Of a DNA stretch of 64,000 nucleotides, positions 1 to 64,000 are shown one piece after another. The translations under genes were made by a program, and so were the position numbers. Source of the stretch: a virus; the IMG/VR virus record IMGVR_UViG_3300037245_001320, positions 90,019-154,018 of that record; one strand, written 5' to 3'. How positions within the stretch are numbered: position 1 is the stretch's first letter; every line of letters begins with the position of its first letter. The notes beneath the pieces are model-generated. The model saw only the letters and a list, made by a program, of their open reading frames with translations, was not told where the DNA came from and did no database searches.

Positions 1-12
1 AATCCTGAAATA

Positions 13-363
13 GTGCGTTTGAATGTTTTGGGGTTAGGTATAATAGGTGTCTTATATATTTACACATCTTTTAACCTTTACTTTGCTAAAATAATACAAA
101 CACTGTTACTGTTTGTGTATGGCAGTGTAGCATTTTTGTATAACGATGGGAATGTACTAGTCTCTATGTTCTGCTTCTATATTAGTGGGGAGCTAATGAG
201 GAAGTACTACCCAAAGAAATACATAAATATGTTTGTACTTGGTTCAATTTACATAACTTTTGCTGTGTTAGCAGGCTGGACTTTTTTCCATATCATAGGG
301 AGTGTTCTCATGTACTCGGCACTAACTATCATCATTTACATTATACAAAACGACAAAGTATAA
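13..363 (+). CDS. Multi-pass membrane protein, possibly 5'-truncated by the window edge
   Basis: Several hydrophobic stretches; no recognised motif. Confidence 0.55.
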   Translation: MRLNVLGLGIIGVLYIYTSFNLYFAKIIQTLLLFVYGSVAFLYNDGNVLVSMFCFYISGELMRKYYPKKYINMFVLGSIYITFAVLAGWTFFHIIGSVLMYSALTIIIYIIQNDKV

Positions 364-508
364 AATTAAATAAGGTTGGGACAACTCCCGTAAAAGGCAC
401 TAAGTTCTTTCCTTTTCTTAAATCAGAAAACTACATGAATCAGTTCATGAAAATATATAAACAAAACTAACACAAGAAGTAAAAAATTACTTCAAAAGGA
501 GAAATAAT

Positions 509-760
509 ATGACTTTTGGACAAGGTGTAATAACAACACTAAACAATCAAACAGGTAATTGGAGTGCTACTTACAAAGGAAAGATGCAATCATTTGGTAT
601 ATATAATTGTACTGAGGAAACAACTATTGTTTTAAATGCAGGAGAACTAACAGAGGTGACTGTGATAACAAGTGATGCATGGGATGATGACATCTATAAT
701 GGATTTAATACAATAGATATCACAACAACTGGAACATATAATTTAGTAATAAGGGGGTAA
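509..760 (+). CDS. Small putative virion structural protein
   Basis: AAAGGAG RBS; Thr/Gly-rich beta-type composition; abuts the tail-fibre-like gene. Confidence 0.55.
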   Translation: MTFGQGVITTLNNQTGNWSATYKGKMQSFGIYNCTEETTIVLNAGELTEVTVITSDAWDDDIYNGFNTIDITTTGTYNLVIRG

Positions 761-762
761 TA

Positions 763-3700
763 ATGGCAGGGAATAAAGCATGGGGTGCAGGTGGATCAGG
801 ATCAGGATCGCTATCACCGTTAGAACAAAGACTAATAGAAGAATGGACAAATAATATTGTAACCTATTATGGTGATCCAGACACTCCATTAGAAGGGGAT
901 GTTAAAATAATACTAGAAGCAGGCGATTTAAACGGATACAGATACGAATCGGCAGTATGGGTTTTAAAATCAACCCTAGTAGGAGATTCTATATACACAG
1001 ATAGATTTGTATGTGTGGGTGATTTATTTAAAGGGTTATATAACGGTGAAGACTCAATGGTTCGTCTAGCCACGACTCTAGCTAAAACATTAGTTACAGG
1101 GGACACAGACTATAACCAAGTCCTAACAGGTGTAGGGGATTTACTATGGGTGGAGAGTGATGGAGTCCTAGAACATTCTATTCCGCAACCATTATTCGAC
1201 GAAGAAGTAACAACAGACTTTATGGAGTTCTGTACAGATCCATCTGAATATGAAAAAGTTATACAATCTAAATTTATGGTAACACATGCAACAGCTACTG
1301 AAGTTAAAATGAGATGGACAGCCCATTTAGATGTTGCAAAAACTAATCTAATTTATGAATCATGTACAGAGTTTGACTATAATAATGCTATTGGTCAATG
1401 TATGTTAGATATAACCACAGGTTTATTTTTTATAGAGAAACCATTGTATCTTAGTGATCTTGGTGGAGCAAAAGTGTATTATACTATTTACACAGAGTTC
1501 CCTATAACGTATAAAGGGCACACTGTTGACCCTGGAGGAGCTAACGAGCAATACTACCCATACAACGAGCAGTGGGACTATAATGCTGTAGGTAAAATAG
1601 TTGCAATGCAGGATTGGGTTGATGAGTATTCAGTAATGAAAGACGACACAGATACGACAGAAATGCAATTTGTATCAACTAACCCAGATTTAGATGTAGA
1701 TCCAACGCTATTAGGAACTAGAGAAGTTTTAAAACAGTATATTGATAACGCTGTTTCAGCATCTTTAGAGTATAAAGGAGGTTACGATGCATCACTAAAC
1801 ATTCCTAATCTAACAATAGCACCTACAGGAGTTTTACTAGGCTATTTCTACACAGTTACAGTAGCAGGAACATTTTTTACAGCCGATGTACTCGTAGGAG
1901 ATGCACTAATAGCAGAAGTAGACGATCCTTCAGTCGAAGCAGATTGGACTATTCTTAATAGAGGTTTAGATGCACCAACTGTTAAAACTTTATATGAATC
2001 TAATCCAGATACAAATGCTTTCCAAGATGCTGAAAAAACTAAATTAGGTACAGTAGAAACAAACGCAGAACCAAATAATATATCAGACATTAGCGCAACT
2101 GATTTAACGGATTTAGGGGATACAGCATTACACTATCACTCTACAGATAGAGCAAGAGTAAATCATACAGGCACTCAAACAGCTTCAACTATATCTGATT
2201 TTGATACAGAAGTCTCTAACAACACTTCGGTAGCGGATAATACAACTCATAGATCTTCTGATGGTAAAGACCATTCAGATGTAGTTACAAACAATGCAAA
2301 AGTTTCTTTTCCAGAAGCTCCAATAGATGGTGAAAGAAAAACTAGACTGGATGGTGCATGGGTAGCAGAATCTATAGCTTTAACAGATGAGCCAACTGGA
2401 TTCCTATTAGACGCTACTACAGGTGAAATAGATTTAGAAAGTTCTGAATTACTGTTTGTTGATGGAACAAGAACATTTACTATTCAACCTAAGAATCCCG
2501 CAACAGAGTTTTCTATTATACAAAGTGGTAAATTATCAACTTTTAACTCTGCACAAGACATCATAATATCAGACACAGAAGGGGTACATTATATCTATTT
2601 TAAAGAAGGTATTCTATATGAAACAACTGCATTTGATATATCTATAATTTATTCTAATGTTTTTGTTTCTGCTTTATACTGGGATGTACCTAATCAAGAA
2701 GCAATATATATCGGAGAGGAACGACATGGATGTAAAATGGATGGTCATACTCATACGAGATTACACCAAAAAGATGGAACTATTTATTTAATAGGTCTAG
2801 GCATAAACGATTTCGATCTAGGTAATGGTAGTCAAGATGTTCACGCTCAGTTCAGTATAGGTTCAGGACAGATAAAAGATGAAGACATCCTAATAACTAG
2901 AGATACAATATCTTCCACAGTTGGATGTCCTATATTCTATAAATCAGGTGCCACAGGTATCTGGAGAAGAGAGTTCAATGCAGGATTTAGTGTTCTTAAT
3001 GCTCTTGCGGGAAATAACAGGTTAGTTTGGAATGAGGATGTTGCAGGAACATGGCAGAAAACAGAAGTAGCAAACAACGATTATGTTCTTTGTCACATAT
3101 TTACCTCTAATGATATTAACTACCCATTCTTTGCGATTATGGGGCAGGCTGACTATGATAAAAAAGGGGATGCAAGAGAAGGTGCTTTAGTAGAGATAAA
3201 CAACTTAATCATGGCAGGGCTGCCATTTGCAGAGTTTGTTGCCACAGGAACAGTTATATTTAAAACAGCCGATGGTTACACTAATGCTGTAAAAGCTAAG
3301 ATAGAAACTACAGACGAAGGTGAAGATTATGTAGATTGGAGAAATAGTGGAATATCCCCTTCAAGTGGTACAGATGTAATTCAACATAATCTAACTGCTG
3401 GAAAGCAAGGTGGGACGATAAACGAGTATTATCATTTAACTGATCTAGAATTAGTAAAGCTTACAGGTATTGAAGATGGAGCACAGGTAAACGTTTATGG
3501 TACAGAGTTTGAAAGAGTTGAATCCTTATCTGAATCCAGCACTAATACAACACAGCTAGATAAAATAGATATGACCTCAGCAATGAAGCCAGCAGGAACT
3601 TACTTAGTAACTGCTAATTTTCAGATTACTAATGATAGATCAGGTAAAGAGGCTGTAGGAATTGTAACAATTAATGGTGTGGTCGCTCATCACCATACTG

Positions 3701-3882
3701 AGGGAATTAACGGAATCGTTCATATGCCTTGGAATGGGAAAGAGTGGATAACTGCTATGGTTATGATGACAGTAGTACTCCCTGCTCCAGCAACAATTCC
3801 TGCTAAGATTTCTTATTACTCAGGAAGTTCTGATTTATGTAGAATATCGGATGCATCCATAACTATAATAAGAGTTACATAA
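763..3882 (+). CDS. Tail fibre / virion structural protein (1039 aa)
   Basis: Acidic and T/G/D-rich; YKGGYDAS..P...YTVTVAG and RARVNHTGTQTASTISDF tail-protein motifs; fibritin-foldon-like PEAPIDG..TRLDGAWV. Confidence 0.7.
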   Translation: MAGNKAWGAGGSGSGSLSPLEQRLIEEWTNNIVTYYGDPDTPLEGDVKIILEAGDLNGYRYESAVWVLKSTLVGDSIYTDRFVCVGDLFKGLYNGEDSMVRLATTLAKTLVTGDTDYNQVLTGVGDLLWVESDGVLEHSIPQPLFDEEVTTDFMEFCTDPSEYEKVIQSKFMVTHATATEVKMRWTAHLDVAKTNLIYESCTEFDYNNAIGQCMLDITTGLFFIEKPLYLSDLGGAKVYYTIYTEFPITYKGHTVDPGGANEQYYPYNEQWDYNAVGKIVAMQDWVDEYSVMKDDTDTTEMQFVSTNPDLDVDPTLLGTREVLKQYIDNAVSASLEYKGGYDASLNIPNLTIAPTGVLLGYFYTVTVAGTFFTADVLVGDALIAEVDDPSVEADWTILNRGLDAPTVKTLYESNPDTNAFQDAEKTKLGTVETNAEPNNISDISATDLTDLGDTALHYHSTDRARVNHTGTQTASTISDFDTEVSNNTSVADNTTHRSSDGKDHSDVVTNNAKVSFPEAPIDGERKTRLDGAWVAESIALTDEPTGFLLDATTGEIDLESSELLFVDGTRTFTIQPKNPATEFSIIQSGKLSTFNSAQDIIISDTEGVHYIYFKEGILYETTAFDISIIYSNVFVSALYWDVPNQEAIYIGEERHGCKMDGHTHTRLHQKDGTIYLIGLGINDFDLGNGSQDVHAQFSIGSGQIKDEDILITRDTISSTVGCPIFYKSGATGIWRREFNAGFSVLNALAGNNRLVWNEDVAGTWQKTEVANNDYVLCHIFTSNDINYPFFAIMGQADYDKKGDAREGALVEINNLIMAGLPFAEFVATGTVIFKTADGYTNAVKAKIETTDEGEDYVDWRNSGISPSSGTDVIQHNLTAGKQGGTINEYYHLTDLELVKLTGIEDGAQVNVYGTEFERVESLSESSTNTTQLDKIDMTSAMKPAGTYLVTANFQITNDRSGKEAVGIVTINGVVAHHHTEGINGIVHMPWNGKEWITAMVMMTVVLPAPATIPAKISYYSGSSDLCRISDASITIIRVT

Positions 3883-3890
3883 ACAAGGAG

Positions 3891-3921
3891 AAAACCCTCT
3901 TGTTAATCTGAGAGGGCTTTT
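3891..3921 (+). terminator. Intrinsic terminator-like hairpin (CCCTCT-N10-AGAGGG)
   Basis: Stem flanked by A and T runs. Confidence 0.6.
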
Positions 3922-3944
3922 GTTTAAACCAGAAGGAGAAATAA

Positions 3945-4706
3945 ATGACAATAACTAAAACATACCCATTTACTACGGATACTAATTATACTTATGATCC
4001 ATTAAAAGTAGTGATAACAAATGGAGAGGCTTCATTACTAGATCTCGGTGGAGGAACATATGCAACAGATAATCCAACTATAGTCTTTAATGATGAATTA
4101 CCTTTAGATGAATTACAATCATTTATAGAAACAAGTACTAAGGCAGGATTAGATGAGGTGAAATTTACGCTATCTAAGGAAGGGGTTGAGTATTATTACT
4201 CAGGGTCATGGGTTGTGAGTAATGGGACATATACAGAAGCAAACTTAGCGAGTGAGATAGAAACAAATAAGGCCTCCTTCACATCACTAGGAACTATAAC
4301 AAGTATAAAGATGTTTTTACACTCAGATGATGGTACAACAACACCCTCCGTAGACCTTATCTCTGTAGATTATAATTTTGTTCCTGTTGAGGAAACAATT
4401 CCAACAACTTTACTATATTGGTATGCAAAACATACAAATGCAGCGGATGATACAGCTATAGCCACTATTGAACTTACAAATTCCGTAGTTAAATATGGAA
4501 TACAGACAACTATAACAAAAGAAGCTATAGAGATTCAGCCAAATAGGGGCCTTTATCAGGTAGAAATAGTGGATACCCAAAATATGGAAACAGATGCTAG
4601 TTCAAATCAGCAAACATACACACTAGTCATGGGCGGACAGACATTTACTTTACATATTCCTGCACTTGATTCTGTTAACCTCTATGATAGTGGAATAATA
4701 GTATAA
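3945..4706 (+). CDS. Putative virion structural protein
   Basis: AAGGAG RBS; Thr-rich beta-type composition; located in the tail module. Confidence 0.55.
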   Translation: MTITKTYPFTTDTNYTYDPLKVVITNGEASLLDLGGGTYATDNPTIVFNDELPLDELQSFIETSTKAGLDEVKFTLSKEGVEYYYSGSWVVSNGTYTEANLASEIETNKASFTSLGTITSIKMFLHSDDGTTTPSVDLISVDYNFVPVEETIPTTLLYWYAKHTNAADDTAIATIELTNSVVKYGIQTTITKEAIEIQPNRGLYQVEIVDTQNMETDASSNQQTYTLVMGGQTFTLHIPALDSVNLYDSGIIV

Positions 4707-4709
4707 ACT

Positions 4710-4746
4710 AAAAACCCTCTCAGATTAACGAGAGGGTTTTTTTATT
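4710..4746 (+). terminator. Intrinsic (bidirectional) terminator
   Basis: AAAAACCCTC...GAGGGTTTTTTT. Confidence 0.8.
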
Positions 4747-4958
4747 TACTGTACTTCCTGTAAAAATTTAATTAAACATTCCCGACAATAACTCATAGAT
4801 CTAAGAAGTCGTGCTTCATTGTCTGTTGTGTGTTTACCTTTATGTGTATAAGTTAATACAACATACTAATTAGGATTGTTGTGACTTAGAGACACCCGCT
4901 GTGTCTCATCATGCATTAGGGTGATCGGTCAAGGGTATTATTTGTATATACCCGAAAA

Positions 4959-4979
4959 AAATTCCCACTATGGTATAAT
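4959..4979 (+). promoter_or_regulatory. Phage-specific promoter AAATTCCCACTATGGTATAAT upstream of the lysis cassette
   Basis: 21-mer recurs five times; contains an extended -10 (TG-G-TATAAT) and no TTGACA. Confidence 0.75.
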
Positions 4980-4984
4980 GAGAT

Positions 4985-5623
4985 ATGAAAGAAAATATAT
5001 TAAAACAAGCAAGAACAGAATGGAATAAAGAAAAAGGTCAAGGGTATAGACATAAGAATACCGATTATAACTTACTAAATAAAGGTGATGGGAAGTATAG
5101 TATCTTTATACATGCTTCGGGAGATATTAAAAAAGACAAGGTGGACTGGGTAAGAAATTTCTCAGCGTGGCCTGTAAAGTATAAGATGGGTAATGAAACA
5201 TTTTATATTCATGCAGGGTTTTTATCTGCTTTTAGGGAACTACTATTTGATCTAATGCCAAGGATAAAAGAAGCTAAAGAAGTGGAAATTTCAGGAACAA
5301 GCTTGGGAGGAGCAATTGCACAAATTCTAAATGTATATCTACAATTAGAAACAGATATAAAAGTCAATTCAGTCACAACATTTGGATCTCCTAAACCATT
5401 CTTAGATTATGGAAGAGGGTATGTAATAGCATTGTGTTTAAGTGCAGGAAATACACATTACAGAATTTCTAAGGATATAGTTCCAGATCTTCCATGGTTT
5501 TATGGGAGTGTAGGAACAAGAGTACAAATTAAAACAGATAACAAGGTTAGAAGTATTATGGAATTCTTATTCAGAGGATTTTATGATCACGCTAGTTATT
5601 GGAAGGAATTGAAAGATGAGTAG
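4985..5623 (+). CDS. Class-3 lipase (alpha/beta hydrolase)
   Basis: IHAGF, GTSLGGA nucleophile elbow, TFGSP, DIVP (Asp), C-terminal DH (His). Confidence 0.85.
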   Translation: MKENILKQARTEWNKEKGQGYRHKNTDYNLLNKGDGKYSIFIHASGDIKKDKVDWVRNFSAWPVKYKMGNETFYIHAGFLSAFRELLFDLMPRIKEAKEVEISGTSLGGAIAQILNVYLQLETDIKVNSVTTFGSPKPFLDYGRGYVIALCLSAGNTHYRISKDIVPDLPWFYGSVGTRVQIKTDNKVRSIMEFLFRGFYDHASYWKELKDE

Positions 5624-6104
5624 ATTAAGAAATAGAGACGATGTATACAATGTAGAAAGCGGAGAAGTATTACTAATATTAACCACAGGAGCATATGGTA
5701 TACATGTTTATATAAGACATGAAGATGACAGTACAGCTATGTATGCACATTTAGCAAGCACAAACCTAAAAGTGGGAGACATTGTTAAAGGATCAGATTT
5801 AATTGGTGTTATGGGGGAAACAGGTAATTGTCCATCAGGGATACATTTGCACATATCCTACTTTGGTAAGTATGCTAAAGAGTTGAGAGGAGAACATGCA
5901 AATGATCCAACTTTTTGGATACAATTATCAGGTAATTGGCCAACCAACACCATGGTTTCTGGGGGATTTCATGCTTTATACAAGGACGCTGATGGGAATG
6001 AGTATGAGCATGAAGGGATAGATCTATACTATACTAAGTTAATTGATAATTGGCAAGCAGGAAATATTGATCCAATGATACAAGATATGAGGATAGTTAA
6101 ATGA
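5616..6104 (+). CDS. M23 peptidase endolysin, circularly permuted
   Basis: YAHL..VGD.V..G..G.TG...GIHLH, followed downstream by WP..VS.GF...HEGIDL. Confidence 0.85.
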   Translation: MSRLRNRDDVYNVESGEVLLILTTGAYGIHVYIRHEDDSTAMYAHLASTNLKVGDIVKGSDLIGVMGETGNCPSGIHLHISYFGKYAKELRGEHANDPTFWIQLSGNWPTNTMVSGGFHALYKDADGNEYEHEGIDLYYTKLIDNWQAGNIDPMIQDMRIVK

Positions 6105-6340
6105 AAAATATAAAATATTTTCTAAAACAATTATTGAGTAAATCAGGCTCTATATCATCTAAGATCACATTTGGAATAATTCTAATAATAAATGCTATAG
6201 TTCTAGCCTATGTAAAACCTATAGATCAAAACTTAATAACACTAATTAACTCATTTTTGCTCTCGGGATCAGGATTATTGGGTGTGAGTATAGCATCAGA
6301 TATAGTTACAAAGATAGGGAAGGGAAAGGATGACAAATGA
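6101..6340 (+). CDS. Holin-like protein
   Basis: 79 aa, two TM helices, charged C-terminus, follows the endolysin. Confidence 0.7.
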   Translation: MKNIKYFLKQLLSKSGSISSKITFGIILIINAIVLAYVKPIDQNLITLINSFLLSGSGLLGVSIASDIVTKIGKGKDDK

Positions 6341-6788
6341 TAAAATTAAAACAAAGGCTATTATCATTATTAGTATTGTATTGCTTCTTAGCCTCATCTG
6401 TAATGGCTACTTCCTTGGAAATTCCAGTGGAGATCAGTCAGAGCAACTTAAGCTCTATGAAGAACTTAATCGTAAATCTAACATCACAGAGGGATTACTT
6501 ACAGACAGAATTACAAGAAGTGAGGAAGAACTTAACACAAGCAGAGAGTTATCAGAACAGCTCAGAGAAACTGTCGGGAATCTCAAGGAGCTTAACTCAA
6601 GAAGAGAGTCAGTTGATCGAATCGCTGAGGCTCTCAGTGGTAAGCTTAGAGGAGTCCTTGTCAAAAGTATCCTTAGAATTGACACAGGCGAAGCTAGACT
6701 TAACCGATTACAAGAAGCTGAACAAAGAGAAAGACAAACTTTATCAGGACTCCTTGGATCAGATAGTGGTGGTGAAGAAAAAAACTAA
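6330..6788 (+). CDS. i-spanin-like protein (N-terminal TM anchor plus coiled coil)
   Basis: IIIISIVLLLSLIC anchor, heptad-like periplasmic region, lysis context. Confidence 0.6.
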   Translation: MTNDKIKTKAIIIISIVLLLSLICNGYFLGNSSGDQSEQLKLYEELNRKSNITEGLLTDRITRSEEELNTSRELSEQLRETVGNLKELNSRRESVDRIAEALSGKLRGVLVKSILRIDTGEARLNRLQEAEQRERQTLSGLLGSDSGGEEKN

Positions 6789-6870
6789 ATTCTGGCAAGT
6801 CCTCTCAGGAATATTTTCAATAGCATCTTTTATATTTGGAGGCTACCTTGGAATGCAACTTGCTCCATAA
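6337..6870 (+). CDS. Overlapping spanin-partner-like protein (signal peptide, coiled coil, C-terminal TM)
   Basis: +1 frame overlap with 6330..6788; signal-like N-terminus; FWQVLSGIFSIASFIFGGYLG C-terminal TM. Confidence 0.55.
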   Translation: MIKLKQRLLSLLVLYCFLASSVMATSLEIPVEISQSNLSSMKNLIVNLTSQRDYLQTELQEVRKNLTQAESYQNSSEKLSGISRSLTQEESQLIESLRLSVVSLEESLSKVSLELTQAKLDLTDYKKLNKEKDKLYQDSLDQIVVVKKKTKFWQVLSGIFSIASFIFGGYLGMQLAP

Positions 6871-6872
6871 AC

Positions 6873-7127
6873 GAGCATACAACGATCAAATACACATAGT
6901 CAACAAATCATACCACTAACAACAAAAGACCGCTCAGAGATCGATTAAGCATCCTTCTCAGCGGTCTTTTCTTTATATCAGCACTTAATAAAACACTACC
7001 CCTATAATAACATTACCTACAAACACATTTAACGAAAAAGAGCCTGTGAGCTCCCCAAACAATAAAAAGGTAAAATCATACCACTTCTTATCAAAGATCG
7101 CTTACAGGCTCAGTCAGACGCATAGAA
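6873..7127 (+). repeat. Two copies of a TACC-core fixed-spacing element (third copy at 53664-53750, - strand)
   Basis: Shared AAATCATACCACT core; AAAGAYCGCT with the CGCT 20 nt after TACC. Confidence 0.65.
6924..6974. terminator. Bidirectional terminator between convergent modules
   Basis: AAAAGACCGCT...AGCGGTCTTTT inverted repeat. Confidence 0.6.
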
Positions 7128-7436
7128 TCAAGTATTATTATGTAACGCTAGGATAATTTCTTCCTTAGCACTTCTTATTTCCTTAGTCAACTTCCGTAAC
7201 ATATCTGGTTGGGAAGAGCTCATCTTATCAATCAGCATCCTATCGTAAAGATTCTCTAATGCAGACTCATAATTTTTATGATAAGACATAGAACTATTCA
7301 ATATCTTCTCTTTCCCTTTATCCTCTCCTGACTGTACAACTGTTAACTTACCTACAATTATATTCAAAGGAATCTGAGAGATAGCATACTCTCCAAATCT
7401 TAATAAAGCTTGTGTTTCTCTTGATGGATTACTCAT
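7128..7436 (-). CDS. Hypothetical protein
   Basis: GGAGG RBS; coupled to the upstream gene. Confidence 0.6.
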   Translation of the reverse strand: MSNPSRETQALLRFGEYAISQIPLNIIVGKLTVVQSGEDKGKEKILNSSMSYHKNYESALENLYDRMLIDKMSSSQPDMLRKLTKEIRSAKEEIILALHNNT

Positions 7437-7825
7437 AAGCCTCCCATCCTTTTGTTATTTCCATTAGCATATTCTAATAACCTTCCGAGCTCTTCACTAA
7501 TGGGTAAGAACCAATCTAAGGGAAAACTATTGTGTCTCCTCTGTTGTAAATCTTCTCCTTCATAATTATAAATACCCTCCAGTACACCAAACCTATCTTT
7601 AGATATATGCTTTACCTTTGCATAGAAGGGTTCTCCAGCAGAGGGAATATGTACCTGACACCATTCCCCAACAGATACTTCTTTCTTACTCAATGCTATA
7701 TTACTATTTACTTTTATTCTTTCCTGAATAGCTTCGATGTTCTCAAAAGGATATCTAATCCCATTCTCAACAATGTTCTTAATCTTCTCTAGATCTTCAT
7801 TGATCTGCTTCTTTACTTTTTGCAT
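7433..7825 (-). CDS. Hypothetical protein
   Basis: RBS; overlaps neighbours. Confidence 0.6.
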   Translation of the reverse strand: MQKVKKQINEDLEKIKNIVENGIRYPFENIEAIQERIKVNSNIALSKKEVSVGEWCQVHIPSAGEPFYAKVKHISKDRFGVLEGIYNYEGEDLQQRRHNSFPLDWFLPISEELGRLLEYANGNNKRMGGL

Positions 7826-8808
7826 ATTATCTCTCCTACGTTCCCTATTATTTTAAGTGTCTCCACTTCTTTTAAAATCTCTTCTAAATTATGTTCAACA
7901 ACGAGAGAATAATCTATAAAACAATATTTTTCATGATTTTCTTTTTTTGGCCAAATCCTCATATTTGTAGGACAGTTACATAATTGCATCAATCTCTTAA
8001 TCTCATTTTTATGTTTTTTCTCAGATAAAGTTAAAATAATGTCTCTAAAATAACTTAAAGGTATGATGTGATCTATGTGGTATTTATTGGAATCTTTATT
8101 ATAGTCCTTCCAAGTATACAATCCTTTATTGAATTGTTTTATATAATCCTCCCAAGAATATCCATTATCATAAATAATATCTTTAGTATGAAAGTCTTCC
8201 TGATTCTGTAAGTGTCTCCGTATACGCTTACAGAATTTCCTTAATTTCCTATTCATCTTGCCTTTTGGTGAATTGTTATAGGCTTTTGTGGTCCTCCTTC
8301 CTTGCTCAGACTCCCGATAACCTTTTGCTTTTTTCTTCCCTTCCTCTGTTTGTGCTCTTTTCCTGTTTCTTTCTTTGACTTCAGGCCGAGAATGATACTC
8401 TTTAGCATACTCTGGACAATATTTGGCAGGTGTTGTTAATTTGTATAGGTTTTCCCATGTTTGGTGTAATTCTTTATTGTTTTTATGGTCATAGAATAAC
8501 AGTAGTGCATTTGTGCTTTTTCGTTCTTCTGTTGAAAGTAACTTAAATCGTCCTCCTTTTTTGAGCAATATTGCATGCATATCTAGTAAAGAAAGCTTCT
8601 GCATACCTTTACGAGCACACATAATACAATTAGATCTGTTGTTTAGTACTTCAGAAACGGTGTTATTCCAACTATGTCCGCACCCATCAACCAAACACTC
8701 CCACTCCAGTACTTCTCCCGCTATCTTATATTCCTCAGAGACTAATTTTATATTTCGTCCCTCCAACCTAGTCTCAATTTCTTTTTTTGTTGTTAATTTT
8801 CTTCCCAA
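7813..8808 (-). CDS. Free-standing HNH endonuclease with N-terminal Zn-ribbon
   Basis: WEC..CGHSW..C..C; HIDHIIPL...NMRIW...NHEK. Confidence 0.8.
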   Translation of the reverse strand: MGRKLTTKKEIETRLEGRNIKLVSEEYKIAGEVLEWECLVDGCGHSWNNTVSEVLNNRSNCIMCARKGMQKLSLLDMHAILLKKGGRFKLLSTEERKSTNALLLFYDHKNNKELHQTWENLYKLTTPAKYCPEYAKEYHSRPEVKERNRKRAQTEEGKKKAKGYRESEQGRRTTKAYNNSPKGKMNRKLRKFCKRIRRHLQNQEDFHTKDIIYDNGYSWEDYIKQFNKGLYTWKDYNKDSNKYHIDHIIPLSYFRDIILTLSEKKHKNEIKRLMQLCNCPTNMRIWPKKENHEKYCFIDYSLVVEHNLEEILKEVETLKIIGNVGEIICKK

Positions 8809-8878
8809 TTATTTTACTTCCTTTTGTTCTGTTATATTAAATTTAAAAAGGCAGAAGATAAAACTACCTCTGCCTCTT

Positions 8879-8899
8879 ATTATACCATAGTGGGAATTT
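8879..8899 (-). promoter_or_regulatory. CCCACTATGGTATAAT promoter
   Basis: Exact copy of the 21-mer. Confidence 0.75.
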
Positions 8900-8909
8900 A
8901 TTTTAGTAT

Positions 8910-10629
8910 TTATGAAATTCTCACTTCTGAAATAAATTTTAAATCATCTTTGGAGAGCTCTAATCCAAACAAATCATACATTTCTAAGATATAGTCAGAT
9001 ATTCCATGTATAGGATCAGAAGCAAATAAATAGTATCGCTCTTCTTCTGAATATGAATCTCCTCCTCTCTCAGCTTCAATGAAGTTTGGTTCTGGATGTT
9101 CTTGTGCCTCAGCATAAAGATATAAACCATATACAAGCCCTTCTCGTTTTATGTAATCCCAAAACCCATCTAAATTACTAGCTGTACAAAAGCCCTCAGA
9201 AATCTCAATACCTATACCAGCACATGAATTGTAATCTACACTCATACCTTGTTTCCTTCTTTATCATATTTCTGCATATTACTCACATCCTTAGCAGTTT
9301 GTGCACAAGCTTCTTCGATCTCATTCCATTCCACTTCTCCATAACCAGACCAATTATCTACACCCATACCCTCTAACCCAGATAGCTCTTCTGACTCATT
9401 TAGTAGATTAATGTATTCTGTAGCTGTTATTAGTACATATTCTTCTTTCTTGCTCATATCTTACTCCTTTATTAGCTTTTGTATAGCATTACTTATTTTC
9501 TTTTCTTGCTCTTTGTCTTTATGTTGTTGCCATGCATTATTTAAATTCTCTAACAGTGATAACTCAGTATTGAATTTGTGCACTTCCGAAAAACTGTAAC
9601 CATAATATAAAGTAATCGTGTTTCCTTTTACTTTTAGATCATAGTCATATAACTTATGTCTCTCACAGAATCTGGTAATAATCTCAGAGTTCTTTAATGC
9701 TTTAACATAAGCCTCTAGTATACCAACTCTTACATCAATCACCTCATCTTTTGAACAAGGCACAACGGTTCCAACAACACCATCTTTTAACACAACTGTT
9801 GTAGTTCCTTTCTTCTCTGAAAATGTAATAAACTTAATATCATCAAATCTCCTAAGGTAATCCTCTACTAGACTTTCTCTGGTAACTTTCTTTACTAACT
9901 CTGCTGTTTCAAGGCAGTCTTTATACACCGGATCTCTTTCCTCAAACAGGGACACTATTAACTCCATTCCATTATACATACCTGTCATGTAATTGTCGTG
10001 ATCCCAATTCCCAGTAGATCCTTGAACTTTTAATAGTTCATTTGCTTTTTCTAACTTCTCTAACATTATTATTTCTCCTTATTTAATTATACTTGCTAAA
10101 TCATCAGGCATCCATCCATCTGAAGCAGACCCCCATACAATATAGGAACCATCATACCAATATCCAGCATTTATATCTTTTCCTACCACAGCTAAACAGG
10201 ATCCACCAAAACAACCACACCCTGCAATACTTATGCCTGTTTTTCTAGTTAACTTAGCTAATCCTACTAGAAAAACCTTTTCTCTTTCTTCCATATTATT
10301 TCTCCTTGTCATTTGCTTACCTTCTTCCAAAACTCCCTCAAGAGTTCTTTCTCTGTTTTCTCTTTCTTATCATAGGGCTTATGTAAAACATTCTCATAGA
10401 AGAACTTCATATATTCCTCTGAGTTCTTTACATCTTCCCACACTTCTTGCCATGTATAGCTCCCTGTAAAATAATCTGATATATCCCATGAACAGAAGCA
10501 ATGTTTGTACTTTCCTCCATCAGGAACATCTTCTTGGTGCCTCACTGCCTTTGATGCATTTCTTTTATCAATATATGTGTACTTTCCATGGTCTTGGTGG
10601 ATTGGGATTTTTCTGTAGCTTCTGGCCAT
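8910..10629 (-). other. Cluster of five small hypothetical phage genes (8910..9245, 9242..9457, 9461..10066, ~10079..10330, 10309..10629)
   Basis: Tightly packed ORFs with AGGAG RBSs; 9242..9457 carries the common phage GVDNW.GY motif. Confidence 0.6.
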
Positions 10630-10639
10630 TGGGTTCTCC

Positions 10640-11554
10640 TTATACTGTGTAATCTCTTGTTAAATCCATGTATTCAATTATAGGTAATGTTCCACTGTCT
10701 TTTATTATACCCACATTGATATGACTCTTCGCAAAATGCTTCCCATATGCAAAAGCAAAACTTTTATCATCTATACCACATCCAATTTGACAAGCAAATA
10801 ATCTCTTGTGTGTTCCAACAAAATGTCTTATGTATGACTTACTATGAAAATGCCCCTGACAGCAACTCAACATGTCCTCTTTAACTCTTGAATCAGCTTG
10901 TCTCCCAATACCATGGCAGTATTTAACATCGTCAAAAGTAAACTCATCTGAATACACCCAATTAGGTGTTTCCAATATTTCACTAACTGATTTGATCCAT
11001 TGAGAGCTAATACCAGAAGCAAATGCCTTTCTGTTGGCATGACTATCATGATTACCTAAAGTAACAAATGCTTTTGGGAACGCCTCATACCAAGCTTTGA
11101 CAGCTCTTTTAGATGCTTCTAACTCCCCAACGCCTGAATAAGGGCTATCAGGATCAGTTCCATGGAAAGATGTGTAATGACCATCAACTATATCCCCAAT
11201 AAAAACAACCGTTTCACAATTATGCTTCTCTTTCATTTCTAAACAAAACTCTCTGTATCCTTTTCTTGTAAAGGGTTGATGGAGATCTCCAATAACCAAT
11301 ACATTCCCTACGTTCTTAGTGGGAGGTATAATACTCATTGAAACTTCTTCCTTGGTAGATAATCCCAATTTCTCCCTAGTAAACTCTCTTCCTTCTCTTA
11401 AATAACGGTTAAACGTCTCTAATTCTAAATCAGTTTCAAACTCTCTGTTGAATTCTTTTAACCACTGTTCTCTTTTTGTCTTGTCTAAATTCTTCGTGTT
11501 AATAACTTCATTCTCTAAGCATAAGTTGCTTACCCATTCCTGTCTCTTACTCAA
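10640..11554 (-). CDS. Calcineurin-like metallophosphoesterase
   Basis: GDLH, GDIVD, GNHD, HG and GHFH motifs. Confidence 0.9.
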   Translation of the reverse strand: MSKRQEWVSNLCLENEVINTKNLDKTKREQWLKEFNREFETDLELETFNRYLREGREFTREKLGLSTKEEVSMSIIPPTKNVGNVLVIGDLHQPFTRKGYREFCLEMKEKHNCETVVFIGDIVDGHYTSFHGTDPDSPYSGVGELEASKRAVKAWYEAFPKAFVTLGNHDSHANRKAFASGISSQWIKSVSEILETPNWVYSDEFTFDDVKYCHGIGRQADSRVKEDMLSCCQGHFHSKSYIRHFVGTHKRLFACQIGCGIDDKSFAFAYGKHFAKSHINVGIIKDSGTLPIIEYMDLTRDYTV

Positions 11555-12586
11555 TTATTTCTCCTCTTTATTTTCTTCTTCTTTTATTTTGAACGTCCAT
11601 CCCTTATGGGATTTCGCTCCTCCATGTAGGCATTTGTTTATGCTTTTATAACTTAAATTGTACTTTTTCGCAAAAGGCCTTTGCACTGTAAACTCTTCTG
11701 AAAAACCATCACTTAATCTCGTAGCAATGTAAGTTGTTTCATAAATGTTTTCTAAAGACACAATAGTCTTATCAGACAAAGTTAATACTTTAGGTAGATG
11801 TGAGAATACTTCTACAGCCCACCCAAAGGTACTTTCCTGTGCTCCTTTAACAATGTGATTCACTCCAGCTCGACTAATACCTGTTTTATCTGCGAAATCT
11901 GCTTGATCATTTGTCACATAAGTATAACCGTCATGCAATCGAATAAATTTATATATTTGTCCTGTTAAGTTCCCTCTTTTCGCGGACTCTGACAGATTAT
12001 CAAAAGCAGGAATAAAATGACAAGTGTTTCGAGAGTACAGTTTCTTCCTTCCTGAGAGAATATCCTTATCTATGTGGTATGCTCCTCTGTGAGTTTTCCA
12101 TTCATTGTAACCTTTTAATACTTTTATGTCCTCCCAAAAAGTATTAAAATTTGCCCATCTTAAGGAAACTCCAACACCAATGTAAGAAGGAGTACGCTCT
12201 TCTCTCTGTGGTCCATAACATCTTTCGAACATTCCTCTCCAAGTAAGATACTCCTGTGTGTCCTTTCTCTTGCCATCCACATATTCAGAACCTTTAGCAT
12301 CTCCCAACCCTAAATATGTATTGTAAGGTGGTTTAGGGAAGTAAGGATTTTCCACTTTACCATCACTGATATTACTCATATTAGCTATAGTAAGAAAACC
12401 ATTATCAAAAACACACAGAAATCTTAATCCTCCTGTGTTAGCTAATCTGCCCAAAATAGTTATATTGTCACAATGATTCGTGGGGAATCTTTTTCCTGTT
12501 GGGTACTGTTTGGAAGTATTAATCTGGTCTAACAGTACATCCTCTCTATTAATACTTTGTTTCATTGGTTCAATCACATCTGTCAT
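11555..12586 (-). CDS. HNH-type homing endonuclease with NUMOD-like C-terminal repeats
   Basis: W.GM..RCY, HIDKDIL..YS..TC.F..N; two HTH-like C-terminal repeats. Confidence 0.8.
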   Translation of the reverse strand: MTDVIEPMKQSINREDVLLDQINTSKQYPTGKRFPTNHCDNITILGRLANTGGLRFLCVFDNGFLTIANMSNISDGKVENPYFPKPPYNTYLGLGDAKGSEYVDGKRKDTQEYLTWRGMFERCYGPQREERTPSYIGVGVSLRWANFNTFWEDIKVLKGYNEWKTHRGAYHIDKDILSGRKKLYSRNTCHFIPAFDNLSESAKRGNLTGQIYKFIRLHDGYTYVTNDQADFADKTGISRAGVNHIVKGAQESTFGWAVEVFSHLPKVLTLSDKTIVSLENIYETTYIATRLSDGFSEEFTVQRPFAKKYNLSYKSINKCLHGGAKSHKGWTFKIKEEENKEEK

Positions 12587-12647
12587 TTCTTTAAATTCCT
12601 TCTTAACTAATATAAACCCTGAGACATATTATCCCCAAGTCTACATT

Positions 12648-12676
12648 AGTATAACACAGTTTGCAATCCTTGTCAA
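12648..12676 (-). promoter_or_regulatory. Sigma70-type promoter TTGACA-17-TATACT
   Basis: Consensus boxes with a 17-bp spacer. Confidence 0.75.
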
Positions 12677-14457
12677 GCCCTTTTAGAATATTCATTCCAT
12701 AAATAACTTAACATGTCCTCTTCTTCTGTATCAATTCCATCAATAGCTTTATCAGACATAGCTTTTTTATTATCTAATTTAGCTATTATGTACTTCTCAA
12801 TTGTCTCTTCAGCAGGAAGGAATATAGATTGTACAATGTCAGACTCTTGTCCTATACGTCTTACACGGTCCTGTCCCTGTTGTACAATATGCGAGCTGAA
12901 GCCAGTCTCAAAGAAAATAACAGTATCTGATCTATGTAGAGTTATTCCTACAGAAGCAGCGACTAAATTTCCACAGAATATTCTAATACCTTTGTCATTT
13001 TGGAAGGATTGTACCGAAGCTTCTTTATCTTCATCTTTCATTCCTCCCACAAGGCAAACTGCCTTTTTACCATAGTGATTCATCACTTGTTCTACCACTT
13101 TACGATGATGACAGAAGATAACATATCGTTTGTCAGGGTAGGTTTTTAGTAACCCATCAACATATTTAAAACAGTTTTTTAACTTGCCATCTCTCGCTAA
13201 ATCTAATAGTATTTTAAACTGAGCTCTTTTAGCTTGTTGCATCCTTGGAGAATCTTCATCTGTTTCATTCTGAGCAATCCACTCTTGAAAATTATCTGTG
13301 GCTTGATCGTACGCTAATCTAAAGTCAGGTTCTAATTCTAGGGGTATTACCATTCTAGTTGTTTTAGGTAGTTCTTTTAAAACTTCATCTTTTGTAACCC
13401 TGACCATGTAATCTTTTACTAACATGTAATTTAACTTATCTAAGTTCTTCCCTCCTGTTATCTTGATTGTATTGGCTTTATATCCTGGCTCTGTTTTACA
13501 AAAGTAATCTATAAATGCATATCGATCATTAAACCTTTCTGGGTGTAACCAATGTAACCAGTTATAGATGTTTGACGGATTATGAGGGATAGGTGTGCCT
13601 GACATTGGTATAATCGCTTGAACACCTTTCCACTTAATTCCTGTTTGCTTTTCCATCTCAGGAGATAATCCCATAAGAATCATATCCATAGCTTGAACTC
13701 TCTTAGGGGGTTTTTTACATATTGTCTTTTTCCCTCTAACTATGTGAACCTCTTCCTCAGCTTTTAATTTATACTCAGGATAATATTTAGATATGATAGT
13801 TGGTCCTGTATTATAACAGTGACATTCATCTACAGCTACATAAGAAGGTTTAAACTCTGTTAAAATATACTCTAAATGTTTCCATAACATTGCATTATTT
13901 ATAATACATATATCATGATCTTTGTAGGTTAAATCTAATCCCTTAGGAAGAGATCGTACTACATGTATTGAATAGTTATCTTTGGGATCTAACCAAAGTT
14001 CACATTCTCTTTTAAGGTTTAGCTTCAATGTCGATGGACAGACAATAAGAACCTTCTTAAATTTGCCCTCTCTGATAGTAGAGGTCATTGTCAAACTTTT
14101 CCCACATCCCATATCGGAAGCCTCATACAACCTGTAATTATGGTGCTTTATTTTCCTAATATTATCTAGTTGATAATCTCGTGCAAGGTCTGTTACATTA
14201 TCCAAAACAGTCTTCTTATATTCCATGGATAATGGAGGAGCAGGTTTAGTTGATTTCTTCTTCTCAACCTTCTTCTCTTCCTTAAAAACAAAACCCAACT
14301 GACCCAACAACTCTTCCGACCGAGGATTAACAGGGCAAGTCCACGCCCCAGAGAACTTCTTATCTTTATTATAATCAGGCACCCAATCTCTTCCTGGAAT
14401 CATCTTAATCTTAGAAACAATAGTATTCCAGAGGGGTTTGTTGTTAGGAATGTACAT
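12673..14457 (-). CDS. SNF2-family (SF2) helicase
   Basis: DMGCGKS, IVCP, DECH, SGTP, Q..DRVRRIGQ. Confidence 0.9.
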   Translation of the reverse strand: MYIPNNKPLWNTIVSKIKMIPGRDWVPDYNKDKKFSGAWTCPVNPRSEELLGQLGFVFKEEKKVEKKKSTKPAPPLSMEYKKTVLDNVTDLARDYQLDNIRKIKHHNYRLYEASDMGCGKSLTMTSTIREGKFKKVLIVCPSTLKLNLKRECELWLDPKDNYSIHVVRSLPKGLDLTYKDHDICIINNAMLWKHLEYILTEFKPSYVAVDECHCYNTGPTIISKYYPEYKLKAEEEVHIVRGKKTICKKPPKRVQAMDMILMGLSPEMEKQTGIKWKGVQAIIPMSGTPIPHNPSNIYNWLHWLHPERFNDRYAFIDYFCKTEPGYKANTIKITGGKNLDKLNYMLVKDYMVRVTKDEVLKELPKTTRMVIPLELEPDFRLAYDQATDNFQEWIAQNETDEDSPRMQQAKRAQFKILLDLARDGKLKNCFKYVDGLLKTYPDKRYVIFCHHRKVVEQVMNHYGKKAVCLVGGMKDEDKEASVQSFQNDKGIRIFCGNLVAASVGITLHRSDTVIFFETGFSSHIVQQGQDRVRRIGQESDIVQSIFLPAEETIEKYIIAKLDNKKAMSDKAIDGIDTEEEDMLSYLWNEYSKRA

Positions 14458-14721
14458 AGATAGTTCATATTCATCTCCATGCCTTAAAGCTTTTAATACT
14501 TTTAACTGTTTAGCGATATACTACCTCCTTATTCACACCCAATCTCCTCTTAAATAATCATAGAGCTTATCAACCCCTTTACTAATTAACCAAACAGAAG
14601 GCAGGATAAAAGCCCACCAACCATTACTAAAAGGAACAATCCCTATATACCTAAGATAAACACCTAAGCCTATACCCCAATAGACAATGCTACCAAAATT
14701 ATCATATCTCCTTTTTAACAT

Positions 14722-14991
14722 CTAAACCTCCTCACACCATTCAACACCAACTAATAAACAAACTTCTTCTTTAGTTGGATGTCCCATCTGTACATGCATT
14801 CCATTCAAGTTAATAACCTGTCCTGGAGTAGTAACTGTGCCGTGTATCATCCCAGTAACCAAATCTTTACTCACTTTAATATTAGCTCCATCATACTGTT
14901 TCATAATCATACCAACAGGCAGACGCTTCTTAGCATAATCCTCTTGTAATTTTTTAAAACTAAATTTATACTTCTTATCTTTCTGAAACAC
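14722..14991 (-). CDS. Hypothetical protein
   Basis: AAGGAG RBS, GTG start. Confidence 0.55.
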   Translation of the reverse strand: MFQKDKKYKFSFKKLQEDYAKKRLPVGMIMKQYDGANIKVSKDLVTGMIHGTVTTPGQVINLNGMHVQMGHPTKEEVCLLVGVEWCEEV

Positions 14992-15567
14992 TATATCTCT
15001 CCTTTAATAATTCTTTCATCTGTGTATTTGTTAAATAAATATCATCATTCATATATTTTCTTAAAAATAATAATCTACCTGCATATATTTTCTTAAAAAT
15101 AATAATCTACCTGCATATCTAACAAACCTCTTTCTCTTATTTATTTGTTTTTTAGTTAAGACATGTTTAATAACATCAAAGCTTTGTGTATCCATATCCT
15201 TCATATCTTTTATTTCCTGTTTGGTCCAATCCTTTGCTTCAAATTGACAACTGTGCCAAAGGTGACTAACAGGAATATGGTATTGACTTCCTATCTCTTC
15301 AATTTTACAAGTAGTGTACATACATAACAAGAAAGCAGAGGAGCAATTTAAACCTGATACATTTATTGTATATTCCTCAGGTTTTTTATTTATGATATCA
15401 GCCATAGCCACCATAGCAGAACCACTCCCACCCAATGAGGTAAGATACAAATACTTATGTCCTAACCCTTTTGAAAACTCAAAAAAGTCTGTTACTGCTT
15501 GTTTATCAAAATCTGTTACCATAAATAACTCGTCTTGTATTTTTAAATCTTCTTTTTTCTTTCCCAT
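14975..15567 (-). pseudogene. ClpP-like serine protease frameshifted by a 32-bp tandem duplication
   Basis: LYLTSLGG, G..CSSAF and H motifs; removing one repeat copy extends the ORF through DDIYLT to the stop at 14975. Confidence 0.6.
15050..15118. repeat. Perfect 32-bp tandem duplication
   Basis: CATATATTTTCTTAAAAATAATAATCTACCTG x2 plus CATAT. Confidence 0.95.
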
Positions 15568-15582
15568 ATATTATCTCTCCTC

Positions 15583-15912
15583 TTAATCTACATCTTTTAA
15601 AGCTTGTACTAAGCATTCATTAAAACTAGCTCCACCATTATAGAACTTTGTCTCAAATTGAATTACATCTCGACTATCCCTAGAGGCTTCAATAATATCT
15701 TCATCAGGATTACACTCCTCTTTGTCTATTGAATAAAACTCGCCATAGTAATAAACTAATGTTTCATCAGAGTTGCACCAGATATCTCGATCTATACTGA
15801 ATCCTTCCATGTCGTAGTCTTCTTTTAGTTTAAGAACCATATCTGCAAATGCTAGATCTTCATCAAACCCAATTCTATATAGTTCTCCTCTCCAATGTTC
15901 TGTGTTGCTCAT
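15583..15912 (-). CDS. Hypothetical phage protein
   Basis: GGAGG RBS; FYNGGA motif. Confidence 0.6.
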   Translation of the reverse strand: MSNTEHWRGELYRIGFDEDLAFADMVLKLKEDYDMEGFSIDRDIWCNSDETLVYYYGEFYSIDKEECNPDEDIIEASRDSRDVIQFETKFYNGGASFNECLVQALKDVD

Positions 15913-15927
15913 AAATCCTCCTGTGCC

Positions 15928-16347
15928 TTACTTAAATCCATTTGAATCCTCCTTAAAATTTCCATTTATTACTCTTGCTGTTCTCATCAAGTCATTTTCT
16001 ATATAAGCTATTCCACCATTCTCCCTTACCATTTTAACAACTGCTTTTAAACTTCTTAGTTGTCCATCAGAAAAACCTTCAGGAATTACATGTAAGATAG
16101 TTATTTTATTCATAGTTTTCACAGAGTCAATTACTTCTGCAACAGAGTAAACACCTTGCATCTCTTTAGTTAATATATACAAATGAACATTACATAAATT
16201 CCTTTTCTCATTATCCTCAACAGCTATACAATCCTCTGTCCAATCTTCTACTACTGGATCAAAGTAATTTACTTGTATGAATCCTGTCAACTTTTCTCTC
16301 CATGTTGTATCAGCACATGTACCACCTAAAAATACTTTATTTGTCAT
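15928..16347 (-). CDS. Nucleoside 2-deoxyribosyltransferase-like protein
   Basis: KVFLGGTC..WR..YFDPVV.DW...SVAE; probable start at MMTNK after AAGGAG. Confidence 0.7.
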   Translation of the reverse strand: MTNKVFLGGTCADTTWREKLTGFIQVNYFDPVVEDWTEDCIAVEDNEKRNLCNVHLYILTKEMQGVYSVAEVIDSVKTMNKITILHVIPEGFSDGQLRSLKAVVKMVRENGGIAYIENDLMRTARVINGNFKEDSNGFK

Positions 16348-16814
16348 CATTTTCTCCTTCTTCTGGTATACCAAACTTAATTACTTCCATATCATCTATA
16401 AAGGCATCAATATCAGAGTACACCCCAACAAGCCAATTATAATCCCGACCTTCTCTTATACTCATTAAATGCTTTTCAGCTTTTAACAACCTTTTATACT
16501 CTTCTGTTTTTAATAATGTGTATTCATCTAACATCATTTCTTCTTTAGTTACCATTGTAGTGCCTCCTTATAACTTATTATGTACCTTGGATGAGTAGTA
16601 GAGTAAACCATTGTGTCACTCACTTCTCCAAATGCTAAAGCATAACAGGTGAACTCTTTATGTGTATCCCATGCTGTATTATTCAAATAAGATATACCAT
16701 TACACCAAGTCCTCCCTTTAGAATGTACCCACGACAATAATGTGTTTGCTTCTTGCTGAGTACGACAATGAACTACAATCCTATTATCCTCTAGTATAAT
16801 GTCTTTAAACTTAA

Positions 16815-17450
16815 TCATTGCTCCTCCATAACAAACGTTTCTTTATCCATAACTGATACTTTTGAGTTACCTGTAACACCCCTCGAAACAGAAAAGATTC
16901 TATTAGCTGTATTTTTAATCTCTTTAGAATGAGTTACAACAATAAACTGGATACCTAAGTTTTCCGATATTGTTTGGACCAACTGACAAGCTTTTTCTAT
17001 CTGCTCGTCCCCGATCGCTTTGAAGACCTCATCTAATATGAAAATTGGGGTTGGGTTTTTAGTCAAGGTTAATAAAGCAACTCGTAAAGCTAAAGAAGCT
17101 ATAGCCATTGCACCTCCACCAGAACTAGCCCTAAATGATTCTTCAATTCCGCTCTTATACAGTACAGGTGTTGCAGTAATATTATTGTTCTTAGATTCAA
17201 TCTTCATCTTAAACTCATACTCATCTCCGAAGACCGTCTGGATGGCAACCGATACAATATCATTAAACTTACTAGCTAACTTGTCTGTTGCTTCATTAGC
17301 TAATAACTGTGCAATCATAGTAGCTTCCTTTAAGTCTAACATTGTTTCATCTAATACCAGAACAGAGTTTTTCTTCTTTTCTAATGATTCAAGTAATGTG
17401 TGTTGCTTCCCTTTTCTTTGATTTAACTTATCCCTAAAATGATTTATCAT
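16815..17450 (-). CDS. sbcC: SbcC/Rad50 C-terminal half
   Basis: Signature SSGGG, Walker B FILDE, H-loop VVTH. Confidence 0.85.
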   Translation of the reverse strand: MINHFRDKLNQRKGKQHTLLESLEKKKNSVLVLDETMLDLKEATMIAQLLANEATDKLASKFNDIVSVAIQTVFGDEYEFKMKIESKNNNITATPVLYKSGIEESFRASSGGGAMAIASLALRVALLTLTKNPTPIFILDEVFKAIGDEQIEKACQLVQTISENLGIQFIVVTHSKEIKNTANRIFSVSRGVTGNSKVSVMDKETFVMEEQ

Positions 17451-18186
17451 TTCCTAATTTCCTCCTTGCTATTTCATAAGCTTTCAATCCAATATCACAA
17501 CCTATGAAATCTCTATTTAATTCTTTACACACTTCACCTGTTGTGCATGATCCCATATAGAAATCTCCGACTAAGTCTCCTTCATTAGAAGATGCTTTTA
17601 CAATTCTCCTTAATAAAGATAAAGGCTTCTGTGTGTTATACTCTCTTTTATTATGTAATGAGAAGTTACAATCGTCCCATACATTAGTTGGTATCTTTCC
17701 TCTCTTATATTTCTCAGGAGAGATTAACTGCCTCTTAGTCGTATTTAAATTAACCACAGATTTGTAAGGAACTCTTATGTCTTCTGTATTAAACACGAAG
17801 TCTTTAGATTTAGAATAAACTAATATCTGATCGTGCTTTTTAGAGAAATGTTTCTTATCTATTCCACCAACATTGTAACTCCAAATGATATAGTTAAGGA
17901 AGTTGTTGTACCCAAACACATCATCCATAATACATCTTATCCAATGAGAAATTCTATAATCCATCTGAAGATAGATAGTGCCTGTTTCAGATAGTACTCG
18001 ATGCATCTCTTTAATCCTTGGAACATAATGCTGGTATATGACTTCCTTATCAGGTTTTAAATCCTGAAAGTCTCTGAACTTCTTGCCAGTACCATATAAG
18101 CAATCGCAATATATTAGTTGAATATGATTAGCAGGGAGATCATTTAACAATTCAAGATTATCTTTATTGTATAATTCTAACATCAT
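17434..18186 (-). CDS. Beta-class N6A/N4C DNA methyltransferase (variant motifs)
   Basis: YCDCLYG at the DPPY position, TQKP..L, DFYMGSCTT. Confidence 0.8.
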   Translation of the reverse strand: MMLELYNKDNLELLNDLPANHIQLIYCDCLYGTGKKFRDFQDLKPDKEVIYQHYVPRIKEMHRVLSETGTIYLQMDYRISHWIRCIMDDVFGYNNFLNYIIWSYNVGGIDKKHFSKKHDQILVYSKSKDFVFNTEDIRVPYKSVVNLNTTKRQLISPEKYKRGKIPTNVWDDCNFSLHNKREYNTQKPLSLLRRIVKASSNEGDLVGDFYMGSCTTGEVCKELNRDFIGCDIGLKAYEIARRKLGNDKSF

Positions 18187-18425
18187 ACATCAAACTCTTC
18201 TCTGTAAGCCTCACATTTACCTTCGTATTCTTTTTTCTGTTTCTCTTCCGAAGCTTCCTCACTAGTTATTTTAGCTTGTAATGCTTTTCCATCTGGTATT
18301 GAATAAGTAGTCTTCATCTCTTTAATAAGATTCTCCATATTTGTTTCGGCTTTTATTCTCGCTTCCTTCTGTGAATCTACCTTGTTTTTCTCTTGAACTA
18401 ATTCCTCTTTTGTAAACACTTCCAT
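18183..18425 (-). CDS. Small coiled-coil protein, possibly part of the split SbcC
   Basis: E/K-rich helical protein lying between the SbcC halves. Confidence 0.5.
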   Translation of the reverse strand: MEVFTKEELVQEKNKVDSQKEARIKAETNMENLIKEMKTTYSIPDGKALQAKITSEEASEEKQKKEYEGKCEAYREEFDV

Positions 18426-18436
18426 ATACTATCTCC

Positions 18437-19375
18437 TTACCCTTTCTCATTATGCATTTCTGCTTCACATATAGCTATATATTTATCTAGAATAGCTTGT
18501 GTGTTCTCTCTTGCTTCATTACTAATAAAATAATTATCAGTATCCTCTTTAAAATTACCTGAGTACTCTTGATCTGTAGGTATGTTATCTGCCCACTCTT
18601 GCATTCTTTTCACATCTGCGTATGCTTTTTCTGTATGCTCTGTTGTTATACACTCAGATGATTCCTTTATCTTTAAATAAATTGGAGTAAACTTCTCACC
18701 ATCAAATCTGTGTATACACGGCATATGCTTGATTTGCTTTGTTGTTCTTCGAGTTATTGATCCAGGCGATAAATATTTATCATTAACAGTAAACGTACTG
18801 TGATTATCACCAACAATGATAGCATCAAACTCAGGGAACTCTTTCACAATATCCTCAGCAACCGAAGCATCTCCTTTCACATAGAACGGAACCTTCTTTG
18901 CATAACTAAGAAAATGCCCAATTGCAATGTTTTTCTTTGTTTTATCTACATCTCTGTGTTCAAGAGTTTTACCTGCTCCAAAGTTAAATCCATAAATAAC
19001 ATAATCTCCCCATTCAAATGGTTCAGCATCTGTTAAATAAGTTAATCCTTTAGTTCTAATCATAGTACCTAAAGATCCTTTAGCTATAGCAACATCCAAC
19101 TGCTGTGAAAAATCTCGAAGCTCGTGGTTTCCAGCTATAAAGATTGTGTTCTTAGGTAAACAATCTGCATACATATTTGTTATTATCTGAGCTCCTAATG
19201 GCTTACCTACGTCAATCTGATCTCCAGCTAAGATGAATAAATCATCTCCAACTATCTCTTTTATCTGTAGTAACTTTCCTCGTTGAACTAAATACCATTC
19301 CTCTGGCGTTTCTGTTCTACACTCGGGAACGGTAATGGTTATGTGAAAATCACTACCTGTATAAATATTCTTCAT
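18437..19375 (-). CDS. sbcD: SbcD/Mre11 nuclease
   Basis: SDFH, AGD..D, GNHE, GDNH, SPGS..R. Confidence 0.85.
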   Translation of the reverse strand: MKNIYTGSDFHITITVPECRTETPEEWYLVQRGKLLQIKEIVGDDLFILAGDQIDVGKPLGAQIITNMYADCLPKNTIFIAGNHELRDFSQQLDVAIAKGSLGTMIRTKGLTYLTDAEPFEWGDYVIYGFNFGAGKTLEHRDVDKTKKNIAIGHFLSYAKKVPFYVKGDASVAEDIVKEFPEFDAIIVGDNHSTFTVNDKYLSPGSITRRTTKQIKHMPCIHRFDGEKFTPIYLKIKESSECITTEHTEKAYADVKRMQEWADNIPTDQEYSGNFKEDTDNYFISNEARENTQAILDKYIAICEAEMHNEKG

Positions 19376-19384
19376 CTATCCTCC

Positions 19385-20791
19385 TCATAATGGTTTATTA
19401 CAGAAAGGGCATTCTTGTCCAATCAGCTTTTTTTCAGATTCTGTTATGTTAAGATCTAACTTCTTAATTGTTGTTGAGAGCTCTCTGACAGCTTGTAAAT
19501 CTTTTTTCATACCTTTTATCAACAATCTTGTTTCAGCCAGTCTGTGCTCATCCTCGATCAACTCAGCTAGTAATCGAGCTTGTTTATCTGATGCAAAACT
19601 CTTTATCTCTCTGTTAACTTCAACTAAGTTATTTAAATCTTTTTTCATAGTTGTTACCAAATTGGTCGTGTTGCTTAATTTCTCTTCTAGGTTCATCAAC
19701 TCTGAAATTCTTTTTTCTTTAGCTTCGAGTACTTCATGTTTATCTAGAGTATCTTGTACATACCCTATTTCCCTTTTCAGATCCTTTAAAGAAAGAATAT
19801 ATTTAGCTCTACTATCAATTACTTCTTGTAGTGTTTTCAATTCTTGTAAGTTAGTTGATCTTTCATCAAGGTTAGTATATTTACTTAGTTCCTCTGTAAC
19901 ATAAATGTAATCATCGTATATACTTTCAAGTAACCGTAATTGCTTAGTAGTCTCCTCAAGAGTATCACATAGTATATTTAATTCCTTTAATGCTTTCTCT
20001 TGTTTTGGTGTAGAGTCAGATTTACTTAATTCTAGTTCTAATTGTAAGAGAAGTGTTTGCTTTTCCTTTAAATCTTTTAAAGATTCTTGAGTAGTATTTA
20101 GTTTGTCATGAAGATTACTTAACCTATCTAGTTGCTCTTCCATCTCTTTTAAATTATTATACTCTTCCAAATCATCTTCTAATTCAACTATATCCTCTTT
20201 AACTACCTTTAGTCTAGCTGTAACCGATTTACTCTCTGCTTTTATTTTAGTTAATACATTACTGGCTAGTGTCATATCAGCATATTTGTTTAGTTCCTTA
20301 GCTATCTTCCCTGGGGTCTGTAGAATCATAAAGTGTCCATCTAATTGGTTACTATAATTTAATGATTTAAAATCAAATAAATCCAAGACTTCCTCAGGCA
20401 CACTATTTCCTGGGGCTGTTAAAGGTTGTTCTCTCCCATCTGGATGTGTTATTAAATACTTAGTTGTAATCTTAGATTCAAACTTTCCTTTAGTCTTCCT
20501 TAGGAGGGTTGTATCGTTAAATTCAATCTCAACATAAGTCTGGTCCAATAATGTCTTGACACCCTTCTTTGTTTTTCCAACTATATTATGAGAGTGCACG
20601 CCAAACCCATATTTATTATCTCCACCTAGACTATCAGAATACACCCACTCAATACTTTTACATAGGAGAGTGGACTTGCCTGAATCCGATGGTCCAATAG
20701 CAGCATTAACCCCTTCATGTAAATCAATTACTGTATGAGGATGTTGTTGGAAGTTATGGAGAGTTAGTTTAGTTAATTTTCTGTTTTTCAT
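19385..20791 (-). CDS. sbcC: SbcC/Rad50 N-terminal half ending at the Zn hook
   Basis: NFQ.H, Walker A GPSDSGKS, Q-loop, long coiled coil, terminal CPFC. Confidence 0.85.
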   Translation of the reverse strand: MKNRKLTKLTLHNFQQHPHTVIDLHEGVNAAIGPSDSGKSTLLCKSIEWVYSDSLGGDNKYGFGVHSHNIVGKTKKGVKTLLDQTYVEIEFNDTTLLRKTKGKFESKITTKYLITHPDGREQPLTAPGNSVPEEVLDLFDFKSLNYSNQLDGHFMILQTPGKIAKELNKYADMTLASNVLTKIKAESKSVTARLKVVKEDIVELEDDLEEYNNLKEMEEQLDRLSNLHDKLNTTQESLKDLKEKQTLLLQLELELSKSDSTPKQEKALKELNILCDTLEETTKQLRLLESIYDDYIYVTEELSKYTNLDERSTNLQELKTLQEVIDSRAKYILSLKDLKREIGYVQDTLDKHEVLEAKEKRISELMNLEEKLSNTTNLVTTMKKDLNNLVEVNREIKSFASDKQARLLAELIEDEHRLAETRLLIKGMKKDLQAVRELSTTIKKLDLNITESEKKLIGQECPFCNKPL

Positions 20792-21495
20792 TTATTCTCC
20801 TTCAGTACCTCTGATGCTTCTTTTATAATTCTTATAGCTTCTAAATGATCCTCAGAAGTAGGGATATTTCTATACATAACTTTAACACATTCATCACAAA
20901 TAAAGATAGTTCCCTGTTTACTTCTATGACCACTAAAACAATTAGAGTATTCTTCATTTTTCACTATTGATTCATTACAACAAGAACAACAAGCGCCTCT
21001 TTTAGTTTGTCTGTATTCAAAGTTGAATCTCATGATACTACTCCCAACACAATCTGTAGTTCCTTACTCAGAGATAGTAGTTTATTTTTTACCTGTTCTC
21101 GTAAATCATCTTGAATAGATTCCTCTGCACTCCTTACTAAGGGAATAGATCCAAATAATAAGTTAAACTCATAACCATCAGTCTCCATAATATAAGCTTC
21201 ATCTTCGTAACCTCTGTCAATCAACTCATCATTTAAATCCTGTATAAGGGTAATAGCTCTTGTTAAATCTTGCTTCATCCTCTCAATCCCTCCATATATT
21301 CTAATAAGTTTTCCAACCATTCTTTTGCTTGCTTAGAATCTTCTCCATATAAATCTCTCATCATTTTGTAGCTGTTTAAAAGAACCACACCTGCATCTAA
21401 CATTTTGTCCACTTCGATTTGTTCATATACTGTGAGGACATCTAACCATAAATGCATGTCCTCGTCTACATCCCATACTGTTAATTTACTTCTTG

Positions 21496-22908
21496 TCATT
21501 TGTTCTCCTTTATAGTTCTATCTTCTGATTTTTCCACTATGTTATTATTCCATGCTAATGCAAATTTATCTACCTTCACATCCCTTAATGTAATAGGCTT
21601 TAGCAATCTTAAACCATCTGGGTTAGAACTTCGGCTCAGTGAAGTGTATAATTGACCACAAGAAAAGAAACCTCTTCCTGGATTTATTAACATATACTCG
21701 AACTGAAGCCCTTGTGATTTATGCACAGTAATAGCATAACAAACGTTCAGAGGGAATTGTATTACCGATCCTATAACATCTTCATCAGGACCTAATATAT
21801 CCCATTGATAAGGAGCGATTTCAAATGTTCTGCTTCCCACCTTCACGCGAATATAATGATCACAATTACCACGTAAGAATCTTCCTCTTGGTAAAGAAAC
21901 GATTGTTCCAATGGTACCGTTCACATAACTTCCATTCTGAGCATTAGCTCTGAGCATAACCTTACAGCCTTTCTTTAAAACTAATTCATCTGGAACTATC
22001 TTCTCACTAGCCTTCACATCCCCATAAATAACAGTTGAGATGATCGTTTCAGGCTCATCAATCTTAGCCATCTCTCGATTATTTATTACCTCAACATCTT
22101 TATTCGTTGTACACAATGTAGTATACTCTGTTTCAGGTGTTGGGAGAACTGTATTTATGTACTCTTCCTCTGAACTAATTAAAAAATGATTGGACAGTTC
22201 TTCAATACTTTCCCAAGTGACAGCTCCTGTTCGCACCTTTCTTAAAGCATTTAAGTAACCAACATGTTTAGTTCTATAACTCTTCAATAAAGATAACTCT
22301 TTGAAATTCATTAACTGATATAATCGAGATCCAAAGAAGTAATGTGTGAAGGTATCAAAATCATTTAATAACTCATTCTTTTCATCTTTCTTTAATATCG
22401 ACTCAAGCTGCAAAGGGTCACCTAACAGTATTATTTGAATATGTTTAATCCTATCTAAAGCTTCTTCTACATTATTTAAATCATGTGCCCCAAAATACCC
22501 TAGCAAACTCCATAGGAACTTGTGTATTAGGTCAATACGCACCATACTGATTTCATCTATCACAATTCTAGTGACGTTCTCCCTAAAGAACTTGTAATTT
22601 TTAGAACTGGTCACTTGATCCTCTGGATGTATTTTACTGATGTCGAATTCCATGGCTCTGTGAAGTGTAGATGCTTTTACACCAACCTTCTCTGTAATAT
22701 TTATAGCAGAAATTCCTGTGGATCCTGCGTAGATGGTAGATCCATCTGTTTTGTATTCTGGATCATGGGCTAATATGTTTACGATTTCTGTCTTACCTGA
22801 ACCACCTGGTCCTAGTATGCAAATATTATCTCCTTTCTTAACATGTCCCAGAATTACTTTTAGTTCTGGATTAATCTCAATATAGCTGAGGTCTTTTTGT
22901 TTTGTCAT
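21496..22908 (-). CDS. Pif1/RecD-like SF1B helicase
   Basis: GPGGSGKT, DEISM, GDPLQL, YAITVHKSQG, YTSLSR. Confidence 0.9.
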   Translation of the reverse strand: MTKQKDLSYIEINPELKVILGHVKKGDNICILGPGGSGKTEIVNILAHDPEYKTDGSTIYAGSTGISAINITEKVGVKASTLHRAMEFDISKIHPEDQVTSSKNYKFFRENVTRIVIDEISMVRIDLIHKFLWSLLGYFGAHDLNNVEEALDRIKHIQIILLGDPLQLESILKKDEKNELLNDFDTFTHYFFGSRLYQLMNFKELSLLKSYRTKHVGYLNALRKVRTGAVTWESIEELSNHFLISSEEEYINTVLPTPETEYTTLCTTNKDVEVINNREMAKIDEPETIISTVIYGDVKASEKIVPDELVLKKGCKVMLRANAQNGSYVNGTIGTIVSLPRGRFLRGNCDHYIRVKVGSRTFEIAPYQWDILGPDEDVIGSVIQFPLNVCYAITVHKSQGLQFEYMLINPGRGFFSCGQLYTSLSRSSNPDGLRLLKPITLRDVKVDKFALAWNNNIVEKSEDRTIKENK

Positions 22909-22912
22909 TTTA

Positions 22913-25013
22913 TTATTTGTTCTCCTTTATTATCTTCTTTCCTTCTTCATATATTACATAAACCACATACCATAACACTATGCACATCAATAAAGGGATA
23001 GGCATAGGTACTTCTAACTTCGCTGTACACCATCCAATCAGTGCACTGAGAATGAAAAATAAGAAAGTCCATGTATGTTTTAAATATTTATTCATCAAGA
23101 ACTCCCCAACAAGATCCCATAGGAACTGTATCGAATCCACATCCTTTTAATTGCTTAGTTACCCAATCTGCTTTCTTTTCCTGAGACATCTTTACAATTT
23201 CTTTATTGTATTCTTTATCTAAACAAGTTAGAACCAATTGGTAACATATGGCTATAAGTTTGTTTTCTCTGCTAATACTCAATTTTTCTCCTTTCAAATG
23301 TTTCTGAATCTAGTAACCTACCTGAGAGGAATTCTCGGGTACTACTGTGAAAACAACTCCAACAATAAGTATCTTTCTCCTCATTGAATATAGTGAAAGC
23401 ATCCGTTTTATTGAAAAAAGATTTCCTCCCGTTATTAGAGTAGTCTATTATGTACTCTGTGTATACTTCTGGATTGACTATCTTTGCTCCACAATTTGAA
23501 CAAAAATTACTCCTGTTTACTGAGTTTCCACACTCACATTCAAAAGGGTTTCCATTTTTAGTATTCATTTACTCCTCCTATACCCTTCAGGGTACGATTA
23601 CAGCCATTATTACTAAACTTATACCCGTTAAGGTATACTTTTTTAGTTCTTATCTACCTCTTTCCATAACATTTCAACACCCGCTACAAATCTCTTCCCA
23701 TTAAGAAAATGCTTTTTATAACTATCCATAACAAATACGGGACGATTATCTTTAGTTACATGGAGTAGAATCCTTTCCCTATAACCAGATGATTCATTAT
23801 GAGCAACTAAAACAGTTCGGCAGTCCTCAATGATCTGTTTACTTATTGCATCTATACTTGCCCCAATACTGTTATTTTCAAAATCAAACGTTATATTATT
23901 TTTACTTATCTCCATCTACTCATTCTCCCATAAAGGATTAGCATGAGTATTTAAAAACTCCATAGCTTCCTTAAATAATTTATCAGGAGAACTTTCTCTC
24001 ACTGTATGCTTTACCTCTTGCCTAAATCCATTCATAGATCTGTCATACCATACAATAAGTGTAAAATCCGCTTTCCAATCATATTCATTCTCCACATATA
24101 ATGCAAATCCTATAGAGCTATTTTGCAATACCCACAATAATTGTCTTAATGTCTCGGGTTTTCCCTCTATATAAGAATAAGGTGTTGGATCTAGTACAGT
24201 GTTAAAATGTATTTCTCCTGCTTGGCATATATTTATAGCTTCAGGTAGAATATCGTTTTTAGATATACCTTCCAATGTTCCTGTATCTATTTCTAAATCA
24301 TACCATACCTCACTGCCATCATCAGAATTATATAAATCAAATGTTAGGAATGATTTATTATCGAGCAACGTTTTAAGTAATATATCAAAATCATCTCCTT
24401 TATACTTTTTGGTTGGGTACACTTTCTTGGTTTCTTTATGTGTATTGACTGTTGTCTCATAAATGACTTCTGTATTTTTCATACCTGTTCTAACTATAAT
24501 CAAAGCTGTTAGTGCTAATAACAATGCTCCAATACTACAACACTGTGAAAATGTTAACCTCCTGACTTTAGTAAGGGTTTTGTTTGTGAATTGTTTTAGT
24601 TTCTCCATATATTTTATATCTCCTTTTATCCATTTACGAGTAGTTTACCATAGATAATGTTTGGTGTCAAGTGTTTTAAATAAAAAATAACCCAATTAAG
24701 GGCTCTCTGTGTTATTTGTGTCCTTTAATTCCATTTCCTCTACTTGTTTCAAGTAATCAGATGGAGTTTGTGTCCTGTCAAAAAAAGTTTCTTTTAGAAA
24801 TTGTTCTGCTTTCCCAATGTTACAGTCATGTAGATGGGAAACCTCTTCTGCTAAAGATATAGTATCTTTTGTTGATTGCCCACATTCTCTACATAACCAA
24901 CTACATCCACGGACGTGTGGTCCCCAACGCCTTTTGTAGTCATAACCAGACGTAACAATATCCCAACTCTCTTTAACTGCTTTATATAAATTCATGTATC
25001 TCTCCTTATGCAT
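22913..25013 (-). other. Cluster of small hypothetical genes, including membrane-anchored 23916..24608
   Basis: Contiguous ORFs with RBSs. Confidence 0.55.
24642..24670 (-). promoter_or_regulatory. Sigma70-type promoter TTGACA-17-TAAACT with TG extension
   Basis: Consensus boxes. Confidence 0.7.
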
Positions 25014-25039
25014 GTAAGGATACTACCATGTTAGGGTAT

Positions 25040-26233
25040 TTACGTCAATCCTTCTTTCTTAATTTTCTGCTTTTCTTTATACTCATCTTTAAGTTCTTGT
25101 ACTTTCTTATCTAGCTCTTTTTGTGTGTACGGGACTAGTTGTGTGAAGCATTCCGTATAGCCTGCAAAATACTTCTTAGGCTCGTACTTGTATTCTTTAT
25201 GTAATTCGTGTAGTGCGTTTTCGATGTATGTAGCATTATATTTATTTGTTTCTATTTTCTTTACAACTGTGTAACTATAAGGTAAGTTTTGTCCTGAAAA
25301 ACGGTATGTTACTTTCCCCGAAGTAATCCCAATTTTCTTAAAACGTTCTTGGGAGTTGAACAGAGTAATGAAGTATACAGTTGCTTTACTTAGTAACCAT
25401 TCTTTCTTTTTATGCTCTGCTGTGGGAATAGTGTAGGGTGCATTATTTGGTGGATGGCAACAGGAACAGATAGGATAACAGGAAAGAACGTTCCAACTTA
25501 TATCTCTATTAAATCCACATTTCTTACATGTGAACCTTACAGTAGATATAGCTGTCACATCATAAGGAATAGTCGTACACTGCCAATTACTATAAGCTTG
25601 TTCTGTTAATCTATACATTAACAATTCCTTACTCATATTTAATGTATTACTGCATCTAGGGCATAACTGTTTTCGATGAAACATGTTTGTCCACAAAGGT
25701 TTCCACACATAGTTACAAGTAGCACATTTACAATGAATGGGTATATAGCAATCCACATATTCTTTAGATAATAATTGTATAGAAGCATAAAAAGGATGAG
25801 CTAATTTTTCAAGTATTCTTTTCTGTGACCAATGCTCCTGTTGAGAACAACGACTACAATTTGAGGATCCTGTTTTTATATAAGTCCAAGCTATATCCCA
25901 TATATAACCATCAATAGTACATTGCCATTTCATTTCCTCAGGAGAGTACACCTCTGATAGTCTTTTTATAGGTAATTTATATTCGTCTATATACTTATCT
26001 ATTAAGGGAATTGTCCACCGAGTAACTTTACTGGTAATAGTATTCCATGTTTCTTCTGTTATTCTATAGTATGTTGCTTTTTGGGGTTTTTGCCTCTTTG
26101 TCCAGTACGTATCTTTTACGATCTTATGCTTAGCCTTATCTAGCTTTTCCAATCTTCTTATAGCAGCTAATAAATTACTATGGTCTCTTCCTGTTTCCTT
26201 TGCTAAATCTAATGATGATTTTAGTTCTTCCAT
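25040..26233 (-). CDS. Rha-like N-domain, Zn-ribbon repeats and C-terminal GIY-YIG-like endonuclease
   Basis: SSLDLAKETGRDHSNLLAAIRRL; multiple CxxC; VYFI..KIGIT...E..LH...G.TECF. Confidence 0.7.
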   Translation of the reverse strand: MEELKSSLDLAKETGRDHSNLLAAIRRLEKLDKAKHKIVKDTYWTKRQKPQKATYYRITEETWNTITSKVTRWTIPLIDKYIDEYKLPIKRLSEVYSPEEMKWQCTIDGYIWDIAWTYIKTGSSNCSRCSQQEHWSQKRILEKLAHPFYASIQLLSKEYVDCYIPIHCKCATCNYVWKPLWTNMFHRKQLCPRCSNTLNMSKELLMYRLTEQAYSNWQCTTIPYDVTAISTVRFTCKKCGFNRDISWNVLSCYPICSCCHPPNNAPYTIPTAEHKKKEWLLSKATVYFITLFNSQERFKKIGITSGKVTYRFSGQNLPYSYTVVKKIETNKYNATYIENALHELHKEYKYEPKKYFAGYTECFTQLVPYTQKELDKKVQELKDEYKEKQKIKKEGLT

Positions 26234-26254
26234 TCTTATTTCCTTTTCCCAATT

Positions 26255-26400
26255 AAAAAAGCTTACTAATAAATTCCCTCTAAGTTGACCCGAAATACAA
26301 TACCAGTGTTTCTTGCATTTCTCTTAAAGGGATTTTTACTAATAAGCTCTGTTTGAGTTCACTATGATTTTTCACTGGATTTCTTAAAGAAGGGTCAAGT
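26255..26400 (-). promoter_or_regulatory. Structured leader / attenuator with two-box loop pairing
   Basis: ~20-bp stem followed by a U run; loop boxes complementary to upstream boxes. Confidence 0.6.
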
Positions 26401-26422
26401 TCTTTTTATATCTTCTTCCTCT

Positions 26423-26443
26423 ATTATACCATAGTGGGAATTT
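26423..26443 (-). promoter_or_regulatory. CCCACTATGGTATAAT promoter
   Basis: Exact copy of the 21-mer. Confidence 0.75.
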
Positions 26444-26459
26444 TTTTGAGGTGTTGTAA

Positions 26460-26493
26460 GAAAAACCCTCTCAGATGTGTGCAGAGAGGGTTT
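26460..26493 (-). terminator. Intrinsic terminator
   Basis: AAACCCTCTC...GAGAGGGTTT; U run on the - strand. Confidence 0.75.
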
Positions 26494-26497
26494 AGAA

Positions 26498-26959
26498 TTA
26501 TTTACTTTTTGTTTTCTTTGATTTTTTAACTCTTGGCTTCGGTTCTACAAAATCTATAGGTACCAGATATTCTTTTTTTACATTCTCTTCATATTCCCAA
26601 GCTGTAATCTTACATAAAAGTTTGTATAGGGTATCCCATGCAGGAGTTGTTTTTGCTTTCTTTTGCATAATATGAGCAGTCTCATGGCATTGAACACATA
26701 GAATAATAATATCCTCAGGCTCTTTATCTGTTCCCATCCGGTCATATTTAACATGGTGGCACTGCATCATTAATAATCGCTTCTTATCTCCTGCTTTTTT
26801 CTTCTTTTTAACAGAACCATTTTTCCAAATACTCCAGCGTTTTCTTTTACAAATAGCACAAACAACATCAGGGTTATCTAACAAGGACTTCGATCTACGC
26901 TTCCACCAGCTTGAGGACATGTAATTTTTATGTGTAATTTGTTTCTTATCCTCAGACAT
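26498..26959 (-). CDS. HNH (McrA-like Zn-binding) endonuclease
   Basis: CAIC...CHHVKY...LCVQCH. Confidence 0.7.
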   Translation of the reverse strand: MSEDKKQITHKNYMSSSWWKRRSKSLLDNPDVVCAICKRKRWSIWKNGSVKKKKKAGDKKRLLMMQCHHVKYDRMGTDKEPEDIIILCVQCHETAHIMQKKAKTTPAWDTLYKLLCKITAWEYEENVKKEYLVPIDFVEPKPRVKKSKKTKSK

Positions 26960-27139
26960 ATATCTTCTCTTCAAAAATAGGAACAATTACTTCTATAATT
27001 TTCCTTGATTCTGGATCTCTTTCTTCACTTACCCCTGCTGTTCTAAAATCAAATTCTTCTTCAAAATCATTAAGCAAGGTTTTAATGTTATCTGCGAGGG
27101 CTCGTAAGCCCTCCTTTAATTCTTCGGTTGTTTTATCCA

Positions 27140-28444
27140 TTAGAACTTCCTCTTTCTGCCTACAATAGCAAGTTCATTTTCTATAGATAACCATTTGTCT
27201 AAGACTTGTTGTTTCAGCTCACCTTCTAAATCGTTGTCATAAACATACTGAGCTAAAGTCTCTACATCCATTCCTGATCCAAAAATAGCTTCATAAGCAG
27301 GTTCTAACATAACATCATCCATGATAATTTCTAGCATGTCCTTCTTACTCGTACTTTTTTTAAGTCCTGGAAAATCTCGTTCTTGCTCTAATAAGAACTC
27401 ATAGATATTAGCTTTGTTAGCTTCTTTTAATTCATCTGAACTTGTACCTGCCCATGATAAATTCTTACTAGCAGCATCATCTTTTAGTTGTCCTGTGTCT
27501 GTAACAAGATCATGTAAATATACAAGATTAGTATATACATTATCTAAACCTATTTGAGGAAAGAAACAACCATAACAATCTCTCCCAGGTTTAGCATTTC
27601 TTACTTTTAACATCTTAATCTTAAGCAATTGCCCAATAGGGTATTTTTTACCTTTAACAGTTCTTCTGATAATACAAGACTCTGCTACTAATGTTCTAAG
27701 ATTTATATAGAACTGTAAGGCTTTCCCTCCTGTTGGTTGTATCTTATTACCAAAAGAAACATTCATTTTTTCTCTAATCTGTGAAATTATTATTACAAAG
27801 ACACCAGAGTTCTTTAATCTAGGTACTAGGTCGGGCAGCATTTCAGTCGAAATGTACTTTTGCTTGTCTAATAAATAACTCCCCTCATCAAATACCTTTC
27901 CTTTATCATCTGCTTTAACTCTATCCTGTCCACGTTTTACAATGGTACCAGATGCAAATGAGTCCAGGGAATCTACCATTATAATATGAAGATGCTTACC
28001 GACTAATTTACCTTTATTTTTCTTTTTATTCTTCTCAATAGCTCGGGATATATTACAGTACACACCCTCAATTGTTTCCACTGTTGGATCTTTTTGTAAC
28101 TCTACTCCATACATAGCTTGTGTATTAAAGGAGTTCCCATCCTCCCCATCCAGAACTTCGTTGGAGACAGTTGAGTACTCCTCAGATCTGTTTGCCATAA
28201 TATAATTTGATATATCACAAACACCCTGAGTACCTATAGCAGTCTTACCTCCGCCTGAGTCCCCTATTATATTCCACAACCCTGTTAGAGGAAAGCCCAT
28301 ATTAGTATGACTTCCTCCGTGTAGTAAATCAATTAAATCCTGCCCCATAGGCACGTTTGTTACTTCTTGATTATCTACCTTATTCTTCGCCATTCTTCCA
28401 CCTCTTTCTTCATTTAACTTTTCTTTTTCTTTCTTTGTTGCCAA
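27140..28444 (-). CDS. recA: RecA/UvsX-like recombinase
   Basis: GDSGGGKT, VDSL, ISQIRE...GGKALQFY. Confidence 0.85.
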   Translation of the reverse strand: MATKKEKEKLNEERGGRMAKNKVDNQEVTNVPMGQDLIDLLHGGSHTNMGFPLTGLWNIIGDSGGGKTAIGTQGVCDISNYIMANRSEEYSTVSNEVLDGEDGNSFNTQAMYGVELQKDPTVETIEGVYCNISRAIEKNKKKNKGKLVGKHLHIIMVDSLDSFASGTIVKRGQDRVKADDKGKVFDEGSYLLDKQKYISTEMLPDLVPRLKNSGVFVIIISQIREKMNVSFGNKIQPTGGKALQFYINLRTLVAESCIIRRTVKGKKYPIGQLLKIKMLKVRNAKPGRDCYGCFFPQIGLDNVYTNLVYLHDLVTDTGQLKDDAASKNLSWAGTSSDELKEANKANIYEFLLEQERDFPGLKKSTSKKDMLEIIMDDVMLEPAYEAIFGSGMDVETLAQYVYDNDLEGELKQQVLDKWLSIENELAIVGRKRKF

Positions 28445-28468
28445 ATTCTATTCCTTTCTTATTGTGTT

Positions 28469-28897
28469 TTATCTGTTACCATTCCAGATTCCTAAAAACT
28501 TATTACAATCAGTCCGAGAGATAGTGTGATTCTTTATCACATCTCCCTCTTTCTTTTTAGCTACATAACCTAATTTCTCTGCATCTTTCCTGAACTGTCT
28601 TAATTTATAATTAGGATCAATTCCACATTTATGTAAATATCTTAAAGCTACTGCTAATTTCATAACAGGTTTTGTTATAGCTAAATCTGGAAAACCATTT
28701 TCTAAATAATATGACCAAATATTTTCATACAGTCTCCACTTCGCTTCAGCGTTCTTATATGACAAAACCCCCTCATAGAGTTCTGCATAGTTATATACAT
28801 ATCTAATGTTGGGGGTTGTTTTATCATGATCTTTATTATACTGCACCATAACTGCGTAAGCTTGGTTAGGTGTTATAGTTTTTTTGATCGGTAACAT
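28469..28897 (-). CDS. Hypothetical protein, possibly DNA-binding
   Basis: Basic; replication-operon context. Confidence 0.5.
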   Translation of the reverse strand: MLPIKKTITPNQAYAVMVQYNKDHDKTTPNIRYVYNYAELYEGVLSYKNAEAKWRLYENIWSYYLENGFPDLAITKPVMKLAVALRYLHKCGIDPNYKLRQFRKDAEKLGYVAKKKEGDVIKNHTISRTDCNKFLGIWNGNR

Positions 28898-28900
28898 CTA

Positions 28901-29965
28901 TTAGAAAGGGATATCATCTTCAAAGTTGCCATCACCTTCTCCGCCTGACTCTGGCTCAACTATTTCTACATTAGTTTCAGAAGCCATAGCTTCTGTAAAT
29001 GATAACCCTTCATCTACCGCCTCTTCCTTTGTTTCCTCAGGAGCTACAGGAGCAGATGTACCAAATAAAGCTTTGTACACTTCTTCCTCGGTAGGTATAA
29101 TGATGTGCTCGTCTAAACTAGGAACTTTGTCTATGATAGTATCTGGGTAAGCCTCTAGTCTAGGCATGATAGCTATTGATTTGTAATCTACCATCTTTCT
29201 TGATGTTCCTGTAGAATCCTTCCATTCCCCATCTTTACCATCAATGAATATAGTAGGTCCTAATGTAGGGTGTCCCCAGTTGATATCATTCCCAATTTTC
29301 ATCTCATCAGATTTCTTCTCTTCTAAGAGTCTACCAAAAGTGTGGTAAGCTGGAGCAAATAAGTGAAACTCTCTCTTATTTTTATTTAACTGTTTCTTCT
29401 CTTTATTATCAGGATTGTTGTTATACTTTTGTGCTTCTCTATTATACACAACAATCTCAGCATCATAAACAGCTACGATATATAGAGATCTAGTGCTAGG
29501 GAATAGTTTCTTAGCTCTTTGAAATACAGCACAATTATCTTTGTCAGATTGAGGACTCTTTCCTGTGATATCATGATCTTCTTTAGCTTTTTTGAATAAT
29601 CTCCATTTCTCATCAGCTATAGCATCACCCTCTAATCCAAAAAATGATCTTGATGGGTAATCCCATGATGTATTACCTTGTGACAATCTCATATTAACAT
29701 CTACAACAATATCGTAAACAATCTTACCTTTATTTCTGTTTATTTTCTTAGCATCATTGATATCTACTCTGTCATACTTATCTGTCGCCATTCTAAAAGG
29801 AATTAAATCCACATAGTTTGGTCCTAAGGCTGGTTTCCACAAAGGTAACTCTGTACCATCTTTCTTTAATACAGGTGTGTAAAACCTATTGTTTACAAAA
29901 TCCTTGCTTGGTGCGTTAGGGTTCTCTGTTCTCTCTTCGTTCATGTTATCAAATATGCTTCCCAT
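28901..29965 (-). CDS. gp32-like single-stranded DNA-binding protein
   Basis: Acidic tail ending DDIPF; next to RecA and a UvsY-like gene. Confidence 0.75.
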   Translation of the reverse strand: MGSIFDNMNEERTENPNAPSKDFVNNRFYTPVLKKDGTELPLWKPALGPNYVDLIPFRMATDKYDRVDINDAKKINRNKGKIVYDIVVDVNMRLSQGNTSWDYPSRSFFGLEGDAIADEKWRLFKKAKEDHDITGKSPQSDKDNCAVFQRAKKLFPSTRSLYIVAVYDAEIVVYNREAQKYNNNPDNKEKKQLNKNKREFHLFAPAYHTFGRLLEEKKSDEMKIGNDINWGHPTLGPTIFIDGKDGEWKDSTGTSRKMVDYKSIAIMPRLEAYPDTIIDKVPSLDEHIIIPTEEEVYKALFGTSAPVAPEETKEEAVDEGLSFTEAMASETNVEIVEPESGGEGDGNFEDDIPF

Positions 29966-30343
29966 ACTGTTTCTGTTTCCTTCTTATCTTTCTTTAAGAT
30001 TTTTCTTTTTCTTCTTAGTTATTTATTGTAGTTTTCTTCTACTTACTTCTTTTCTTCTACAGGCTCAACTATTGCATTTTCCTTCATTTCTTTTTGAACT
30101 TCTAATATTAGATTGTTCACTTCTATGAAGGGTAAATGGGATTGAGCACAAACACTAAACATCTTATTAAATACTTCTAGTGATATTGTAATTTTCTGCT
30201 TTGGTACTTGGTCTGGTTCCATACTTTTATATCCTTTTTTAAATTATTGCTATATGGTCTTTGAGATTTATTTCATTTTATATCTCCCTCTTGGGTAGTA
30301 GTATAAATAATTCTTTGTAAAGACTATCATATAGCTTTTTTAT

Positions 30344-30799
30344 TTATTTTAATCCTGGTACTGCATCTTTGGCTTTAACTGTAGCATCAGCATAAAATTC
30401 GTTATACCTATCAGACATCATCATCTTTAACAACTCTTTATTACCTAGATAAGTTGTTACTAATGCTTTAACAGTATCGTATGTGTATTCTGCCTCAGCT
30501 CTATCGCCTCTAGCTTGTATAACCTTAGAATGACTATTACAGTAGGCTGTCATTGCCGCACCCGTAATCTTGATAGTAGGTTCACCATTTACGGGAATCT
30601 TCCCTAAGATATGGGTCTCCATCTCTATTCTACCTAAAACAGCTTTAACATTATCTTTCGCTATCTCTAATGATTTTAATGCGTCTGCTCTTCTTGGAAA
30701 TATGGATCCTGCCATGGCACTATGTTTAATTGCTTCATCTGTTACATTGTGTAACTTGGAAATTTTTAAATCTTCGAATGATACTAAATCTTTACTCAT
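30344..30799 (-). CDS. UvsY-like recombination mediator (tentative)
   Basis: Helical ~150-aa protein next to SSB and RecA. Confidence 0.5.
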   Translation of the reverse strand: MSKDLVSFEDLKISKLHNVTDEAIKHSAMAGSIFPRRADALKSLEIAKDNVKAVLGRIEMETHILGKIPVNGEPTIKITGAAMTAYCNSHSKVIQARGDRAEAEYTYDTVKALVTTYLGNKELLKMMMSDRYNEFYADATVKAKDAVPGLK

Positions 30800-31116
30800 T
30801 AATTACTTTCCCTCTCCGCTCTTGCTTCTTCCTTTAAAGTAATAAGTCTATCAATAGCATTCTCTTCTGTTCTATCCTCTTTTAATAAAGCCTTCACTTC
30901 TAGATCAATCTGCTTCTTAATCTCTTTACCAAATACTTTCTTATCTTCATCTCTAGGACAAAACTCTTCACAGTACTGATTTTTAGCATCTGTTATTCCT
31001 GATGTTAATGCTGAAATATCCTCTTTAGTATCTGCAATTACTCTAACCAACTTCTTTAATACATCTAGCTGATCTTGTGCCGTGTATTCCTTATTACTCT
31101 TCCCTTTAAAAATCAT
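30799..31116 (-). CDS. Small coiled-coil dsDNA-binding protein (T4 DsbA/GapR-like, tentative)
   Basis: Size, heptad pattern and context. Confidence 0.35.
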   Translation of the reverse strand: MIFKGKSNKEYTAQDQLDVLKKLVRVIADTKEDISALTSGITDAKNQYCEEFCPRDEDKKVFGKEIKKQIDLEVKALLKEDRTEENAIDRLITLKEEARAERESN

Positions 31117-31649
31117 CCTTACTCTCCTCTTGTTCTCTTTCTCTTCTTATCTTTATAGTGGTATAAGCTATCTACTCCACTACAATCTTCATCTGCTATT
31201 TCACTACTTGTTATTAACCTGTCATTCTCTGATAGAACCCTTAAATAAGTTATAGCTTGATCCAATGGCATATCCCTATCAAACTTCTTCACAATATCCC
31301 AAGCTGTAACTCCCCTTGGAGGAATCATGTAGGCTTTATTTGTAATAGGATCTATAACAGTTTCTCCTGTTTCAGGATCTTCTAGAGGACCACCTCTCAT
31401 GTACTTCTTCAATCGACTTTTCAATTTCTTATTCTTTGTCAGAGTTTACTCCTTTATAGATTACTACATCAGTTACTTTGTTAATAGAGATAATCAACTT
31501 AGTCTTATGTTGAATAGGTAAGAGTTCTTTTATTCTATCTATATTTTCCTCTTCCATCTCAGCATTTACATAATCTGTATGATCTATTAAGATAATAATT
31601 TCTGTGAAGTATTTGTCATTCTTACATACTTGTAGTTCTAGTGTTGTCA

Positions 31650-32096
31650 TTAGTGACTCCCTGTACTGCCATAAGCTCCTGATCCTCTTTCTGTTTCCTT
31701 ATTTAAAGAATCTACTTTTTTAAATACTGCCTCTGTTGTGGGAGCATAAACACCTTGACAAACTCTCATTCCGTGAGTTACATAAAATGGTTTATCCCCT
31801 TCATTTCTAAGGATAATTCCAACTTCTCCCACGTAATCTTCATCAATTGTAGCAGTTCCCTGGGCAATAATCAAACCATGCTTTTTAGTTAAGCCTGATC
31901 TTGATCTTAATTGGACTTCATATCCTTCATAAATACCCATTTTAATACCAGAAGGTACAGTTACTGCTTCCCCTATACCTATTCTAATGTCTTCATTAGG
32001 TGTGAATGCTTTTAAATCGAAGCCTGATGATTGTTTTGTGCCATATTCAGGCATGAACTCTTTTGTTTCTATTAGTAATTCTTTTTGATCTCTCAA
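31650..32096 (-). CDS. dut: Trimeric dUTPase
   Basis: SGFDL, RSGL, TIDEDYVGE, RVCQ, RGSGAYGSTG. Confidence 0.92.
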   Translation of the reverse strand: MRDQKELLIETKEFMPEYGTKQSSGFDLKAFTPNEDIRIGIGEAVTVPSGIKMGIYEGYEVQLRSRSGLTKKHGLIIAQGTATIDEDYVGEVGIILRNEGDKPFYVTHGMRVCQGVYAPTTEAVFKKVDSLNKETERGSGAYGSTGSH

Positions 32097-32128
32097 TAAT
32101 TCTCTCCTCTTTATTATTAAAATATGTA

Positions 32129-32209
32129 TGGATCTTATCCGACTCGAACGGATGACTTCATGAGAGCATTACCTTTGATCATGATTTCTACCAACTGAAT
32201 TAAAGACCC
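32129..32209 (-). tRNA. tRNA-like element with an expanded 15-nt anticodon loop (no assignable anticodon)
   Basis: Acceptor GGGTCTT/AAGATCC, D-loop AGTTGGTA, stem CATGA/TCATG, T-arm ATCCG-TTCGAGT-CGGAT. Confidence 0.8.
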
Positions 32210-32211
32210 GT

Positions 32212-32682
32212 ATGTTAGATTTTCACAGCGAATCCTCCCCAAACTGGCTAAAGTATTTACAACCCTTGAGCAATGAGTTGGTCCTTTTCCTTATTTTATT
32301 TACGAGAGTTTTAAAAGGTCTTCTAAACGTACTCTCTTTATTAAATCAATTTTTGTGCTCTTGGTTTTTATTCCAACTCATAGTCTTTCCTCTGATCGTC
32401 ATAAGGGTTTCTCTGTTACTCCCTTAACTCTCAACCTCTTTTAAAGCAATAGGCGTGCATCAACGCCTCGGTTTACTTAATGGAAGGGTTATTAATCTCC
32501 CACCTTACTCCTGACCTGCGAAGTAAGCTCTCGCTTTAATTCTCATGCTTCCTCCTTTATATTGTCTTATCTTAATAATTGTAGTATATCCCTTATGTCC
32601 CATATACCAGAGGCTGACACAACGCTTATTGTCACGACACCAATTATTAAAAAGTTTATTTATTATTTGTTACTCTTGACTT
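32212..32682 (-). ncRNA. Candidate large structured non-coding RNA
   Basis: No long ORF on the transcribed strand; at least ten nested helices; own promoter; abuts the tRNA-like element. Confidence 0.65.
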
Positions 32683-32687
32683 AAAAC

Positions 32688-32716
32688 AGTATACCACACT
32701 TTCAAGTAAAAGTCAA
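32688..32716 (-). promoter_or_regulatory. Sigma70-type promoter TTGACT-17-TATACT with TG extension
   Basis: Consensus boxes; directly upstream of the ncRNA/tRNA unit. Confidence 0.8.
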
Positions 32717-32872
32717 CCCCTTTTCGGAATATTTCTCAATTATTTTTTCAATTGTTATATCTTCTGGTAAATCCTTTAAAATAATGCCTTCTAAACGACA
32801 GCTCTCCCGATAATTATCCTTTCTAACCTTCCTAATGAATTCTGCTTTCTCTTCAAAAGTCTTGTTAATCAT
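32702..32872 (-). CDS. FicA/YhfG-like antitoxin (56 aa, not in the ORF track)
   Basis: MINKTFEEKAEFIRKVRKDNYRESCRLEG...; contains the S-x-x-x-E-G inhibitory motif. Confidence 0.6.
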   Translation of the reverse strand: MINKTFEEKAEFIRKVRKDNYRESCRLEGIILKDLPEDITIEKIIEKYSEKGLTFT

Positions 32873-33067
32873 TCTCTAAAATATCCAACACTTCTTTTAA
32901 TGTCTTAACTCTTTCTGTAGCTAGATGTAAGTTATCTAAGGCTACCTGTTTTAAACCGCCCATTTCATGAGTAGCATTATTGTAAACATCTTTACACATG
33001 TTCTCTCTTTCTATACCTTTCTCATAGAGTGTTCTTATTTTATTTAGTTTTTGTTTCATCTGTTCTC

Positions 33068-33574
33068 CTAATTATTTATTATTAAGAAATTTTTATATAG
33101 TCTTGGAGTAATATCTCTCTGACTATAGATCCTTCTTAATATTTGTATAAGTGATTTATTATCTCTTTTATACAATCTATAAATTCTTACTGATAAAGGA
33201 GCTTGTACATAAAGTATTAAATCACACTTTTCAAGTAAGGTTGATTTATGTAAAACAGCTCCGTTTAATATGCTGCTTCCTTGAATATCTTCTAAAACTT
33301 GTTTTGTTATTAAAGGATGAACAAAGTCGTTTAAAACTTTCATAGCTCTTTTTGATTTAAATACTATCTTAGATAATTCCTTGGGATTCCTATACTGATT
33401 AAAAGGTACACCACACGTAGTGAGTAATTCACAACTTATAGCAAACATGTTTTCATCCACTATCTTATGTCCGTACAAATCTAAATCAAAATGAGTATGT
33501 CCTGTTTTCTCACTTAGTTTCTCAGAGATATAATTCTTACCTGATCCTGATTTTCCCACAATACCTATATTCAT
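33068..33574 (-). CDS. coaE: Dephospho-CoA kinase
   Basis: IGIVGKSGSGKN, D.D..GH, L..IVF...L..FVHP, R..R..KRD. Confidence 0.8.
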   Translation of the reverse strand: MNIGIVGKSGSGKNYISEKLSEKTGHTHFDLDLYGHKIVDENMFAISCELLTTCGVPFNQYRNPKELSKIVFKSKRAMKVLNDFVHPLITKQVLEDIQGSSILNGAVLHKSTLLEKCDLILYVQAPLSVRIYRLYKRDNKSLIQILRRIYSQRDITPRLYKNFLIINN

Positions 33575-34527
33575 GACAGATATTTCTCATATGCTTTTAC
33601 ACCAAATTCCTGTAATGATCTAATCATGGATGAAGAAATATGTTGTAGCTCAGGTTTACATGTAAAATAAACAACAGGGTTATTAAAACCTGCATCAATT
33701 AAAGTCTGCTTCAAAGCTATCTCACTAGTTAAATCCTCTGTATTCCTTAATCCTCTTATCAGTGAATAGTTATTATCTTTAAATACATCCACTAATAAAC
33801 CATCATAGGAAATAAACTCCTGAATAGGATTTGCTATGTAGTAGGATTGTACTTTATCTCTGTTATGTCCTTGAGCAATAATAACCTTATCAAAAACTCC
33901 CTCAGCTTGTGTAACAATATCTTCATGACCTATATGAAAAGGATTAAAACTTCCTGCATACACTCCTATCTTGTACTGCTTATTAGTTACATAATTTATT
34001 AAAAAATCACAACTAATATACTCATCCTCACTAGATGTAAAATTATCTTGGTACTTTTTAAGGAATTCTAATCTTCCTTCTTTGTATTCCTCTAATGAGA
34101 ACTTCTGATACTCATAAAAAATAGCATCTTCATATTGTATAAGCTTACAACCTTCTTCTTTGAATATAGCTGTATCTGCTTGAACAATCCAATTCTTATT
34201 ATTATCTTCAAAATCTGCATAGTGCTTCTTTGTAGCTCTAATTAACTCTGCTACATACTGTCTATCAAAATCATTATCATCAGTATAGCAACTGTTACGA
34301 TTAGGATCGCTATGTCTCAACCATGCCATTGCGGATCTTTCTTCATTATCATCTCTGGAAGGATCATATATAAAGTCATGCCATACGATAGCATTAAATA
34401 AATGTTCATTCTGCGTTGGTCTGTTCAAACCACAGTATTCCAACATATTATAGATGTGCTGTATTGTATGAAATCTTCTGTGTGGTTCTGCATATGCTTT
34501 TAATACTTCTTCTGGTATATAACTCAT
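33571..34527 (-). CDS. coaD: HD-domain hydrolase fused to phosphopantetheine adenylyltransferase
   Basis: Y.EPHR.FH..H..WHD..YDP..NEE.SA; GSFNPFHIGH, IRGLR..D..E, HISSSMIR. Confidence 0.85.
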   Translation of the reverse strand: MSYIPEEVLKAYAEPHRRFHTIQHIYNMLEYCGLNRPTQNEHLFNAIVWHDFIYDPSRDDNEERSAMAWLRHSDPNRNSCYTDDNDFDRQYVAELIRATKKHYADFEDNNKNWIVQADTAIFKEEGCKLIQYEDAIFYEYQKFSLEEYKEGRLEFLKKYQDNFTSSEDEYISCDFLINYVTNKQYKIGVYAGSFNPFHIGHEDIVTQAEGVFDKVIIAQGHNRDKVQSYYIANPIQEFISYDGLLVDVFKDNNYSLIRGLRNTEDLTSEIALKQTLIDAGFNNPVVYFTCKPELQHISSSMIRSLQEFGVKAYEKYLS

Positions 34528-34754
34528 TATATTATCTCCTTTTTAATTAACAGGGTGAAGTACTAAACTTCTTTTCTGTTTCTTTAATTCTTCCCAATCT
34601 TCTTCTGTGTAACAAGCTTCATCTGCTGTCCATTGCATTGATAATACATCTCCTGACCAAGTAGAATCAGGAAGATACACACAATCTTTGTCTCCACCAG
34701 ATAAAGGACTGTATCCATTACCCTCTGAATCTTTTAATAGACTTCTTAGTTCTT

Positions 34755-35333
34755 TTACATCCATCTAAGTAGTTCCTTCATCTTATAGGCAACAGCTCTA
34801 GTTAATACAATATCATCCATGGCATTATGTAAATTCTCCGTATTTAAGTCAAAATGTTTCCCTAAAGTTTCTAGTTTAGAATTCTCTAGTTGAGGAATCT
34901 TGCCTGCCCATTGTAAAAAAGCTAAAGACTGATAAGTATCTATAAACTTTCCTGCCTGCACCCATGAAAACCAATAAGGATCGCCACAATGTTCAAAATA
35001 ACTTTTCATCATGTTACTGTCGAAGATAACGTTTTGGCCTGCCAGCAAGAACTTATCTTCTTTCTTGTAAGGAGATACAAACTCTTTCATAAAAGCTAGG
35101 ATATCTTGACGCACTTGTTCCCTTGGCCTAAAGCTTTGTATCTGTTCGAGGGTGAATCCATTAACTTCCAGTGCCCCTTGCTCTATTTCTGTTCCAACTG
35201 GATTCATTTCAAAGTACTCTTTACCTTCAATTTTGCCATCAATCTCGGCTATTAAAGCAAGAGATATAATCCCATTCTTATTAAAATCCAAGCCTCCTGT
35301 TTCTGTATCACACCATAACAATTTTTCACTCAT
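34755..35333 (-). CDS. DEDDh 3'-5' exonuclease
   Basis: DTETGG, N..FD, HNAMDD. Confidence 0.88.
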   Translation of the reverse strand: MSEKLLWCDTETGGLDFNKNGIISLALIAEIDGKIEGKEYFEMNPVGTEIEQGALEVNGFTLEQIQSFRPREQVRQDILAFMKEFVSPYKKEDKFLLAGQNVIFDSNMMKSYFEHCGDPYWFSWVQAGKFIDTYQSLAFLQWAGKIPQLENSKLETLGKHFDLNTENLHNAMDDIVLTRAVAYKMKELLRWM

Positions 35334-37145
35334 TTTCCAAATCCTCCATAATCCCCATCTAAAACATCTGATACAAGAACATAATCAAGATTACTTTTAA
35401 CAACTATAGGGTTAATGTTTATTTCAATCCACTCACTCATACCTGTCATTTCCTCAAACTCTTCTAACATATGTTTTATGGTATAGTCACAATAACTAAC
35501 ATCCATACTTCTAAGGAAAACAAATCTTGTTACCCAGTATGAAAAAGCAGAATAAGTATCTAGTTTATTTGTAATTTGTTCAGACAAACCCTCTAATACA
35601 TGGTAGTGCTCCATTAAGTATTCTAATGTTACCTTCATTTCTTTCGATTCTTCTAATCTTATATCTATAACTAAACCTGCTATAGTTTGTATACTAAAAT
35701 GTCTCATCCTTCAAACTCCTCTTTTCCCTTTAGGAATACCTCATATCTTCTTTTCTTATCAAACAATTCTCTTTCCTCTAACTGCTTAATCCTCTGCTCT
35801 AATGCTTCAGGTGTTTTTGATGGACAAGATAATCCGATAACTATATCAGTGCCTTCTTCCCATTCAATAGGTTCTTCCCAAGCGTCTACTTCAATAGCTT
35901 CATATGTTAATCCAAGATGGTTTTTAATCATTTCATCAGCTACATCTAGTATATCAGACAAAGTACCACCATTCCAAACTCTTTCTGAGTACTCCGTTGC
36001 ATTCTGTATTAAATCTTCTTTAGCTTGTTTTACTATTACTTCTTTCTCTTGTTCTGTTAATTCAAACTTCATTTATTATCCTCTACATAGATGTACCCTT
36101 CAGAACAGTTAGGTAAATTAAGATATTTAGTCAAAAATGGTATAACCTCTGTTGTGCATGGATTTACTGGTTGTGGATCTTTAGTATAAAATAAACACTG
36201 CTTTGGACAAATATTACCTGTGTACTCTTTGGCTACTATTGCTTTAGTTATTTGTATCATCTTATTTCTCCTTCCCAAATTTATTAGCTATCTTCTTAAT
36301 AGTTATTTGTCTTTTTAAACTCTTGATCTGTCTTCGTAAAGGAATTGTTTCCTCATGATAAGCAGATCTCATTCCTTGCCCTGGAGAAACCATCCAACCT
36401 AAATCACTCTCAGCTTTCTTTAAAGTACTTTCTAGATCCTCTAGTGTTGGTTTATACTCTGTATTATCTGGAAAATCTATGTAAACCCTATTTCCATAAG
36501 GTGCTTTGTATGGTTTATCAAATATTGTCATGGTGTTACCTCCCATTGTTCTCCTTCTTTCTCTTTCCATCCACAATCGTAACATATTCTGGTAGACCAT
36601 GGACTTCTGTACTCTGCATATATTTTAGTATTCTTACACTTGGGACAACATCCTATTGGCTTTATTTTAGGCTGTGGTTTCTCATACTCATTAACCACCT
36701 CCCTAGCTAATGTAATAGCACAGTCCTCTTTATGTTGTATCATATGTTCGTTCAAACTAAAATGGTATTTTTTACAAATTGGACATGAAATAGTATCTCC
36801 TGTCATCCCACCAGAGTTTTCATTATATTCTATATTTTCTACTAAGGCTTTGCTTATTTGGTAGTTTATTTTTTTAATCATCTAATCTCCCTCCTGATCG
36901 TAACTACTAAAGAAGTCATCTACTAAAACAATTTCTCCTTGTGTGTACGTGTCTTTCTCTGTTTTCATAAAGTGCTCTAATCTTAGTTTAATATCGTTCT
37001 GATACATTTTTGTTTCATCTTCATTCATTTCTTCTAGATATAGTTTGAACTCTTCTTTACATTCCCAACATACATAACCTACACCATCTACATAGGTATC
37101 ACACATTATACTTTCACAATTATTTCTGTGACATGTTTTTAATCA
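35330..37145 (-). other. Cluster of small hypothetical genes, several with Cys-rich Zn fingers
   Basis: Contiguous ORFs. Confidence 0.55.
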
Positions 37146-37247
37146 CATATTATTCTCTCCTCTCAAAAATATGCGTTAGAGTCGCATCCCTCCGTCTAAC
37201 CTCACCAAAGTTAGTCTATATTCATTCAGTTAAATATAGACAAATCA

Positions 37248-37308
37248 ATAGGAATTGAACCTACGACTTCTTACCAAACCTCTACGAACGAGTTGGAATC
37301 GAACCTAC
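37248..37308 (-). pseudogene. Two degenerate tRNA T-arm remnants
   Basis: GTAGG-TTCGATT-CCAAC and AAGTC-GTAGG-TTCAATT-CCTAT. Confidence 0.5.
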
Positions 37309-37312
37309 ATTC

Positions 37313-37387
37313 TACCTATAGATGGGCTTGAACCATCGACCCTCTGGATATGAGCCAGATACTCTAAACCAACTGAGCTATATAGGT
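37313..37387 (-). tRNA. tRNA with CAT anticodon (Met or Ile2)
   Basis: Full cloverleaf: ACCTATA/TATAGGT; TCTGG-CTCATAT-CCAGA; GATGG-TTCAAGC-CCATC. Confidence 0.92.
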
Positions 37388-37923
37388 GTGCTATTTTTAT
37401 AAATCTTCCTTTACCTAAACTCTATATCTTATTGTTACATATGGAGTAGGTGCTACACTTGCAGTTGTCCATGAACCTATTCTTATATCTTCACATGATA
37501 AGTTAGGGTTAGCAGACATTATATCATTACATAATTCTCTTAAGTCTCCATATGATATTGTGTTGTGCAATTGAATTTCTTTTTCTTCCATATTTATTTT
37601 ATTCATTTGTTTCTCCTTACACACAATCAGAACAAGCGTCCCATTGTAATTCCTTTTCTAATTTATCACAGATAATATTCCAATCCTCTATAGTCAAACA
37701 GTAATCGTCCATAGTCTTTCCATCAGGATTATCTGTTCTTTTAAAATAACAGGGATCACATGTATAAGAATCCTCATCACAAGTCCATTCAGAAGATTCA
37801 TACACTATTTTACCAAACATTGTGTGTTCTGCATCTAGTCCATCTATCTTAAATTCATATCTGCCATTACAATCGTTAGCTTCTATAAGTAAATCCATAC
37901 TACTTCTCCTCTCAACTGTTTAT

Positions 37924-37952
37924 ACTATAATATATTTAGTAATTGTTGTCAA
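37924..37952 (-). promoter_or_regulatory. Early promoter TTGACA-17-TATAGT
   Basis: Consensus; related copies at 40410-40438 and 41504-41532. Confidence 0.75.
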
Positions 37953-38357
37953 CCCTTTATTGGAACTTTTTACCATTTAAATTGAACTGGTGTCTTAAGG
38001 CATTTGGATCCTTTCTACCTTTATTCTTTTCTAAGGGATCGAACGTACATGTAGTAAGAAGATTTTCTTTGGCTGTGAACTCTAATACAGCTAATTGCTC
38101 CATTCTAGAAGTTGGCAACCCTAAATATTCTTTTCTAATATACCGTTTGGCTTCTGCCAGCTCTTTTTTCTCAGCTTCTTTTGTGTAAGCATGATTCCCA
38201 TAAGATAAGTCCATAGTCTTTGCAAACTGAGCCATTTTAAGAGAAGAAGTTTTACCAATATAACTTGGTCCAACCATTACTACTATGTGTTCCTTCTTAA
38301 TGTTCCCAGATAATTCTAATCCTTCTGCTTCAAAATCTATTGCTATTTCGTTTGCTT

Positions 38358-38605
38358 TCATATTTTATATCTCCTTTGAATTAAATTATGTAAAGGTGTT
38401 TCTTCATAGGTTTGTAATTTATTATTAAACTCTTTTAATTTATCCTCTTCTCTCTGTTTTAAATAATGTGGATCTTTAAGTTTATTTATCCACCATTGTA
38501 AAAATGAAAGTGTTAAAGTAGGTTTCTATAGGAACTGTAAAATCCATATACAGGCTCTTTTAAACAGTTTTCATAGAAATATTCAAAGTGTTTGTTTACT
38601 TTCAT
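38358..38605 (-). pseudogene. Frameshifted hypothetical gene
   Basis: MKVNKH..YRN stops; the -1 frame continues as PTLTLSFLQWW to a stop overlapping the next ATG. Confidence 0.45.
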
Positions 38606-39156
38606 AGTTCTTCTAAAATCCTTAAACAATCAATACAAGTATTATAGGAGCTCCTGTGGATTGTGGCTTCTGTGTTGTATTCTGCTCTTTCATCAGGACT
38701 TAAATCTTCTATAGAAGTGTTCTGTCTAAGGTAAGAATTAACACCTCTTAATTTGCTATGATGATAATCTCTTAATTCTTTAATCTTTTTAATTTTATCT
38801 ATCATTTGACCAACTCCCAAATACACTCACCGAAGTCTAATAAGAATTCCCCTTCTAGCATATCTATTTGTATTGCGTTCCTATCTCCATAAATTGCTTC
38901 ATCAGAGACAGTGTAGTAAGAACTTGCCCAATCAGGGAAATTATGGCTATAGTTTAAAGTCCCCATAGTATCTAAAGAAATATATCCTTCACTAACAAGT
39001 AAATCTTTCTCAACTAAAGTATCATAATAATCCTCTAGGTTCTCTTCAATATGTTTAACAACATCTGTAATAGTCCAGACCTTTTCTTTAAATCCTGATT
39101 CTAAGCTTAATTTTTTTATCATTTAGTTCTCCTTAATATTTAACTGGTATGTGCAT

Positions 39157-39185
39157 ATAATACACTATCCACTTTGTTTAGTCAA
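39157..39185 (-). promoter_or_regulatory. Early promoter TTGACT-17-TATTAT
   Basis: Consensus boxes. Confidence 0.65.
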
Positions 39186-39189
39186 GTAG

Positions 39190-40383
39190 CTACTGCACTA
39201 ATCTTTTAACTCTTTCATAATTTTCTATATCCTCTTTTGTAACTACTTCCATGCTCTCTATTCTTCTCCAGAGCTTATCCTGTCTTGTTTTTTGTTCTTC
39301 TGGATTAGTAAATCTGGTTATATTCCTAAGTAAATATTCTTTATTTTCTAACAACCATTCTTTCATTTTAATAGTATTGCAATCATATATAAGTTTATTT
39401 AGTAAATTAATTACATCTCCTGATTTCTTTAATAAAATTAACATATGCTCGGAACACTTAAATATTTCAAAATAGTCCTTTAAGTTGTTTTCTGTGAGGG
39501 CCCTGTAATCACTACTGTTATAGCCATAACAATTTGCATTTTTGGGAATACCTTCCCACTTAAAAGGGTGAGGGATATGAAGATCAGTTAATCTATTAAA
39601 AATATGAGTAAGCTCCTCCATCTTATGTCCAGATGCAAAAATGTAATCCAAACCTAACTCTTTAATAAATATCTCTGAACATGTTTCCCACCCGATCTCT
39701 CTTCCAACAGTATATCTAAATTCTTTTATTTCCTTTTCATCTAAAGTCTTTTCGTGTTCTTTACAAAAATTACAAATCTCTTCTGCTGACATAGTTACAT
39801 ATTCTCTTCTTAAAGCGTAAGTTACAATAGCTTCCTCTTTTAAAGGGGCAATACCCATATACATTAAATAATCTTTAATTTGGACAAGTGTCATATGTAT
39901 TCCTCTAATTAAACAGTAATTGTTATATTCTTTTAGTTCTTGTTTATTTTTATACACTATATTAGAGAAGGTTTTTCTAATAAAAGACGCTTCTCTTCTT
40001 TTTTTTATTTCCCCTGAATCCCACATATTTCCTCCACGACTATAGTTTACCCATTTATTGGTGTCGTGTGCCTTGTAATAAGCAACAACTTCATTGTCTA
40101 TTACTTCTCCAAGTTCAAATTTTTCTTTACTTCTATTAAATTTAATGTCCTCATCATATATCTTTTTGTTTTCTTTCAGAGATTTACCAGTGTTTGTTAT
40201 TGTACTATTCACGTAGCTTTCTAATGCTCTTTTTATTATTGTTTCTGGACAAAACTCTTTAAGGTCTTTTATTAGGTTATCTTCTGTGTAAAACATCTTA
40301 TCATCTTCATCTGATTTAAAGTTAACGTGCTTTTGTAGTTCTGTCTTTAATTTATTTATATATTGGTTTATATTTACTTCCAT
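39190..40383 (-). CDS. Hypothetical protein (397 aa)
   Basis: Own promoter and GAGGAG RBS. Confidence 0.65.
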   Translation of the reverse strand: MEVNINQYINKLKTELQKHVNFKSDEDDKMFYTEDNLIKDLKEFCPETIIKRALESYVNSTITNTGKSLKENKKIYDEDIKFNRSKEKFELGEVIDNEVVAYYKAHDTNKWVNYSRGGNMWDSGEIKKRREASFIRKTFSNIVYKNKQELKEYNNYCLIRGIHMTLVQIKDYLMYMGIAPLKEEAIVTYALRREYVTMSAEEICNFCKEHEKTLDEKEIKEFRYTVGREIGWETCSEIFIKELGLDYIFASGHKMEELTHIFNRLTDLHIPHPFKWEGIPKNANCYGYNSSDYRALTENNLKDYFEIFKCSEHMLILLKKSGDVINLLNKLIYDCNTIKMKEWLLENKEYLLRNITRFTNPEEQKTRQDKLWRRIESMEVVTKEDIENYERVKRLVQ

Positions 40384-40409
40384 ATTTAATTCTCCTCCTC
40401 AATATAAGT

Positions 40410-40438
40410 ACTATAATATATTTAGAAATTACTGTCAA
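40410..40438 (-). promoter_or_regulatory. Early promoter TTGACA-17-TATAGT
   Basis: Consensus boxes. Confidence 0.75.
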
Positions 40439-40746
40439 GTAGTTTCAACCATTTATTTTTTAATTGTTTATATCTCTCTGTTTTTATTACTTCCTTTACA
40501 GGTTGAGTTCTTACTGAAAAGATATCTCTCCCCAACCACTTTGTGAATTCCTCTTTATTCAGTGATTCTGTTTCTTCAACGCATTTAGGACAAGGAGCGT
40601 AACCTGTACCTGACGAAATATGATTATTATTTAAAACTAATACATTGGAAGCAAAAACTTTCTATACAACATTAAGGGTAACTATAATATTCCCCAAAGA
40701 CATAGAAATGAACTGTCTCTTTGGTTAGGTTTGTTTTATAGTTCAT
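40422..40746 (-). pseudogene. Disrupted Cys-rich phage gene (YP*CCI..F / GTGY.PC..C)
   Basis: In-frame TAA plus a 1-nt frameshift in a T5 run. Confidence 0.55.
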
Positions 40747-41503
40747 TTTATCTCTCCTTTCTTTATGTTTCCATACTATAGACTTTAGGAAGTTGTGTCA
40801 ACCATTATACCAAAATAATTCATAAATTAACTGAGTCTTTAGCTCAGGAGCTTTAAAAGAATCATTCATGTATTTAGTGATATCTGCTAATATCTCTATT
40901 GCTTCATAATCTTGTAAGTTCAATTCGTTCACATCATCTAATTCATTTGAATCTAAAATACTCTCAATATATTTACCATGTTTCAAATAGTCTGTGGATT
41001 GATAGTCATAAAATGATTTAATTATTGTGTGTGCCTTTTTCTGTTCTAGTGTTTGTTTCATTTATTTCTCCTTTATTTTGCCTCTTCTACTAAACTTAAA
41101 TCGTTAGTGTGCTGATTTACCCATTGCATAAAATCTATGTTAGTAGGGAAGGCTTCATTATTTGAATATATCCAAGGACTATCCCCTTTATTTATGTGTG
41201 GGTGGAATGTGTCTTTAATTCTGTATATGGTTTTGTCGTTTAATATCATAATTCACTCTCCTCATAAAAAAGGAATTGGTTCAAAACCTAATGTAAATAC
41301 ATCTATAGGTAATTCAAAAGAATATTTTGCCCCTATTATACAAATTTCTACTTTAGAGTTAATAGCTGTTCCTGAATTGCCTGCTATTATTTCCATAACC
41401 TCGACTATGTCCCCTGCACTTACTAATCCACTCTTCTTCCTTAATTGGATATCTGTTATACATTTATATTCTCTGTTCATTTTATCTCCTCTTTAATATA
41501 AGT

Positions 41504-41532
41504 ACTATAATCTATTTCTAATTTAAAGTCAA
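41504..41532 (-). promoter_or_regulatory. Early promoter TTGACT-17-TATAGT
   Basis: Consensus boxes. Confidence 0.75.
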
Positions 41533-41535
41533 TAC

Positions 41536-42358
41536 TTACCATGGGAAATTAAATATATTTTGATCTGGACTGTTATTACTATTTTTATCCTCTTCATTTC
41601 CTTCTCTTAATCTTTGAAGTTCCTTATATAAGTGTTCTGCTTCTTTTCCTTTTTCATTAAGCTTTTCCTTAACATCCGATACTCTTCTTTCCTTTTCGGA
41701 CAATGACACATAATCAATAAAATCTTTAGATTCTTCCTCAGTAGAAAACTTGAGTGCTTCTGTTAAATCAATATTTTCTGTAATAGTTTCATAAGTTAAA
41801 TCATCATCTAAAATCTTCACTGTGTTATAGCCCACAAAGATAAGCTCTTTTCTTGTTTTAGGGTGTTGGTAGGAACATCGTTCTCCAAATAGTATTAAAG
41901 GGAGTGGTTCTGTTAAAGATAAACAGTTTACTTGTACCTCTTGGAACTGCAACTTAAAGCTATTTAAAGAAACATTCCACAACATAAGTTTTCCCTGTTT
42001 AAACTCTTTACTGTAGACTCTTACTAAATATAGAGTTCTCTGTTTAGGGGAGAGTACTCTTACTTTACTACTTAGACTAATTTTTTCTTCATAATCTTTT
42101 GTAGCTTCACCAATAGTTACTAATCTTAGTCTCTCCTCTTTAATGTAATCTCTTCGGTTAAAAAGGGATGCATCTAAAACAGCATATCCTCCTGTATATA
42201 AATAAGCACTTATAGGTAAATCATATATTACTTCTCCTGTTGGGCTTATCCAAGGAACAAGATCTATTCTATTTTCCCCCTACTTCTGGTGTCCAGTATT
42301 CTAAAGGTTTTCCATCTTTGTCATTTATCTCTTTTAAATATTTACACTTTGATTTCAT
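41536..42358 (-). pseudogene. Paralog of the gp32-like SSB, interrupted by a +1 frameshift at a G5A4 run
   Basis: KDGKPLEYWTPEVG/ENRIDLVPW..GEVIYD..PKQRTLYLVRVY aligns with 28901..29965. Confidence 0.7.
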
Positions 42359-42382
42359 TTGTTTCTCCTTATCAATATACCT

Positions 42383-42411
42383 AATTTACCATAGATAAGA
42401 ACTTGTGTCAA
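42383..42411 (-). promoter_or_regulatory. Early promoter TTGACA-17-TAAATT with TG extension
   Basis: Similar to 24642-24670. Confidence 0.6.
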
Positions 42412-42433
42412 TAGGAAATATAAAATAATGAAA

Positions 42434-42464
42434 TAAAAAGAGCCTTCCAAACGGAAAGCTCTTT
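42434..42464 (-). terminator. Intrinsic terminator
   Basis: AAAGAGC-TTCC...GGAA-GCTCTTT followed by a U run on the - strand. Confidence 0.75.
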
Positions 42465-42500
42465 ATCTAGTTCTACAGCTATAAGTCTACTGCAAGACTT

Positions 42501-42860
42501 TTACTCTGTTCTAATACCTTCAACTAATACTTTAGCTCTGTCCGTTGCTCCATTTGTTGTTAATACAACACGGTCTACTATGGCATAAGTTAAATCTATC
42601 GTTGCGGCTTCTGATCTAACATCAAGTACTGCAATAATAACAGCATCGGTTAGGTCATTTGTACCATCTGATACTGTAACTGTAGCTAAGGCTACTGCTG
42701 CTGTTGAAATAGCTGTCACACCTGTTACCAGCATCTTGTATGGTAATACAAACGCAATTCCTGAAGTTGCATCTGCTACAATGTCTACTTCCACTGCTAT
42801 TTTCTGCACAGCATTTAGCTTTCCTAATGAATAGCTCTTTAAACTTTCTAACTTTGGCAT
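42501..42860 (-). CDS. Putative virion decoration/structural protein
   Basis: A/V/T-rich beta protein; own CCCACTATG promoter and terminator. Confidence 0.5.
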   Translation of the reverse strand: MPKLESLKSYSLGKLNAVQKIAVEVDIVADATSGIAFVLPYKMLVTGVTAISTAAVALATVTVSDGTNDLTDAVIIAVLDVRSEAATIDLTYAIVDRVVLTTNGATDRAKVLVEGIRTE

Positions 42861-42916
42861 TTCTTTTTCTCCTATGAAAAATTTATTTGCTTGGGAATTT
42901 ATATTCCTCTATATCT

Positions 42917-42993
42917 ATTATACCATAGTGGGAATTTATTTGGGGTTTGGTTTGAATCTTAATAAATTTAACGGTTTTTGCCATGAATAAGTG
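42917..42993 (-). promoter_or_regulatory. CCCACTATG promoter plus upstream 24-bp conserved box
   Basis: 21-mer at 42917-42937; AACGGTTTTTGCCATGAATAAGTG at 42970-42993. Confidence 0.75.
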
Positions 42994-42999
42994 TTTTAT

Positions 43000-45900
43000 T
43001 TACATAGCTATGTAATTTTCTTCGTAATCAGCTAAGTTCATTCTCTTCTCTTCCGGCTTTGATCCCCAGTTACCTTCAACATAGGTATCACAGTCCAATA
43101 CAAAATCAAGTGTAATCCAGTCGAACAGGGGATGGTTGTCTGTTCCTTTAACTAAAGCTAAAGTAATTATCTTATCAACCAATTCCTCCTCCGAAGGTTC
43201 TACTGAAACACAAACACTATCATGTACCTGCCCCACCAACTTAGATTTAAGATTTAATCTTTCAAACTCTTTTTGCACTATGTTCAAACCACATAATAGT
43301 TTCTCAAAGCTTCCGCCCTGGATAGAGTAACTTGAAGCAGTTCGTCTGTTGTGGACTGATCTTAAAACATGTCCCACAGGTGTTTGTAAATAACCTTGTT
43401 TAACAAATAATTTCCAAATATCCTGTTTATACTGGTAGTAGTCTTTGAATCGTACTTGCCAAAATTGGTACTCAGCTTCTTTAACTATTTCTTGGAAACT
43501 ATCTTTGTTGGCTATTCCATGAGCTTGGAAATGAGCACTCAACCAATCCTTCTGCTCAGTTGTAAAACTCATTATAGCTTCCCATATTGATTCAGTAATT
43601 CCTATATAATTGGAACCAAAGAACGCGGGGAAAACAAATAGCTTACCAGCTTGTCTTAATCTTTTCCACATACCTTCTGGTGCTTCTGTTAAAACACCAT
43701 CAATAGTATAAGCAGACAGATTATTTCTGTCATCAATCTTAAAAATATCCACGGCTGTATCACCATGTAAATCAGTCGAGCTATCAGAATTATAACGTAA
43801 TAATTCCATATCCCCACTTACAATAGATGCACAATAATTTTCAGCAGCGGAAAAGTCATATTCCTTCCACACTTGTCCTTTAAAAGGACCCATAAACGAT
43901 CTTGCTAATTTGGATAAACGGGGATCGTGCTTAATATTATTCTGAAAATTGTTAGAATTTGAGCTGCTCCTCCATGATAAAGTTAAACCTAATGGGAAAT
44001 TACATTTAACAACTCCATCATCTCCGCTCTCCCTAATATAGCCTACTAAGTAGGTTTGGACAACTTTAGCTAAAGCTTTCTTCTCTAAAATCAACTTACA
44101 CATTGGGGTATTTAACTTTTCTAGTGCTGCTTTATCTGTTGAGTAAGCTCCCGAAGCAGTCTTCTTTCCTGGAGGATGTTTAAGAATATCAAAGAAAAGG
44201 TGAGCCAACTGTTGCCCTGAGTTATAGTTCAGGGGTGTCTTTCCATCTTTGCCTCCATCCCATTGTTTAGCTTCATCACAATTTAAGATCTTACCATGCA
44301 GATCAGCAACCTCTTTGTCCAATTCCTCAATATTAGCTTGTAGCTTAACTTGATCAGTTTGTAAACCATTGTAAGTCATCTTAGCCATGGTAATTGCTCC
44401 TTGAGTACTAAACCTCACAGCATCCAACTCTCTCTTATTCATAAGCATAGGTATTACTTTCTTAACTAATTTTGTAGTGTATATACTATCAAGGCAGTTA
44501 TATTCCAGAATTTCATCTTCTGTTAGTGTACCTTTCTTTACTTCCTTCTCTCTTCTTTTATTCTCCTCTTCTATTTCTTTAGAATCTCCTTCTAAGGGAT
44601 AGAGTAAGCCAGCCTCTAAAAGTTTACCTCTAGCCAAGGCTTCTGGTAATTTATTGATTGTTTGATTACTTTTAAAGTACTTTGTGTCTTTATCAGCATC
44701 TCTCATTTTAAAGAAAGGTTTACACTTATCCCCATAACCAGCGTTTCCGAAGTGAAAATAGGTCTGAATTTTTAAATTCGATGCCATCCCACGGTGGTCC
44801 AGACCATGACATAATAGCTGTGTATCAATGTATATATTGTCCATCCAAACATCCCACTTACCTTTATAGGCTGATATTTCATACTGTACATTGTGTGCTA
44901 CTTTCATAACCTTTGGATCAGCCATGAGTTTAGCAGATGCTTTTACTATGTCTTCATCTTGAGTCATGTATGCTACATTTCTTTTTCCATCGGATAAACT
45001 CATACATAAAATCTCTGCTTCTTTCCTCTGAAACTTTAAAGAACTTGCCTCAACATCGTTAGAAACACATTTAACTGTGTGGAAGTATTTTATAGCATCT
45101 AAGATTTCTTGTTTATCTTTTAAGATCTCAATTAGATCATAAGCATCATCAATAGGAACTGGTTTATTCCAATGCTCCTTAGCTGATTTTAAAGCTTTAA
45201 TGAATCTGTCCCATTTAACCTTGAAATCATCACTTCTTAATACCTTATTATCAACTAAAGATATCTCTCGACTAACTGCCTCATCATAATATCTGGGTAT
45301 CTGTTGTCCTTGTTTTACTTTCTCTCTTCTCCACTCTTTATATCTACCTTGTCTATTCTTTAATTCCCATATGAGATCACGGGGGGAAAAAGACACTATT
45401 AAATTTGCCATAAATTCCTGATCTGGGATCACGTAAGATTCGTAGATATCCCATGAATTCGTGATGGAAAGCTTATGGGAAAGTAAAGTCGAAGTGGCTG
45501 AGTACCCAAATGCTAATATCACATTCACCTTCAACCTCTTAATATCATCATGAAGAATTTGAGCACAAGCTTTTCTAGCTATTCCCGAGCTTTTCTTATC
45601 CAACCCATCTTTATAACCTCTCACCGAATTTATTATGAATACATCCTTGTTAATATCTAATCCAGCTTCTTTCAAAGCACTTTTTAATAATTTAAACTCC
45701 TGCCCTATTATAGGTTTTCCTGACTCTAACCCATTGCTTGTCAACTCGTCACAAACTATTAAGATCCCTTTCTCACCTTTACCCCAAACAGGCATTGAGG
45801 GACTTCCTCCAATCTCAACCCACTTCCACTCTACATGTTCCTTCTGAGTAATCACCTCTTTCCCATTTTCATCAGTTTCTTTAATCTCAGGCAAACACTT

Positions 45901-46074
45901 CTCTTCATCTCTTACTTTAATCTTAGCATGAGAACATCTTCCGCAATCGTTACACCCATAGACCTTCTTCTTATTTGGTGCTTTTAATAGTGCTCTCTTC
46001 CCTTTAACTTGTGTTAAATCTTCAATCATATCCATGGGGGGACTGAAGAAGCCTCCTTTATTTCCTTCTATCAT
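43000..46074 (-). CDS. polA: Family A DNA polymerase with N-terminal UDG-like domain and 3'-5' exonuclease
   Basis: DVEAS, HNVQYE and YNCLD exonuclease motifs; DFSAAE (A), R..GK..VF..FFG (B), VHDS (C); C..C..C plus a UDG-like N-terminus as in SPO1-type polymerases. Confidence 0.9.
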   Translation of the reverse strand: MIEGNKGGFFSPPMDMIEDLTQVKGKRALLKAPNKKKVYGCNDCGRCSHAKIKVRDEEKCLPEIKETDENGKEVITQKEHVEWKWVEIGGSPSMPVWGKGEKGILIVCDELTSNGLESGKPIIGQEFKLLKSALKEAGLDINKDVFIINSVRGYKDGLDKKSSGIARKACAQILHDDIKRLKVNVILAFGYSATSTLLSHKLSITNSWDIYESYVIPDQEFMANLIVSFSPRDLIWELKNRQGRYKEWRREKVKQGQQIPRYYDEAVSREISLVDNKVLRSDDFKVKWDRFIKALKSAKEHWNKPVPIDDAYDLIEILKDKQEILDAIKYFHTVKCVSNDVEASSLKFQRKEAEILCMSLSDGKRNVAYMTQDEDIVKASAKLMADPKVMKVAHNVQYEISAYKGKWDVWMDNIYIDTQLLCHGLDHRGMASNLKIQTYFHFGNAGYGDKCKPFFKMRDADKDTKYFKSNQTINKLPEALARGKLLEAGLLYPLEGDSKEIEEENKRREKEVKKGTLTEDEILEYNCLDSIYTTKLVKKVIPMLMNKRELDAVRFSTQGAITMAKMTYNGLQTDQVKLQANIEELDKEVADLHGKILNCDEAKQWDGGKDGKTPLNYNSGQQLAHLFFDILKHPPGKKTASGAYSTDKAALEKLNTPMCKLILEKKALAKVVQTYLVGYIRESGDDGVVKCNFPLGLTLSWRSSSNSNNFQNNIKHDPRLSKLARSFMGPFKGQVWKEYDFSAAENYCASIVSGDMELLRYNSDSSTDLHGDTAVDIFKIDDRNNLSAYTIDGVLTEAPEGMWKRLRQAGKLFVFPAFFGSNYIGITESIWEAIMSFTTEQKDWLSAHFQAHGIANKDSFQEIVKEAEYQFWQVRFKDYYQYKQDIWKLFVKQGYLQTPVGHVLRSVHNRRTASSYSIQGGSFEKLLCGLNIVQKEFERLNLKSKLVGQVHDSVCVSVEPSEEELVDKIITLALVKGTDNHPLFDWITLDFVLDCDTYVEGNWGSKPEEKRMNLADYEENYIAM

Positions 46075-46867
46075 ATATTATTGCTCCTTTTACTTCTATT
46101 TTCCATCCACCTGTTGTTTTTTGTCTTCCCCCACAACACCTGCAAAGGGTCACTATGTTTAAGTTGTATTTATCAGCAAACTCTGATTGGTTAACAAACT
46201 CTTCTGTATGTCCATTGGACAATCTAGTTGCTATGTAGGTTAGTCCTGTTATGCTTTGCTTCTTATTATATCGGCTCAAGTTTTCTTTTTGGGGTATAAA
46301 CATGCATTTATATTTAGAATATATTTTATTTCCTTTTATTTTTATGTCCTTATCTAATTGCCAAGCATTCTTTAGTTTATTCTCTTTCCATTCTTTATAT
46401 CCTTTTAAATGGAGTATATCATCGCAGAAGTTCTGAAAACAGAGCCAGCTAACATCAACCACCACTTCTTTATAGGTTGGACATCTTTCTATATGGGATT
46501 TTCCGTAACACCTATGCAACATTCGTTCCCATAATTTGTATTCTTTTGTCTTTTCTCCATTTTTTGTAGCTAACCACATTCCTTGCCCTTCATATCCTAC
46601 TTCAGATATTGAGGGTTTATTGGGGTTTTTTACTTTTCCTTGTTTTATGTGGGACATGGATGCTTGAACCTTTGTTCCGTCTCCAAACTGAACTATAAAG
46701 TATTTGTAGGTCTTATTGTCATTAGTCTTTGTGTAATATCTACTCTCTTGGGCGATAACTGTTACATCTCCCCAACTATGTGTTTTGTGGGTACTGCCAT
46801 TACAATACACAGTACTACTATTAAAAGTTCTTACTGGAATATCTTCTCCACCTTTGTATAAAATCAT
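46058..46867 (-). CDS. HNH homing endonuclease, paralog of 11555..12586
   Basis: W..ML.RCY, LDKDI..YS..CMF..N; TYIATRLS.G..EEF..Q. Confidence 0.8.
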   Translation of the reverse strand: MILYKGGEDIPVRTFNSSTVYCNGSTHKTHSWGDVTVIAQESRYYTKTNDNKTYKYFIVQFGDGTKVQASMSHIKQGKVKNPNKPSISEVGYEGQGMWLATKNGEKTKEYKLWERMLHRCYGKSHIERCPTYKEVVVDVSWLCFQNFCDDILHLKGYKEWKENKLKNAWQLDKDIKIKGNKIYSKYKCMFIPQKENLSRYNKKQSITGLTYIATRLSNGHTEEFVNQSEFADKYNLNIVTLCRCCGGRQKTTGGWKIEVKGAIIYDRRK

Positions 46868-47344
46868 TTATTTCTTATCTCCAATAATCCTATCATATAA
46901 CACAACATCAAATAAAGTCTGCCCAGCTTCTAATTTAATTACATTCTCATTGTAAGCTTCTTCTAATTCCAACCCTTTAATAAACATTTCCCAGTTAGCA
47001 CTCATTAAATCTATAAAACCTTTTGGACTTCCTCTATCTATATATCTTTGCATGTATTCTGCTTTTAAAGATATAGCAGGATATACTACTGTAAAGGGTA
47101 GCCCATTACTTTTTAATGCTTCTCTTACCTCTGCATGAGTGCTAACAAACATATAATCAGGACCTTCCCAATCGTTTAAAACTTCTTTAATGTGCTTTAT
47201 ATAATTATTCGGGAAATCAGGGTTTCTAACTCCTTTCTCCTTCCAAGAATAAACACTAGAGTCCGAATCATGACAATAAATATCTGTGTTATTCTTTATA
47301 TATGATTTTCCTACTCCTGGAAATCCTGCTATTATTTTACCCAT
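46868..47344 (-). CDS. Small P-loop NTPase/kinase-like phage protein
   Basis: IIAGFPGVGKS, D.DSS, FP.NY. Confidence 0.7.
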   Translation of the reverse strand: MGKIIAGFPGVGKSYIKNNTDIYCHDSDSSVYSWKEKGVRNPDFPNNYIKHIKEVLNDWEGPDYMFVSTHAEVREALKSNGLPFTVVYPAISLKAEYMQRYIDRGSPKGFIDLMSANWEMFIKGLELEEAYNENVIKLEAGQTLFDVVLYDRIIGDKK

Positions 47345-50300
47345 TTATTTCTCCTCAACATAGTCATATCCCATAACTTCTTTATAAAAAGCCTTTCTTT
47401 CATCATCTCCATACAGTGTCCTTTTCTGTTTTATTAACTCTCTCATACATTCTATAGGGAACTCTTTGTCTGATTTTTCTAAATATGCTTCTATAACTTC
47501 ATCTATTGTTTTATTCATCACTTATCTTAATCTCTTCTTTAATCAAATCAACATCAAACACAATAAAACCTTCATCTACGTCTTCAACTATCTCCCTAGA
47601 ATATCTAATCTCAGTGTCGTCAATCATTTCGTAGAAGTTATTATCTGTATTTAATTCAAACACATGACATTCATTATATCTAACATCTCCTATGTAAATA
47701 GCTCTTTTCATTTAGTTATCTCTCCTTTCCCGAACTAGCTCTAAAAGAGTTCGGTGTTTTAAATTGTTTTGCCCATTCTAAACCAATAAGAGGACAATCT
47801 CTTCCATTACAATTTCCCTCTGTATCACATTCATTATCAGGATGATTACAAAATATCAATTCAGGTGTGTTTTCTTTATATCTTTCTTCTTCATATAGAT
47901 ATTGATCTTCCCATTGACCTATAAGGTATTTACACCCTTTTCCAAAATAATCTTTAGTCATTCTCTCCAATCTCCTCTATCTCAATAGAAACTAACTCTA
48001 TCCATTCAGTTAAGTTTCCTTCATCCAAATCATAATGCCAAATGCAAGTAGCTTGCAAACTCTGTTCCAAATACTTCTTATCATCTAGTAAATCCCACTC
48101 GGAAAGTTCCTCATTCATCAACTTCTCATCTTGTATATAACTAATTAGAGTGGAGTGTATAAAGCCCTCTAAAGAGAAAAGATCAAACTGTAAGTATTCT
48201 CCTGTCTCATAATGGGAGTGTAACCAAAAGTGCATTTTAAATGTATTATCTACTTCTACCATTTTTAATCCTTCTTCTGTGCTTTACATAACTTATCATA
48301 TATACTTGATCTTTGTTCTGTTAATTTTAAAACACGTTCTTGTATAGTGATCATTTCAGACATATTCTTCTCAGTTGATTTCATCATCAACTTTCCTAAC
48401 TTCTTCCAACACTTCATGTATTCCTTACTAACCTTATTAAACTCTTTACATAAACCTTTTAATTCTTTATTGTTTTTCATCTGTTGCTCCTTTACTTGTT
48501 TCTTTTTATGCTTTTCTCTTATCTCTTGATACAGATCCTTATGCCATCTTCCTGCTCTTACTTCCCTTCTGTATTCTTTATTTTCAGCTAAAGACCTTTT
48601 TAAATTAGATATGGCTTCTATATATGAGAACTCTTTCTTGGGTGGTATTGTTATATGCATATGCTACTCCTCTCCAAAAATATTATAATCTTCTCCACTA
48701 CTATCCTCATCTAAGAATCTTAAAACATGTCCTTTATGTTTATGTAAGAACAAGGCTAATTTATCTATATGTTTCTGAGCAGAATAAATATGATCTCTTT
48801 GTCCTATCCATAACTTTTCTTCACATTCATCACATTGAATTTCATAACAAACACTCATCCCTCAACTCCTTTACAATACTTCTCACACTCTATTGTAGGT
48901 TGACATACATCCCCACATCTCCCTAAACTCTTATTTATTAATGTACAAGCATAGAAGGTATCATATTGGTCTCCTACAGCATCTTTACGATAAGGACAAG
49001 CATACCCTATTCTGTTTAATTTTGTACTTAATTGTTTTGCTTCATATGTTGCTTGCTTACATATATCATGTGTAATTAAGTTAACCTCGGAACATAAATC
49101 ACATATTCTATCATCTTTAAAATTTCCTTTACATCTCATATATTCTCCCTAAATCTCAAAGCTTCATGGTTTACACATTCCTTAGGTACATTCTTATTTA
49201 ATCTTAACAAACATTCCATTAGATTCTTCATCTTAGGCATTCTCCATGCTGTATTAGCGTAAGTATGAGGTTTCCTTCCTAGGAGGTGTTTATTATTCTT
49301 GATGTAATTTTGTACATCAGTAAGAAATATACTTGGATTGTGTTCTTGTTTTCGATTCCAATCAAAAGTGTACACCTCTGCATCATCTATATCATCATCT
49401 ATATAATCTTTCCACTCATCCTCTAGATCTGGATAGTATTCATTGAAATTATACTCCCATTTATCATCCTCGTCTTCATCAAATTCCCATTCCTTTTTCT
49501 CTTTTAAAAACTTATTGTAATTTTCAAAGTCATCATATTCTGCAAAATCTAAAAAGCCATATAGTTCAGTATCATAGTAAACTTTAACATCTTGTCCTTC
49601 TCCATGAGGATTCATTTCTTGTTTATAGCTTGATGGTTCCCAAAAATAAGGAAATGCTTGTCCATGGTTATCTTGTGTCTGTAATTCTTTTGATAATGCC
49701 ATTAATATTTCATAATCTTTATCTGATACTTCTATTGTTTTCATCTCTTAATTCCCCAACGTCACTATTATAACTTGATCTAACATGTTAGCTGCTCTAT
49801 CCTCTGCATCTTCTTCTGATAATTCCTCATCCTGATACATCATATCTTCCATCAAATCCTCAAGATCCGTGTATACTTTATTGTTCCATTCTCTATATTC
49901 AGTTATAGAAATATATCTTATCTTCTGAGTATTATATGTGTAGCTATCATCTACTGTGGTAACATCTACCATGAATTTAATATCGTATGTTGGATATCTT
50001 TCTATATAATCTTTTAATTGTTCTTGGTTATTCATTTACTAATACTCCTCATCATTTAATTTAGTTATTACTACTTCTACATTATCTCGTCCATATAATA
50101 ACCCTTCTACAAAAGGGTATGCCATATATTTGTCTCTTCCAAATCCGTAACCTTCTCTAAACTCATCAAACTTCTCATTATCAATAAACACCTCTATTTT
50201 TCTGATATCTCCATCAAACTCTAAATCTGTTATTTTATAATGTTCTTTAATTTCTATATTCATGTCTTCCTCCTAATATAATGCTTCTGATACTTCTTTA

Positions 50301-51914
50301 ATTATGTCTAATGCATCTTCTACCTTAGTTAATTTCCTAACGCTGTTTATATCATCTAATAACCATTTTGCTTTATTAACCCTATCTTCTACCCTATTTA
50401 AATAATCCTCTACCTCATCTAAGAGTACTACATAAAGATTACTATCTAAATCTCCTGCTGGCATTGCTCTTTCTGATATATTATCTGTTCTGCTTAAATT
50501 CATTGCATCTCCTTCTCATAAACCTTCTTCATTAAATTCCATTTAGCTTCTGATTCTCTTTCAACAACATCTTTAACATCAAACCTTTTATGAAATATAG
50601 TAGAAATCGTATATTTGATATCAGGAATACAGTACGATGTATTAAAATGAGCACTTTCGTTCTTACAATATCCTTCAATAGCTTCTTGAATAAAATTACT
50701 AAAATAAACATTGTCCTTATATTCTAAAAACTCCTTCCATTCAATATCAAAATAATCTGGATTCTCAATAGAGTTTCCATTTATATTTACTATTAGTTAA
50801 AGAACAAAGCCAAATCAAACAAGATCTATTTACTTTACCTTCTATGGAATAGATTCCTTGCATTTGATCCTGAAAATACTTTTCTTCAACATTTCTACAA
50901 GCTATTAAAGTATCTATTAAGTCTTCTTTTACTTCTCCACACTTTAAATCTACTGTAGCTGAGTCATATCCAAAAGCACAAACAACTTGAGCTCCACATT
51001 CATATTTAATAGTGTAAGCATGTAATCCAGATTGTGGTTGTTGATCTTCTGGTAGTTGTTTAGCTTTGCATATAGGACATGTTTCCACTTTATCTGTTGT
51101 TATGAATTCTTGTTTCATTTCTATTGTTCCTCTTCCCAATTGTACTCTTCATAAATTACTTCAACCAAGAAACCTTTTAACTCTTGGTATATTTGTAAAT
51201 TATATCTTAGCTCATTTAAATCTTTAAACTCTCCATATTCATAAATACCATGACATCCAGAATGAAAATCCCAATAGTTTCCTCCCATTATGTATTTATC
51301 ATCCAAGTATACTTCAGCCATTTCACAACTTTCGTCCTGCCTTACTCTGATTGTACTAAACTCTTTACTCACTTTAATATTTCTCCTTCTATATATTCCC
51401 AGAAAGTCCCAAAGTTATATTGTAGAATTTCCCATGTGTTCCCATTATAGTTTAAAATAGTGACTCTTCTTTTATACTTAATATTATCTTGGTAATACAC
51501 TTCATCTGTTGTTTTTCTGTCTAAAATCTTACATAATCCTAGTATAACACTTTTATCATAAGCTTTATCTGATTGAAATGGGAAGGCACTTTCGTTAATG
51601 CATTGTAGGTATTCATAATAATACATCCATCTAGTTCCTTCCTCCAATACATTTTCGTCTAAGTTAATTGTAATTCCTATTGGTTGTCCATTCTCATTAA
51701 AAGCATACTCATCATCTTTATATAAAACTTTCAAACCATCAGCAAAGGCTTCTTGAAGAGTTTTGTATTTATATGGGTACCAATATTCTACAGCACCTAA
51801 ATCACCTCCTAACATAAGCTGATCCCAATCTGTTCTATTATTAACAGCAAATATATCTAAGCCTTCCTCAGGATCTTTGTCTTCTCCTATAGTGTGTATA
51901 TTTAATTGTTTCAT
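47345..51914 (-). other. Dense array of small, mostly acidic hypothetical genes
   Basis: About 15 contiguous ORFs with RBSs; the 50500..51139 gene appears frameshifted near 50795. Confidence 0.55.
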
Positions 51915-52342
51915 CTTATCTCCTCTCTTCTTTCCATAATCAACTTCCCTAAATTATTCTTACCCATTTCATCTATAAAACAATAACCCCAGAATGAATC
52001 TCCCCATGTATTACCTTCTTGTATATACTGGTCTTTTGTCTCAATTAACTTCTGTTTTAAAATAGGGTTATCATCTGAGAACTTGTAGTCTATACCTGTT
52101 TTCATGGTGGATATCTTAATAGCTTTCCATCCTTCTCTTAATGGAAATGTGTACCCAAACTGCTTTACTTCATAAGGATTTCTTATCTCTGTTATTTGTT
52201 TCCTAATTTCAATATCTTTGGTTTTCATAGCAACATAAAAGTGTTCATTAGTCCTGTAAGATAATTGTTCATAAACAAACGGTTTCTCAAATGGAGTCAT
52301 GTTACTTAGCCAACTGTATTCATCTTTGAATTCGTGTATCAC
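51911..52342 (-). CDS. NADAR (YbiA-like) protein
   Basis: LSN, EH..A.K, W...K...M...KF, EGN.WGD.FWG...G.N.LG.LIM..R. Confidence 0.88.
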   Translation of the reverse strand: MIHEFKDEYSWLSNMTPFEKPFVYEQLSYRTNEHFYVAMKTKDIEIRKQITEIRNPYEVKQFGYTFPLREGWKAIKISTMKTGIDYKFSDDNPILKQKLIETKDQYIQEGNTWGDSFWGYCFIDEMGKNNLGKLIMERREEIR

Positions 52343-52785
52343 AAACTCTCCTTAACAAGTTTAGAAGCTTTGCCCATATCAATCTGAGCAGAATGTTCTT
52401 TTTTTAAAACTCCCATAACTCTACCAATATTTCTTTGCTCGACAGGTAGATTGTTAATAACTTGCATAATAAGAAAAGCTGTTTCACTCTCACCTAAAGT
52501 CTTTGGTAGGAACTCTTCACAAATAGCTATTTCCATGTCATACTCTGTTAATTCAGGGATAGTTAAGTAAGAACCTCCATTAGCTAAAATATCTTTATGT
52601 GCTTTTAAGAGAGCTTTTACAGTTCTTTTACAAGTTAGTACAATATCAGCTTCAATAACTTCTCTATTACTTTCTTTAGCTATTTTCTTAGCTCCATCAA
52701 TGATTCCACCTAATACCTGAGATCTAAACTTATTATCAGCTCTGCATGTAATTCTTTCTCTTTGTAATTCTTTAATTGTTTTCAT
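52339..52785 (-). CDS. GatB/YqeY domain protein
   Basis: E..I.EEFLP..L.E...G.VMG.LK...DM..AS..VK. Confidence 0.75.
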   Translation of the reverse strand: MKTIKELQRERITCRADNKFRSQVLGGIIDGAKKIAKESNREVIEADIVLTCKRTVKALLKAHKDILANGGSYLTIPELTEYDMEIAICEEFLPKTLGESETAFLIMQVINNLPVEQRNIGRVMGVLKKEHSAQIDMGKASKLVKESL

Positions 52786-53177
52786 ATGTTTTCTCCTCTA
52801 ATTTCTCTTTAATAAATTTAATTAAAATAAACTTATCCTTAATAGTGTCTTTATCAATTACACTATCAAAAGTTATATTTTCCAACTCTTTTAAATGATT
52901 TACAAGATTATCTCTCTTGGCTTTATCTGATAACTTTATCTTTGAAAGCATTTTCTCAATCTTTTCTTTTATATCATCTGAATTACTCACTTATTCTCCT
53001 TTAAATCAAATCCCAGAAATGTTTATTAACTAAATCTGCATACTCTGGTTTTATGTCTTTCTGATCACTTATATTTTCAATAAAACTCTTAGGTGGTTTG
53101 TACTTTGTGTCTCTTTCATCCCATTGGAGCATTATATCTTCTGGTACTATATCCATAAACCTGACCTCGTTGTTTCT

Positions 53178-53206
53178 ATAATAATATTTTTCTTATGTTC
53201 TGTCAA
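53178..53206 (-). promoter_or_regulatory. Promoter TTGACA-17-TATTAT
   Basis: Consensus boxes. Confidence 0.6.
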
Positions 53207-53663
53207 GTGGTTTTTTAACCTTTCTTTGTATTTTGTGTGTAAGGCTAATTTGAAAGGTGTTTCTAGCAAAGATTCTACTGCTTTATTTAAGTGCTCCTCT
53301 ATAATCATCTCCAATCCCCTCCAAAATACAATAGTACAAAAGACACACCATTAAAAAGAGTATTTAACATGTCTAAGCAGATATAATCTAAATCTAATTC
53401 ATGATAACCCTTTCTGTGATTATCCCAAATAAAAACCTTCAGAATTAATAAAGTAGCAATCCCTATTACTGTAATGGTCATTACTATAATTCCTATTGAT
53501 AGAAGTATATCATAGATTACCACTCCTGTCAAGGGAAATAAAAATATAGGTAATGCAATAACTAATATAATTAGAGATACTGATAAAACCTTCCCTCTTA
53601 CTGTTAGTTGTGAATTTACTATTTTATTGTATTTTTCTTTAGTCATCTTATTTTAATCTCCTT

Positions 53664-53750
53664 TTCTGTGCTCCTGACAGGGGCTGTAAGCTATCTTTTA
53701 CTAACTCTGGTACCAATTTATATCTTTGTTATTTGGGTCGCTGTATGAGC
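53664..53750 (-). repeat. Third TACC-core element
   Basis: Reverse complement aligns with 7093-7127 (~28/35) and with 6876-6890, at identical spacings. Confidence 0.65.
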
Positions 53751-54383
53751 TTATTTGATCGGATTCCTAAAAGAAGTTACTCTATCAAATCCGTGTTTTT
53801 CTGCTCTTTCAACATCTGTTAAAGTAGTTTCTTTATCTTCATCATTGTTTAAAGAAGATATATAAGTTTGTAATTCTATCCAAATTTCCTCTGGTGTAAA
53901 TAATGAAGTTAAGGAAGTTTCTTTTAGGATAGAATTTGCGTATGAGTCTAAATTAAAGAACTCTTCTCTTACTCCTACATCTTTAATATCCTGTCCAAAC
54001 TTTCCTGTTAGATCATCTCTGTTATTTCTTCTCTCCCATCTATAAAATGTTCTAGCTTTCCTGATAGATAAAGGAGTTGAATAATAGTGTTTGTTTTCTT
54101 TATATGTTTTTACTATTTCAAAATCACAAGAGTCAAATTGTGTAAGGTTATTAGCTTCATGTGTTTTTATATTAACTGCTTTTAACAATGTCTGTATAAA
54201 CCCATATTCTATTAGTATAAAAGAGTTATTTAATACTGATCTGTGATCTACCATGTTATATAAGTCTTCGTCTGCTATTACTGTTGATCCTCTTCTATCT
54301 AGTACTACTCTCTTATCTGTTCCATACATGTTTGGGGATGATAAGTAATCGTAATAATCTTTGTTTTTATCTATTATGTACAT
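53751..54383 (-). CDS. Conserved phage hypothetical protein
   Basis: KDYYDY...DR N-terminus; HGFD..TSFR C-terminus. Confidence 0.6.
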   Translation of the reverse strand: MYIIDKNKDYYDYLSSPNMYGTDKRVVLDRRGSTVIADEDLYNMVDHRSVLNNSFILIEYGFIQTLLKAVNIKTHEANNLTQFDSCDFEIVKTYKENKHYYSTPLSIRKARTFYRWERRNNRDDLTGKFGQDIKDVGVREEFFNLDSYANSILKETSLTSLFTPEEIWIELQTYISSLNNDEDKETTLTDVERAEKHGFDRVTSFRNPIK

Positions 54384-55105
54384 TATGCTAGTTTCTCCTT
54401 TAACTCTCTTACTCTATCTAATTCTTCTTTTGTGTGAGGTGTACCACTTTGGTTAAGCTGTAAATACCATGTAAGTATTTCCTCTTCTGTTTGAAAATCT
54501 AATACATGTAATTTAAAAGAACACACTAAGTTTGGTAATCTATCAATATCATTATGATAGATAGTTTCAAATATAGGGAACTCATTCTTTAGGAAAGATA
54601 CAACAGCAGTTATTCGTTGTAAACCATCTATGCAGAACATAGTGTTCTCACCTGAGGTCTCTCTGTCCCAAGTAGGAGAATTGAAATAAATATCTTTTCC
54701 AATTTTTCCACCCTTCATAATGTGCTCTATATAAGATATTTGTTGTTCCTCAGACCACACTCTGTTTCTCTGGAAATAAGGATTAACGATTTCTTCGTAT
54801 GTTTGTCCTGTCTCATCTGCTCGATCTAAGATCCAAGGTTCTATTCTTTTCCACTCAGTATTAACTGCATATTCTCCACTAGGTGTTAAATACTTTGGTA
54901 GGTCTCCACCTGTTAATTTTCTAGTTATTGTTTCCATAATTTTACCATCTTCATCAGTAATAGTTATAGTTGTATAGGATTCGTATGGGAGGCTTACAGA
55001 TGAGGATCTTTTATAGCACTCAGAATAAGCACTGAATGTTCCTGTTTTTAATACTTTGTTTGTTTTATTGTCTGTCATTGCCCATGTATACGTTTTCTCT
55101 AGCAT
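54383..55105 (-). CDS. DUF262 (ParB-like) domain protein
   Basis: PYFQR..VW, IDGLQRIT, LN..GT. Confidence 0.8.
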   Translation of the reverse strand: MLEKTYTWAMTDNKTNKVLKTGTFSAYSECYKRSSSVSLPYESYTTITITDEDGKIMETITRKLTGGDLPKYLTPSGEYAVNTEWKRIEPWILDRADETGQTYEEIVNPYFQRNRVWSEEQQISYIEHIMKGGKIGKDIYFNSPTWDRETSGENTMFCIDGLQRITAVVSFLKNEFPIFETIYHNDIDRLPNLVCSFKLHVLDFQTEEEILTWYLQLNQSGTPHTKEELDRVRELKEKLA

Positions 55106-55408
55106 AGTTGTTGTTTCTCCTTTAATTCTTTATCACTTAACCCTCTATCATTGTAATAGGGAATAGAATCCATATTACTGTAACAATTACAGTCCTTACA
55201 TCTTTGAGTAGTGCTTCCTGTGTCTTTTCTATTTCCTTCTCTATGAATACACATCTGACAACCTAATCTATATATTTCTAAGTCTTCTTGTTTTCTCTTC
55301 CGTTTATCTGCATATAACATAAGTTCGTAGTTAGGTATTTCTGTATTCATATGGTTTCTCCTCTTGTTTATAAAGAGAATAACACAGAACATATGTCTGT
55401 GTCAAGCC

Positions 55409-56065
55409 TTATTTATATAATTCTTCTTTATAGCATCCTAATGTTGCATAGTCTTGGACTTCTAAAACTTTAAATGAAGGATCACCTGTGTAGCCTTTCT
55501 TCCAAACAAACCAGCATGTAACAAGATTTCCCACATGAAAATATCCATCATCTCTCTTAGGTGTTTGGTAATCTATCATTCTATCAAAAACGTACATGTA
55601 TTTTAGTCCATCCCATATTCTATCAGCATCTCCATATTTCTCTTTTAACTTCTTAACTCTATCCTCTGGTTTAACATTCCTACTAAACACACCTAAGAAA
55701 TTAGTTTTGCCTAACATTATAATTGTGTCAGGATCATACTCTTTAGCTTTCATAATAAAAGAATCGAATAATGAAAATGGAGGGTTAGTCAATATTGTAT
55801 CGAACGGTTTCTCTTGTTTATCTTTTAGGAAATCAAATCCTGTAGATAAATCTGTTCCAAATCCTTCTATATTATATTTAGGAAACTCTTCTAATAAAGC
55901 ATTATCTCCTGATGCACATTCCCATGTTATACCTTCTATTTTCTCATTCTCCATCAATTTCCAGAATATAGACTTTGGAGAATGATATAAATCTCCTTTT
56001 GGTCTTAAATACTCTGCTTTTCTGTTAGCATATGCTTTGCCTTTCTTTTTTGTTTCTTCTAACAT
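55409..56065 (-). CDS. N6-adenine DNA methyltransferase (NPPF)
   Basis: D.Y.SP, WECASG, DFL, TNPPF, WFVW. Confidence 0.85.
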   Translation of the reverse strand: MLEETKKKGKAYANRKAEYLRPKGDLYHSPKSIFWKLMENEKIEGITWECASGDNALLEEFPKYNIEGFGTDLSTGFDFLKDKQEKPFDTILTNPPFSLFDSFIMKAKEYDPDTIIMLGKTNFLGVFSRNVKPEDRVKKLKEKYGDADRIWDGLKYMYVFDRMIDYQTPKRDDGYFHVGNLVTCWFVWKKGYTGDPSFKVLEVQDYATLGCYKEELYK

Positions 56066-56456
56066 AATCTCTCCTTTCCTGCTCTAAATCTTGCCCACCA
56101 TGAAACTTGTGTCTTAGTATACTCTAAGTAGTCCTTGAATATTTTGTTTATGTCTTTAAACTCTTCTTCCTTAATTATTTTTAATAGGTAGAAGGTGTAT
56201 TGATCTGCATAGGTTCCTAATGTATTATCACAGTATACTCCTTCTTTATTGATGTTAATAAAGTGTAATACAGGATCATCATCTTCTATATCATACATAA
56301 CCATAGCAATAGTTGGTTCGTTAAATAACCGTGCAAAATGAACACTATTTAAATGACATCTGTAATTCATTAAATACCCTGTTCCTTTTACAGATATTAT
56401 CTCTTTAGTATTCTTTATCCATGTACATAATTCTTTCTTTCCTCTTGTGACATTAC

Positions 56457-56873
56457 TCAATATAAGACCTCCATAAAATTACCTATAATCTTCAAGCCTA
56501 GTTTCTTAGATGTTTTTAACATGTCCATTGACCCCCTTCCTCCATCGAATACAATTAATCCCTCTGCATTATTAGCCATCAAAAGGTTACGATTGTTTCC
56601 TGCACAGGCATTGTAAGCCTTGCCAAATTTATTGTATTTCACTAAACAAGGCTCTACTGTTAAATCATCCCATAAAGCAGGATAAGGATCTACAGGGACT
56701 AGGTGTTTTAGGAGTTTGTGTGCTTGGATATCTATTCCTGCTGCTTCTCCCGATACTAAGGTTGTGATAGTTCCATCTTTAACTTTACTTATTAAATAAG
56801 CTTTATCTTCTTCTGTGAGATCTGTATCTCTGCCGCCTGCTACTATTACTCTCAACCTAATACTCCTTCTCAC
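56457..56873 (-). CDS. SLOG/YspA-like protein
   Basis: VIVAGGRD, VSG.A.GID, AG..RN..MA, F.GGRG..DM. Confidence 0.75.
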   Translation of the reverse strand: MRRSIRLRVIVAGGRDTDLTEEDKAYLISKVKDGTITTLVSGEAAGIDIQAHKLLKHLVPVDPYPALWDDLTVEPCLVKYNKFGKAYNACAGNNRNLLMANNAEGLIVFDGGRGSMDMLKTSKKLGLKIIGNFMEVLY

Positions 56874-57408
56874 TAATAGTTATCCTATCTGTGTACAATG
56901 TGTTATTCTTAATTGTTTCTCTATTATGGGGACACCTAATAAGAAAACCTTTAGATTCAGGATTACTCTCTAGGAAATTAGTTATGTTCTCTAATTTATC
57001 ATCATACAACCAATCAGCTCGCAATAACCCTTTATTATTAACAAACATAATATTATCTTTTGGTATGAATGACATATGTGTCTCAAGCCATTCTAGCTTA
57101 TCTTTCATCATTACAGTGTTGTTCATTGCTGATGTACATATTACTATGTTATGTCCTGCATGGTGTAACTTTTCTGCTTCGATAGCAAAATCTGTAATTG
57201 GTCGAACTCTCTTGTAGAAATCTTTTGTTGTTAAATATTTAAAGATATATTTTTTAGCCTCGGGTTTGACAAACTTTGAGATATTAAAATCTAGTACATC
57301 CTCTGATGTTACATTATCATTAAACTCTTCATTATACGCTTCTAGCCATGGATCTATTATATTACATAAGGTGGAATCCATGTCGAAACCTATTGTTAGT
57401 TTTTTCAT
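56857..57408 (-). CDS. 5'(3')-deoxyribonucleotidase (HAD)
   Basis: DMDSTL, K.EWL..H, YDDK..N, PHN. Confidence 0.85.
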   Translation of the reverse strand: MKKLTIGFDMDSTLCNIIDPWLEAYNEEFNDNVTSEDVLDFNISKFVKPEAKKYIFKYLTTKDFYKRVRPITDFAIEAEKLHHAGHNIVICTSAMNNTVMMKDKLEWLETHMSFIPKDNIMFVNNKGLLRADWLYDDKLENITNFLESNPESKGFLIRCPHNRETIKNNTLYTDRITISEKEY

Positions 57409-57992
57409 TTAATTATTTCCCCTCTTTCTTTTATAATTTCACATATCTTCTTATGTAATTCTTCTATTGTTCCATTATTATGGATAACATAATCAACATC
57501 TAATCCCATAATCTGGTTTTCAGAAGCATGTAAATCGTTATCCACAACTGAATCCCTCTCTACTCTTACCGACACTACATTATCAAAGTTTTCTTTAATC
57601 ATCTTTGCTTCATTAGGAAATCTAAAGTCAGTTATTACATAATTATTTGGATTTTCCTTGTAGCATTCCATAAATCTTTTTATCCATAAATCTTCACCTA
57701 CGCTATCTTTGTATCCGTCATCTAGTTCACATAATGTTTCTCTCATTAGCTCTGTCCCAAACAACTGAAATATCTTTCTTGGGGACATGCCCCATCTCTC
57801 ATCAACTACTTCTTTCTTGCATCCATCTACCTGTTCATCATCTAACAAGAACACCTCTTTGCAAGCTACTTTTATTGGATCAGCAAATGCATATCTTTTA
57901 TATTCTTTGGTATTTAGTAAAGCTTTAGCTGCTTCATCCTTTCCTGATCTCTTTAATCCTGTTAATAAGACTATCTTGTTTTCTTTAATCAT
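57405..57992 (-). CDS. Deoxynucleoside monophosphate kinase
   Basis: G.KRSGKD, FADPIK, R..Q..GTE, DFRFPNE, HASE. Confidence 0.9.
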   Translation of the reverse strand: MIKENKIVLLTGLKRSGKDEAAKALLNTKEYKRYAFADPIKVACKEVFLLDDEQVDGCKKEVVDERWGMSPRKIFQLFGTELMRETLCELDDGYKDSVGEDLWIKRFMECYKENPNNYVITDFRFPNEAKMIKENFDNVVSVRVERDSVVDNDLHASENQIMGLDVDYVIHNNGTIEELHKKICEIIKERGEIIK

Positions 57993-58155
57993 TTATTTCT
58001 CCTTCTTCCATTTTTTTCACTCTGTCCTGTAAATTATCTATAGCCCAATTCATAGCCTCCATTAGTTCAGAAGCTTTTTCTAAGGCTTTTCCAGTATTCT
58101 TATCTTTTCGCTCTAGTTCTTTTATTCTTTTGTTTAATTCTCTTTTAGTTATCAT

Positions 58156-58512
58156 TTATAATTCCTCTATCTCATAACCACGAGCACTTAACATTTTAGC
58201 TAATATGTTTCTATGACAGAATTCATCAGGAGTCTCATAGCACAACAAAACAGAACCATGTTTAAATTCAATCCCATCTAATAAAGGCTCTACTTTCTTA
58301 ATGTATCTTTTTGTAAACTCTTCCTCTGTCATTTCACCTGATTTAAGTAACTTTATGTTATTCTTATCAGGAGCTATCTCAGGCATCTGTTCTACAGGAT
58401 AGAACCAGAAAGGGCTATATCTTGCTATAGATATTAGATAATCTTCTTTATCATCTAATACTATTTGCTTTACTTTAGGTGATGCAAAGTAACTTGTTCT
58501 TAGTCTTATCAC
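58156..58512 (-). CDS. DUF488-like protein
   Basis: TSYF, ISIAR..P, LLCYE..FCHR. Confidence 0.75.
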   Translation of the reverse strand: MIRLRTSYFASPKVKQIVLDDKEDYLISIARYSPFWFYPVEQMPEIAPDKNNIKLLKSGEMTEEEFTKRYIKKVEPLLDGIEFKHGSVLLCYETPDEFCHRNILAKMLSARGYEIEEL

Positions 58513-58654
58513 TTCTTATCCTCTAGGTGTATGATGATAGCATTTCCATCTTGTGAAACACTCTCTATCTCATGTCTTGATCCATCTGAGAGTTCTATCA
58601 GCATTCTGCTTCCGTCGTTTTGTTGCTTAATTCTCTCTGTTAATTCTTGTTTGT

Positions 58655-59437
58655 TCAATGTTTTTCTCCTTTTTTATTTATTCTTTCAGATGCAATATTA
58701 AAGTAATTCTCATCCAACTCTATACCTATAAAAGCTCTATTTAGATTCTTACACGCAACTCCAGTTGAACCTGATCCCATTGTGAAATCTAATACTGTAT
58801 CGCCTTCATTGGTATATGTTTTGATTAGATACTCCATTAGTGCAACTGGTTTTTGTGTTGGGTGTACTGCTGATTTCTGCTTGTCTGTCTTAAACTTTAA
58901 TACTGTTCTAGGGTATCTTTCTGTAGAATCATACCCTGTTAAACCATGTTCACCATAAACATCTGTCTTAACGCTATTTCTTTTATGTTCTGCTGTACTT
59001 ACTTTTCTTTCATGCCCTGTAGTTTTTTGAGGATTATATAAACAAGGCTTTTTATAAAATACACTAATTATTTCATTTGCTTTCATAGGCATTTTCTTAG
59101 CATTTAAATGTCCTGTAGCTGTGGTCTTTTCCCAAATCCAATCATACTTAAACTCTTTTAGGTTGCTCATTCGTAAATTACTGGAGAAGGGTTCTGATCC
59201 AAATAATACAATAGGAGTTGTATCTTTTCTTATTTTCCTTAATTTATCCCATAAACCCTCGATGCAAAGTTCTTTAAACTCATCTCTGATTAGTTCATAT
59301 GAATCGTAACTTGTTGAGAGTCGGTGAAGGATATACTCATTTTCATACATTACAACTTCTTTTTTTCCTTTTAATACTTTTATATACTTATTGAAAGGAA
59401 TGATTGAATCCCATTTACAGGCTGTTGTTCCAGTCAT
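58655..59437 (-). CDS. Beta-class DNA methyltransferase, C-terminal part
   Basis: GTTACKWD, HPTQKPV.L, DFTMGSGSTG, GIE.D. Confidence 0.85.
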   Translation of the reverse strand: MTGTTACKWDSIIPFNKYIKVLKGKKEVVMYENEYILHRLSTSYDSYELIRDEFKELCIEGLWDKLRKIRKDTTPIVLFGSEPFSSNLRMSNLKEFKYDWIWEKTTATGHLNAKKMPMKANEIISVFYKKPCLYNPQKTTGHERKVSTAEHKRNSVKTDVYGEHGLTGYDSTERYPRTVLKFKTDKQKSAVHPTQKPVALMEYLIKTYTNEGDTVLDFTMGSGSTGVACKNLNRAFIGIELDENYFNIASERINKKGEKH

Positions 59438-59580
59438 CCGTATGGAGGATCACAAATAATAGAATCAACCTTGATGTTGTTAGAAATTAAATAATCCATA
59501 ACTTCTAAGCATTCATCATTGTATAGCTCTGCTTTGCAGTCTCCATACGAAATAACCTCCTTTTTATAGTCTTTATTCAT
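59434..59580 (-). CDS. Beta-class DNA methyltransferase, N-terminal part (48 aa, ends DPPYG)
   Basis: LYNDECLEVM...VDSIICDPPYG*; its stop overlaps the ATG of the C-terminal part. Confidence 0.8.
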   Translation of the reverse strand: MNKDYKKEVISYGDCKAELYNDECLEVMDYLISNNIKVDSIICDPPYG

Positions 59581-60154
59581 TTACAAAATACTCCTTTATG
59601 TTTAATTTTAGGTTATGCCACTCATCTTGTGTCATATCATTCTTACAGCGATTCTCAAACCAAGACAAAAATTGTAAATTATTCAAGTCATTGTTTCCAC
59701 CTTTTGCCTTTGAAACTACATGGTCTATTGAGGGCTTTTTATATGCTTCAAAACCACTTACACACCATTTCTGATATACTGAATTAAATTGTTTTTGATT
59801 ATAGAACTTAGTTAAGTAGTCCTTGTACCACTCAGTGGTAACTTCCCATCTTCCACTTCTATTTGTAATAGCTTCATTTAAAAGTTTTAGCTTATTAAAA
59901 TCTTTAAATTGCATAAGATACCCAAAGCTCACATCAAATCTTAAATGAGTAGCCATGTTATTATAACGTCTTTCAGTGACACAATCAAACTTTTTCTTGC
60001 CTCTTAAATTTTTAGGTTTTCTAGTTTGTATATTTTCCCCTTTCAGTACTCTTGCTATAAGTTTATGATTAGTGCTGAACTTTAAAGCTATTTGCCTCAT
60101 TGACTTGCCCTTTTTATACATTTTACAAACTTCTTCTTTATTTATATTGCTCAA
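59573..60154 (-). CDS. HTH plus HNH endonuclease
   Basis: N-terminal HTH; PSIDHV...GG.N...NLQ...N..K. Confidence 0.8.
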   Translation of the reverse strand: MSNINKEEVCKMYKKGKSMRQIALKFSTNHKLIARVLKGENIQTRKPKNLRGKKKFDCVTERRYNNMATHLRFDVSFGYLMQFKDFNKLKLLNEAITNRSGRWEVTTEWYKDYLTKFYNQKQFNSVYQKWCVSGFEAYKKPSIDHVVSKAKGGNNDLNNLQFLSWFENRCKNDMTQDEWHNLKLNIKEYFVNE

Positions 60155-60174
60155 ATCTGTTTATTCCTTAAAGA

Positions 60175-60325
60175 TGTATAAGAAAGACTTTAGTTTTAGT
60201 GGGTTAGTCCGTTTTCCAAGATCAGCTACTAAATCTTTTCAACTCCCACTAAAACTAAAGTCTCTATATACCTTCAGTTATTTACGATTATTGTAGCTTT
60301 TTTCTTTATCAAAGAAGGACTAGTT
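60175..60325 (-). promoter_or_regulatory. Structured leader with a perfect 19-bp stem and two-box loop pairing
   Basis: Stem 60185-60203/60245-60263; loop boxes complementary to 60293-60298 and 60317-60322. Confidence 0.65.
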
Positions 60326-60341
60326 CTTTTACTCTATCTCT

Positions 60342-60418
60342 ATTATAGCATAGTGGGAATTTTTTTGATACTTCGTTGGAGTTTTAAGAAATTCAACGGT
60401 TTTTGCCATGAATAAGTG
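60342..60418 (-). promoter_or_regulatory. CCCACTATG promoter (one mismatch) plus 24-bp conserved box
   Basis: Same layout as 42917-42993. Confidence 0.75.
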
Positions 60419-60424
60419 GACTTT

Positions 60425-61960
60425 TTAGTAATAAGCATCATACCCATGGTTTACTTCATCTCGCCATTCCTGTCCTGTATTGGGTTTCCACAATCTTATA
60501 TCTTCTTCAACATCAGGAATATGATCCCATGAATCAGAAGACCACCGTGCATCAAGATTGAATAACCCTATTCCATTATTGCTCAGAGTAATTAGTGCAC
60601 GGGAAGCATCGTAAGGAATCTCCCTATGAAAAGAAACATATTGTCTGTATACCCCTAAATTTTTCTCATTCGGTGTTTGCTCAAGTTTTATTATAAAATT
60701 GGCATCTTGCTCCTTGGAAATACTGGATGCGAGTACATTCTCCCTTGAGAGCTGCGAAGCTGTATGGGTATGTAAGTGTCTGTCTTGACTCATTTTCTTC
60801 AAAGATTTCCACTGATTACCTATTCTTATCCTCTCATCAGCCCTCTCATCTCCCTTGTTGGCCTTTAACAAATCAGCGTAGTCTATAATTACACATTTTA
60901 TATCTACTCCATCATTTGCTCTTATCTGGTCTAGGTGTGGGATGAGGTCATCTTCTATAGAACAACTCATTTGGGACCATTCTTTACAGTATAACTTTGC
61001 TGTTGGGTTAAACATTCCAAAAGCTTTCCATTTCTCCTCTAATTCCTCAGGTGTTTTTGGGTCTTTTTGTAATTTTTTAAATACTATCTCTGTTCCTTCT
61101 CCCTTGCCTTTAAACATGGGAACGACCCCTGATCCTCCGTCTACATATTCTCTCAATATTTCTGCATCTATTAATGATAGAAATGCGTCCTCTGACATCT
61201 CAAGTGAGGCTATGAACACAGTTAGACCGTTTCTTAGGGCTTGACAAGCAAACCATGCAAGCTCTCGGGTCTTCCCAACCTTAGCCCTGGCTGAGCTGGC
61301 AGAAAGATGGCGCTCACATATTGGCCCATATAGCTCTGAAAAAGGGTACGACATTTCAAAGAGCACATCATCCCTATCTTTTGTTCGTCTAAACCTAGAG
61401 AAATCTTTCATGCCATCTACGGGTGCTCCAGGGGCTTGTCTTATCTGGGCATAATTTGCTATTGTTGCTTTAGCCTTAGTAGTGTTCCCTGTTAGCATAT
61501 TCTTCTCTACAGAATTAACTAATTTTTTAACTCCTTGTTTATCTAAATACTCTTCCGCTATATCTAGTTCAAATTTAACATTTATATCCCCTTCTCCATC
61601 TGCATACTGTTGGCTTATTGAGGATAAAAAGTCATTAATATCTTTCGATGTTGTGACATTTAGTTTACTTCTAGCACTTTCGTAAACACCTATAACATCT
61701 TTTTTCATGGCTGTTCCATAGGCTTCGTAAAATGTTTTGTTCCATTGTAAGATAGTTCTACAGACAACACTTTCTATAAGACTCATATCTGCTAACAAAG
61801 GTTTTACACCCTTAATGAACTCAGTACTCATGATGCTGTTTATACACATCTTCCTCTCAATACTCACGTCCCCCACCGATTTCGTCTCCTCAACTAAATC
61901 TTCTATATTAAACTCTGGTTCTTCTATGTTGCTCAAATGTTTATCTCCTTCTCTTACCAT
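60425..61960 (-). CDS. dnaB: DnaB-like replicative helicase
   Basis: ARAKVGKT, SLEMS, IIDYADL, TASQ..R. Confidence 0.85.
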   Translation of the reverse strand: MVREGDKHLSNIEEPEFNIEDLVEETKSVGDVSIERKMCINSIMSTEFIKGVKPLLADMSLIESVVCRTILQWNKTFYEAYGTAMKKDVIGVYESARSKLNVTTSKDINDFLSSISQQYADGEGDINVKFELDIAEEYLDKQGVKKLVNSVEKNMLTGNTTKAKATIANYAQIRQAPGAPVDGMKDFSRFRRTKDRDDVLFEMSYPFSELYGPICERHLSASSARAKVGKTRELAWFACQALRNGLTVFIASLEMSEDAFLSLIDAEILREYVDGGSGVVPMFKGKGEGTEIVFKKLQKDPKTPEELEEKWKAFGMFNPTAKLYCKEWSQMSCSIEDDLIPHLDQIRANDGVDIKCVIIDYADLLKANKGDERADERIRIGNQWKSLKKMSQDRHLHTHTASQLSRENVLASSISKEQDANFIIKLEQTPNEKNLGVYRQYVSFHREIPYDASRALITLSNNGIGLFNLDARWSSDSWDHIPDVEEDIRLWKPNTGQEWRDEVNHGYDAYY

Positions 61961-62310
61961 GATAAATAGTGTGTAATATTGTTACATAATCCCCTACATC
62001 AGGATCGTTAGCTATTTCTACAATAAACCCTATTATGTCCTCTGCCACATAGTACTCTATCTTCTTCTTTAAATACAATCTAGTTGTTTGGTACATTTCT
62101 ACCCTTCGGGATTTCTTAATCCATGTTACTGTGTATGTGTGTAATTTCATCATATCTCCTTCTCATACTCATCTAATCTATTTATTGCTTCCTTGTTAGT
62201 TTTATAATAAACAACTGCAAATCCCCATGTAGTATATTCACAGTTCTGCCAAAACAAGTTTTTCTTCTGTATGTGATATCCTTTTGAGGATTGTTTAATT
62301 CTGTATTGTA

Positions 62311-62769
62311 TCATCTAAACTCCACCGCTGTTATATTCAAATTAGGTGTTACTCGTTCTATAATACCTTTAATCTTTTCCCAATCTCCACCTGCATATCC
62401 TGAACCAATAAAAGGAATTCCCATCTTAGTTTGAGATAAAGTATCCCACTCATTTAATCTAGTGAACACTTTCTCTATTGCATCATAATCTACAGAAGAC
62501 TTTCCACCATACCTGTACTGAGTATAAGCATTGATAATAATTTGAGAATATTCTCTCTCGTATAAAATAACATGAGAACAATTACCTAATTTATTAATAT
62601 CACCCTTCTTGGTTTTCAAATCTGCTTTATATGCCTCTGGATATTGTTCTTTTATTTGTTTTGCTATTCCTGCTCCCATTGTATTAAAACAGTTACACCC
62701 ATGTATAATTGTATCAAATTGTTTTAATCTAAAATATTCTAGTAGGTTTCCTCTTATTGTTTCCATCAC
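62311..62769 (-). CDS. Macrodomain (ADP-ribose hydrolase-like) protein
   Basis: GNL, HGCNCF.TMGAGIA, NAYTQ, P.IGSG.AGGDW. Confidence 0.9.
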   Translation of the reverse strand: MMETIRGNLLEYFRLKQFDTIIHGCNCFNTMGAGIAKQIKEQYPEAYKADLKTKKGDINKLGNCSHVILYEREYSQIIINAYTQYRYGGKSSVDYDAIEKVFTRLNEWDTLSQTKMGIPFIGSGYAGGDWEKIKGIIERVTPNLNITAVEFR

Positions 62770-63581
62770 TTAAATACCTCAACCAAGCGTACTCCAAACT
62801 TCTCATCAACTAATACCACTTCTCCTAGCCCAATCTGTTTTCCATCCACAAATACAGGGACAGCATCTCCGACATTCCTATCTAATTCTATAATCGAACC
62901 TTCTCCGAGTTCTCCTACATCACCTATACTTATCTCTGCTTTTCCTAGACTAGCTTCTATATTTGTTTTTATAGCATCTTTATCAAATTTCATATTATTC
63001 TCCTTTAATTCATTTTTGTGTAACCATTTACTTAATTCTTTAGCTGGTATACAGATAGTAAATAACCCCTCTAGTTCTTCAGAACATATCTCAAAAGTAA
63101 ATAAGCAAATCATCTCATGCCTTTCCTCATAAAATCTATATTCTGTGGTGTAATCTTTATGTCCTGCTGTACAACCTCCTAAATTAGGGAGGTTTTTGAA
63201 TAGATTATCTTGTGGTATGTCTGCTAAGTTCTTATCTAGTTCTATAATAATATACTTTAATCTATCATTAAGAGCGCGGTATACTCTAGAAACGGAAGGT
63301 ATACTTCTTGTGAACTCCTCATAGGTTAATTGATCTATAGAGCATAAGTTACATTGGTATTTTTCTCCTAAAAGCTCTTGTATCTCCATATGTATTAAGA
63401 ATGAGTATCTCTGGAAAATGTCATTTAGTTTTGTTAAATCTTTCTTGGTTAATATATCTGGTCTTTGAAAATCATATATTTTTATATTCTTTCTTTGTGT
63501 TACTTCTTGTTCTCCTGTATCTTCTTCTGATATTACAGTTAATAATTGATCTATGTCATCTTGACTTAATACTTCTGTCAT
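62766..63581 (-). CDS. fliM: FliM-FliN chimeric flagellar switch protein
   Basis: MTEVLSQDDIDQLL (CheY-binding), IKIYDF.RPD, DQLTYEEF.RSIP; C-terminal SpoA domain GSIIELD..GEVVLVDEKFGVR. Confidence 0.88.
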   Translation of the reverse strand: MTEVLSQDDIDQLLTVISEEDTGEQEVTQRKNIKIYDFQRPDILTKKDLTKLNDIFQRYSFLIHMEIQELLGEKYQCNLCSIDQLTYEEFTRSIPSVSRVYRALNDRLKYIIIELDKNLADIPQDNLFKNLPNLGGCTAGHKDYTTEYRFYEERHEMICLFTFEICSEELEGLFTICIPAKELSKWLHKNELKENNMKFDKDAIKTNIEASLGKAEISIGDVGELGEGSIIELDRNVGDAVPVFVDGKQIGLGEVVLVDEKFGVRLVEVFK

Positions 63582-64000
63582 TGTTCTTCCTCCACTAATT
63601 TTAAACTATCTTCAAATACCTCTACAGTATCTCCCCATTCATTTCCGAAGGGATCAGTCCATTTATGACTAATCATAATACTATCTGTCTTATCTGTCAC
63701 TCTTGGACCTTTTACCTCATCTCCTGAGAAGTAATGATCTCCATTCCATTTAACTCTACCTGTATATATTTCTTTAGTTATTTCTATCATAAAGTTCCTT
63801 TACTAACCTTTCATGTAAATCATACAATTTTTCATTATGTTCTTTAACATATTTTACAACAGTTTCTTTATCTATTTTGTGTTTACTTAAAATAACTCTT
63901 TCAAAATCATCATATATCAGATCAATTTTTCCCATAACCCCTTTATACTTTCCATAGGAGTCTTTGTCGTCTCTAAACATCTTCTTTGCTTCATATCTAC

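Follow-up and report, generated by a model that had tools for sequence, protein, structure and literature searches.

The leader of the dUTPase operon in this phage probably holds an array of small RNA genes, in which three modules (A, M, and B) and a tRNA with an enlarged anticodon loop (the odd tRNA) would be co-transcribed and processed by RNase P. Specifically, a host-type promoter would give rise to one precursor in which module A is followed by module M, a spacer, module B, the odd tRNA, and finally the dUTPase mRNA. On the evidence of their separate occurrence in relatives, these modules are independent, exchangeable cassettes, not domains of one RNA. Enzymes of tRNA processing would probably release them as separate small stable RNAs, with an RNase P cut where the odd tRNA begins (32209/32210) generating the 3′ end of module B. 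We infer co-transcription, processing, and RNA stability, and likewise any role played by modules A, B, and M. A preliminary description of this DNA, which proposed a single large structured RNA between a promoter and a tRNA-like element, was partly confirmed as an observation, and its interpretation was partly supported in that conserved structured RNA is present, although not as one large RNA.

The dUTPase leader, its promoter, and the search for known RNA families

The window, that is, the whole stretch of 64,000 nt that was analysed, spans positions 90019-154018 in an IMG/VR phage record of 154 kb, has a G+C content of ~33%, and carries tightly packed genes on the minus strand. The gap under study lies between a 56-aa ORF (32702-32872) and the dUTPase gene, which is the first protein gene of its operon. 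Relatives were reached solely via dUTPase protein homologues and their contigs, ten of which were informative (given below by handles such as L002), and the 600 nt of the gap were dissected by blastn against all of them. The features are as follows.

32688-32716, minus strand: sigma-70-type promoter, TTGACT-17-TG-n-TATACT, with a 10/12 score and an extended -10 TG
32572-32650, minus strand: module A, a three-way junction of ~79 nt, 91% identical to L002:5224-5301
32641-32650/32572-32581, 32630-32634/32615-32619, and 32602-32608/32583-32589, minus strand: helices P1, P2, and P3 of module A
32441-32539, minus strand: module M, a 99-nt cloverleaf-shaped four-way junction, closed by a stem of 9 bp and containing three hairpins (32504-27, 32481-502, and 32451-68)
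32505-32546, minus strand: 13-codon micro-ORF with AAGGAGG 5 nt upstream and no homologue
32337-32440, minus strand: spacer, poorly structured (z=-0.56) and unconserved, including a GAGUUGG able to pair with module B
32211-32336, minus strand: module B, conserved over 126 nt, comprising a hairpin on the 5′ side (32304-32336) and a nearly invariant 80-nt 3′ part
32129-32209, minus strand: odd tRNA, whose acceptor, D, and T arms are intact and whose anticodon loop has 15 nt (UCAAAGGUAAUGCUC); CCA not encoded
31650-32096, minus strand: dUTPase gene (PHROG 135, E=2e-45), 32 nt past the odd tRNA

The promoter, already recognized in the preliminary description as TTGACT-17-TATACT, was the top-scoring promoter-like site of the neighbourhood (32716-32688). 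Across the ten contigs, dUTPase followed an equivalent promoter, TTGACA-17-TGnTATAGT/TATTAT, with L002, L003, L011, L013, L014, and L015 as the individual cases, and comparison thus identifies the site as the conserved promoter of the dUTPase operon. No strong terminator was found between it and dUTPase, just a weak hairpin at 32451-68 that is G+C-rich and has no U tract. The reported lack of a long minus-strand ORF also stood, with none exceeding 35 aa between 32130 and 32690, and genetic codes 4 and 15 opened no convincing frame in the gap. On the plus strand, a 71-aa ORF (32212-32427) was rejected as a gene, having a Leu-rich translation of antisense type.

The gap had been proposed to encode a divergent member of the GOLLD or ROOL classes. 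These RNAs are non-coding and phage-associated, often lie beside tRNAs, and are possibly co-transcribed with them (PMC5737381). The likeness of the present region to them was solely one of context, namely a phage and an adjoining tRNA gene, with tRNAs in the same slot of the relatives as well. Searches with Rfam 15 at gathering thresholds over the window left the region without any match, and at E<=10 over positions 31900-32900 they returned just three chance-level matches (E 6.9-8.9). Models of GOLLD, ROOL, tmRNA, group I introns, riboswitches, and ribozymes matched neither the region nor the relatives. For ROOL this held at the gathering score in the window, at E<=10 in 31900-32900, and in the relatives. 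The region was moreover shorter than GOLLD, which is a large RNA of several domains, and showed no conservation as a unit. A tmRNA, whose two ends together build a tRNA-like domain and which carries a tag reading frame, was found by ARAGORN (-m) nowhere in the whole 154-kb genome. The covariance-model searches consequently place the region outside the GOLLD, ROOL, tmRNA, and group I families.

Other searches were equally negative. The region had no homologue by blastn among 50,697 phage records and no second copy in its own 154-kb genome. Motif scans, both exact and degenerate, that looked for the odd tRNA and for modules A and B yielded nothing in collections of viral, metagenome, and genome contigs, and the flanking HD-CoaD protein, used as bait, retrieved no related loci.

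Several features are those expected of a single structured non-coding RNA of ~470-550 nt that would represent a new GOLLD/ROOL-like class: the gap follows a single strong promoter, lacks an ORF, contains a number of well-formed local helices, and adjoins a tRNA, as GOLLD and ROOL do. All of the nested helices listed in the preliminary description were indeed present in the sequence; yet the whole 562 nt folded no better than shuffled sequence (z=-0.26, with 41/100 shuffles as good), and neither did positions 32337-32440. The long-range stem proposed at 32373-81/32273-81, which would join module B to the middle part, was a perfect 9-bp complement and was partly kept in L006, but 32% of shuffles also contained a 9-bp complement. 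In addition to this shuffle-like fold and the missing model match, which set the region apart from ROOL and GOLLD, it was conserved as one unit in no relative examined. Its parts were instead conserved separately, in different relatives and beside different tRNAs, and the middle ~240 nt were unique to this phage. One large RNA is, on balance, distinctly unlikely, and the array of small RNAs is the reading that we develop below.

Modules A, B, and M and the spacer

Module A offered the clearest record of selection on structure. All 22 of its 22 pairs form in both its own sequence and that of L002, five of them with compensatory change, and 10 of the 11 substitutions between the two sit in these five pairs (slid controls gave 0-2). 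The stem claimed at 32572-81/32641-50 around two hairpins was present as P1, with four compensatory pairs relative to L002. The 60-nt core was nearly invariant between the two phages. RNAalifold favoured another interior fold, and for this reason we take P1 as firm and P2 and P3 as likely. By these comparisons, the evolution of module A has preserved its structure, and the module is a well-supported new RNA motif that matches no known family. Because a covarying stem surrounds an invariant core, module A points to a sequence-specific role, which might lie in ligand, protein, or RNA recognition or in catalysis; the same combination might be read as the signature of an aptamer, a ribozyme, or a specific protein decoy.

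The terminal loops of module A (within 32583-32634, minus strand) both carry AUAAG/AUAAR, with AUAAGCGUUG as loop L2 and GGGACAUAAGGG as loop L3, and the junction contains an anti-SD-like CCUCU. The loop sequence could be a repeated recognition motif. No target of it emerged.

Module A lies ~30 nt after the transcription start, and its covarying closing stem around a near-invariant core gives it a riboswitch-like appearance. It might therefore be asked whether the stretch is a cis-regulatory leader of dUTPase, either with module A as a ligand or protein aptamer or with an attenuator built from the micro-ORF, which has a strong SD, and the G+C-rich hairpin that follows it (32451-68). However, the L002 copy of module A ends 6 nt before tRNA-Met, which follows directly with no expression platform between them, and the same promoter precedes dUTPase in relatives that have no such leader. 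Moreover, no riboswitch model matched, the hairpin has no U tract, and an SD-like motif before a short ORF commonly arises by chance in this genome. We judge cis-regulation of this kind to be quite improbable, and return to the small-RNA array.

Module B was 90.5% identical to L006:158-280, with a single change in its 80-nt 3′ part. The hairpin described at 32304-09/32331-36 was found, with one compensatory pair relative to L006. As had been stated for the region as a whole, module B stops just short of the tRNA, by 1-2 nt, and its 3′ end coincides with a tRNA 5′ end in both phages, the tRNA being the odd tRNA here and tRNA-Ser in L006. These sequence blocks hence have their boundaries at tRNA ends, and a putative RNase P cleavage at the odd tRNA as the event that sets a 3′ end fits the data. 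A GUUGG at 32373-77 could pair with module B in two alternative ways, given which the module may be larger than its conserved block. We discarded the idea that CCAACU of module B pairs with AGUUGG of the tRNA D-loop, as this pairing showed no covariation in L003, and the L003 leader was rejected as a homologue of module B, the similarity being too weak.

The middle ~240 nt (32337-32576), which include module M, had no homologue in any relative, and a proposed homology to the L006 and L002 leaders was rejected because local alignment scores fell below those of shuffles. The stem that had been described at 32531-39/32441-49 around three hairpins corresponds to the minimum free energy (MFE) fold of module M (-32.3 kcal/mol, 29% of the ensemble). 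A 105-nt window around this cloverleaf (32438-32542) reached z=-3.78, with 1/200 shuffles as good, but it was picked after folding and there is no homologue.

The 13-codon ORF overlapping module M (32546-32505), an ORF of 11-18 aa around 32400-32344, and, within module B, a TTG ORF of 16 aa could in principle encode micro-proteins, in that each has a purine-rich, SD-like motif upstream and the last persists in L006 with a single amino-acid change. Yet that change is the sole substitution in the 16-codon ORF; with one non-synonymous and zero synonymous substitutions, conservation acts at the nucleotide level. The remaining ORFs had no homologue, and the chance rate of an SD followed by a short ORF is high. 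Across the genome, 19/91 AGGAGG motifs precede an ORF of at least 30 aa and 22/91 precede a short ORF by chance, and the 13-codon micro-ORF with its AAGGAGG is probably fortuitous. Micro-proteins are the least credible account of the gap; we do not count these ORFs as genes and continue to treat modules A, M, and B as RNAs. Given that these are represented by few independent sequences (two for module A, two for module B, and one for module M), their covariation statistics are thin.

The odd tRNA and the variable slot in related phages

The tRNA-like element of the preliminary description proved to be tRNA-shaped, at 32129-32209. ARAGORN called it solely when introns were allowed (-i), as a tRNA-Leu(CAA) in which 10 nt are inserted at 37/38. 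By the measures of a canonical tRNA, namely a 7-nt anticodon loop and at least 29 bits on the Rfam tRNA model, it differed in having a 15-nt loop and no Rfam match; its L003 homologue scored 46 bits on that model despite having the same loop. The 15-nt-loop tRNA was kept in five lineages with the loop consensus NNAAAGKUAAWKCUC, its homologues being located at:

L003:5027-5106
L013:2812-2893
L006:594-676
L007:~17-92

Identity was 79-84% in L003, L013, and L006, and the L007 copy was more divergent. Six pairs showed compensatory change, by which the odd tRNA, too, has evolved with its structure preserved. In the ARAGORN register the anticodon is NAA, with a first base that varies among C, U, and A; this base is U in L003 and C in L013 despite 98.7% identity over 226 nt. 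The variable arm is short, unlike that of bacterial tRNA-Leu. An archaeal-type bulge-helix-bulge intron was considered and dropped, since inspection revealed no 4-bp anticodon-insert helix and both promoters and SD sites are of the bacterial type.

Across the ten related contigs, the space between promoter and dUTPase held anything from nothing to ~1 kb of tRNAs and other RNAs, as follows.

L014 and L015: empty, with 74-88 nt from promoter to dUTPase
L011: tRNA-Cys
L013: short leader, odd tRNA, tRNA-Cys
L003/L004: the L013 content with a further 130 nt
L006: module B, tRNA-Ser, 227 nt, odd tRNA; truncated at the 5′ end, where the contig begins
L002: ~1 kb, with 230 nt unassigned, module A, tRNA-Met, tRNA-Cys, 150 nt, and two tRNA-like genes with 44-66-nt inserts

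Since these contents differ behind equivalent promoters, the gap constitutes a variable slot for small-RNA genes in the dUTPase operon leader, and its modular make-up is evident from the comparison. Module A was found again solely in L002 and module B solely in L006, while the odd tRNA recurred in L003, L013, L006, and L007.

Two further genes in the L002 slot are tRNA-shaped (L002:5622-5782 and L002:5790-5923), with inserts of 66 nt and 44 nt, respectively, close to the anticodon loop. Both have long extra arms, and ARAGORN detects them, too, solely with introns allowed. Thg1-like and RtcB genes lie 2-4 kb upstream of these insert-bearing genes. In L014, where the RNA slot is missing, the dUTPase promoter is immediately preceded by a gene of 605 aa that has T5orf172/MUG113 (GIY-YIG-type) domains (L014:1110-2927), and the product of this gene may be a homing-type nuclease near a recombination hot spot.

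The mosaic structure of the slot was sharpest between L003 and L013. There, 226 nt comprising the promoter, the leader, and the odd tRNA (L003:4880-5106 and L013:2667-2892) were 98.7% identical up to a sharp boundary, whereas beyond it the tRNA-Cys genes shared 75% identity and the dUTPase genes 67% at the DNA level (66% for the protein); a 130-nt insertion in L003 lies immediately 3′ of the odd tRNA. Because identity is so high upstream but only 67% in dUTPase, cassette exchange by recombination is ongoing.

Such variability and clear mosaic recombination would also be expected if the gap were mostly non-functional filler at a recombination hot spot, made of decayed tRNA genes or fragments, with the promoter and the odd tRNA alone functional. 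Most spacers of the relatives fold no better than shuffles, as does 32337-32440, and the absence of any homologue of the middle part would also accord with filler. Drift in junk would not, however, place 10 of the 11 substitutions of module A in compensatory pairs. Modules A and B were also much more conserved, at 90-91% identity, than the adjacent dUTPase genes, which shared 63-65% DNA identity and 49% at third codon positions, and Rfam detected no tRNA remnant in the middle part at E<=10. Filler is accordingly an unlikely explanation, if somewhat less so than one large RNA or a cis-regulatory leader. Some of the ~90% identity seen in modules A and B may, however, be due to recent transfer and not to constraint, given the recombination between L003 and L013.

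Comparison with known systems and possible roles

The closest known kind, by analogy, is the tRNA region of phage T4, from which RNAC and RNAD (species 1 and 2), two small non-coding RNAs whose role is unknown, are transcribed (PMC3014915). Here, likewise, modules other than tRNAs intervene between tRNA genes or immediately precede them, downstream of one promoter common to all, and the position within a promoter-driven tRNA slot was seen here at the level of sequence; the two regions are likened by context, not by sequence. Unlike that of T4, the present array is situated in the leader of the dUTPase operon, varies in content from zero to ~1 kb, and includes tRNA-shaped genes with enlarged anticodon loops.

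For the odd tRNA, a parallel exists in the Lak megaphages, whose tRNA genes contain 'enigmatic introns', that is, conserved extra sequence in the anticodon loop, and are missed by standard bacterial tRNA finders (PMC6784885). The odd tRNA similarly has 8-10 extra nt, and L002 has its two insert-bearing tRNA-like genes. However, the insert of the odd tRNA is far shorter than the Lak introns and nearly invariant (GGUAAWGCUC), and the likeness concerns the tRNA, not modules A, B, and M.

Modules released from a tRNA transcript would also bring to mind small RNAs of bacterial origin. The 3'ETS-leuZ sponge of E. coli is a functional small RNA derived from a tRNA spacer and freed from the tRNA precursor by tRNA-processing nucleases. 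Sponges of this kind are short, host-encoded, and act by base pairing, in contrast to the modules described here, which are 80-130 nt long, structured, and phage-encoded.

Outside the window, the genome of this phage encodes an RtcB RNA ligase (G000:C1:57324-58379; 154.8 bits, a two-piece match in one 394-aa frame), which may be relevant to tRNA repair or to the rejoining of cut tRNAs. Given this gene, and the Thg1 and RtcB genes next to the slot in L002, a link of the slot RNAs to tRNA repair or anti-defence is possible. Tentatively, and with well under even confidence, we suggest that module A, and perhaps modules B and M, might constitute new classes of small functional phage RNA, carried as cassettes that move between phage tRNA arrays. 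These might act together with the 15-nt-loop tRNA and phage RNA-repair enzymes of the RtcB/Thg1 type, for example against host tRNA-cleaving defences or in an undescribed route of tRNA maturation.

Our analysis shows that what had looked like a new giant RNA was a false candidate, and points instead to a group of uncultivated phages that keeps a promoter-driven slot, in which tRNAs and unassigned structured RNAs are swapped like cassettes. Two small RNAs, modules A and B, recur in related phages, match no known RNA family, and are apparently undescribed, while the conserved 15-nt-loop tRNA joins the increasing number of tRNA-shaped RNAs of phages that are overlooked by standard finders. The functional claim is a modest one; if these RNAs do act in tRNA repair or anti-defence, the known roles of phage tRNA regions would be extended.

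What the first reader, a model, noticed from the sequence alone, without database searches (positions are those of the whole stretch)
32129..32209. tRNA body with a 15-nt anticodon loop
Seen: intact acceptor, D and T arms and a CATGA/TCATG anticodon stem. The loop is UCAAAGGUAAUGCUC, 8 nt longer than canonical, and removing a canonical 37/38 intron would not give U33. Inference: because the arms are intact, it may be a maintained non-decoding mimic (processing signal, or decoy for anticodon nucleases, synthetases or uncharged-tRNA sensors) rather than a decayed tRNA.
Basis: partly seen in the sequence, partly recalled or inferred. Interest (0 to 1): 0.7.

Follow-up and report, generated by a model that had tools for sequence, protein, structure and literature searches.

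The report
Conserved alanine-type phage tRNA mimic
A 154-kb uncultured phage carries a real, evolutionarily maintained RNA gene shaped like an alanine tRNA but with a conserved 15-base loop instead of a codon-reading loop. It cannot decode and most likely acts as a chargeable tRNA or tmRNA look-alike; its partner is unknown.

Summary
Window 32209..32129 (minus strand) is an 81-nt cloverleaf that scores 42 bits on the Rfam tRNA model once the filters are relaxed. It has a 6-bp stem capped by a 15-nt loop.

It is neither an assembly error nor a decaying tRNA:
- A second assembly is 100% identical.
- Three sister phages, whose dUTPase is only 56-62% identical, carry the same element with the same 15-nt loop length. 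Ten of the 15 loop positions are invariant.
- Eight stem pairs show compensatory changes.
- The G3:U70 pair and A73, the alanine identity set, never change.

In a fifth phage the positional orthologue has lost the D stem. It matches the Rfam tmRNA model as a tRNA-like domain without a tag (43 bits, below the curated cut-off of 47).

Intron readings disagree between orthologues, and no splicing motif is present.

Best reading: a non-decoding, alanine-type tRNA/tmRNA mimic, cut out of a transcript in which tRNA-type genes separate the noncoding RNAs. Its conserved loop is probably a recognition surface. The published precedent is the tag-less tmRNA of mycobacteriophage DS6A. Earlier notes of this scan report other alanine-type tRNA mimics in other phage genomes, so this is a new variant of a known kind. 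Charging, partner and function are untested.

The parts
32688..32716 (-). Sigma-70-type promoter, TTGACT-17-TATACT, with TG before the -10 box. It reads towards the element.
   Evidence: 10 of 12 consensus matches; sequence. It is a consensus match only. No other promoter-like site lies between it and the element.
32210..32687 (-). About 480 nt of noncoding, structured leader built from modules that are conserved in sister phages. It ends 3 nt before the element.
   Evidence: Modules are 89-92% identical to L004, L005 and L013. No ORF of 40 aa or more lies on the minus strand here. No Rfam family matches. A weak terminator-like hairpin lies at 32468..32451.
32129..32209 (-). The tRNA-like RNA gene (81 nt): an alanine-identity cloverleaf with a non-decoding 15-nt loop.
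   Evidence: Rfam tRNA 42.0 bits. Family model R1 100.4 bits. Covariation. Identical in a second assembly, L010.
32203..32209 (-). Acceptor stem, 5' strand (positions 1-7). G3 is at 32207.
   Evidence: The stem is 100% paired in 4 of 4 family members, with three pairs changed on both sides. The 3:70 pair is G:U in all.
32185..32200 (-). D arm (positions 10-25): three pairs plus an A10/A25 mismatch, with a loop that carries G18 and G19.
   Evidence: The arm is present in the window, L011 and L013. It is lost in L014 and L004.
32179..32184 (-). 5' strand of the 6-bp stem in the anticodon-arm position (positions 26-31).
   Evidence: Paired in 4 of 4 members, with two pairs changed on both sides.
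32164..32178 (-). Conserved 15-nt loop UCAAAGGUAAUGCUC. Probable substructure: a 4-nt 5' bulge, two pairs (5:14 and 6:13), a 6-nt cap holding an invariant UAA, and a 1-nt 3' bulge.
   Evidence: The length is 15 nt in the window, L011, L013 and L014, and 10 of 15 positions are invariant among those four. Eight of 15 are invariant when L004 is included. The 5:14 pair changes from A-U to G-C in L004 (alignment). RNAalifold predicts the two inner pairs independently.
32158..32163 (-). 3' strand of the 6-bp stem (positions 47-52).
32137..32153 (-). T arm (positions 57-73): 5-bp stem and a UUCGAGU loop.
   Evidence: 100% paired, with three pairs changed on both sides.
32129..32136 (-). Acceptor stem, 3' strand (32130-32136; U70 is at 32132), and discriminator A73 (32129). 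No CCA follows.
   Evidence: A73 is invariant in all five members.
31650..32096 (-). dUTPase gene. Its ribosome-binding site starts about 20 nt after the element. It is the conserved downstream neighbour.
   Evidence: PHROG dUTPase, E 2.3e-45. The same gene follows the RNA cluster in L004, L005, L011, L013, L014 and L040.

Best explanation
This is a maintained gene for a non-decoding tRNA mimic with alanine identity.

Proposed steps:
1. It is transcribed with a roughly 0.5-kb structured leader from a strong promoter (inferred).
2. It is released by the host's tRNA-processing enzymes, RNase P at the 5' end and RNase Z plus CCA addition at the 3' end (inferred).
3. It is probably charged with alanine by host AlaRS, because G3:U70, G2:C71 and A73 are invariant (inferred from established identity rules).
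4. Its lower arm is a 6-bp stem capped by a conserved 15-nt loop. That loop is too long, and lacks U33, for codon reading. The RNA therefore cannot act as an adaptor.

What every orthologue conserves is the acceptor/T minihelix plus the loop motif. The D arm is dispensable. The most likely mode of action is therefore a tag-less tmRNA-like or alanyl-tRNA-like competitor or decoy. The tRNA end would engage host tRNA-handling factors (AlaRS, EF-Tu, and possibly the SmpB ribosome-rescue pathway). The conserved loop would be the specific recognition surface for a partner not yet identified.
For: Shown:
- The element is a significant tRNA match: Rfam 42 bits, E 2.6e-8.
- It is identical in a second assembly (L010).
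- Orthologues lie in sister phages whose dUTPase is only 56-62% identical: L011/L012, L013 and L014.
- On the four-sequence alignment, 98.9% of cells pair and 8 pairs change on both sides. Slid controls give at most 3, and 0 of 500 shuffles reach the observed values. RNAalifold recovers the same helices.
- Loop length is fixed at 15 nt, with 10 of 15 positions invariant, while the stems drift.
- G3:U70 is G:U in all members although the neighbouring pairs 4:69, 5:68 and 7:66 change. A73 is invariant.
- The L004 element matches the family model at 47.5 bits with its loop aligned. It shares the 5' flank with L013, so it is a positional orthologue. It also matches the Rfam tmRNA model as a tRNA-like domain with the inner 306 positions deleted: 43.1 bits against a cut-off of 47.
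- There is one copy per genome here.
- A strong promoter lies upstream.
- In this phage group, noncoding RNA modules are flanked by tRNA or tRNA-like genes.

From the literature: mycobacteriophage DS6A carries little more than a tmRNA tRNA-like domain, and a similar molecule strongly inhibits tmRNA (PMC4131195; PMC11915505). The DS6A element has the same architecture.
Against: - There is no expression, processing or charging data.
- The family is small: five lineages. It was not found in IMG/VR, JGI metagenomes, 185,579 species genomes or 50,697 cultured phages, using the patterns and searches available.
- The window form keeps a canonical D arm and a stem where SmpB sits on tmRNA, so SmpB binding is doubtful for it.
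- Titrating SmpB would not explain the conserved loop.
- The window element is called tRNA, not tmRNA, by Rfam. tRNA and tmRNA belong to one clan and only the best match is reported.
- The phage encodes no SmpB, CCA-adding enzyme, PTH2 or Thg1.
- The inner loop pairs rest on a single compensatory event.
Confidence: 0.5

Rival explanations
1. Decoy or bait for a tRNA-targeting host defence, such as an anticodon nuclease, a tRNA-modifying toxin or a tRNA sensor. The tRNA body recruits the enzyme and the conserved long loop traps or evades it. Alanine charging would be incidental.
For: The loop sequence is conserved while the stems drift. The phage encodes an RtcB RNA ligase. Relatives encode Thg1-like, RtcB, RNase T-like and PTH2 proteins, which is a tRNA-repair toolkit.
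Against: The loop does not resemble a known 7-nt anticodon loop, and position 33 varies (C, U, A, U). This reading leaves the strict conservation of G3:U70 and A73 unexplained. RtcB lies 64 kb away and is not linked to the element. No defence target can be named.
Confidence: 0.2
2. Pure processing punctuation or stabilising scaffold. The tRNA shape serves only to let RNase P and RNase Z cut the upstream noncoding RNA from the dUTPase mRNA.
For: In all relatives, noncoding RNA modules are flanked by tRNAs or tRNA-like shells. The gene before dUTPase is always a tRNA or tRNA-like element. One module starts right after a tRNA-type 3' end in both L004 and L011.
Against: RNase P and RNase Z need only the acceptor/T minihelix. 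Punctuation does not explain a 15-nt loop with 8-10 invariant positions, an invariant wobble pair at 3:70, or an invariant A73. True tRNAs (Cys, Ser, Met) do the same job elsewhere in the cluster.
Confidence: 0.12
3. A real decoding tRNA whose loop carries a mini-intron of 8-10 nt, removed by an unknown endonuclease and joined by the phage RtcB. This would give a Leu/Phe-type NAA anticodon or an Ala-type NGC anticodon.
For: The phage has RtcB. The last 7 loop bases of the three cloverleaf forms contain the alanine anticodons UGC or AGC (direct reading).
Against: - ARAGORN reads the orthologues differently: Phe(AAA) with an 8-nt insert and Phe(AAA) with a 10-nt insert.
- The supposed anticodon varies (CAA, UAA, AAA) while the supposed intron is the conserved part.
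- No bulge-helix-bulge motif can be drawn (direct reading).
- A leucine tRNA needs a long variable arm, and this one has 5 nt.
- In the Ala register, position 33 is A and position 37 is U.
- The forms without a D arm (L014, L004) read UUC at that place.
- No splicing of such inserts is known in bacteria.
Confidence: 0.04
4. A recently damaged tRNA gene (an 8-nt insertion) or an assembly artefact.
For: Default tRNA finders reject it.
Against: The sequence is the same in a second contig. The same loop length and motif occur in phages that have diverged to 56-62% protein identity, with compensatory stem changes.
Confidence: 0.02

Closest known systems
Tag-less (TLD-only, CDS-less) tmRNA of mycobacteriophage DS6A (PMC4131195; PMC11915505; JN698994 about 28478-28557)
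   Same: - Phage-encoded and about 80 nt long.
- G3:U70 and A73.
- T arm present.
- No tag reading frame.
- A stem capped by a non-decoding region sits where tmRNA helix 2 leaves the tRNA-like domain.
- The L004 orthologue of the window element matches the Rfam tmRNA model in this truncated form.
- A similar molecule is reported to inhibit tmRNA.
   Different: - The window form keeps a canonical D arm, a 5-nt variable loop and a stem in the true anticodon-arm position.
- Rfam calls it tRNA, not tmRNA.
- Its 15-nt loop motif is absent from DS6A.
- Similarity to DS6A is no greater than to ordinary tRNAs: 34 bits on model R1, against about 40 bits for tRNA-Met.
Bacterial tRNA-Ala
   Same: - Cloverleaf shape.
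- G1:C72, G2:C71, G3:U70 and A73.
- Standard tertiary nucleotides: U8, A14, G18, G19, G53:C61, the T-loop UUC and A58.
- Rfam tRNA score of 42 bits.
- The cloverleaf forms even hold UGC or AGC near the 3' side of the loop.
   Different: - The loop is 15 nt, not 7.
- There is no U33.
- The arm is too long to reach the decoding centre.
- Most of the loop's own sequence is conserved, which an anticodon loop does not require.
- The D arm is dispensable in the orthologues.
CDS-less organellar tmRNAs (jakobid and oomycete mitochondria; Mallomonadaceae plastids, about 65 bp) (PMC11915505)
   Same: They are reduced to the tRNA-like domain, retained under selection, and presumed to act without tagging.
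   Different: They are cellular or organellar and co-occur with a dedicated SmpB. No conserved long loop is reported for them. They show no sequence relationship to this element.
Phage T4 stable RNAs C and D (species 1 and 2) of the T4 tRNA cluster (from my own knowledge, not checked here)
   Same: They are small stable RNAs encoded among phage tRNA genes and matured with them. Their function is unknown.
   Different: They are longer (about 120-140 nt) and are not known to carry alanine identity or this loop. No similarity was tested.
Intron-bearing tRNAs (archaeal bulge-helix-bulge introns; bacterial group I introns in anticodon loops)
   Same: The extra bases sit in the anticodon loop. ARAGORN places the insert at 37/38.
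   Different: The insert is only 8-10 nt. There is no bulge-helix-bulge motif and no group I fold. The insert is the conserved part, and the implied anticodon is not conserved.

Membership tests
Canonical decoding tRNA (Rfam RF00005) | Cloverleaf scoring above the curated cut-off | tested here: met
   42.0 bits against a cut-off of 29 on a 101-nt stretch. The L011 orthologue scores 46.1 bits.
Canonical decoding tRNA (Rfam RF00005) | 7-nt anticodon loop with U33 and a purine at position 37 | tested here: not met
   The loop is 15 nt in four lineages. Position 33 is C, U, A or U.
Alanine-identity acceptor (tRNA-Ala or tmRNA) | G3:U70 wobble pair with A73 and G2:C71 | tested here: met
   The 3:70 pair is G:U in 4 of 4 aligned members and also in L004. 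A73 is invariant. Actual charging is not testable with these tools.
tmRNA tRNA-like domain / tag-less tmRNA (Rfam RF00023; DS6A type) | Match to the tmRNA covariance model | tested here: not met
   The window element shows only a tRNA hit. tRNA and tmRNA are in one clan and only the best match is listed. The L004 orthologue scores 43.1 bits, under the cut-off of 47.
tmRNA tRNA-like domain / tag-less tmRNA (Rfam RF00023; DS6A type) | D region without a stem (GGNUUCGAC-type loop), with the lower arm replaced by helix 2 | tested here: not met
   The window, L011 and L013 keep a 3-bp D stem and a GG loop. L014 and L004 do have the stem-less form.
tmRNA tRNA-like domain / tag-less tmRNA (Rfam RF00023; DS6A type) | No tag reading frame | tested here: met
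   The RNA is 81 nt with only a 15-nt loop. ARAGORN's tmRNA search finds no tag.
tmRNA tRNA-like domain / tag-less tmRNA (Rfam RF00023; DS6A type) | Binds SmpB | not testable with these tools
   The phage has no SmpB gene. The host is unknown.
Intron-containing tRNA | A splice motif (bulge-helix-bulge or group I fold) and a mature loop that agrees between orthologues | tested here: not met
   No 3-4-3 bulge-helix-bulge can be drawn (direct reading). ARAGORN gives Leu(CAA) with a 10-nt insert, Phe(AAA) with an 8-nt insert and Phe(AAA) with a 10-nt insert for three orthologues.

The most novel reading that the evidence does not exclude
These phages encode a distinct class of alanine-chargeable tRNA mimic. 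Its extended arm, with the conserved NNAARGKUAAWKCYC loop, docks on a specific host machine: for example a ribosome-rescue or ribosome quality-control factor that selects alanyl-tRNA, or a tRNA-directed immune enzyme. The phage would thereby switch that pathway off or redirect it. The interchange between cloverleaf and tmRNA-like bodies in orthologues would then show how tag-less tmRNA-like RNAs can arise from tRNA-Ala.
Probability: 0.3. Interest if true: 0.75.

Novelty: new variant of a known kind. Interest (0 to 1): 0.6.

Why it matters
Phage tRNA genes are usually read as codon-supply or anti-nuclease spares. A conserved tRNA-shaped RNA that keeps the alanine-charging marks but cannot decode points to a different strategy: mimicry of alanyl-tRNA or tmRNA.

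Only one such phage RNA is in the literature, the tag-less tmRNA-like gene of DS6A, and a similar molecule is reported to block trans-translation.

This family adds three things:
- a form that still has a full cloverleaf;
- a sharply conserved loop that can be used as a handle to fish for the partner;
- orthologues that link tRNA-like and tmRNA-like bodies.

It also shows that default tRNA finders and filtered Rfam scans miss these genes.

Tried and rejected
Tools that could not be used

Searches that found no further members
- Cultured phages: no similar DNA for the locus, the element (only generic tRNA fragments) or the L004 form. The DNA polymerase has only 23%-identity relatives.
- IMG/VR exact and degenerate patterns: nothing, or chance hits that the family model rejects.
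- JGI metagenomes: the exact loop gave nothing. The looser pattern gave 9 contigs, all chance matches in coding DNA.
- Species genomes (185,579): the specific pattern gave nothing.

Relatives that were not useful
- Protein-based locus search in IMG/VR gave no syntenic relative.
- L006, L007 and L002 are not syntenic.
- Two relatives had no retrievable DNA.

Readings considered and rejected
- Mini-intron reading: rejected on comparative grounds.
- Archaeal bulge-helix-bulge motif: cannot be drawn.
- Tag reading frame starting at the loop's GCU: open only in the window, so chance.
- Loop as a Shine-Dalgarno-like AAAGG, and the loop cap's resemblance to the 23S rRNA 1095 hairpin (GUAAUA): noted from memory, weak, and not pursued.

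Other negatives
- Single-sequence folding does not give the cloverleaf and is not significant (z = -1.4). This is usual for A+U-rich tRNAs.
- Genes for SmpB, a CCA-adding enzyme, PTH2 and Thg1 are absent from this phage.

Full report
**What is there**

The element lies on the minus strand at window 32209..32129. Read 5' to 3' it has:
- a 7-bp acceptor stem with a G3:U70 wobble pair, then discriminator A73 and no encoded CCA;
- U8 and A9;
- a D arm of three Watson-Crick pairs plus an A10/A25 mismatch, with A14, G18, G19 and A21;
- a 6-bp stem (U26:A44 plus CAUGA/UCAUG);
- a 15-nt loop, UCAAAGGUAAUGCUC;
- a 5-nt variable loop;
- a standard T arm (G53:C61, loop UUCGAGU).

ARAGORN with default settings and Rfam with its normal filters miss it. 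It treats the loop as a 14-nt stretch where the model has 6 positions. With introns allowed, ARAGORN finds this element and the tRNA-Met gene and nothing else in the whole 154-kb genome.

**Context**

The window is the last 64 kb of a 154-kb IMG/VR phage record. The phage has no cultured relatives; its DNA polymerase is 23% identical at best.

The element ends a 600-nt gene-free gap between a YhfG-like ORF and the dUTPase gene. A TTGACT-17-TATACT promoter with an extended -10 box lies at 32716..32688 and points through about 480 nt of structured, conserved noncoding RNA into the element. The dUTPase ribosome-binding site follows about 20 nt after A73. A weak terminator-like hairpin at 32468..32451 could reduce read-through. 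Co-transcription is inferred, not shown.

**Relatives**

No DNA-level relatives were found directly, so I reached sister phages through the neighbouring proteins, HD-CoaD and dUTPase.
- L010, another JGI contig, is 100% identical to the window over 1,501 nt, including the long loop. This argues against an assembly error.
- L011/L012 (dUTPase 59% identical), L013 (56%) and L014 (62%) each carry one homologue in the same RNA cluster upstream of dUTPase. L013 is contiguous with L003, so they are the same phage.
- In L013 the element sits directly before dUTPase, as in the window.

The loops are:
- window: UCAAAGGUAAUGCUC
- L011: UUAAAGGUAAAGCUC
- L013: UAAAAGGUAAAGCUC
- L014: AUAAAGUUAAUUCUC

All are 15 nt long, and 10 of the 15 positions are invariant.

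**Structure is under selection**

On the four-sequence alignment, the cloverleaf with the long loop pairs in 98.9% of cells, and eight pairs change on both sides:
- acceptor stem: 4:69, 5:68 and 7:66;
- lower stem: 27:43 and 28:42;
- T stem: 49:65, 51:63 and 52:62.

Slid controls show 0-3 such pairs and 36-47% pairing. None of 500 shuffles reaches the observed values. These sequences are related, so the shuffle count is not a probability, but the slid controls keep relatedness and the contrast is large. RNAalifold independently recovers the acceptor stem, the 6-bp stem, the T stem and two pairs inside the loop.

The 3:70 pair is G:U in every member although its neighbours vary, and A73 never changes. 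A wobble pair that one mutation could "repair" and that stays fixed amid drifting neighbours is best explained by selection. G3:U70 with A73 and G2:C71 is the established identity set of alanyl-tRNA synthetase, which does not read the anticodon (established knowledge).

**Link to tmRNA-like forms**

L014 has lost the D stem, leaving a 13-nt linker. L004 carries an element at 4036-4111 that Rfam aligns to the tmRNA model as a tRNA-like domain with the inner 306 positions deleted. That match scores 43.1 bits, under the cut-off of 47. The family model R1, built without L004, finds the same element at 47.5 bits and aligns its cap, GUAAGGUUAAUUCCC, to the 15-nt loop. This cap is 12 of 15 identical to the L014 loop, and the inner 5:14 pair changes from A-U to G-C.

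L004 and L013 also share a 24-nt block of 5' flank immediately upstream of their elements, 22 of 24 positions identical. The tmRNA-like form and the cloverleaf form are therefore positional orthologues.

What all five lineages keep is:
- the alanine-type acceptor/T minihelix;
- the stem;
- the loop motif (invariant A3, A4, G6, U8, A9, A10, C13 and C15).

The D arm is dispensable.

**Not an intron**

ARAGORN's intron readings differ between orthologues: Leu(CAA) with a 10-nt insert, Phe(AAA) with an 8-nt insert, and Phe(AAA) with a 10-nt insert. The supposed anticodon varies while the supposed intron is the conserved part. No bulge-helix-bulge motif can be drawn. A leucine tRNA would need a long variable arm.

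The last seven loop bases of the three cloverleaf forms contain UGC or AGC, which are alanine anticodons. With A at position 33 and U at position 37, and with UUC in the forms that lack a D arm, this is at most a vestige of tRNA-Ala ancestry. The phage does encode RtcB, 64 kb away, but no Thg1, SmpB, CCA-adding enzyme or PTH2.

**How it probably works**

Shown:
- It is a maintained, single-copy, tRNA-shaped gene.
- It carries alanine identity marks.
- It has a conserved loop that cannot decode.

Inferred:
- It is matured by RNase P, RNase Z and CCA addition. Its neighbours are true tRNAs, which also lack encoded CCA, and the noncoding RNA modules of the cluster are bounded by tRNA-type genes.
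- It is charged with alanine.
- It acts as a competitor or decoy.

The published precedent is mycobacteriophage DS6A. [quoted passage not shown] The DS6A element has the same overall architecture.

For the window form I hold the SmpB route at only about one in four. Its D arm and lower stem occupy the place SmpB takes on tmRNA, and SmpB titration would not need the conserved loop. The loop more likely marks a specific, still unknown partner.

Pure punctuation, a nuclease decoy unrelated to alanine, a spliced tRNA and a pseudogene are ranked below this, for the reasons given under rival explanations.

**Novelty**

The kind is known from one published phage case: a phage alanine-type, tag-less tRNA/tmRNA mimic. 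Other agents of this scan have also noted such mimics in other phage genomes. Those notes agree with my reading but are not independent evidence.

New here:
- a cloverleaf-retaining form;
- a fixed 15-nt loop motif;
- orthologues that bridge tRNA-like and tmRNA-like bodies.

The family is small (five lineages) and all functional steps are untested.

Noticed in passing
window 32346-32559 (-), with 32564-32651 and 32213-32278: A module with a strong Shine-Dalgarno site and a conserved 13-codon ORF (MRIKARAY...) is 89% identical to L004:3751-3969. In the window it lies inside an RNA that is contiguous in L004 (L004:2999-3149). It looks like an inserted, possibly mobile, RNA module. No Rfam family matches.
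   Followed up: partly
window 37240-37311 (-): Directly 3' of tRNA-Met(CAT) lie two T-arm-like hairpins (loops UUCGAUU and UUCAAUU) without a full cloverleaf. The family model gives only 17 bits. They could be a degenerate tRNA or another tRNA-like shell.
   Followed up: partly
L004:4317-4432; L005:14915-15047: A second, different family of tRNA-like RNAs has an acceptor stem, a D-like arm and a T arm, with a conserved 40-44-nt insert in the anticodon-arm position and no G3:U70. The two copies are homologous to each other.
   Followed up: partly
L005:14747-14905; L040:10-148: Acceptor-plus-T-arm shells enclose inserts of about 130-150 nt. In L040 the shell lies directly before dUTPase. In this phage group the gene before dUTPase is always a tRNA or a tRNA-like shell.
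   Followed up: no
L005:10128-12332 and 13044-13610; L003:5916-6656; genome 57123-58295 (outside the window): Relatives encode Thg1-like, RtcB and RNase T-like proteins, and one also encodes PTH2. This phage keeps RtcB (390 aa, Pfam E 5.5e-61) but has no Thg1. Together they form a tRNA repair toolkit typical of an arms race over tRNA.
   Followed up: partly
window 32702-32872 (-): The 56-aa ORF just upstream of the RNA promoter matches Pfam YhfG (E 2e-7, above the cut-off). No Fic partner was looked for.
   Followed up: no
window 33068-34527 (-): An HD-hydrolase/CoaD fusion is followed by CoaE. The pair is conserved at 52-62% identity in the sister phages, and the nearest named cellular homologues are mostly Bacteroidota genomes assembled from metagenomes. 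This phage's strong Shine-Dalgarno sites and sigma-70-type promoter argue against a Bacteroidota host.
   Followed up: no

Follow-up and report, generated by a model that had tools for sequence, protein, structure and literature searches.

A mobile HNH element with a short stop-opened gap in phage DNA methyltransferase genes: a candidate family of programmed translational bypassing

A DNA methyltransferase gene interrupted within its catalytic motif has been identified in the window analysed here, a 64,000-nucleotide stretch of viral DNA (positions 90,019 to 154,018 of the IMG/VR record IMGVR_UViG_3300037245_001320). From sequence comparison, the interruption probably represents a programmed short translational bypass that also confers immunity to the nuclease of the mobile element to which it belongs. 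There is also a slightly better than even case that this locus and its relatives make up a second natural family of programmed bypassing that arose independently in evolution, in which an HNH element targets the catalytic-motif codons of methyltransferases, ribosomes are driven by an RNA helix to hop 4-11 nt over a stop codon, and the gap serves as self-immunity.

On the minus strand the methyltransferase reading at the break is GAT CCT CCA TAC GGA TGA CT GGA ACA ACA GCC TGT AAA TGG GAT (Table 1). As the original prediction had it, the gene is split directly after DPPYG by 8 nt: both of the closest uninterrupted homologues, L003 (86% amino acid identity) and L004 (71%), lack exactly these nucleotides and encode DPPYGTTACKWD across the site of the break (alignment A1). 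The GGA take-off and landing codons around the TGA and the ATGA overlap of stop and start are likewise borne out on this strand, where the frame picks up again at ACA (59426-59428), and the HNH gene does lie directly upstream, overlapping the methyltransferase start by 8 nt.

Beta-class methyltransferases have motif IV (DPPY) in the N-terminal part, followed by the target-recognition region and then by the AdoMet motif I near the C-terminus. The window gene has this beta-class N6/N4 layout, with DPPYG (motif IV) in the N piece and positions 32-220 of PF01555, including FTMGSGST, in the C piece, and the joined reading of the two pieces is collinear with P0002. The resident body shares 83% amino acid identity with L003 over 254 aligned codons, and the C part of L003 is the nearest relative of the window's C part. 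The last 30 residues of the N piece are 83% identical to the cassette-lineage N pieces of L010 and L016 and 63% identical to the N-terminus of L003. The N piece also includes an N-terminal extension, which uninterrupted methyltransferases do not have. In a three-taxon test 30 synonymous and 25 non-synonymous changes fall on the window branch and 43 and 21 on the L003 branch; the window branch seems constrained though slightly looser, a difference that is not significant (p = 0.19). Within the window the exact 11-mer is present a single time, and near matches to it are no more numerous than chance would give, so the case does not hang on the lone window copy; it rests on the recurrence of the gap at other HNH-linked loci. 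The window phage encodes a second, unrelated PF01555 methyltransferase, and a frameshifted SSB-like region is seen at 41.5-42.4 kb of the window.

Table 1. Features of the interrupted methyltransferase locus (positions in the window)
Feature	Position	Strand	Basis or remark
Take-off codon GGA (Gly of DPPYG)	59437-59439	minus	Sequence; classified with the gaps of the family
Stop codon TGA	59434-59436	minus	Opens the gap
CT spacer	59432-59433	minus	Within the gap
Landing codon GGA	59429-59431	minus	Second GGA, end of the gap
8-nt coding gap (TGA + CT + GGA)	59429-59436	minus	Missing in L003 and L004
Methyltransferase N piece, 48 codons, ending in DPPYG and then TGA	59434-59580	minus	ORF and comparison with homologues
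C piece, 260 aa counted from the ATG of the ATGA overlap	58655-59437	minus	ORF; PF01555, E 7e-31
Resident methyltransferase body, starting ACA ACA GCC TGT AAA TGG (TTACKWD)	58655-59428	minus	Open through to the natural stop
ATG overlapping the stop (ATGA), possible restart codon	59435-59437	minus	Sequence
Predicted helix, 5' arm UUCGUAUGGAG, inside the N-terminal extension	59541-59551	minus	Duplex and fold prediction
Predicted helix, 3' arm CUCCAUACGGA, ending exactly at the take-off codon	59437-59447	minus	Duplex and fold prediction
HTH-HNH endonuclease gene, 193 aa	59573-60154	minus	ORF; PF01844, HTH_38 and PHROG matches

About 130 loci have been collected through homologues of the window's upstream HNH gene, and at 110 of them the HNH-adjacent methyltransferase carries 4-11 extra nucleotides at the same DPP/Y/G position. 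Gaps of +9 (46 loci), +6 (37) and +10 (13) are the most frequent, followed by +4 (6), +5 and +7 (3 each) and +8 and +11 (1 each). An in-frame stop follows directly upon the last sense codon at all but one of the 110 loci, the exception being L058 with CAA. Detailed statistics refer to 59 non-redundant complete alleles, which use TGA (28), TAG (18) and TAA (13); in 37 of them the stop is followed by C, which would constitute a weak termination context. The original prediction was to be given up if no homologue carried the insert, and dozens of homologues carry one. A pattern search that made no use of the HNH gene returned 16 loci. An HNH homologue sits directly upstream in 15 of them, 9 being already in the HNH-based collection and 6 newly confirmed; the contig of locus L143 is too short for the upstream gene to be judged. 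Three hallmarks of bypassing are present in these loci: a block of nucleotides missing from homologues with contiguous flanks (8 nt in the window, 4-11 nt in the 110 loci), a match of take-off and landing codons (GGA/GGA in the window) and a slow-to-decode codon in the A site, namely a stop in 109/110 loci.

The gap is in frame in 45 of the 59 non-redundant alleles, an excess that is attributed to descent from few founders. N pieces sharing 83-96% identity go with gaps that differ by a single nucleotide, as in L078 (TGA GGA) and L119 (TAA T GGA), and further differences of 1 nt separate L009, L010 and L016 (+9) from L020 (+10) and L006 and L062 (+9) from L049 (+10). The window's own cassette lineage comprises gap lengths of +8, +9, +10 and +11, and close relatives also differ by 1-2 nt, for example 6 versus 7. 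The alleles that differ in gap length all keep open downstream frames of 200-235 aa, and entire lineages are out of frame, namely the +10 lineage and the Tyr class with +4/+5. These comparisons indicate that gap length is independent of frame and that it is immaterial whether the two pieces are in register.

Were the ribosome to hop from the final sense codon onto the triplet that precedes the point of resumption, the exact DPPYGTTACKWD would be restored in every allele. The landing triplet is GGN in 35 and NGN in all of the 40 Gly alleles, YYN in 16/16 Pro alleles, which permits G.U pairing with the anticodon of tRNA-Pro, and NAY in 3/3 Tyr alleles. Some landings are imperfect, with AGC or CGC matching at two of three positions in 5 of the 40 Gly alleles and RAY for Tyr, and the CUN and UUN triplets of the Pro alleles require G.U pairs. 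Since one codon is shared between the N piece and the resident body, exact restoration and matched Gly codons arise partly by construction. The body is broken downstream in 6 of the 68 alleles whose body runs to the stop, and the methyltransferase frame is intact in 8 of 11 complete cases with a decayed HNH gene (L007 and L133 among them).

The window holds one copy of a mobile element with four parts: the gene for an HTH-HNH homing endonuclease; a spare 5' end of a methyltransferase gene, of about 45-60 codons, that runs to DPP, DPPY or DPPYG; an N-terminal extension, the RNA of which is predicted to pair with the nucleotides before the break; and the gap of 4-11 nt opened by a stop codon. 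The element lies within a resident methyltransferase gene, at its DPPY-coding site, and the body of that gene follows the gap. In 71 of the 88 assessable loci the HNH gene is preceded by a resident N-terminal remnant cut at DPP(Y); the window copy is without one. Near-identical N pieces are joined to bodies that are just 60-65% identical, and this occurrence of the same cassette on divergent bodies, along with the remnants, argues for mobility into a defined target site. Within cassette lineages the spare N-terminus has dN/dS values of 0.06-0.23, which points to purifying selection at the protein level, and DPPY or DLPY is always retained by way of synonymous, helix-compensated changes. For post-invasion selection on the bodies no comparison was found among the non-redundant alleles, where no pair has bodies more than 75% identical, and the open body frames may therefore mirror recent invasions. 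The spare N-terminus, the covarying RNA helix and the structure of the element were not part of the original prediction.

The HNH protein of the window matches PF01844 (E 5e-4, 20.5 bits, just below the cut-off of 21.4), HTH_38 and the PHROG families of endonuclease VII and HNH proteins, and its relatives L006 and L110 clear the Pfam cut-off for PF01844 with 23.6 and 32.4 bits. The gene is taken to encode the nuclease of the mobile element, which would be specific for the intact target site. A BLASTP comparison with T4 gp60.1 (the C-terminal part of MobA) gave an E-value of 0.45, with no homology beyond the HNH motif, and this motif is C-terminal, after the HTH domain, in the window protein and N-terminal in MobA.

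An upstream box is predicted to pair with the take-off region in all 59 alleles (median -24.8 kcal/mol, z -4.5), and in 49 of these the pairing outscores all 100 shuffles. Across the family the pairing partner of the extension is the stretch of 11-20 nt immediately ahead of the break. The predicted duplex of the window has -17.4 kcal/mol, with 1 of 100 shuffles equally good, and the helix sits in the minimum-free-energy fold (-37.7 kcal/mol, z -3.1), where pairing runs on through UGA CU to 59432; that the helix ends at the landing codon is true of the window and several others, not in general. Uninterrupted genes and 12 resident N-terminal remnants gave no such helix signal (z -1.6 to +1.6). 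The helix is recovered by RNAalifold, with 6 of 9 pairs compensatory. Scored over 19 pairs, pairing holds in 81.5% of cells, whereas sliding the partners lowers this to 32-43%; double changes occur in 73 cells where 24 are expected (0/500 shuffles). The frequent G.U pairs argue that the helix is one of RNA. This covarying helix, specific to the gap alleles, may stimulate the bypass.

We propose that the nuclease target would be the intact DPPYGTTACKWD-coding DNA and that the gap, by disrupting it, would render the carrier immune to its own nuclease. The enzyme would still be produced, since the ribosome would stall on GGA with peptidyl-tRNA-Gly in place there and UGA-C, a poor terminator, occupying the A site; the tRNA would release, the mRNA would slide by 8 nt and the tRNA would re-pair with the second GGA. 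Decoding would restart at ACA and give the normal DPPYGTTACKWD protein. The upstream arm of the helix would pair with RNA of the take-off region emerging from the ribosome and would probably drive or bias the forward slide; at take-off most of the 3' arm would lie inside the ribosome, and this role in the hop is therefore conjecture. Translation across the gap, its efficiency and the part played by the helix we infer from the alleles compared here. The low level of unprogrammed short hops (PMC10732093) counts against a hop.

It is unlikely that the methyltransferase is a dead gene, in which the gap serves solely to destroy the nuclease target and the intact frames represent recent selfish invasions. 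Such a view would agree with near-identical cassettes on very divergent bodies, with the resident remnants that are still recognisable, with the few broken bodies, with Vibrio phage VnaP, where only the remnant and the HNH gene are found, and with the other PF01555 methyltransferase of the window phage. It leaves unexplained, however, the purifying selection on a spare N-terminus that always keeps DPPY, a helix of the gap alleles that co-evolves with the take-off codons, and a stop that opens nearly all gaps, in-frame ones included, together with pairable landing triplets; the frames that stay intact where the HNH gene has decayed also speak against it. Quite improbable for the window allele is an enzyme of two chains, in which termination at UGA and restart at AUGA would yield a DPPYG peptide of 48 aa and a body of 260 aa that assemble. 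The ATGA overlap exists, stop/start overlaps are common between the genes of this phage, and enzymes split by homing endonucleases are known, such as Aeh1 NrdA and T4 gp39/gp60 (bioRxiv 10.1101/2022.08.31.505936). The AUG is, however, without a preceding Shine-Dalgarno sequence, its A is paired within the helix in the minimum-free-energy fold, and it exists only because the take-off codon of the window happens to be GGA. Moreover, no ATG, GTG or TTG follows the stop in 46 of the 59 non-redundant alleles, so that a conserved device cannot depend on restart, and the split would hit the catalytic loop. Of the three readings in the original prediction, coupled translation of two chains is thus possible in the window and is not the mechanism of the family; the stop-hop and the edit that removes the HNH target site both fit the comparative data and describe a single device, with the insert forming the right end of an HNH mobile element at the DPPY site of methyltransferase genes.

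Conventional recoding, by read-through of the in-frame gaps with +1 or -1 frameshifting for the rest or by a reassigned stop, is very improbable, although most gaps are in frame and C after a stop makes for leaky termination. Reading TGA as sense leaves the window in the wrong frame; codes 4 and 25 were rejected, as the frame after the TGA is not homologous and all three stops are used in the family. Single-base frameshifting was discarded for want of a slippery run and for gap lengths of 4-11 nt, those of +4, +5, +7, +8, +10 and +11 being beyond a single-base shift. Read-through fails for the out-of-frame alleles and for the Pro class, where it would insert two residues inside DPPY (DPP/Y). 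We allow only the slightest chance that the gap is removed before translation, with RNA polymerase skipping it or the mRNA being cut and rejoined under the guidance of the helix. The 3' arm of the helix reaches as far as the gap or into it, and short repeats flank the gap, but repeats of 2-3 nt are too short for re-annealing of the transcript, the near-universal stop and its weak context are translational features, and we know of no mechanism for excising 4-11 nt from a transcript. An artefact of assembly or sequencing in this one contig is scarcely credible: the window allele is known from a single metagenomic contig, but a non-repetitive insertion of 8 nt is atypical of sequencing error, and 110 independent loci, drawn from many samples, carry a like insert at this same site.

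A search of viral contigs for the exact insert gave no matches, the family having been found solely through the HNH protein. Further examples, including GGA TGA C GGG, came from a scan of genome collections, all of them on short contigs of metagenome-assembled genomes and none in a tractable isolate. Among cultured phages no full cassette was found; the search brought up only VnaP, which has kept the remnant and the HNH gene and lost the methyltransferase body, and Pseudoalteromonas phage H101, with an HNH gene and a separate intact methyltransferase. The pair of 'DNA methylase' features in Lactococcus phages (H23) represents an unrelated split that is not at DPPY and has no HNH gene.

To our knowledge, efficient natural bypassing has so far been proven in T4 gene 60 alone. 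The T4 cassette, called unique in a survey of 2022 (bioRxiv 10.1101/2022.08.31.505936), is described in that text as an HNH homing endonuclease and a 50-nt bypass in the gene for the large subunit of topoisomerase II, and mobA with the gene 60 gap as a mobile cassette whose gap gives protection from the nuclease (Manning & Atkins, describing Bonocora et al. 2011). The system shares with the present family an HNH gene directly upstream, an N-terminal coding segment that the element brings with it and that overlaps the nuclease ORF, a gap about 46-48 codons into the downstream ORF, a Gly take-off codon followed by a stop and a matching landing codon, and a take-off that can move to a neighbouring residue in some clades. 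In both, the gap lies in a highly conserved and catalytically important region and is thought to prevent self-cleavage, and decayed nucleases with the gap kept occur. The target differs, being motif IV of a PF01555 methyltransferase instead of the topoisomerase II large subunit, and the HNH protein resembles MobA in the motif alone, with its domains in reverse order. The gap is of 4-11 nt (8 in the window), against 20-50 nt in T4, and is thus too short to hold a take-off stem-loop or an internal Shine-Dalgarno sequence; the family has instead a covarying long-range helix of the upstream box and the take-off codons. Unlike in T4, the enzyme would not be left as two subunits, since the element brings a complete replacement N-terminus.

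Two frame-breaking inserts of 10 nt in the terminase gene of Streptomyces phage phiHau3 have been proposed to be bypassed (PMC10732093, citing Smith et al. 2013). As described there, these too are short natural gaps (7-10 nt) in an essential conserved phage gene with flanks contiguous in relatives, a slow-to-decode codon opens the gap, a 5' stem-loop is the proposed stimulator, and a stop could substitute for the rare codon in E. coli. They differ in that UUA, a rare sense codon, stands at the opening of the gap in place of a stop; just three such genes are known, a homing endonuclease plays no part, a helix supported by covariation is not described, and a regulatory role in lysis-lysogeny sensing is proposed. 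Stop-hops and hops at hungry codons engineered in E. coli (work from Weiss et al. 1987 onwards, reviewed in PMC5009743 and also cited in the two preprints above) similarly involve a peptidyl-tRNA that leaves a codon beside a stop and re-pairs a few bases downstream independently of frame. They were reporter constructs of low efficiency with no dedicated signals, whereas the hops proposed here would be natural, inherited and accompanied by a conserved helix. In Aeromonas phage Aeh1 the gene nrdA is split by the free-standing homing endonuclease mobE; as the same 2022 survey presents it (bioRxiv 10.1101/2022.08.31.505936), a nuclease gene likewise lies inside a conserved enzyme gene and an element-supplied fix retains function, but two polypeptides reassemble through added tails. 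The methyltransferase family has no restart codon, and a single reading unit is rebuilt that is interrupted by the mini-gap alone. A literature search found no paper describing an HNH-linked family of gapped methyltransferases.

If the proposed bypass is true, a second large and diverse bypass family would stand beside T4 gene 60, with natural variation on offer in dozens of lineages, three take-off residues, three stops, gaps of 4-11 nt and a covarying helix. Such variation would allow a test of what causes a ribosome to release and land again, and the family could directly test RNA pairing at the mRNA exit as a driver of forward sliding. Since gene callers split or discard gapped methyltransferases, the methylation capacity of phages may be under-annotated. 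The element would also exemplify a general strategy of selfish nucleases, that is, to invade the most conserved part of a gene, to bring a spare end and to hide the target behind a gap that is neutral for the protein.

The methyltransferase gene of the window is interrupted directly behind its DPPYG codons, where the minus strand reads GAT CCT CCA TAC GGA TGA CT GGA ACA ACA GCC TGT AAA TGG GAT. All the closest methyltransferase homologues identified in a search of 5.8 billion proteins have an uninterrupted DPPYGTTACKWD. When the two nearest of these, L003 (86% amino acid identity) and L004 (71%), are compared with the window by DNA alignment of their contigs, the window has exactly 8 extra nucleotides, in agreement with the insert recognised in the original prediction. 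The window comprises the final 64 kb of a 154-kb viral contig. In both the window and L003 (1013-1728) the methyltransferase is followed by DUF488 genes. On the upstream side L003 has a 5'-nucleotidase gene, and the window has the HNH element, itself preceded by a helicase gene. Between this DnaB-like helicase gene and the HNH gene lie 270 nt without genes, which contain a long perfect inverted repeat, agactttagttttagtggg ... cccactaaaactaaagtct.

Features at the methyltransferase locus and related features of the window
Feature	Position	Strand	Description
Second PF01555 methyltransferase	17434-18186	minus	intact; motif DCLYGTG instead of DPPYGTT
DUF488	58156-58512		after methyltransferase
Methyltransferase C piece	58655-59437	minus	260-aa ORF from ATG of ATGA overlap; PF01555 positions 32-220, E 7e-31
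Methyltransferase N piece	59434-59580	minus	48-codon ORF ending DPPYG-TGA
Helix 3' arm	59437-59447	minus	ends exactly at take-off codon
Helix 5' arm	59541-59551	minus	within N-terminal extension
AAGGAGGT	59556-59563		perfect Shine-Dalgarno-like, within extension, about 120 nt upstream of take-off
HTH-HNH gene	59573-60154	minus	directly upstream of methyltransferase; 8-nt overlap with its start
Inverted repeat	60175-60362		between helicase and HNH genes

One homologue (P0010) starts with out-of-frame residues, and its contig, L005, has a 4-nt insert (TAC TGA C GGA), with the C-terminal end of the same HNH protein encoded upstream; loci were therefore collected through the HNH protein. Two loci were identified at first, an alignment query gave 80 metagenomic and 49 viral loci and genome bins contributed 9 more. 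Gaps were detected by scanning for D-P/L-P...W-D codons, for which the uninterrupted spacing of 36 nt is limited to L003, L004 and a small number of genes beside very distant HNH relatives. The original prediction had called for a search for the insert in homologues; in 110 loci the HNH-adjacent methyltransferase carries 4-11 extra nucleotides at the DPPY site (+9 in 46, +6 in 37, +10 in 13, +4 in 6, +5 and +7 in 3 each, +8 and +11 in 1 each). An in-frame stop stands right behind the last sense codon, the take-off codon, in all of them except L058. Judged from sequence, the insert of the window is not a private lesion.

After removal of near-duplicates 59 complete alleles remain, with TGA (28), TAG (18) or TAA (13) as the stop. 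The take-off classes are Gly (TAC GGN stop ... GGN ACN), Tyr (TAC TGA C/T/AT GGA) and Pro (CCN stop YYN TAY GGN). A pattern search blind to the HNH gene returned 16 viral contigs, 15 of which have an HNH homologue upstream (9 already known from the HNH collection and 6 newly confirmed); the sixteenth, L143, is too short to tell.

The +10 gap of L058 (855) begins with CAA instead of the TAA of related loci; no other of the 110 gaps lacks an opening stop, and in L058 the old frame reaches a stop several codons later. L162 (1197), a contig binned with a Parcubacteria genome, has the +7 allele GGA TGA C GGG ACC, the only other allele seen with the GGA take-off of the window. The 2.7-kb contig L120 encodes two methyltransferase copies (288 and 1884) with the same +10 gap, GGC TAA CTTA GGC, and a partial HNH gene between them. 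In L097 and L098 (sites 916 and 3184) the sequence TAC TGA TAA T/C TGA ACN ACN has a second TGA replacing the Gly codon and the HNH gene is decayed; this variant is probably a dead copy.

The last 30 N-terminal residues of the window share 83% identity with N pieces of other loci whose bodies, the part after the gap, are only about 45% identical to that of the window. The window body is 83% identical to uninterrupted L003, the N-terminus of which is 63% identical. Across the family, N pieces of 85-96% identity are joined to bodies of 60-65% identity, and in 71 of the 88 assessable loci the HNH gene is immediately preceded by the remnant of another N-terminus, the resident one, which breaks off at DPP(Y). 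The mismatch and the remnants therefore argue for an element, consisting of the HNH gene, a spare N-terminus with an extension and the gap, that has inserted into a resident gene at its DPPY codons. In L006 a TTGACT-17-TATAAT promoter immediately follows the remnant; the window copy is without a remnant and its HNH gene comes after the phage's own leader.

The spare N-terminus is under protein-level constraint (dN/dS 0.06-0.23 within cassette lineages), with DPPY or DLPY retained in every case. Of 11 complete cases with a decayed HNH ORF, 8 still have both the methyltransferase frames and the gap, L007 and L133 among them. A three-taxon count assigns 30 synonymous and 25 non-synonymous changes to the window branch against 43 and 21 to L003; the window branch looks constrained, perhaps slightly relaxed, the difference being not significant.

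The full cassette is found in no cultured phage of the collection. The cultured Vibrio phage VnaP (L138, ON212104; 2304-3121) has a 40-aa methyltransferase N-terminal remnant ending in DLP-TAA, followed first by a sequence resembling a promoter and then by an HNH homologue; the locus, which has lost the methyltransferase body, resembles a decayed element copy. In L125/L126 (3322) the methyltransferase beside a distant HNH relative (35% identity) is uninterrupted, its motif is altered to DLPFGITACKWD and it has neither gap nor helix; the target site may have been evaded by substitution, or the nuclease may differ in specificity.

Most complete cases have an open downstream frame of 200-235 aa to a natural stop; it is broken in 6 of the 68 alleles whose body reaches a stop. 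No two bodies of the non-redundant alleles exceed 75% identity, so the open frames may reflect recent invasions. The original prediction included a coupled split enzyme translated through the ATGA overlap. Restart at AUGA is possible for the window allele alone, and by its sequence the family does not use restart as a general mechanism, since 46 of the 59 alleles have no ATG, GTG or TTG past the stop in the downstream frame. Read-through of the stop was rejected as a general reading on account of the out-of-frame gaps (14 of 59 alleles, 27 of 110 loci) and of the Pro class, which would receive two residues inside DPPY.

Closely related alleles do not preserve gap length modulo 3. L078 (TGA GGA) and L119 (TAA T GGA) differ in gap length with N pieces 96% identical, L009, L010 and L016 have +9 against +10 in L020, L006 and L062 have +9 against +10 in L049, and the lineage of the window's N piece includes +8, +9, +10 and +11. 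A frame-independent event fits all alleles, as re-pairing of the peptidyl-tRNA from the last sense codon at the triplet before the resumption of homology would give the exact DPPYGTTACKWD product in every one. This landing triplet is GGN in 35 and NGN in all of 40 Gly alleles, YYN in 16/16 Pro alleles, which could pair through G.U with an NGG anticodon, and NAY in 3/3 Tyr alleles; some triplets can pair at two positions only. The match between the Gly codons, like the exact product, is partly a consequence of the way in which element and resident gene overlap. The gap stops stand in a weak termination context: 37 of 59 alleles have C as the next base, and in E. coli termination is weakest with a C in this position.

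Gap alleles carry an N-terminal extension that uninterrupted genes lack. Within it, a box some 100-125 nt before the take-off codon is the reverse complement of the DPPY(G) codons and pairs in 59/59 alleles with the 11-20 nt ending at the take-off codon (median -24.8 kcal/mol, z -4.5; better than all 100 shuffles in 49/59). The helix is absent (z -1.6 to +1.6) from uninterrupted genes, from a gene beside a distant HNH relative and from 12 resident N-terminal remnants. RNAalifold recovers it from 39 sequences of the Gly and Tyr classes; of its 9 pairs, 6 are compensatory, and one pair occurs as C-G in 13, U-A in 13, A-U in 3 and G-C in 2. For a 19-pair version, 81.5% of cells are paired against 32-43% with the partners slid, and double-change cells number 73 against 24 in shuffles (0/500). 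Because G.U pairs are common, the alignment points to a helix of RNA rather than DNA. The minimum-free-energy fold of the window (-37.7 kcal/mol, z -3.1) continues pairing through UGA CU up to the base preceding the landing codon, and three pair changes in the helix are fully compensated between the window and L016, its closest cassette relative. The Shine-Dalgarno-like AAGGAGGT occurs at the same position in most Gly-class loci, is conserved across lineages and in part pairs with the gap in the window fold.

Taken together, a ribosome hop across the gap appears moderately probable. In the window the ribosome would hop from GGA (59437-59439) across UGA CU onto GGA (59429-59431). We conjecture that the upstream arm, free behind the ribosome, may pair with RNA of the take-off region as it emerges, and that such exit-side pairing could favour forward sliding of the mRNA. 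At most, the slide would cover about as much RNA as the ribosome still encloses, in keeping with gaps of 4-11 nt. Exit-side pairing has been proposed as a driver of bypassing (bioRxiv 10.1101/2024.12.09.627546).

The methyltransferase element parallels T4 mobA/gene 60 in design. In T4 the topoisomerase gene is split by an HNH element, which brings in an N-terminal extension together with a replacement segment of homologous sequence. The gap at the end of this element begins with a stop behind a Gly (or Asp) take-off codon, has a matched landing codon at its far end and protects from the element's own nuclease (bioRxiv 10.1101/2022.08.31.505936). The target gene, gap length and stimulatory structure are all different in the methyltransferase family, whose HNH protein has only the motif in common with MobA and a reversed domain order. 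The nearest short natural candidates are the UUA-led inserts of 7-10 nt in three Streptomyces phage terminase genes (PMC10732093), and the methyltransferase case is described nowhere in the literature found by our search. The methyltransferase element is an independent analogue and not a member of the MobA family. Intact DPPYGTTACKWD-coding DNA would be the target of its nuclease; the second methyltransferase of the window would not present the same sequence. The gap would confer on the element immunity to its own nuclease.

Follow-up and report, generated by a model that had tools for sequence, protein, structure and literature searches.

A structured 5' leader with copy-specific long-range pairings, a candidate terminator-type attenuator, precedes free-standing nuclease genes in an uncultured phage lineage

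To our knowledge, the taming of free-standing homing endonucleases is known in detail only for T4-type phages, in which simple hairpins and terminators restrain these enzymes. The 5' intrinsic terminators of T4 mobE and segF are thought to limit nuclease transcripts, and hairpins that sequester the ribosome-binding site (RBS) have been described for I-TevI/II/III, segB, and Aeh1 mobE (PMC2988022). The outcome of the P4 device is premature termination (PMC4825925), and the boxes of the c4 and CI systems covary between relatives (PMC2864571, PMC4825925). In guanidine-IV (mepA), termination is controlled by a kissing interaction between the loops of a 5' hairpin and of the terminator hairpin, and the kissing contact and the completion of the terminator compete sterically without sharing nucleotides (PMC11611296). 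The lambdoid PR'-6S RNA-tR' and Gifsy-1 IsrK systems combine a constitutive or late promoter with a short terminated leader, and read-through is needed for what lies downstream (PMC4825925).

In this study, we analyzed a leader, referred to as copy C, in a window that consists of the right-hand 64 kb of the 154,018-bp record of an uncultured virus from a marine-sediment metagenome (32.7% G+C). Positions are those of the window unless genome positions are named, and all features of copy C lie on the minus strand. A DnaB-like helicase gene (60425-61960, minus strand) is followed by a 270-nt spacer that contains a promoter and the leader. The spacer ends at the gene served by the leader, which encodes a free-standing HTH-HNH endonuclease of 193 aa (59573-60154, minus strand). 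This protein had weak Pfam matches to HNH and HTH_38, below the curated cut-offs, as well as PHROG matches to the endonuclease VII and HNH endonuclease families, and more than 360 homologues were found at 64-77% identity. The translation start region (60152-60169, minus strand) comprises the Shine-Dalgarno sequence AAGGA at 60169-60165 and a UUG start codon at 60154-60152, 28 nt past the long stem of the leader. Alignments with the homologues begin at residues 3-5, in support of the UUG start. The DNA methyltransferase gene that comes next downstream was found to be split directly after its DPPYG motif (59425-59445 and 58655-59580, minus strand) into a 48-aa ORF ending in TGA and a 260-aa remainder that begins at an overlapping ATG in another frame. 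At a further locus (L013:1325-1500), a 75%-identical HNH gene lies directly 3' of a methylase fragment that ends at DPPY.

The promoter of copy C (60342-60366, minus strand) consists of an A-tract, the sequence TTCCCAC, and the extended -10 element TGcTATAAT (-10 at 60347-60342), and it has no -35 hexamer. A simple sigma-70 promoter scan did not call this phage promoter, because it has no -35. The shared promoter sequence, AAAAAAATTCCCACTATGcTATAAT, occurs in about 12 near-identical copies in the 154-kb genome. Since the portal gene and other non-nuclease genes are also preceded by copies with the same consensus, it is a strong phage-specific promoter, and it probably belongs to the late class. 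An identical 24-nt element (CACTTATTCATGGCAAAAACCGTT) was observed at 60395-60418 and at 42970-42993 (both minus strand). These sites precede two promoter copies by about 30-35 nt, one behind the helicase gene and one behind the DNA polymerase gene. The sequence just before the A-tract of copy C (AAACTCCAACGAAGT) matched the promoter at genome position 69480 instead. As these two elements match different promoter copies, the promoter region looks mosaic.

A preliminary description of this leader had placed the promoter, two boxes, a stem, and the complements of the two boxes within the loop of that stem. Upon re-reading of the sequence, all of these were found at the same minus-strand coordinates. 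Near the 5' end of the transcript, the P1 hairpin (60311-60329, minus strand) pairs AAAGAA with UUCUUU (6 bp) around the 7-nt loop CUAGUCC, and this loop contains box a, UAGUCC (60322-60317). P1 belongs to the minimum-free-energy fold of copy C. The hairpin beside box a had been mis-drawn: box a sits in the P1 loop, P1 is present in nine of nine leaders of this kind, and the UUCUUUGAUAAAGAA hairpin that had been drawn is an alternative peculiar to copy C, which the sequence of copy D in the same genome does not permit. This alternative joins UUCUUU, the 3' arm of P1, to an AAAGAA farther downstream (60301-60316, minus strand), and box a would then no longer lie in a loop. Box b, AGCUAC (60293-60298), is single-stranded and lies 12 nt after P1, and a 27-nt A-rich linker joins it to the long stem S.

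Stem S pairs a 21-nt 5' arm (60245-60265) with a 3' arm at 60183-60203. The perfect 19-bp stem of the earlier account (60263-60245/60203-60185) was borne out, and one G.U and one A-U pair at the base bring it to 21 bp (60265-60245/60203-60183). Within the stem lies the inner hairpin H (60218-60237), in which AAGAU and AUCUU enclose the terminal loop UUAGUAGCUG with b', GUAGCU (60229-60224). The second complement, a', GGACUA (60205-60210), lies in the stem interior between H and the 3' arm of S, and one nucleotide separates it from that arm. A U-rich tract (UUUCUUAU, 60178-60185) runs from the last base pairs of S as a terminator-like tail, and it is the weakest such tail among the nine leaders. 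Copy C is without the extension helix Sx, which most leaders have. The order of elements in the family is P1, box b, the A-rich linker, S, usually Sx, and H, followed by the U-run and the ribosome-binding site.

In the nested fold, a' and b' are unpaired and are thus free to dock. The 5' end of the leader, namely the P1 loop and box b, docks on the 3' internal loop and the tip of the long hairpin through two long-range pairings, a.a' and b.b', of pseudoknot or kissing type. In copy C, the duplex energies are -8.0 kcal/mol for a/a' and -9.1 kcal/mol for b/b'. The docking contacts and S have no nucleotides in common, apart from an alternative in copy C in which 4 nt of a' may extend S instead (AGUU/GACU), giving a small direct competition. 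The S domain of copy C folds with -35.2 kcal/mol on the sense strand versus -28.4 kcal/mol on the antisense strand, and the whole leader folds far better than its shuffles (z = -5.1).

We compared the complementarity of the boxes with that in dinucleotide shuffles. In 55% of shuffles, a single 6-mer complement linked the 70 nt upstream with the 41-nt interior of the stem, and nested double 6-mer complementarity between the same regions occurred in 291 of 5000 (5.8%). The bare double 6-mer complementarity of copy C alone is only marginal. These two frequencies are what one would cite for the view that the leader has no RNA function, and that its pairings either arose by chance in AT-rich DNA or reflect inverted repeats at the DNA level, such as recombination or homing scars. 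The preliminary description had itself held that frequent double 6-mers in shuffles would speak against the motif. For copy C taken alone this was nearly the case, but in the structural context such pairs were rare. When only pairings of box a in the P1 loop with the 3' internal loop, and of box b in the linker with the loop of the inner hairpin, were counted, 9 of 20,000 shuffles had both.

The genome was also scanned with a descriptor that calls for a P1 hairpin, a long stem ending in a T-rich tail, and ordered a/a' and b/b' pairings of 6 bp or more. On both strands of the 154-kb genome, only four leaders scored 29 or higher (29-34). These were copy C, with a score of 33, the leader at 26.3 kb, and leaders at genome positions 53.6 and 65.7 kb. 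Of the controls, the reversed sequence reached no more than 23, and unrelated phage and metagenome DNA (4.7 Mb) no more than 28. The automatic parse recovered every family element in copy C.

The same architecture was present in four leaders of the phage genome (A, B, C, and D) and in five leaders of its relatives. The relatives were reached via homologues of the Zn-finger HNH protein encoded behind copy A, in ENA, Logan, and JGI assemblies. Their leaders are L104, L105 (identical to L106), L107, L108, and L110, each of which has a variant of the promoter and leader. In all nine, P1 is 5-7 bp long, carries box a in a 6-10-nt loop, and lies 7-17 nt past the -10. Stem S begins 57-79 nt and finishes 155-182 nt past the -10, the inner hairpin carries b' in an 8-14-nt loop in nine of nine, and the start codon follows 16-28 nt beyond S. 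The S domains have energies of -31 to -44 kcal/mol. Since the nine copies belong to a single narrow lineage, kinship inflates the apparent replication.

Across these leaders, each box fitted its own partner. For box a, the longest perfect pairing had a mean of 6.56 bp with the cognate partner versus 3.32 bp with non-cognate partners, and for box b the means were 7.0 and 4.25 bp. The observed sum was reached in 0 of 100,000 partner permutations for either box (p<1e-5). Mean duplex energies were -8.5 (cognate) versus -3.0 kcal/mol (non-cognate) for a, and -9.4 versus -3.7 kcal/mol for b; only L107 had a degenerate b pairing. The pair statistics were computed by scripts, and the MAFFT alignment of the nine leaders was structurally incorrect. 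Orthologous leaders (B with L104; D with L107 and L108) covary in the classical manner while their flanks are kept. Between B and L104, the junction sequences are common, and a/a', b/b', and S have changed in step. D, L107, and L108 have S in common, with exchanges among G.U, A-U, and G-C pairs, and their boxes differ. These comparisons uphold the covariation within one genome that had been proposed, as boxes and stems are private to each copy and fit their own partners only. Matched element order and pairing with unlike box and stem sequences had been stated for leaders of one genome, and the statement holds for the four leaders there and for the five relatives as well.

G.U pairs are common in the family, and the S domain is more stable on the sense than on the antisense strand in nine of nine leaders, which indicates that the structure is read as RNA on this strand. 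These two features, the consistent position behind the promoter in nine of nine leaders, the cognate specificity of the boxes, the context-restricted shuffles, and descriptor scans without comparable control matches all stand against a chance or DNA-level-repeat origin. That origin is disfavoured, and we regard it as most improbable.

A covariance model was built from copy B alone, with nested helices only. With default filters it found six other leaders. With the filters off, it matched the full length of copy C with 29.5 bits (E 2.9e-5), and the next-best match in the copy C region reached 4.7 bits. Alignment to this single-sequence model misplaces D and L108. The existence of the leader as a structured RNA is well supported by these results. 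Being complex and pseudoknotted, and with a terminator-like end resembling an expression platform, its fold could be that of a ligand-sensing riboswitch or a self-cleaving ribozyme, and the outline of guanidine-IV is similar (PMC11611296). Against this, the nine leaders have no conserved core, loop, or junction nucleotides, and their boxes and loops are wholly different between copies. In the structurally incorrect MAFFT alignment, only the U-run and a few A/T positions are invariant, and Rfam returned no match. A riboswitch or ribozyme was rejected because of the lack of conserved nucleotides, and we consider either very unlikely.

The earlier picture of the stem had omitted the U-run, which makes the stem terminator-like in nine of nine leaders. 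Within the 8 nt past the last G/C pair of S, at least 6 T were found in nine of nine leaders, versus 2-3% of the 8-nt windows of the genome. A stable G/C-closed hairpin followed by a U-run, as in an intrinsic terminator, is therefore present in nine of nine, and the 5' arm of S often has an A-run ahead of it. A consensus terminator scan did not call stem S. The stem interior is 41-68 nt long and folds into further helices, and it is not the compact short loop of a standard terminator. As an intrinsic terminator, the composite hairpin would be unusual. The cassettes are separate transcription units, several of them flanked by ordinary small terminators. We also observed a further promoter copy at 8810-8914 (minus strand), followed by a plain terminator-like hairpin, GGCAGA...TCTGCC, with TTTTT. 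Behind it lies a gene (7813-8808, minus strand) for a protein of 331 aa with weak matches to HNH_4 and a treble-clef zinc finger, and this hairpin may be a simpler attenuator before a further nuclease.

The start region (-16 to +5) had a mean unpaired probability of 0.38 in copy C and of 0.38-0.75 over the nine leaders. Consistent sequestration is therefore lacking, and this speaks against a translational hairpin. Shine-Dalgarno sequestration was rejected, as no conserved Shine-Dalgarno pairing was found in the nine leaders. A non-terminating leader might still act on the mRNA as a 5' stabilizer, a processing site, or a translation modulator, by protecting it from 5'-end-dependent decay, by offering RNase III a site in the 19-21-bp duplex, or by tuning 30S binding through the rigid helix beside the Shine-Dalgarno sequence. 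The place of P1, 7-17 nt past the -10 and hence no more than about 11 nt from the probable start of the RNA, would suit such a role, as would an S long enough to be an RNase III substrate and a base of S that is 16-28 nt from the start codon. A stable hairpin that lies beside the RBS and does not sequester it is known from seg43(25) of Aeromonas phage 25 (PMC2988022). This explanation leaves the U-run after nine of nine long stems unaccounted for, and boosting the mRNA of a selfish nuclease under a strong promoter seems counter-productive. We consider it unlikely.

A free-standing nuclease gene was found downstream in nine of nine leaders. Three types are represented: HTH-HNH behind copy C, a Rha-T5orf172 fusion behind copy D, and Zn-finger HNH behind the other seven. 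The proposed tie to free-standing endonuclease genes stands to this extent, but it marks a module of the lineage and not nuclease families generally. At 52 IMG/VR loci with HTH-HNH homologues, the leader was found in none, using a descriptor that recovers all five outside positives. At L013, the 75%-identical HTH-HNH homologue is preceded by just a TATAAT box and a plain, short leader. Given the 52 loci, we rejected the idea that the leader accompanies the HTH-HNH family. The leader belongs to the promoter-leader module of the phage lineage and not to a nuclease family.

Two pairs of leaders allowed this point to be followed within the lineage. L107 is syntenic with copy D, with an upstream HNH gene at 51% identity, the same terminator, and a downstream PIF1 helicase at 65% identity. 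Over L107:1-3528 and 25040-26446 (minus strand), the leader is homologous, but L107 has a Zn-finger HNH gene instead of Rha-T5orf172. Copy C and L110 are both without the extension helix and have a 21-bp S, and their nucleases differ. These differences despite like leaders indicate that leader and nuclease are separable modules. The expected ATG of L107 opens a frame of only 18 codons, which ends upstream of the called gene.

The lineage itself has almost no relatives in GenBank or IMG/VR. Among GenBank phages, no nucleotide match to the phage was found, its DNA polymerase was 23% identical, and two nuclease types had only distant homologues. An IMG/VR scan with the promoter pattern returned only two small related contigs, without nuclease leaders, and looser promoter patterns in IMG/VR and metagenomes gave chance matches only. 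The terminase large subunit at L104:1298-2749 was 97% identical to that at genome 51092-51799, the best segment covering 236 of 483 residues, and the terminase gene of the 154-kb genome may be interrupted or mosaic.

From these features of the sequence, we infer a regulatory role for the leader, with termination as its mechanism. We think it somewhat probable that the nine copies represent an uncatalogued family of cis-acting 5' leaders (about 155-175 nt) in which a terminator-type attenuator doses nuclease expression. Most likely, the leader keeps nuclease production low. As the RBS is not consistently sequestered and there are no downstream target boxes, attenuation is the simplest function. 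S and its U-run would act as an intrinsic terminator, and most transcripts would stop about 155 nt past the promoter. Only read-through transcripts would be translated to give nuclease, and a potentially harmful enzyme would thus be kept at a low dose despite a strong late-type promoter. The two docking contacts may set the folding efficiency of this unusually long terminator. They could clamp the terminator and speed its folding, or, if formed first during transcription, they could sterically oppose the completion of S, as in guanidine-IV.

An extension of attenuation, in which the contacts serve as a real switch, seems doubtful to us. Here a.a' and b.b', if formed during transcription, would close the 5' arm of S into a loop, sterically hinder the 15-21-bp stem from being completed, and give read-through. 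Terminated leaders, whose number grows with phage DNA replication, would in turn vie in trans for these private boxes, and termination would resume. If this is true, each cassette would have an address-specific RNA dosage sensor, and nuclease output would be constant whatever the genome copy number.

Action in trans is also the core of another explanation, a riboregulator similar to C4, CI, or IsrK. Termination or processing would free the S domain as a stable small RNA, whose b' and a' loops would bind the a and b boxes of nascent sister transcripts in trans, or the start region. The result would be a dosage-dependent, address-specific feedback on the nuclease as the copy number of phage DNA rises. 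The layout is like the 5' half of the P1 immI leader (a1, b1, and c4 with a' and b'; c4-a1b1 in PMC2864571) and like P4 seqA upstream of CI (PMC4825925), and each cassette has boxes of its own, which have diverged faster than the sequence around them. L110 has, in addition, an 11-nt second box b (AATCGTACAAT, L110:1125-1139) that overlaps the Shine-Dalgarno sequence and the AUG (shuffle p<0.001). Its b' could therefore pair with either site and, at the start, block translation. In eight of nine leaders, copy C included, the 75 nt past S contain no significant a2 or b2. Raising the E limit to 10 brought no C4 match from Rfam, the surroundings are not those of an immunity operon, and partners in cis, being on one molecule, would as a rule prevail over pairing in trans. 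We hold such a riboregulator to be improbable, and return to cis-acting attenuation as the preferred function.

Rfam was searched in two ways. The program cmscan was run on both strands of 60100-60450 and 26200-26520 with E as high as 10, and it returned only miRNA, snoRNA, and leader noise and no match to the C4 clan. A scan of the whole window at the gathering thresholds returned one tRNA only (37313-37387, minus strand, 66 bits), the sole Rfam-catalogued RNA in the window. The motif is hence unmatched in a scan that included the C4 models, in line with the preliminary description, which had called it an unknown motif. That designation holds for a structured RNA shared by nine leaders. No description of this leader family was found in the literature searched. 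In terms of the described systems, it is a cis-regulatory terminator leader of a selfish nuclease gene that is absent from RNA catalogues. It adds to those catalogues a new structured RNA family with covariation evidence built in.

The leader is like P1/P7 c4 (Rfam C4 RF01695; c4-a1b1, PMC2864571) in having two upstream boxes complementary to two loops of a downstream RNA, with 6 bp each in copy C and cognate specificity over the nine leaders. It is also like P4 CI with seqA/seqC (PMC4825925), where promoter-proximal boxes pair with a structured RNA in the same transcript. Unlike c4 and CI, it has no covariance-model match and no RBS target boxes in eight of nine copies. Its structured part is a long terminator-like hairpin, and it stands before nuclease cassettes of lytic type, with no immunity operon. 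In outline it also resembles PR'-6S and IsrK, and no Q-like factor or qut site was identified at the leader. As other copies of the promoter are without the leader, any control by read-through would be specific to the nuclease cassettes. In contrast to guanidine-IV, there are two contacts (loop-bulge and strand-loop), the kissing sequences are copy-specific, and there is no conserved pocket. The leader would be a natural terminator hairpin whose loops are held by the 5' end of its own transcript, and it could serve as a programmable attenuator with private addresses.

The likeness to the T4-family endonuclease genes lies in the arrangement as a whole, in which a selfish nuclease expressed from late promoters is restrained by a 5' terminator or hairpin (PMC2988022). 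The simple hairpins of that family differ from the present leader, which is pseudoknotted, about 155 nt long, and wholly upstream of the ORF, and which does not consistently sequester the RBS. Unlike the T4-family solutions, one elaborate architecture, conserved in shape and free in sequence, is reused in this unrelated 154-kb phage lineage before at least three nuclease types.

Follow-up and report, generated by a model that had tools for sequence, protein, structure and literature searches.

A phage-encoded FliM–FliN hybrid with a shortened middle domain, compared with flagellar switch and SctQ proteins

The proteins of the flagellar switch are seen as purely cellular components of the motor, tied to operons, and SpoA domains of the FliN type are also the site on which the FliH-FliI export ATPase complex docks. 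In spirochaetes, FliM (TIGR01397/PF02154), encoded in motA-motB-fliL-fliM-fliY operons, is a protein of about 343 residues in which an N-terminal docking peptide (LSQxEIDQLL) is followed by a middle domain with a CheC-like fold and a C-terminal SpoA domain. FliY of Bacillus and Thermotoga also has three parts, an N-terminal CheY-binding peptide, a CheC-like middle domain to which FliG does not bind, and a SpoA domain like that of FliN (PMC7355467); the GGXG-EHPQR contacts of the FliM-FliG interface are reviewed in the same paper. That one SpoA gene can give two products has precedents: members of the SctQ family (Spa33, SpaO and YscQ) give a full-length protein and SctQ-C by internal translation initiation, T. 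maritima fliY may yield an internally initiated FliN-like product, and E. coli FliN is a further case (PMC4832279). As far as the account in PMC4832279 goes, a Salmonella FliM-FliN fusion mutant (Kihara et al., 1996) formed limited and fragmented C-rings, and extra free FliN was needed. A search of the full-text literature on phage or viral flagellar switch proteins found no study. The only GenBank match to a "phage fliM", that of the Microcystis phage MaAM05, was rejected as a precedent because the viral nature of the record is disputed; according to a 2026 comment, the related PhiMa05 record holds a bacterial motA-motB-fliL-fliM-fliY cluster and no coherent phage modules (PMC13623518).

The hybrid gene described here (P0001) lies on the minus strand at positions 62766..63581, stop codon included, of the window, a stretch of 64,000 nucleotides from a 154,018-bp IMG/VR virus record. 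It was delimited from the list of open reading frames and its translation, together with Pfam and NCBIfam matches. The gene starts with ATG, preceded at a distance of 7 nt by a GGAGG Shine-Dalgarno (SD)-like motif (63589..63593, minus strand) of the kind present at 50-60% of the starts in this phage genome. It shares 4 nt (ATGA) at its start with the stop of the open reading frame upstream, and 4 nt (GTGA) at its stop with the start of a downstream Macro-domain gene. The gene sits in the replication (early/middle) module of the phage, of about 154 kb, and appears to be inside a long string of co-directional genes; a promoter and terminator scan returned nothing exceeding shuffled expectation. 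The open reading frame of 271 codons and all of the motifs quoted from it in the preliminary description are present. Likewise, the statement made there that no other flagellar genes are nearby holds for the entire 154,018-bp record, across which FliG_C, FliG_M, a second SpoA, response-regulator and MCP-signal domains gave zero matches.

Homologues were sought in viral databases, as the preliminary description had suggested. Querying IMG/VR with the single protein returned no relative, and querying it with an alignment returned five loci; a word-indexed search with the C-terminal 82 residues found only one fragment, P0121. No PHROGs family was found for the protein. The short forms (P0001-P0004, P0121 and P0122) form a clade with 96/90 support in a SpoA tree. 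Long relatives, of 414-465 residues, carry two SpoA domains in a SpoA1-SpoA2 arrangement, whereas iterated profile searches found one in the hybrid protein. Several virus-classified contigs hold fuller sets of switch genes: L007, L008/L011 and L012 encode FliG together with a complete FliM-FliN fusion, and L009 encodes FliM, FliN and FliG as separate genes. The hybrid resembles the products of L003, L007, L008/L011, L012 and L013 in being a phage-encoded switch protein that combines a FliM N-terminus with a FliN-type SpoA domain. It differs from them in being the shortest form, in having no FliG partner, and in belonging to a phage from another lineage, of intermediate size (154 kb).

Spirochaete FliM is among the known proteins nearest to the hybrid. 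In hhalign the two aligned with a probability of 99.95% over 268 columns, and the hybrid shares with spirochaete FliM the docking peptide, the CheC-like middle fold, the terminal SpoA domain and the motifs KIYDFxRPD and SVDQLTYEEFxRSIP. The Pfam FliM model PF02154 matched residues 36-128 with 45.2 bits (cut-off 27), the match spanning just positions 1-94 of the 192 in the profile. The NCBIfam fliM model TIGR01397 matched residues 3-122 with 90.8 bits, far under the equivalog cut-off of 219.6, and we classify the protein, from these profile matches, as a FliM member at the domain level and not as an equivalog. Unlike spirochaete FliM, it has 271 rather than about 343 residues, lacks both the α3/GGXG segment and the C-terminal acidic tail, has a FliN/FliY-type SpoA domain, and is encoded by a phage without flagellar neighbors. 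The AlphaFold2 model had a mean pLDDT of 86.2, with values above 90 over most of the middle domain, so that the predicted fold is a confident one.

The SpoA domain occupies residues 204-269 (62775..62972, minus strand; residues 204-271 in the overall architecture) and was recognized by Pfam FliMN_C PF01052 over residues 204-269, with 66.2 bits against a cut-off of 23.8. We compared it with FliY/FliN proteins encoded downstream of fliM in 80 genome loci; it scored 40-47 bits against the C-termini of spirochaete FliY/FliN and 15-18 bits against the SpoA domain of FliM itself. The best sequence match in the PDB was T. maritima FliN (1o6a; E 1.2e-11), with 42% identity in the Foldseek alignment, and the GEVV(L/V)V...FGVR core of FliN-type SpoA domains is kept. 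Among the short forms this is the best-conserved part (51-76% identity). The NCBIfam fliN model TIGR02480 matched residues 204-270 with 74.8 bits, under its cut-off of 84.05. The FliY model NF005995 matched residues 204-269 only (65 bits; cut-off 218), and the SctQ model TIGR02551 gave a weak match confined to the SpoA part (40 bits; cut-off 100.8). A phylogeny of each domain had also been proposed. That of the SpoA domain placed the hybrid on the FliN/FliY side of a split with 98/98 support, whereas in a tree built from the N-terminal and middle parts long branches obscured the origin of the short forms. Judged by its sequence, the protein is correctly labeled a FliM-FliN chimera, as it had been from the start, with a domain of the FliN/FliY type standing where FliM has its own SpoA. 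A predicted SpoA homodimer passed with an ipSAE of 0.51, against 0.00 for the best control. Of the solved homo-pairs, 20 of 30 attain this mark, as does 1 of 23 single chains; contact agreement between runs was 94% or higher, and the partner pLDDT was no lower than 78. Since FliN dimers have already been solved, this result indicates likeness to them and not binding.

The N-terminal part is conserved in a mosaic fashion. Residues 1-20 (63522..63581, minus strand) form the FliM N-terminal CheY-P-docking peptide, with LSQDDIDQLL at residues 5-14 and a modeled helix at residues 7-21, and show a mean identity of 76% to 15 spirochaete FliM proteins, in agreement with the spirochaete-like N-terminus described previously; the helix that follows shows 10%. 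Two further stretches are close to spirochaete FliM (69% identity over residues 33-45 and 65% over residues 81-100), and residues 46-80, 131-155 and 181-203 have merely 8-10% identity. This pattern, including the 76% at residues 1-20, fits selection on the CheY-docking peptide. In the short-form homologue P0122, however, the peptide is degraded, with 45% identity over residues 1-20, suggesting that CheY docking may not be essential across the short-form clade.

The middle domain, recognized by PF02154, Foldseek and pLDDT at residues 46-190 (63012..63446, minus strand), is shortened, as had been noted: at about 145 residues it is about 42 shorter than its counterpart in spirochaete FliM, which has about 187. 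Alignment of the short forms with spirochaete FliM by hhalign showed that the α3/GGXG segment that binds FliG, of about 22 residues, is deleted; the approximate deletion point, where helix α3 and the GGXG loop are missing, falls at residues 116/117 (63231..63236, minus strand). The GGXG motif was absent from every short form examined. In Foldseek the domain matched the middle domains of FliM (4gc8, 4fhr and 2hp7) and also that of FliY (4hyn). The hybrid shares with FliY the three-part logic, but its middle domain is by sequence FliM-derived (PF02154) and lacks the CheC phosphatase motif. We rejected a reading of this domain as a CheC phosphatase: neither P0001 nor P0122 contains the active-site motif D/S-x3-E-x2-N, P0002 and P0004 each have a single chance-like match that falls outside the corresponding helices, and no CheC-family model matched the middle domain at E ≤ 1.

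With SctQ, the hybrid gene shares an in-frame SD-like motif and a Met codon ahead of the C-terminal SpoA domain, which could give a hypothetical free module. It differs from SctQ in having a single SpoA domain and a CheY-docking peptide; the SctQ-like SpoA1-SpoA2 arrangement is a feature of the long phage relatives and not of the 271-residue protein. The internal ATG, which codes for Met197, is at 62993-62991 and is preceded by AAAGGAGAATAAT. A GGAG core inside AAAGGAG (63000..63003, minus strand) stands 6 nt 5′ of it and is kept in homologues. The internal ATG described earlier as matching the ribosome-binding-site style of this phage, with AAGGAG upstream and a frame of 75 codons, is present in the sequence. 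The candidate open reading frame, Met197-Lys271 (62766..62993, minus strand), would encode a free FliN-like SpoA module. Genome-wide, such a motif is found ahead of 50-60% of real starts but of only 3.0-6.3% of the 637 ATGs that lie internally and in frame. The motif and the Met were found at the FliM/FliN junction in nine family members, short and long forms among them, for which DNA was read, with one weak SD. Of the 46 hybrids with two SpoA domains, 37 have a junction Met, where 35% would be expected by chance. We also considered whether the arrangement is an inheritance from canonical fliY. This was rejected, as only 7 of 65 spirochaete FliY proteins have a Met near the junction position and a GGAG/GAGG core was found in none of the four junction-Met fliY genes inspected with upstream DNA. 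Lys and Glu abound in the linker 5′ of Met197, and this makes purine-rich, SD-like strings likelier by chance, and the recurrences are not independent because the family members are related. The recurring motif and Met strengthen the case for an internal start but are suggestive only as to translation of the predicted 75-residue product.

So far as PMC4832279 describes it, the Salmonella fusion is like the phage protein a single chain, and offers a precedent for fusions that interact with the ring while depending on free FliN. That fusion, in the same account, joins a complete FliM to a complete FliN, whereas the phage protein lacks both the FliM SpoA domain and the FliG-binding loop. The preliminary description had proposed a one-gene mimic of the C-ring. 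In its full form this proposal is excluded by the deletion of the α3/GGXG segment and by the presence of one SpoA domain, not two. One SpoA domain and a deleted FliG-binding segment suggest a decoy or poison subunit rather than a self-sufficient unit of the ring. On balance, we lean toward an accessory phage gene whose product, a minimised switch hybrid, acts as a decoy or dominant-negative subunit that binds CheY-P and FliN/FliY and is uncoupled from FliG. The protein most likely tampers with the swimming of the infected cell, to judge from its domains. In a motile host, probably a spirochaete, we infer that the SpoA domain would pair with host FliN/FliY, with itself or with the internally translated 75-residue SpoA fragment. 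Such pairing would put the protein at the base of the C-ring, or have it compete for the base and for the pool of FliN. The N-terminal peptide would capture CheY-P, and the crippled middle domain would pass neither signal nor structure to FliG. The net result would be a blunting of chemotactic switching, of C-ring assembly or of export. By retaining the docking peptide and the FliN-type ring-base domain under selection, yet shedding the loop that couples to FliG, the phage would have arrived at a naturally dominant-negative design aimed at the switch. If so, control of motility and chemotaxis would join the host functions that phages manipulate, and the protein would offer motor biologists a minimal construct, supplied by nature, with which to study CheY binding, FliN pairing and FliG coupling one by one.

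A more far-reaching proposal, which we put forward tentatively, is that phages of motile bacteria, probably spirochaetes, have evolved their own graded series of C-ring proteins, from FliG with a full FliM-FliN fusion down to the 271-residue form. The minimal form would then be an SctQ-like gene with two products, the full-length protein and the 75-residue SpoA from the conserved internal start, which together would make up a self-contained decoy complex that binds CheY-P and either inserts itself at the base of the C-ring of the host or caps it. This would extend the one-gene, two-products logic of SctQ to the flagellar side, and would amount to a class of takeover factor, directed by phages against the motility switch, that has not been known before.

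The fuller gene sets of L007, L008/L011, L012 and L009 could also be taken to mean that the phage supplies a working switch subunit, one that joins the C-ring of the host and, while infection proceeds, maintains or retunes motility and chemotaxis, as an auxiliary replacement for FliM/FliY turned over after host shut-off. Good conservation of the CheY-docking peptide and of the FliN-type SpoA domain would agree with this. However, all short forms have lost the α3/GGXG contact with FliG, the whole FliM SpoA domain is gone along with the missing middle-domain residues, and the 154-kb record has no FliG. Support of torque or switching is improbable without coupling to FliG, and we regard supply of a subunit as unlikely.

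Possibly, the main target is the FliH-FliI export ATPase complex rather than chemotactic switching: the SpoA domain, free or within the full-length protein, would titrate FliH and so halt type III export by the flagellum, which would save energy or keep new flagella from forming. The FliN-type domain with its conserved core, its conservation among the short forms and the plausibility, from the junction motif, of a free 75-residue product speak for such a role. A blocker of export or assembly would, however, leave unexplained the strong conservation of the docking peptide and the fact that a folded FliM middle domain has been kept, and we think it quite unlikely. It could also be that the FliM and FliN folds were recruited to a phage function outside the flagellum, for example as a regulatory or assembly adaptor. 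Stand-alone FliM/FliN-hybrid genes do occur in non-flagellar bacterial settings, beside MoxR-AAA and VWA genes (L014) or TPR genes (L005), and the surface of the middle domain is strongly diverged in the several segments of low identity. Against such a re-purposed scaffold, which we consider very unlikely, it is the CheY-docking peptide and the motifs next to it that have stayed nearest to canonical FliM, and we know of no role for these outside the motor.

That the gene is a non-functional, captured fragment of host fliM-fliY, or a chimeric join made in metagenome assembly, is largely refuted and extremely improbable: the metagenomic record is linear and ends 437 bp from the gene, which is absent from three related phages, but at least five divergent homologues (35-53% identity) have intact open reading frames of the same short architecture, two other contigs share the helicase synteny, the base composition is that of the phage, the predicted fold is confident, and start and stop overlap the adjoining phage genes. 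The homologues in the two contigs, L002 and L096, are 50-53% identical to the hybrid and, like it, lie upstream of an orthologous DnaB-like helicase, beside which the gene is missing in three other related phages. Presence in two relatives and absence from three mark an accessory and dispensable gene. The GC match, the overlaps with both neighbors and the synteny argue that the hybrid gene is a genuine phage-encoded accessory gene and not an assembly artefact, which upholds the earlier assignment to the phage. Our best guess for the host of the phage is a spirochaete. The GC content of the gene is 32.0%, against 32.7% for the phage genome, and both GC and GC3 differ from those of the spirochaete fliM loci sampled, most of which are at 43-58% GC and one at 35%.

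The preliminary description took the 271-aa hybrid protein of the window, P0001, to be a FliM-FliN chimera, and this reading is correct, because its SpoA domain groups with those of FliN and FliY while its N-terminal part, as judged by profile matches, is FliM. Pfam FliM (PF02154) matched residues 36-128, over profile positions 1-94 of 192 only, and FliMN_C/SpoA (PF01052) matched residues 204-269, both above the gathering score. The NCBIfam models fliM (TIGR01397, residues 3-122) and fliN (TIGR02480, residues 204-270) scored 90.8 and 74.8 bits against cut-offs of 219.6 and 84.05, respectively. In a profile-profile alignment (hhalign), P0001 and its short homologues aligned with spirochaete FliM over 268 columns, with a probability of 99.95%. 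The identity of P0001 to 15 spirochaete FliMs is strongly mosaic: it reaches 76% in residues 1-20, the CheY-P-docking peptide, 69% in residues 33-45 and 65% in residues 81-100, and falls to 10% in residues 46-80 and to 8% in residues 131-155 and 181-203. The SpoA domain scored 40-47 bits against the C-terminus of spirochaete fliY/fliN, the 350-410-aa gene found directly downstream of fliM in genomes, whereas against the SpoA of FliM itself it reached only 15-18 bits. Among solved structures it was best matched by T. maritima FliN (42% identical in the Foldseek alignment), and in the SpoA tree a branch with 98/98 support parts spirochaete FliM SpoA from FliY/FliN and every hybrid. By these comparisons the C-terminal SpoA is not that of a FliM, and P0001 exceeds the ordinary FliM architecture.

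The AF2 model of P0001 was confident (mean pLDDT of 86.2) and matched, in Foldseek, Salmonella FliM in C-ring cryo-EM structures, isolated FliM middle domains and FliN. According to hhalign, the main deletion comes after residue 116; the roughly 22 residues lost there are the counterpart of helix alpha3 and the GGXG loop in FliM. The GGXG motif is absent from every short form, and so, in the corresponding helices, is a CheC phosphatase motif. It is through the GGXG loop that FliM makes its conserved contact with the EHPQR motif of FliG (review, PMC7355467). With this loop and alpha3 deleted, canonical coupling to FliG has most probably been lost in P0001.

A different matter is whether the SpoA domain could still pair. 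SpoA domains of the FliN type function as intertwined dimers. On its own, the domain of P0001 (residues 194-271) was predicted to form a homodimer with an ipSAE of 0.51 (best control, 0.00), a mark that 20 of 30 solved homo-pairs and 1 of 23 single chains also attain; since FliN dimers have already been solved, this pass speaks for likeness, not for binding. Contact agreement in the homodimer runs was at least 94%, and pLDDT at least 78. The most economical reading is that P0001 would be a decoy or poison switch subunit, because it has one SpoA domain and an intact CheY-docking peptide and lacks the FliG-coupling loop. Its SpoA would pair with FliN/FliY of the host, with a second copy of P0001 or with the putative short product of the gene; P0001 would capture CheY-P and be unable to transmit to FliG. 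P0001 also resembles a Salmonella FliM-FliN fusion, the rings of which stay fragmented if no extra free FliN is present (PMC4832279). Alternatively, P0001 might titrate FliH and the export apparatus, or might have been re-purposed for a function unrelated to the motor. It could also be that the phage supplies a working switch subunit, but the GGXG deletion counts against this, as does the absence of FliG: across the whole 154,018-bp record no FliG_C, FliG_M, second SpoA, response-regulator or MCP-signal domain was matched. Decay or artefact is largely excluded by conservation, synteny and composition.

The gene (62766-63581, minus strand) is a real ORF by ORF calling and translation; GGAGG lies 7 nt 5' of its ATG on that strand, and the start codon overlaps the stop of an upstream 70-aa ORF. 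Its own stop is overlapped by the GTG start of a translationally coupled Macro-domain gene (62311-62769, minus strand; phrog_335, "phosphatase"). This and the other neighbours are phage replication genes, coding for a DnaB-like helicase (phrog_19), an HNH nuclease, an N6/N4 DNA methylase and a PolA-UDG fusion, within a record (IMGVR_UViG_3300037245_001320) classed as linear and about 90% complete (CheckV), whose final 64 kb make up the window. The hybrid gene has a GC content of 32.0% (GC3, 22.8%) and the phage overall 32.7%, as against mostly 43-58%, and 35% in one case, for the sampled spirochaete fliM loci. In the related phage L002, a homologue (P0002; 271 aa, 53% identical) is directly followed by the helicase orthologue (52% identical), and in L096 a third homologue, P0003, likewise lies upstream of the same helicase. 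No hybrid gene was found within 6 kb in L097, L098 and L099, phages of the same helicase lineage, one of which has a 77%-identical Macro gene directly 5' of its helicase. Thus, the hybrid gene truly belongs to this phage group, though as an accessory, and four lines of sequence evidence (composition, two syntenic homologues and presence or absence within the lineage) argue against an assembly chimera or host insertion. In L008, L097 and L098, too, Macro genes lie close to the switch genes or to the helicase. The PolA-UDG fusion is a family-A DNA polymerase of 1024 aa (43000-46074, minus strand) with an N-terminal uracil-DNA-glycosylase-superfamily domain and a 3'-5' exonuclease domain, and is also present in L099.

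An in-frame internal ATG had also been proposed, and we found it at 62993-62991 (Met197), preceded by AAAGGAGAATAAT; initiation there would give 75 aa. AAGGAG stands 6 nt upstream of this ATG. GGAG or GAGG stands 4-11 nt upstream of 60% of the 208 predicted starts of this genome (a 5-mer in 50%) and, by the same criteria, of 6.3% of its 637 internal in-frame ATGs (a 5-mer in 3.0%). The equivalent Met is preceded by GAGGAG in L002, AAGGAG in L096 and a weaker AAGGA in L094. In all five long FliM-FliN fusions whose DNA was examined, GGAG/GAGG lies about 9 nt upstream of the Met at the FliM/FliN junction, and in two of the five the motif depends on a Thr ACG codon. Canonical spirochaete fliY has a Met near the equivalent position in only 7 of 65 cases, and none of the four of these with upstream DNA examined has the core. 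A Met at most 16 residues before the FliN-type SpoA occurs in 37 of 46 two-SpoA and 39 of 59 one-SpoA hybrids, and in the same stretch of 29 of 137 canonical FliM and 23 of 70 FliY (21-33%; chance expectation about 35%), in counts over related, hence phylogenetically non-independent, members. The linker before SpoA has many Lys and Glu residues, a composition that makes purine runs likelier. A fliN start site, if retained, would show such a pattern, and an internal start in the hybrid gene is plausible; that a free 75-aa SpoA product is made from it seems possible, if slightly more doubtful than probable. Precedents for two products from one SpoA gene are SctQ/Spa33, E. coli fliN and T. maritima fliY, the last of which may give an internally initiated FliN-like protein (PMC4832279). 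Given the enrichment of the junction Met across hybrids, tandem translation as in SctQ may be common to the whole family of natural FliM-FliN fusions.

Almost all of the best 80 genome matches to the FliM part belong to Spirochaetota; the candidates had been pre-selected by two peptide patterns, so that a spirochaete host is no more than a lead. In the ESM Atlas, the nearest clusters bear the labels Uroviricota and Spirochaetota, which rest on very few records. PHROGs holds no family for P0001, and a full-text search of the literature for phage or viral flagellar switch proteins found no paper; P0001 is a variant of known switch proteins, and what is new is the phage setting. A lone GenBank "phage fliM" match was discarded as a precedent, the record being of a type of contested viral nature.

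An exhaustive HMMER search for relatives gave 236 cluster representatives at E<=1e-10. The short forms (271-302 aa; P0001-P0004, P0121 and P0122) make up one clade of the SpoA tree (96/90 support), middle forms (313-337 aa) carry a FliN-type SpoA, and long forms (414-465 aa) join a complete FliM, whose own SpoA1 is degenerate, to a SpoA2 of the FliN type, in the same SpoA1-SpoA2 order as SctQ. Long forms occur on virus-classified or phage-like contigs, often directly after fliG, as in L007/L006 (L007:1622-3933), in L008, which is the same as L011 (L008:9300-11272; the FliG has only 229 aa and no N-terminal domain), and in the 329-kb record L012 (4692-7296). L008 also codes for an MCP-signal protein about 10 kb downstream. 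L009, another such contig, has separate fliM, fliN and fliG genes (6001-8580). In L003, a 236-kb jumbo-phage-like contig, the fusion has no adjacent full-length fliG, and a 116-aa ORF just 3' of it matches FliG weakly (E 5e-4). In L010 (IMG/VR, 306 kb), the FliM-like gene consists of two overlapping ORFs (5986-7124), one of 225 aa for the N-terminal part and one of 155 aa with a FliN-type SpoA; the split could come from a frameshift, be programmed, or mean that there are truly two genes. Two further members are in bacterial, non-flagellar settings. In L005, a Treponema sp. R8-4-B8 MAG contig, a pair of fliG and a FliM-FliN fusion (8983-11272) lies among genes for TPR proteins, glutamine synthetase and a resolvase; the pair forms either an island or a second switch module that stands alone. 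In L014, a contig binned as Anaerobutyricum sp., a 324-aa FliM-N/FliN-C hybrid without the GGXG loop lies directly 5' of genes for a MoxR-type AAA ATPase and a VWA/DUF2201 metallopeptidase-like protein (1179-4478), with no flagellar genes in the surroundings viewed; the identical protein is also encoded on contigs of up to 579 kb.
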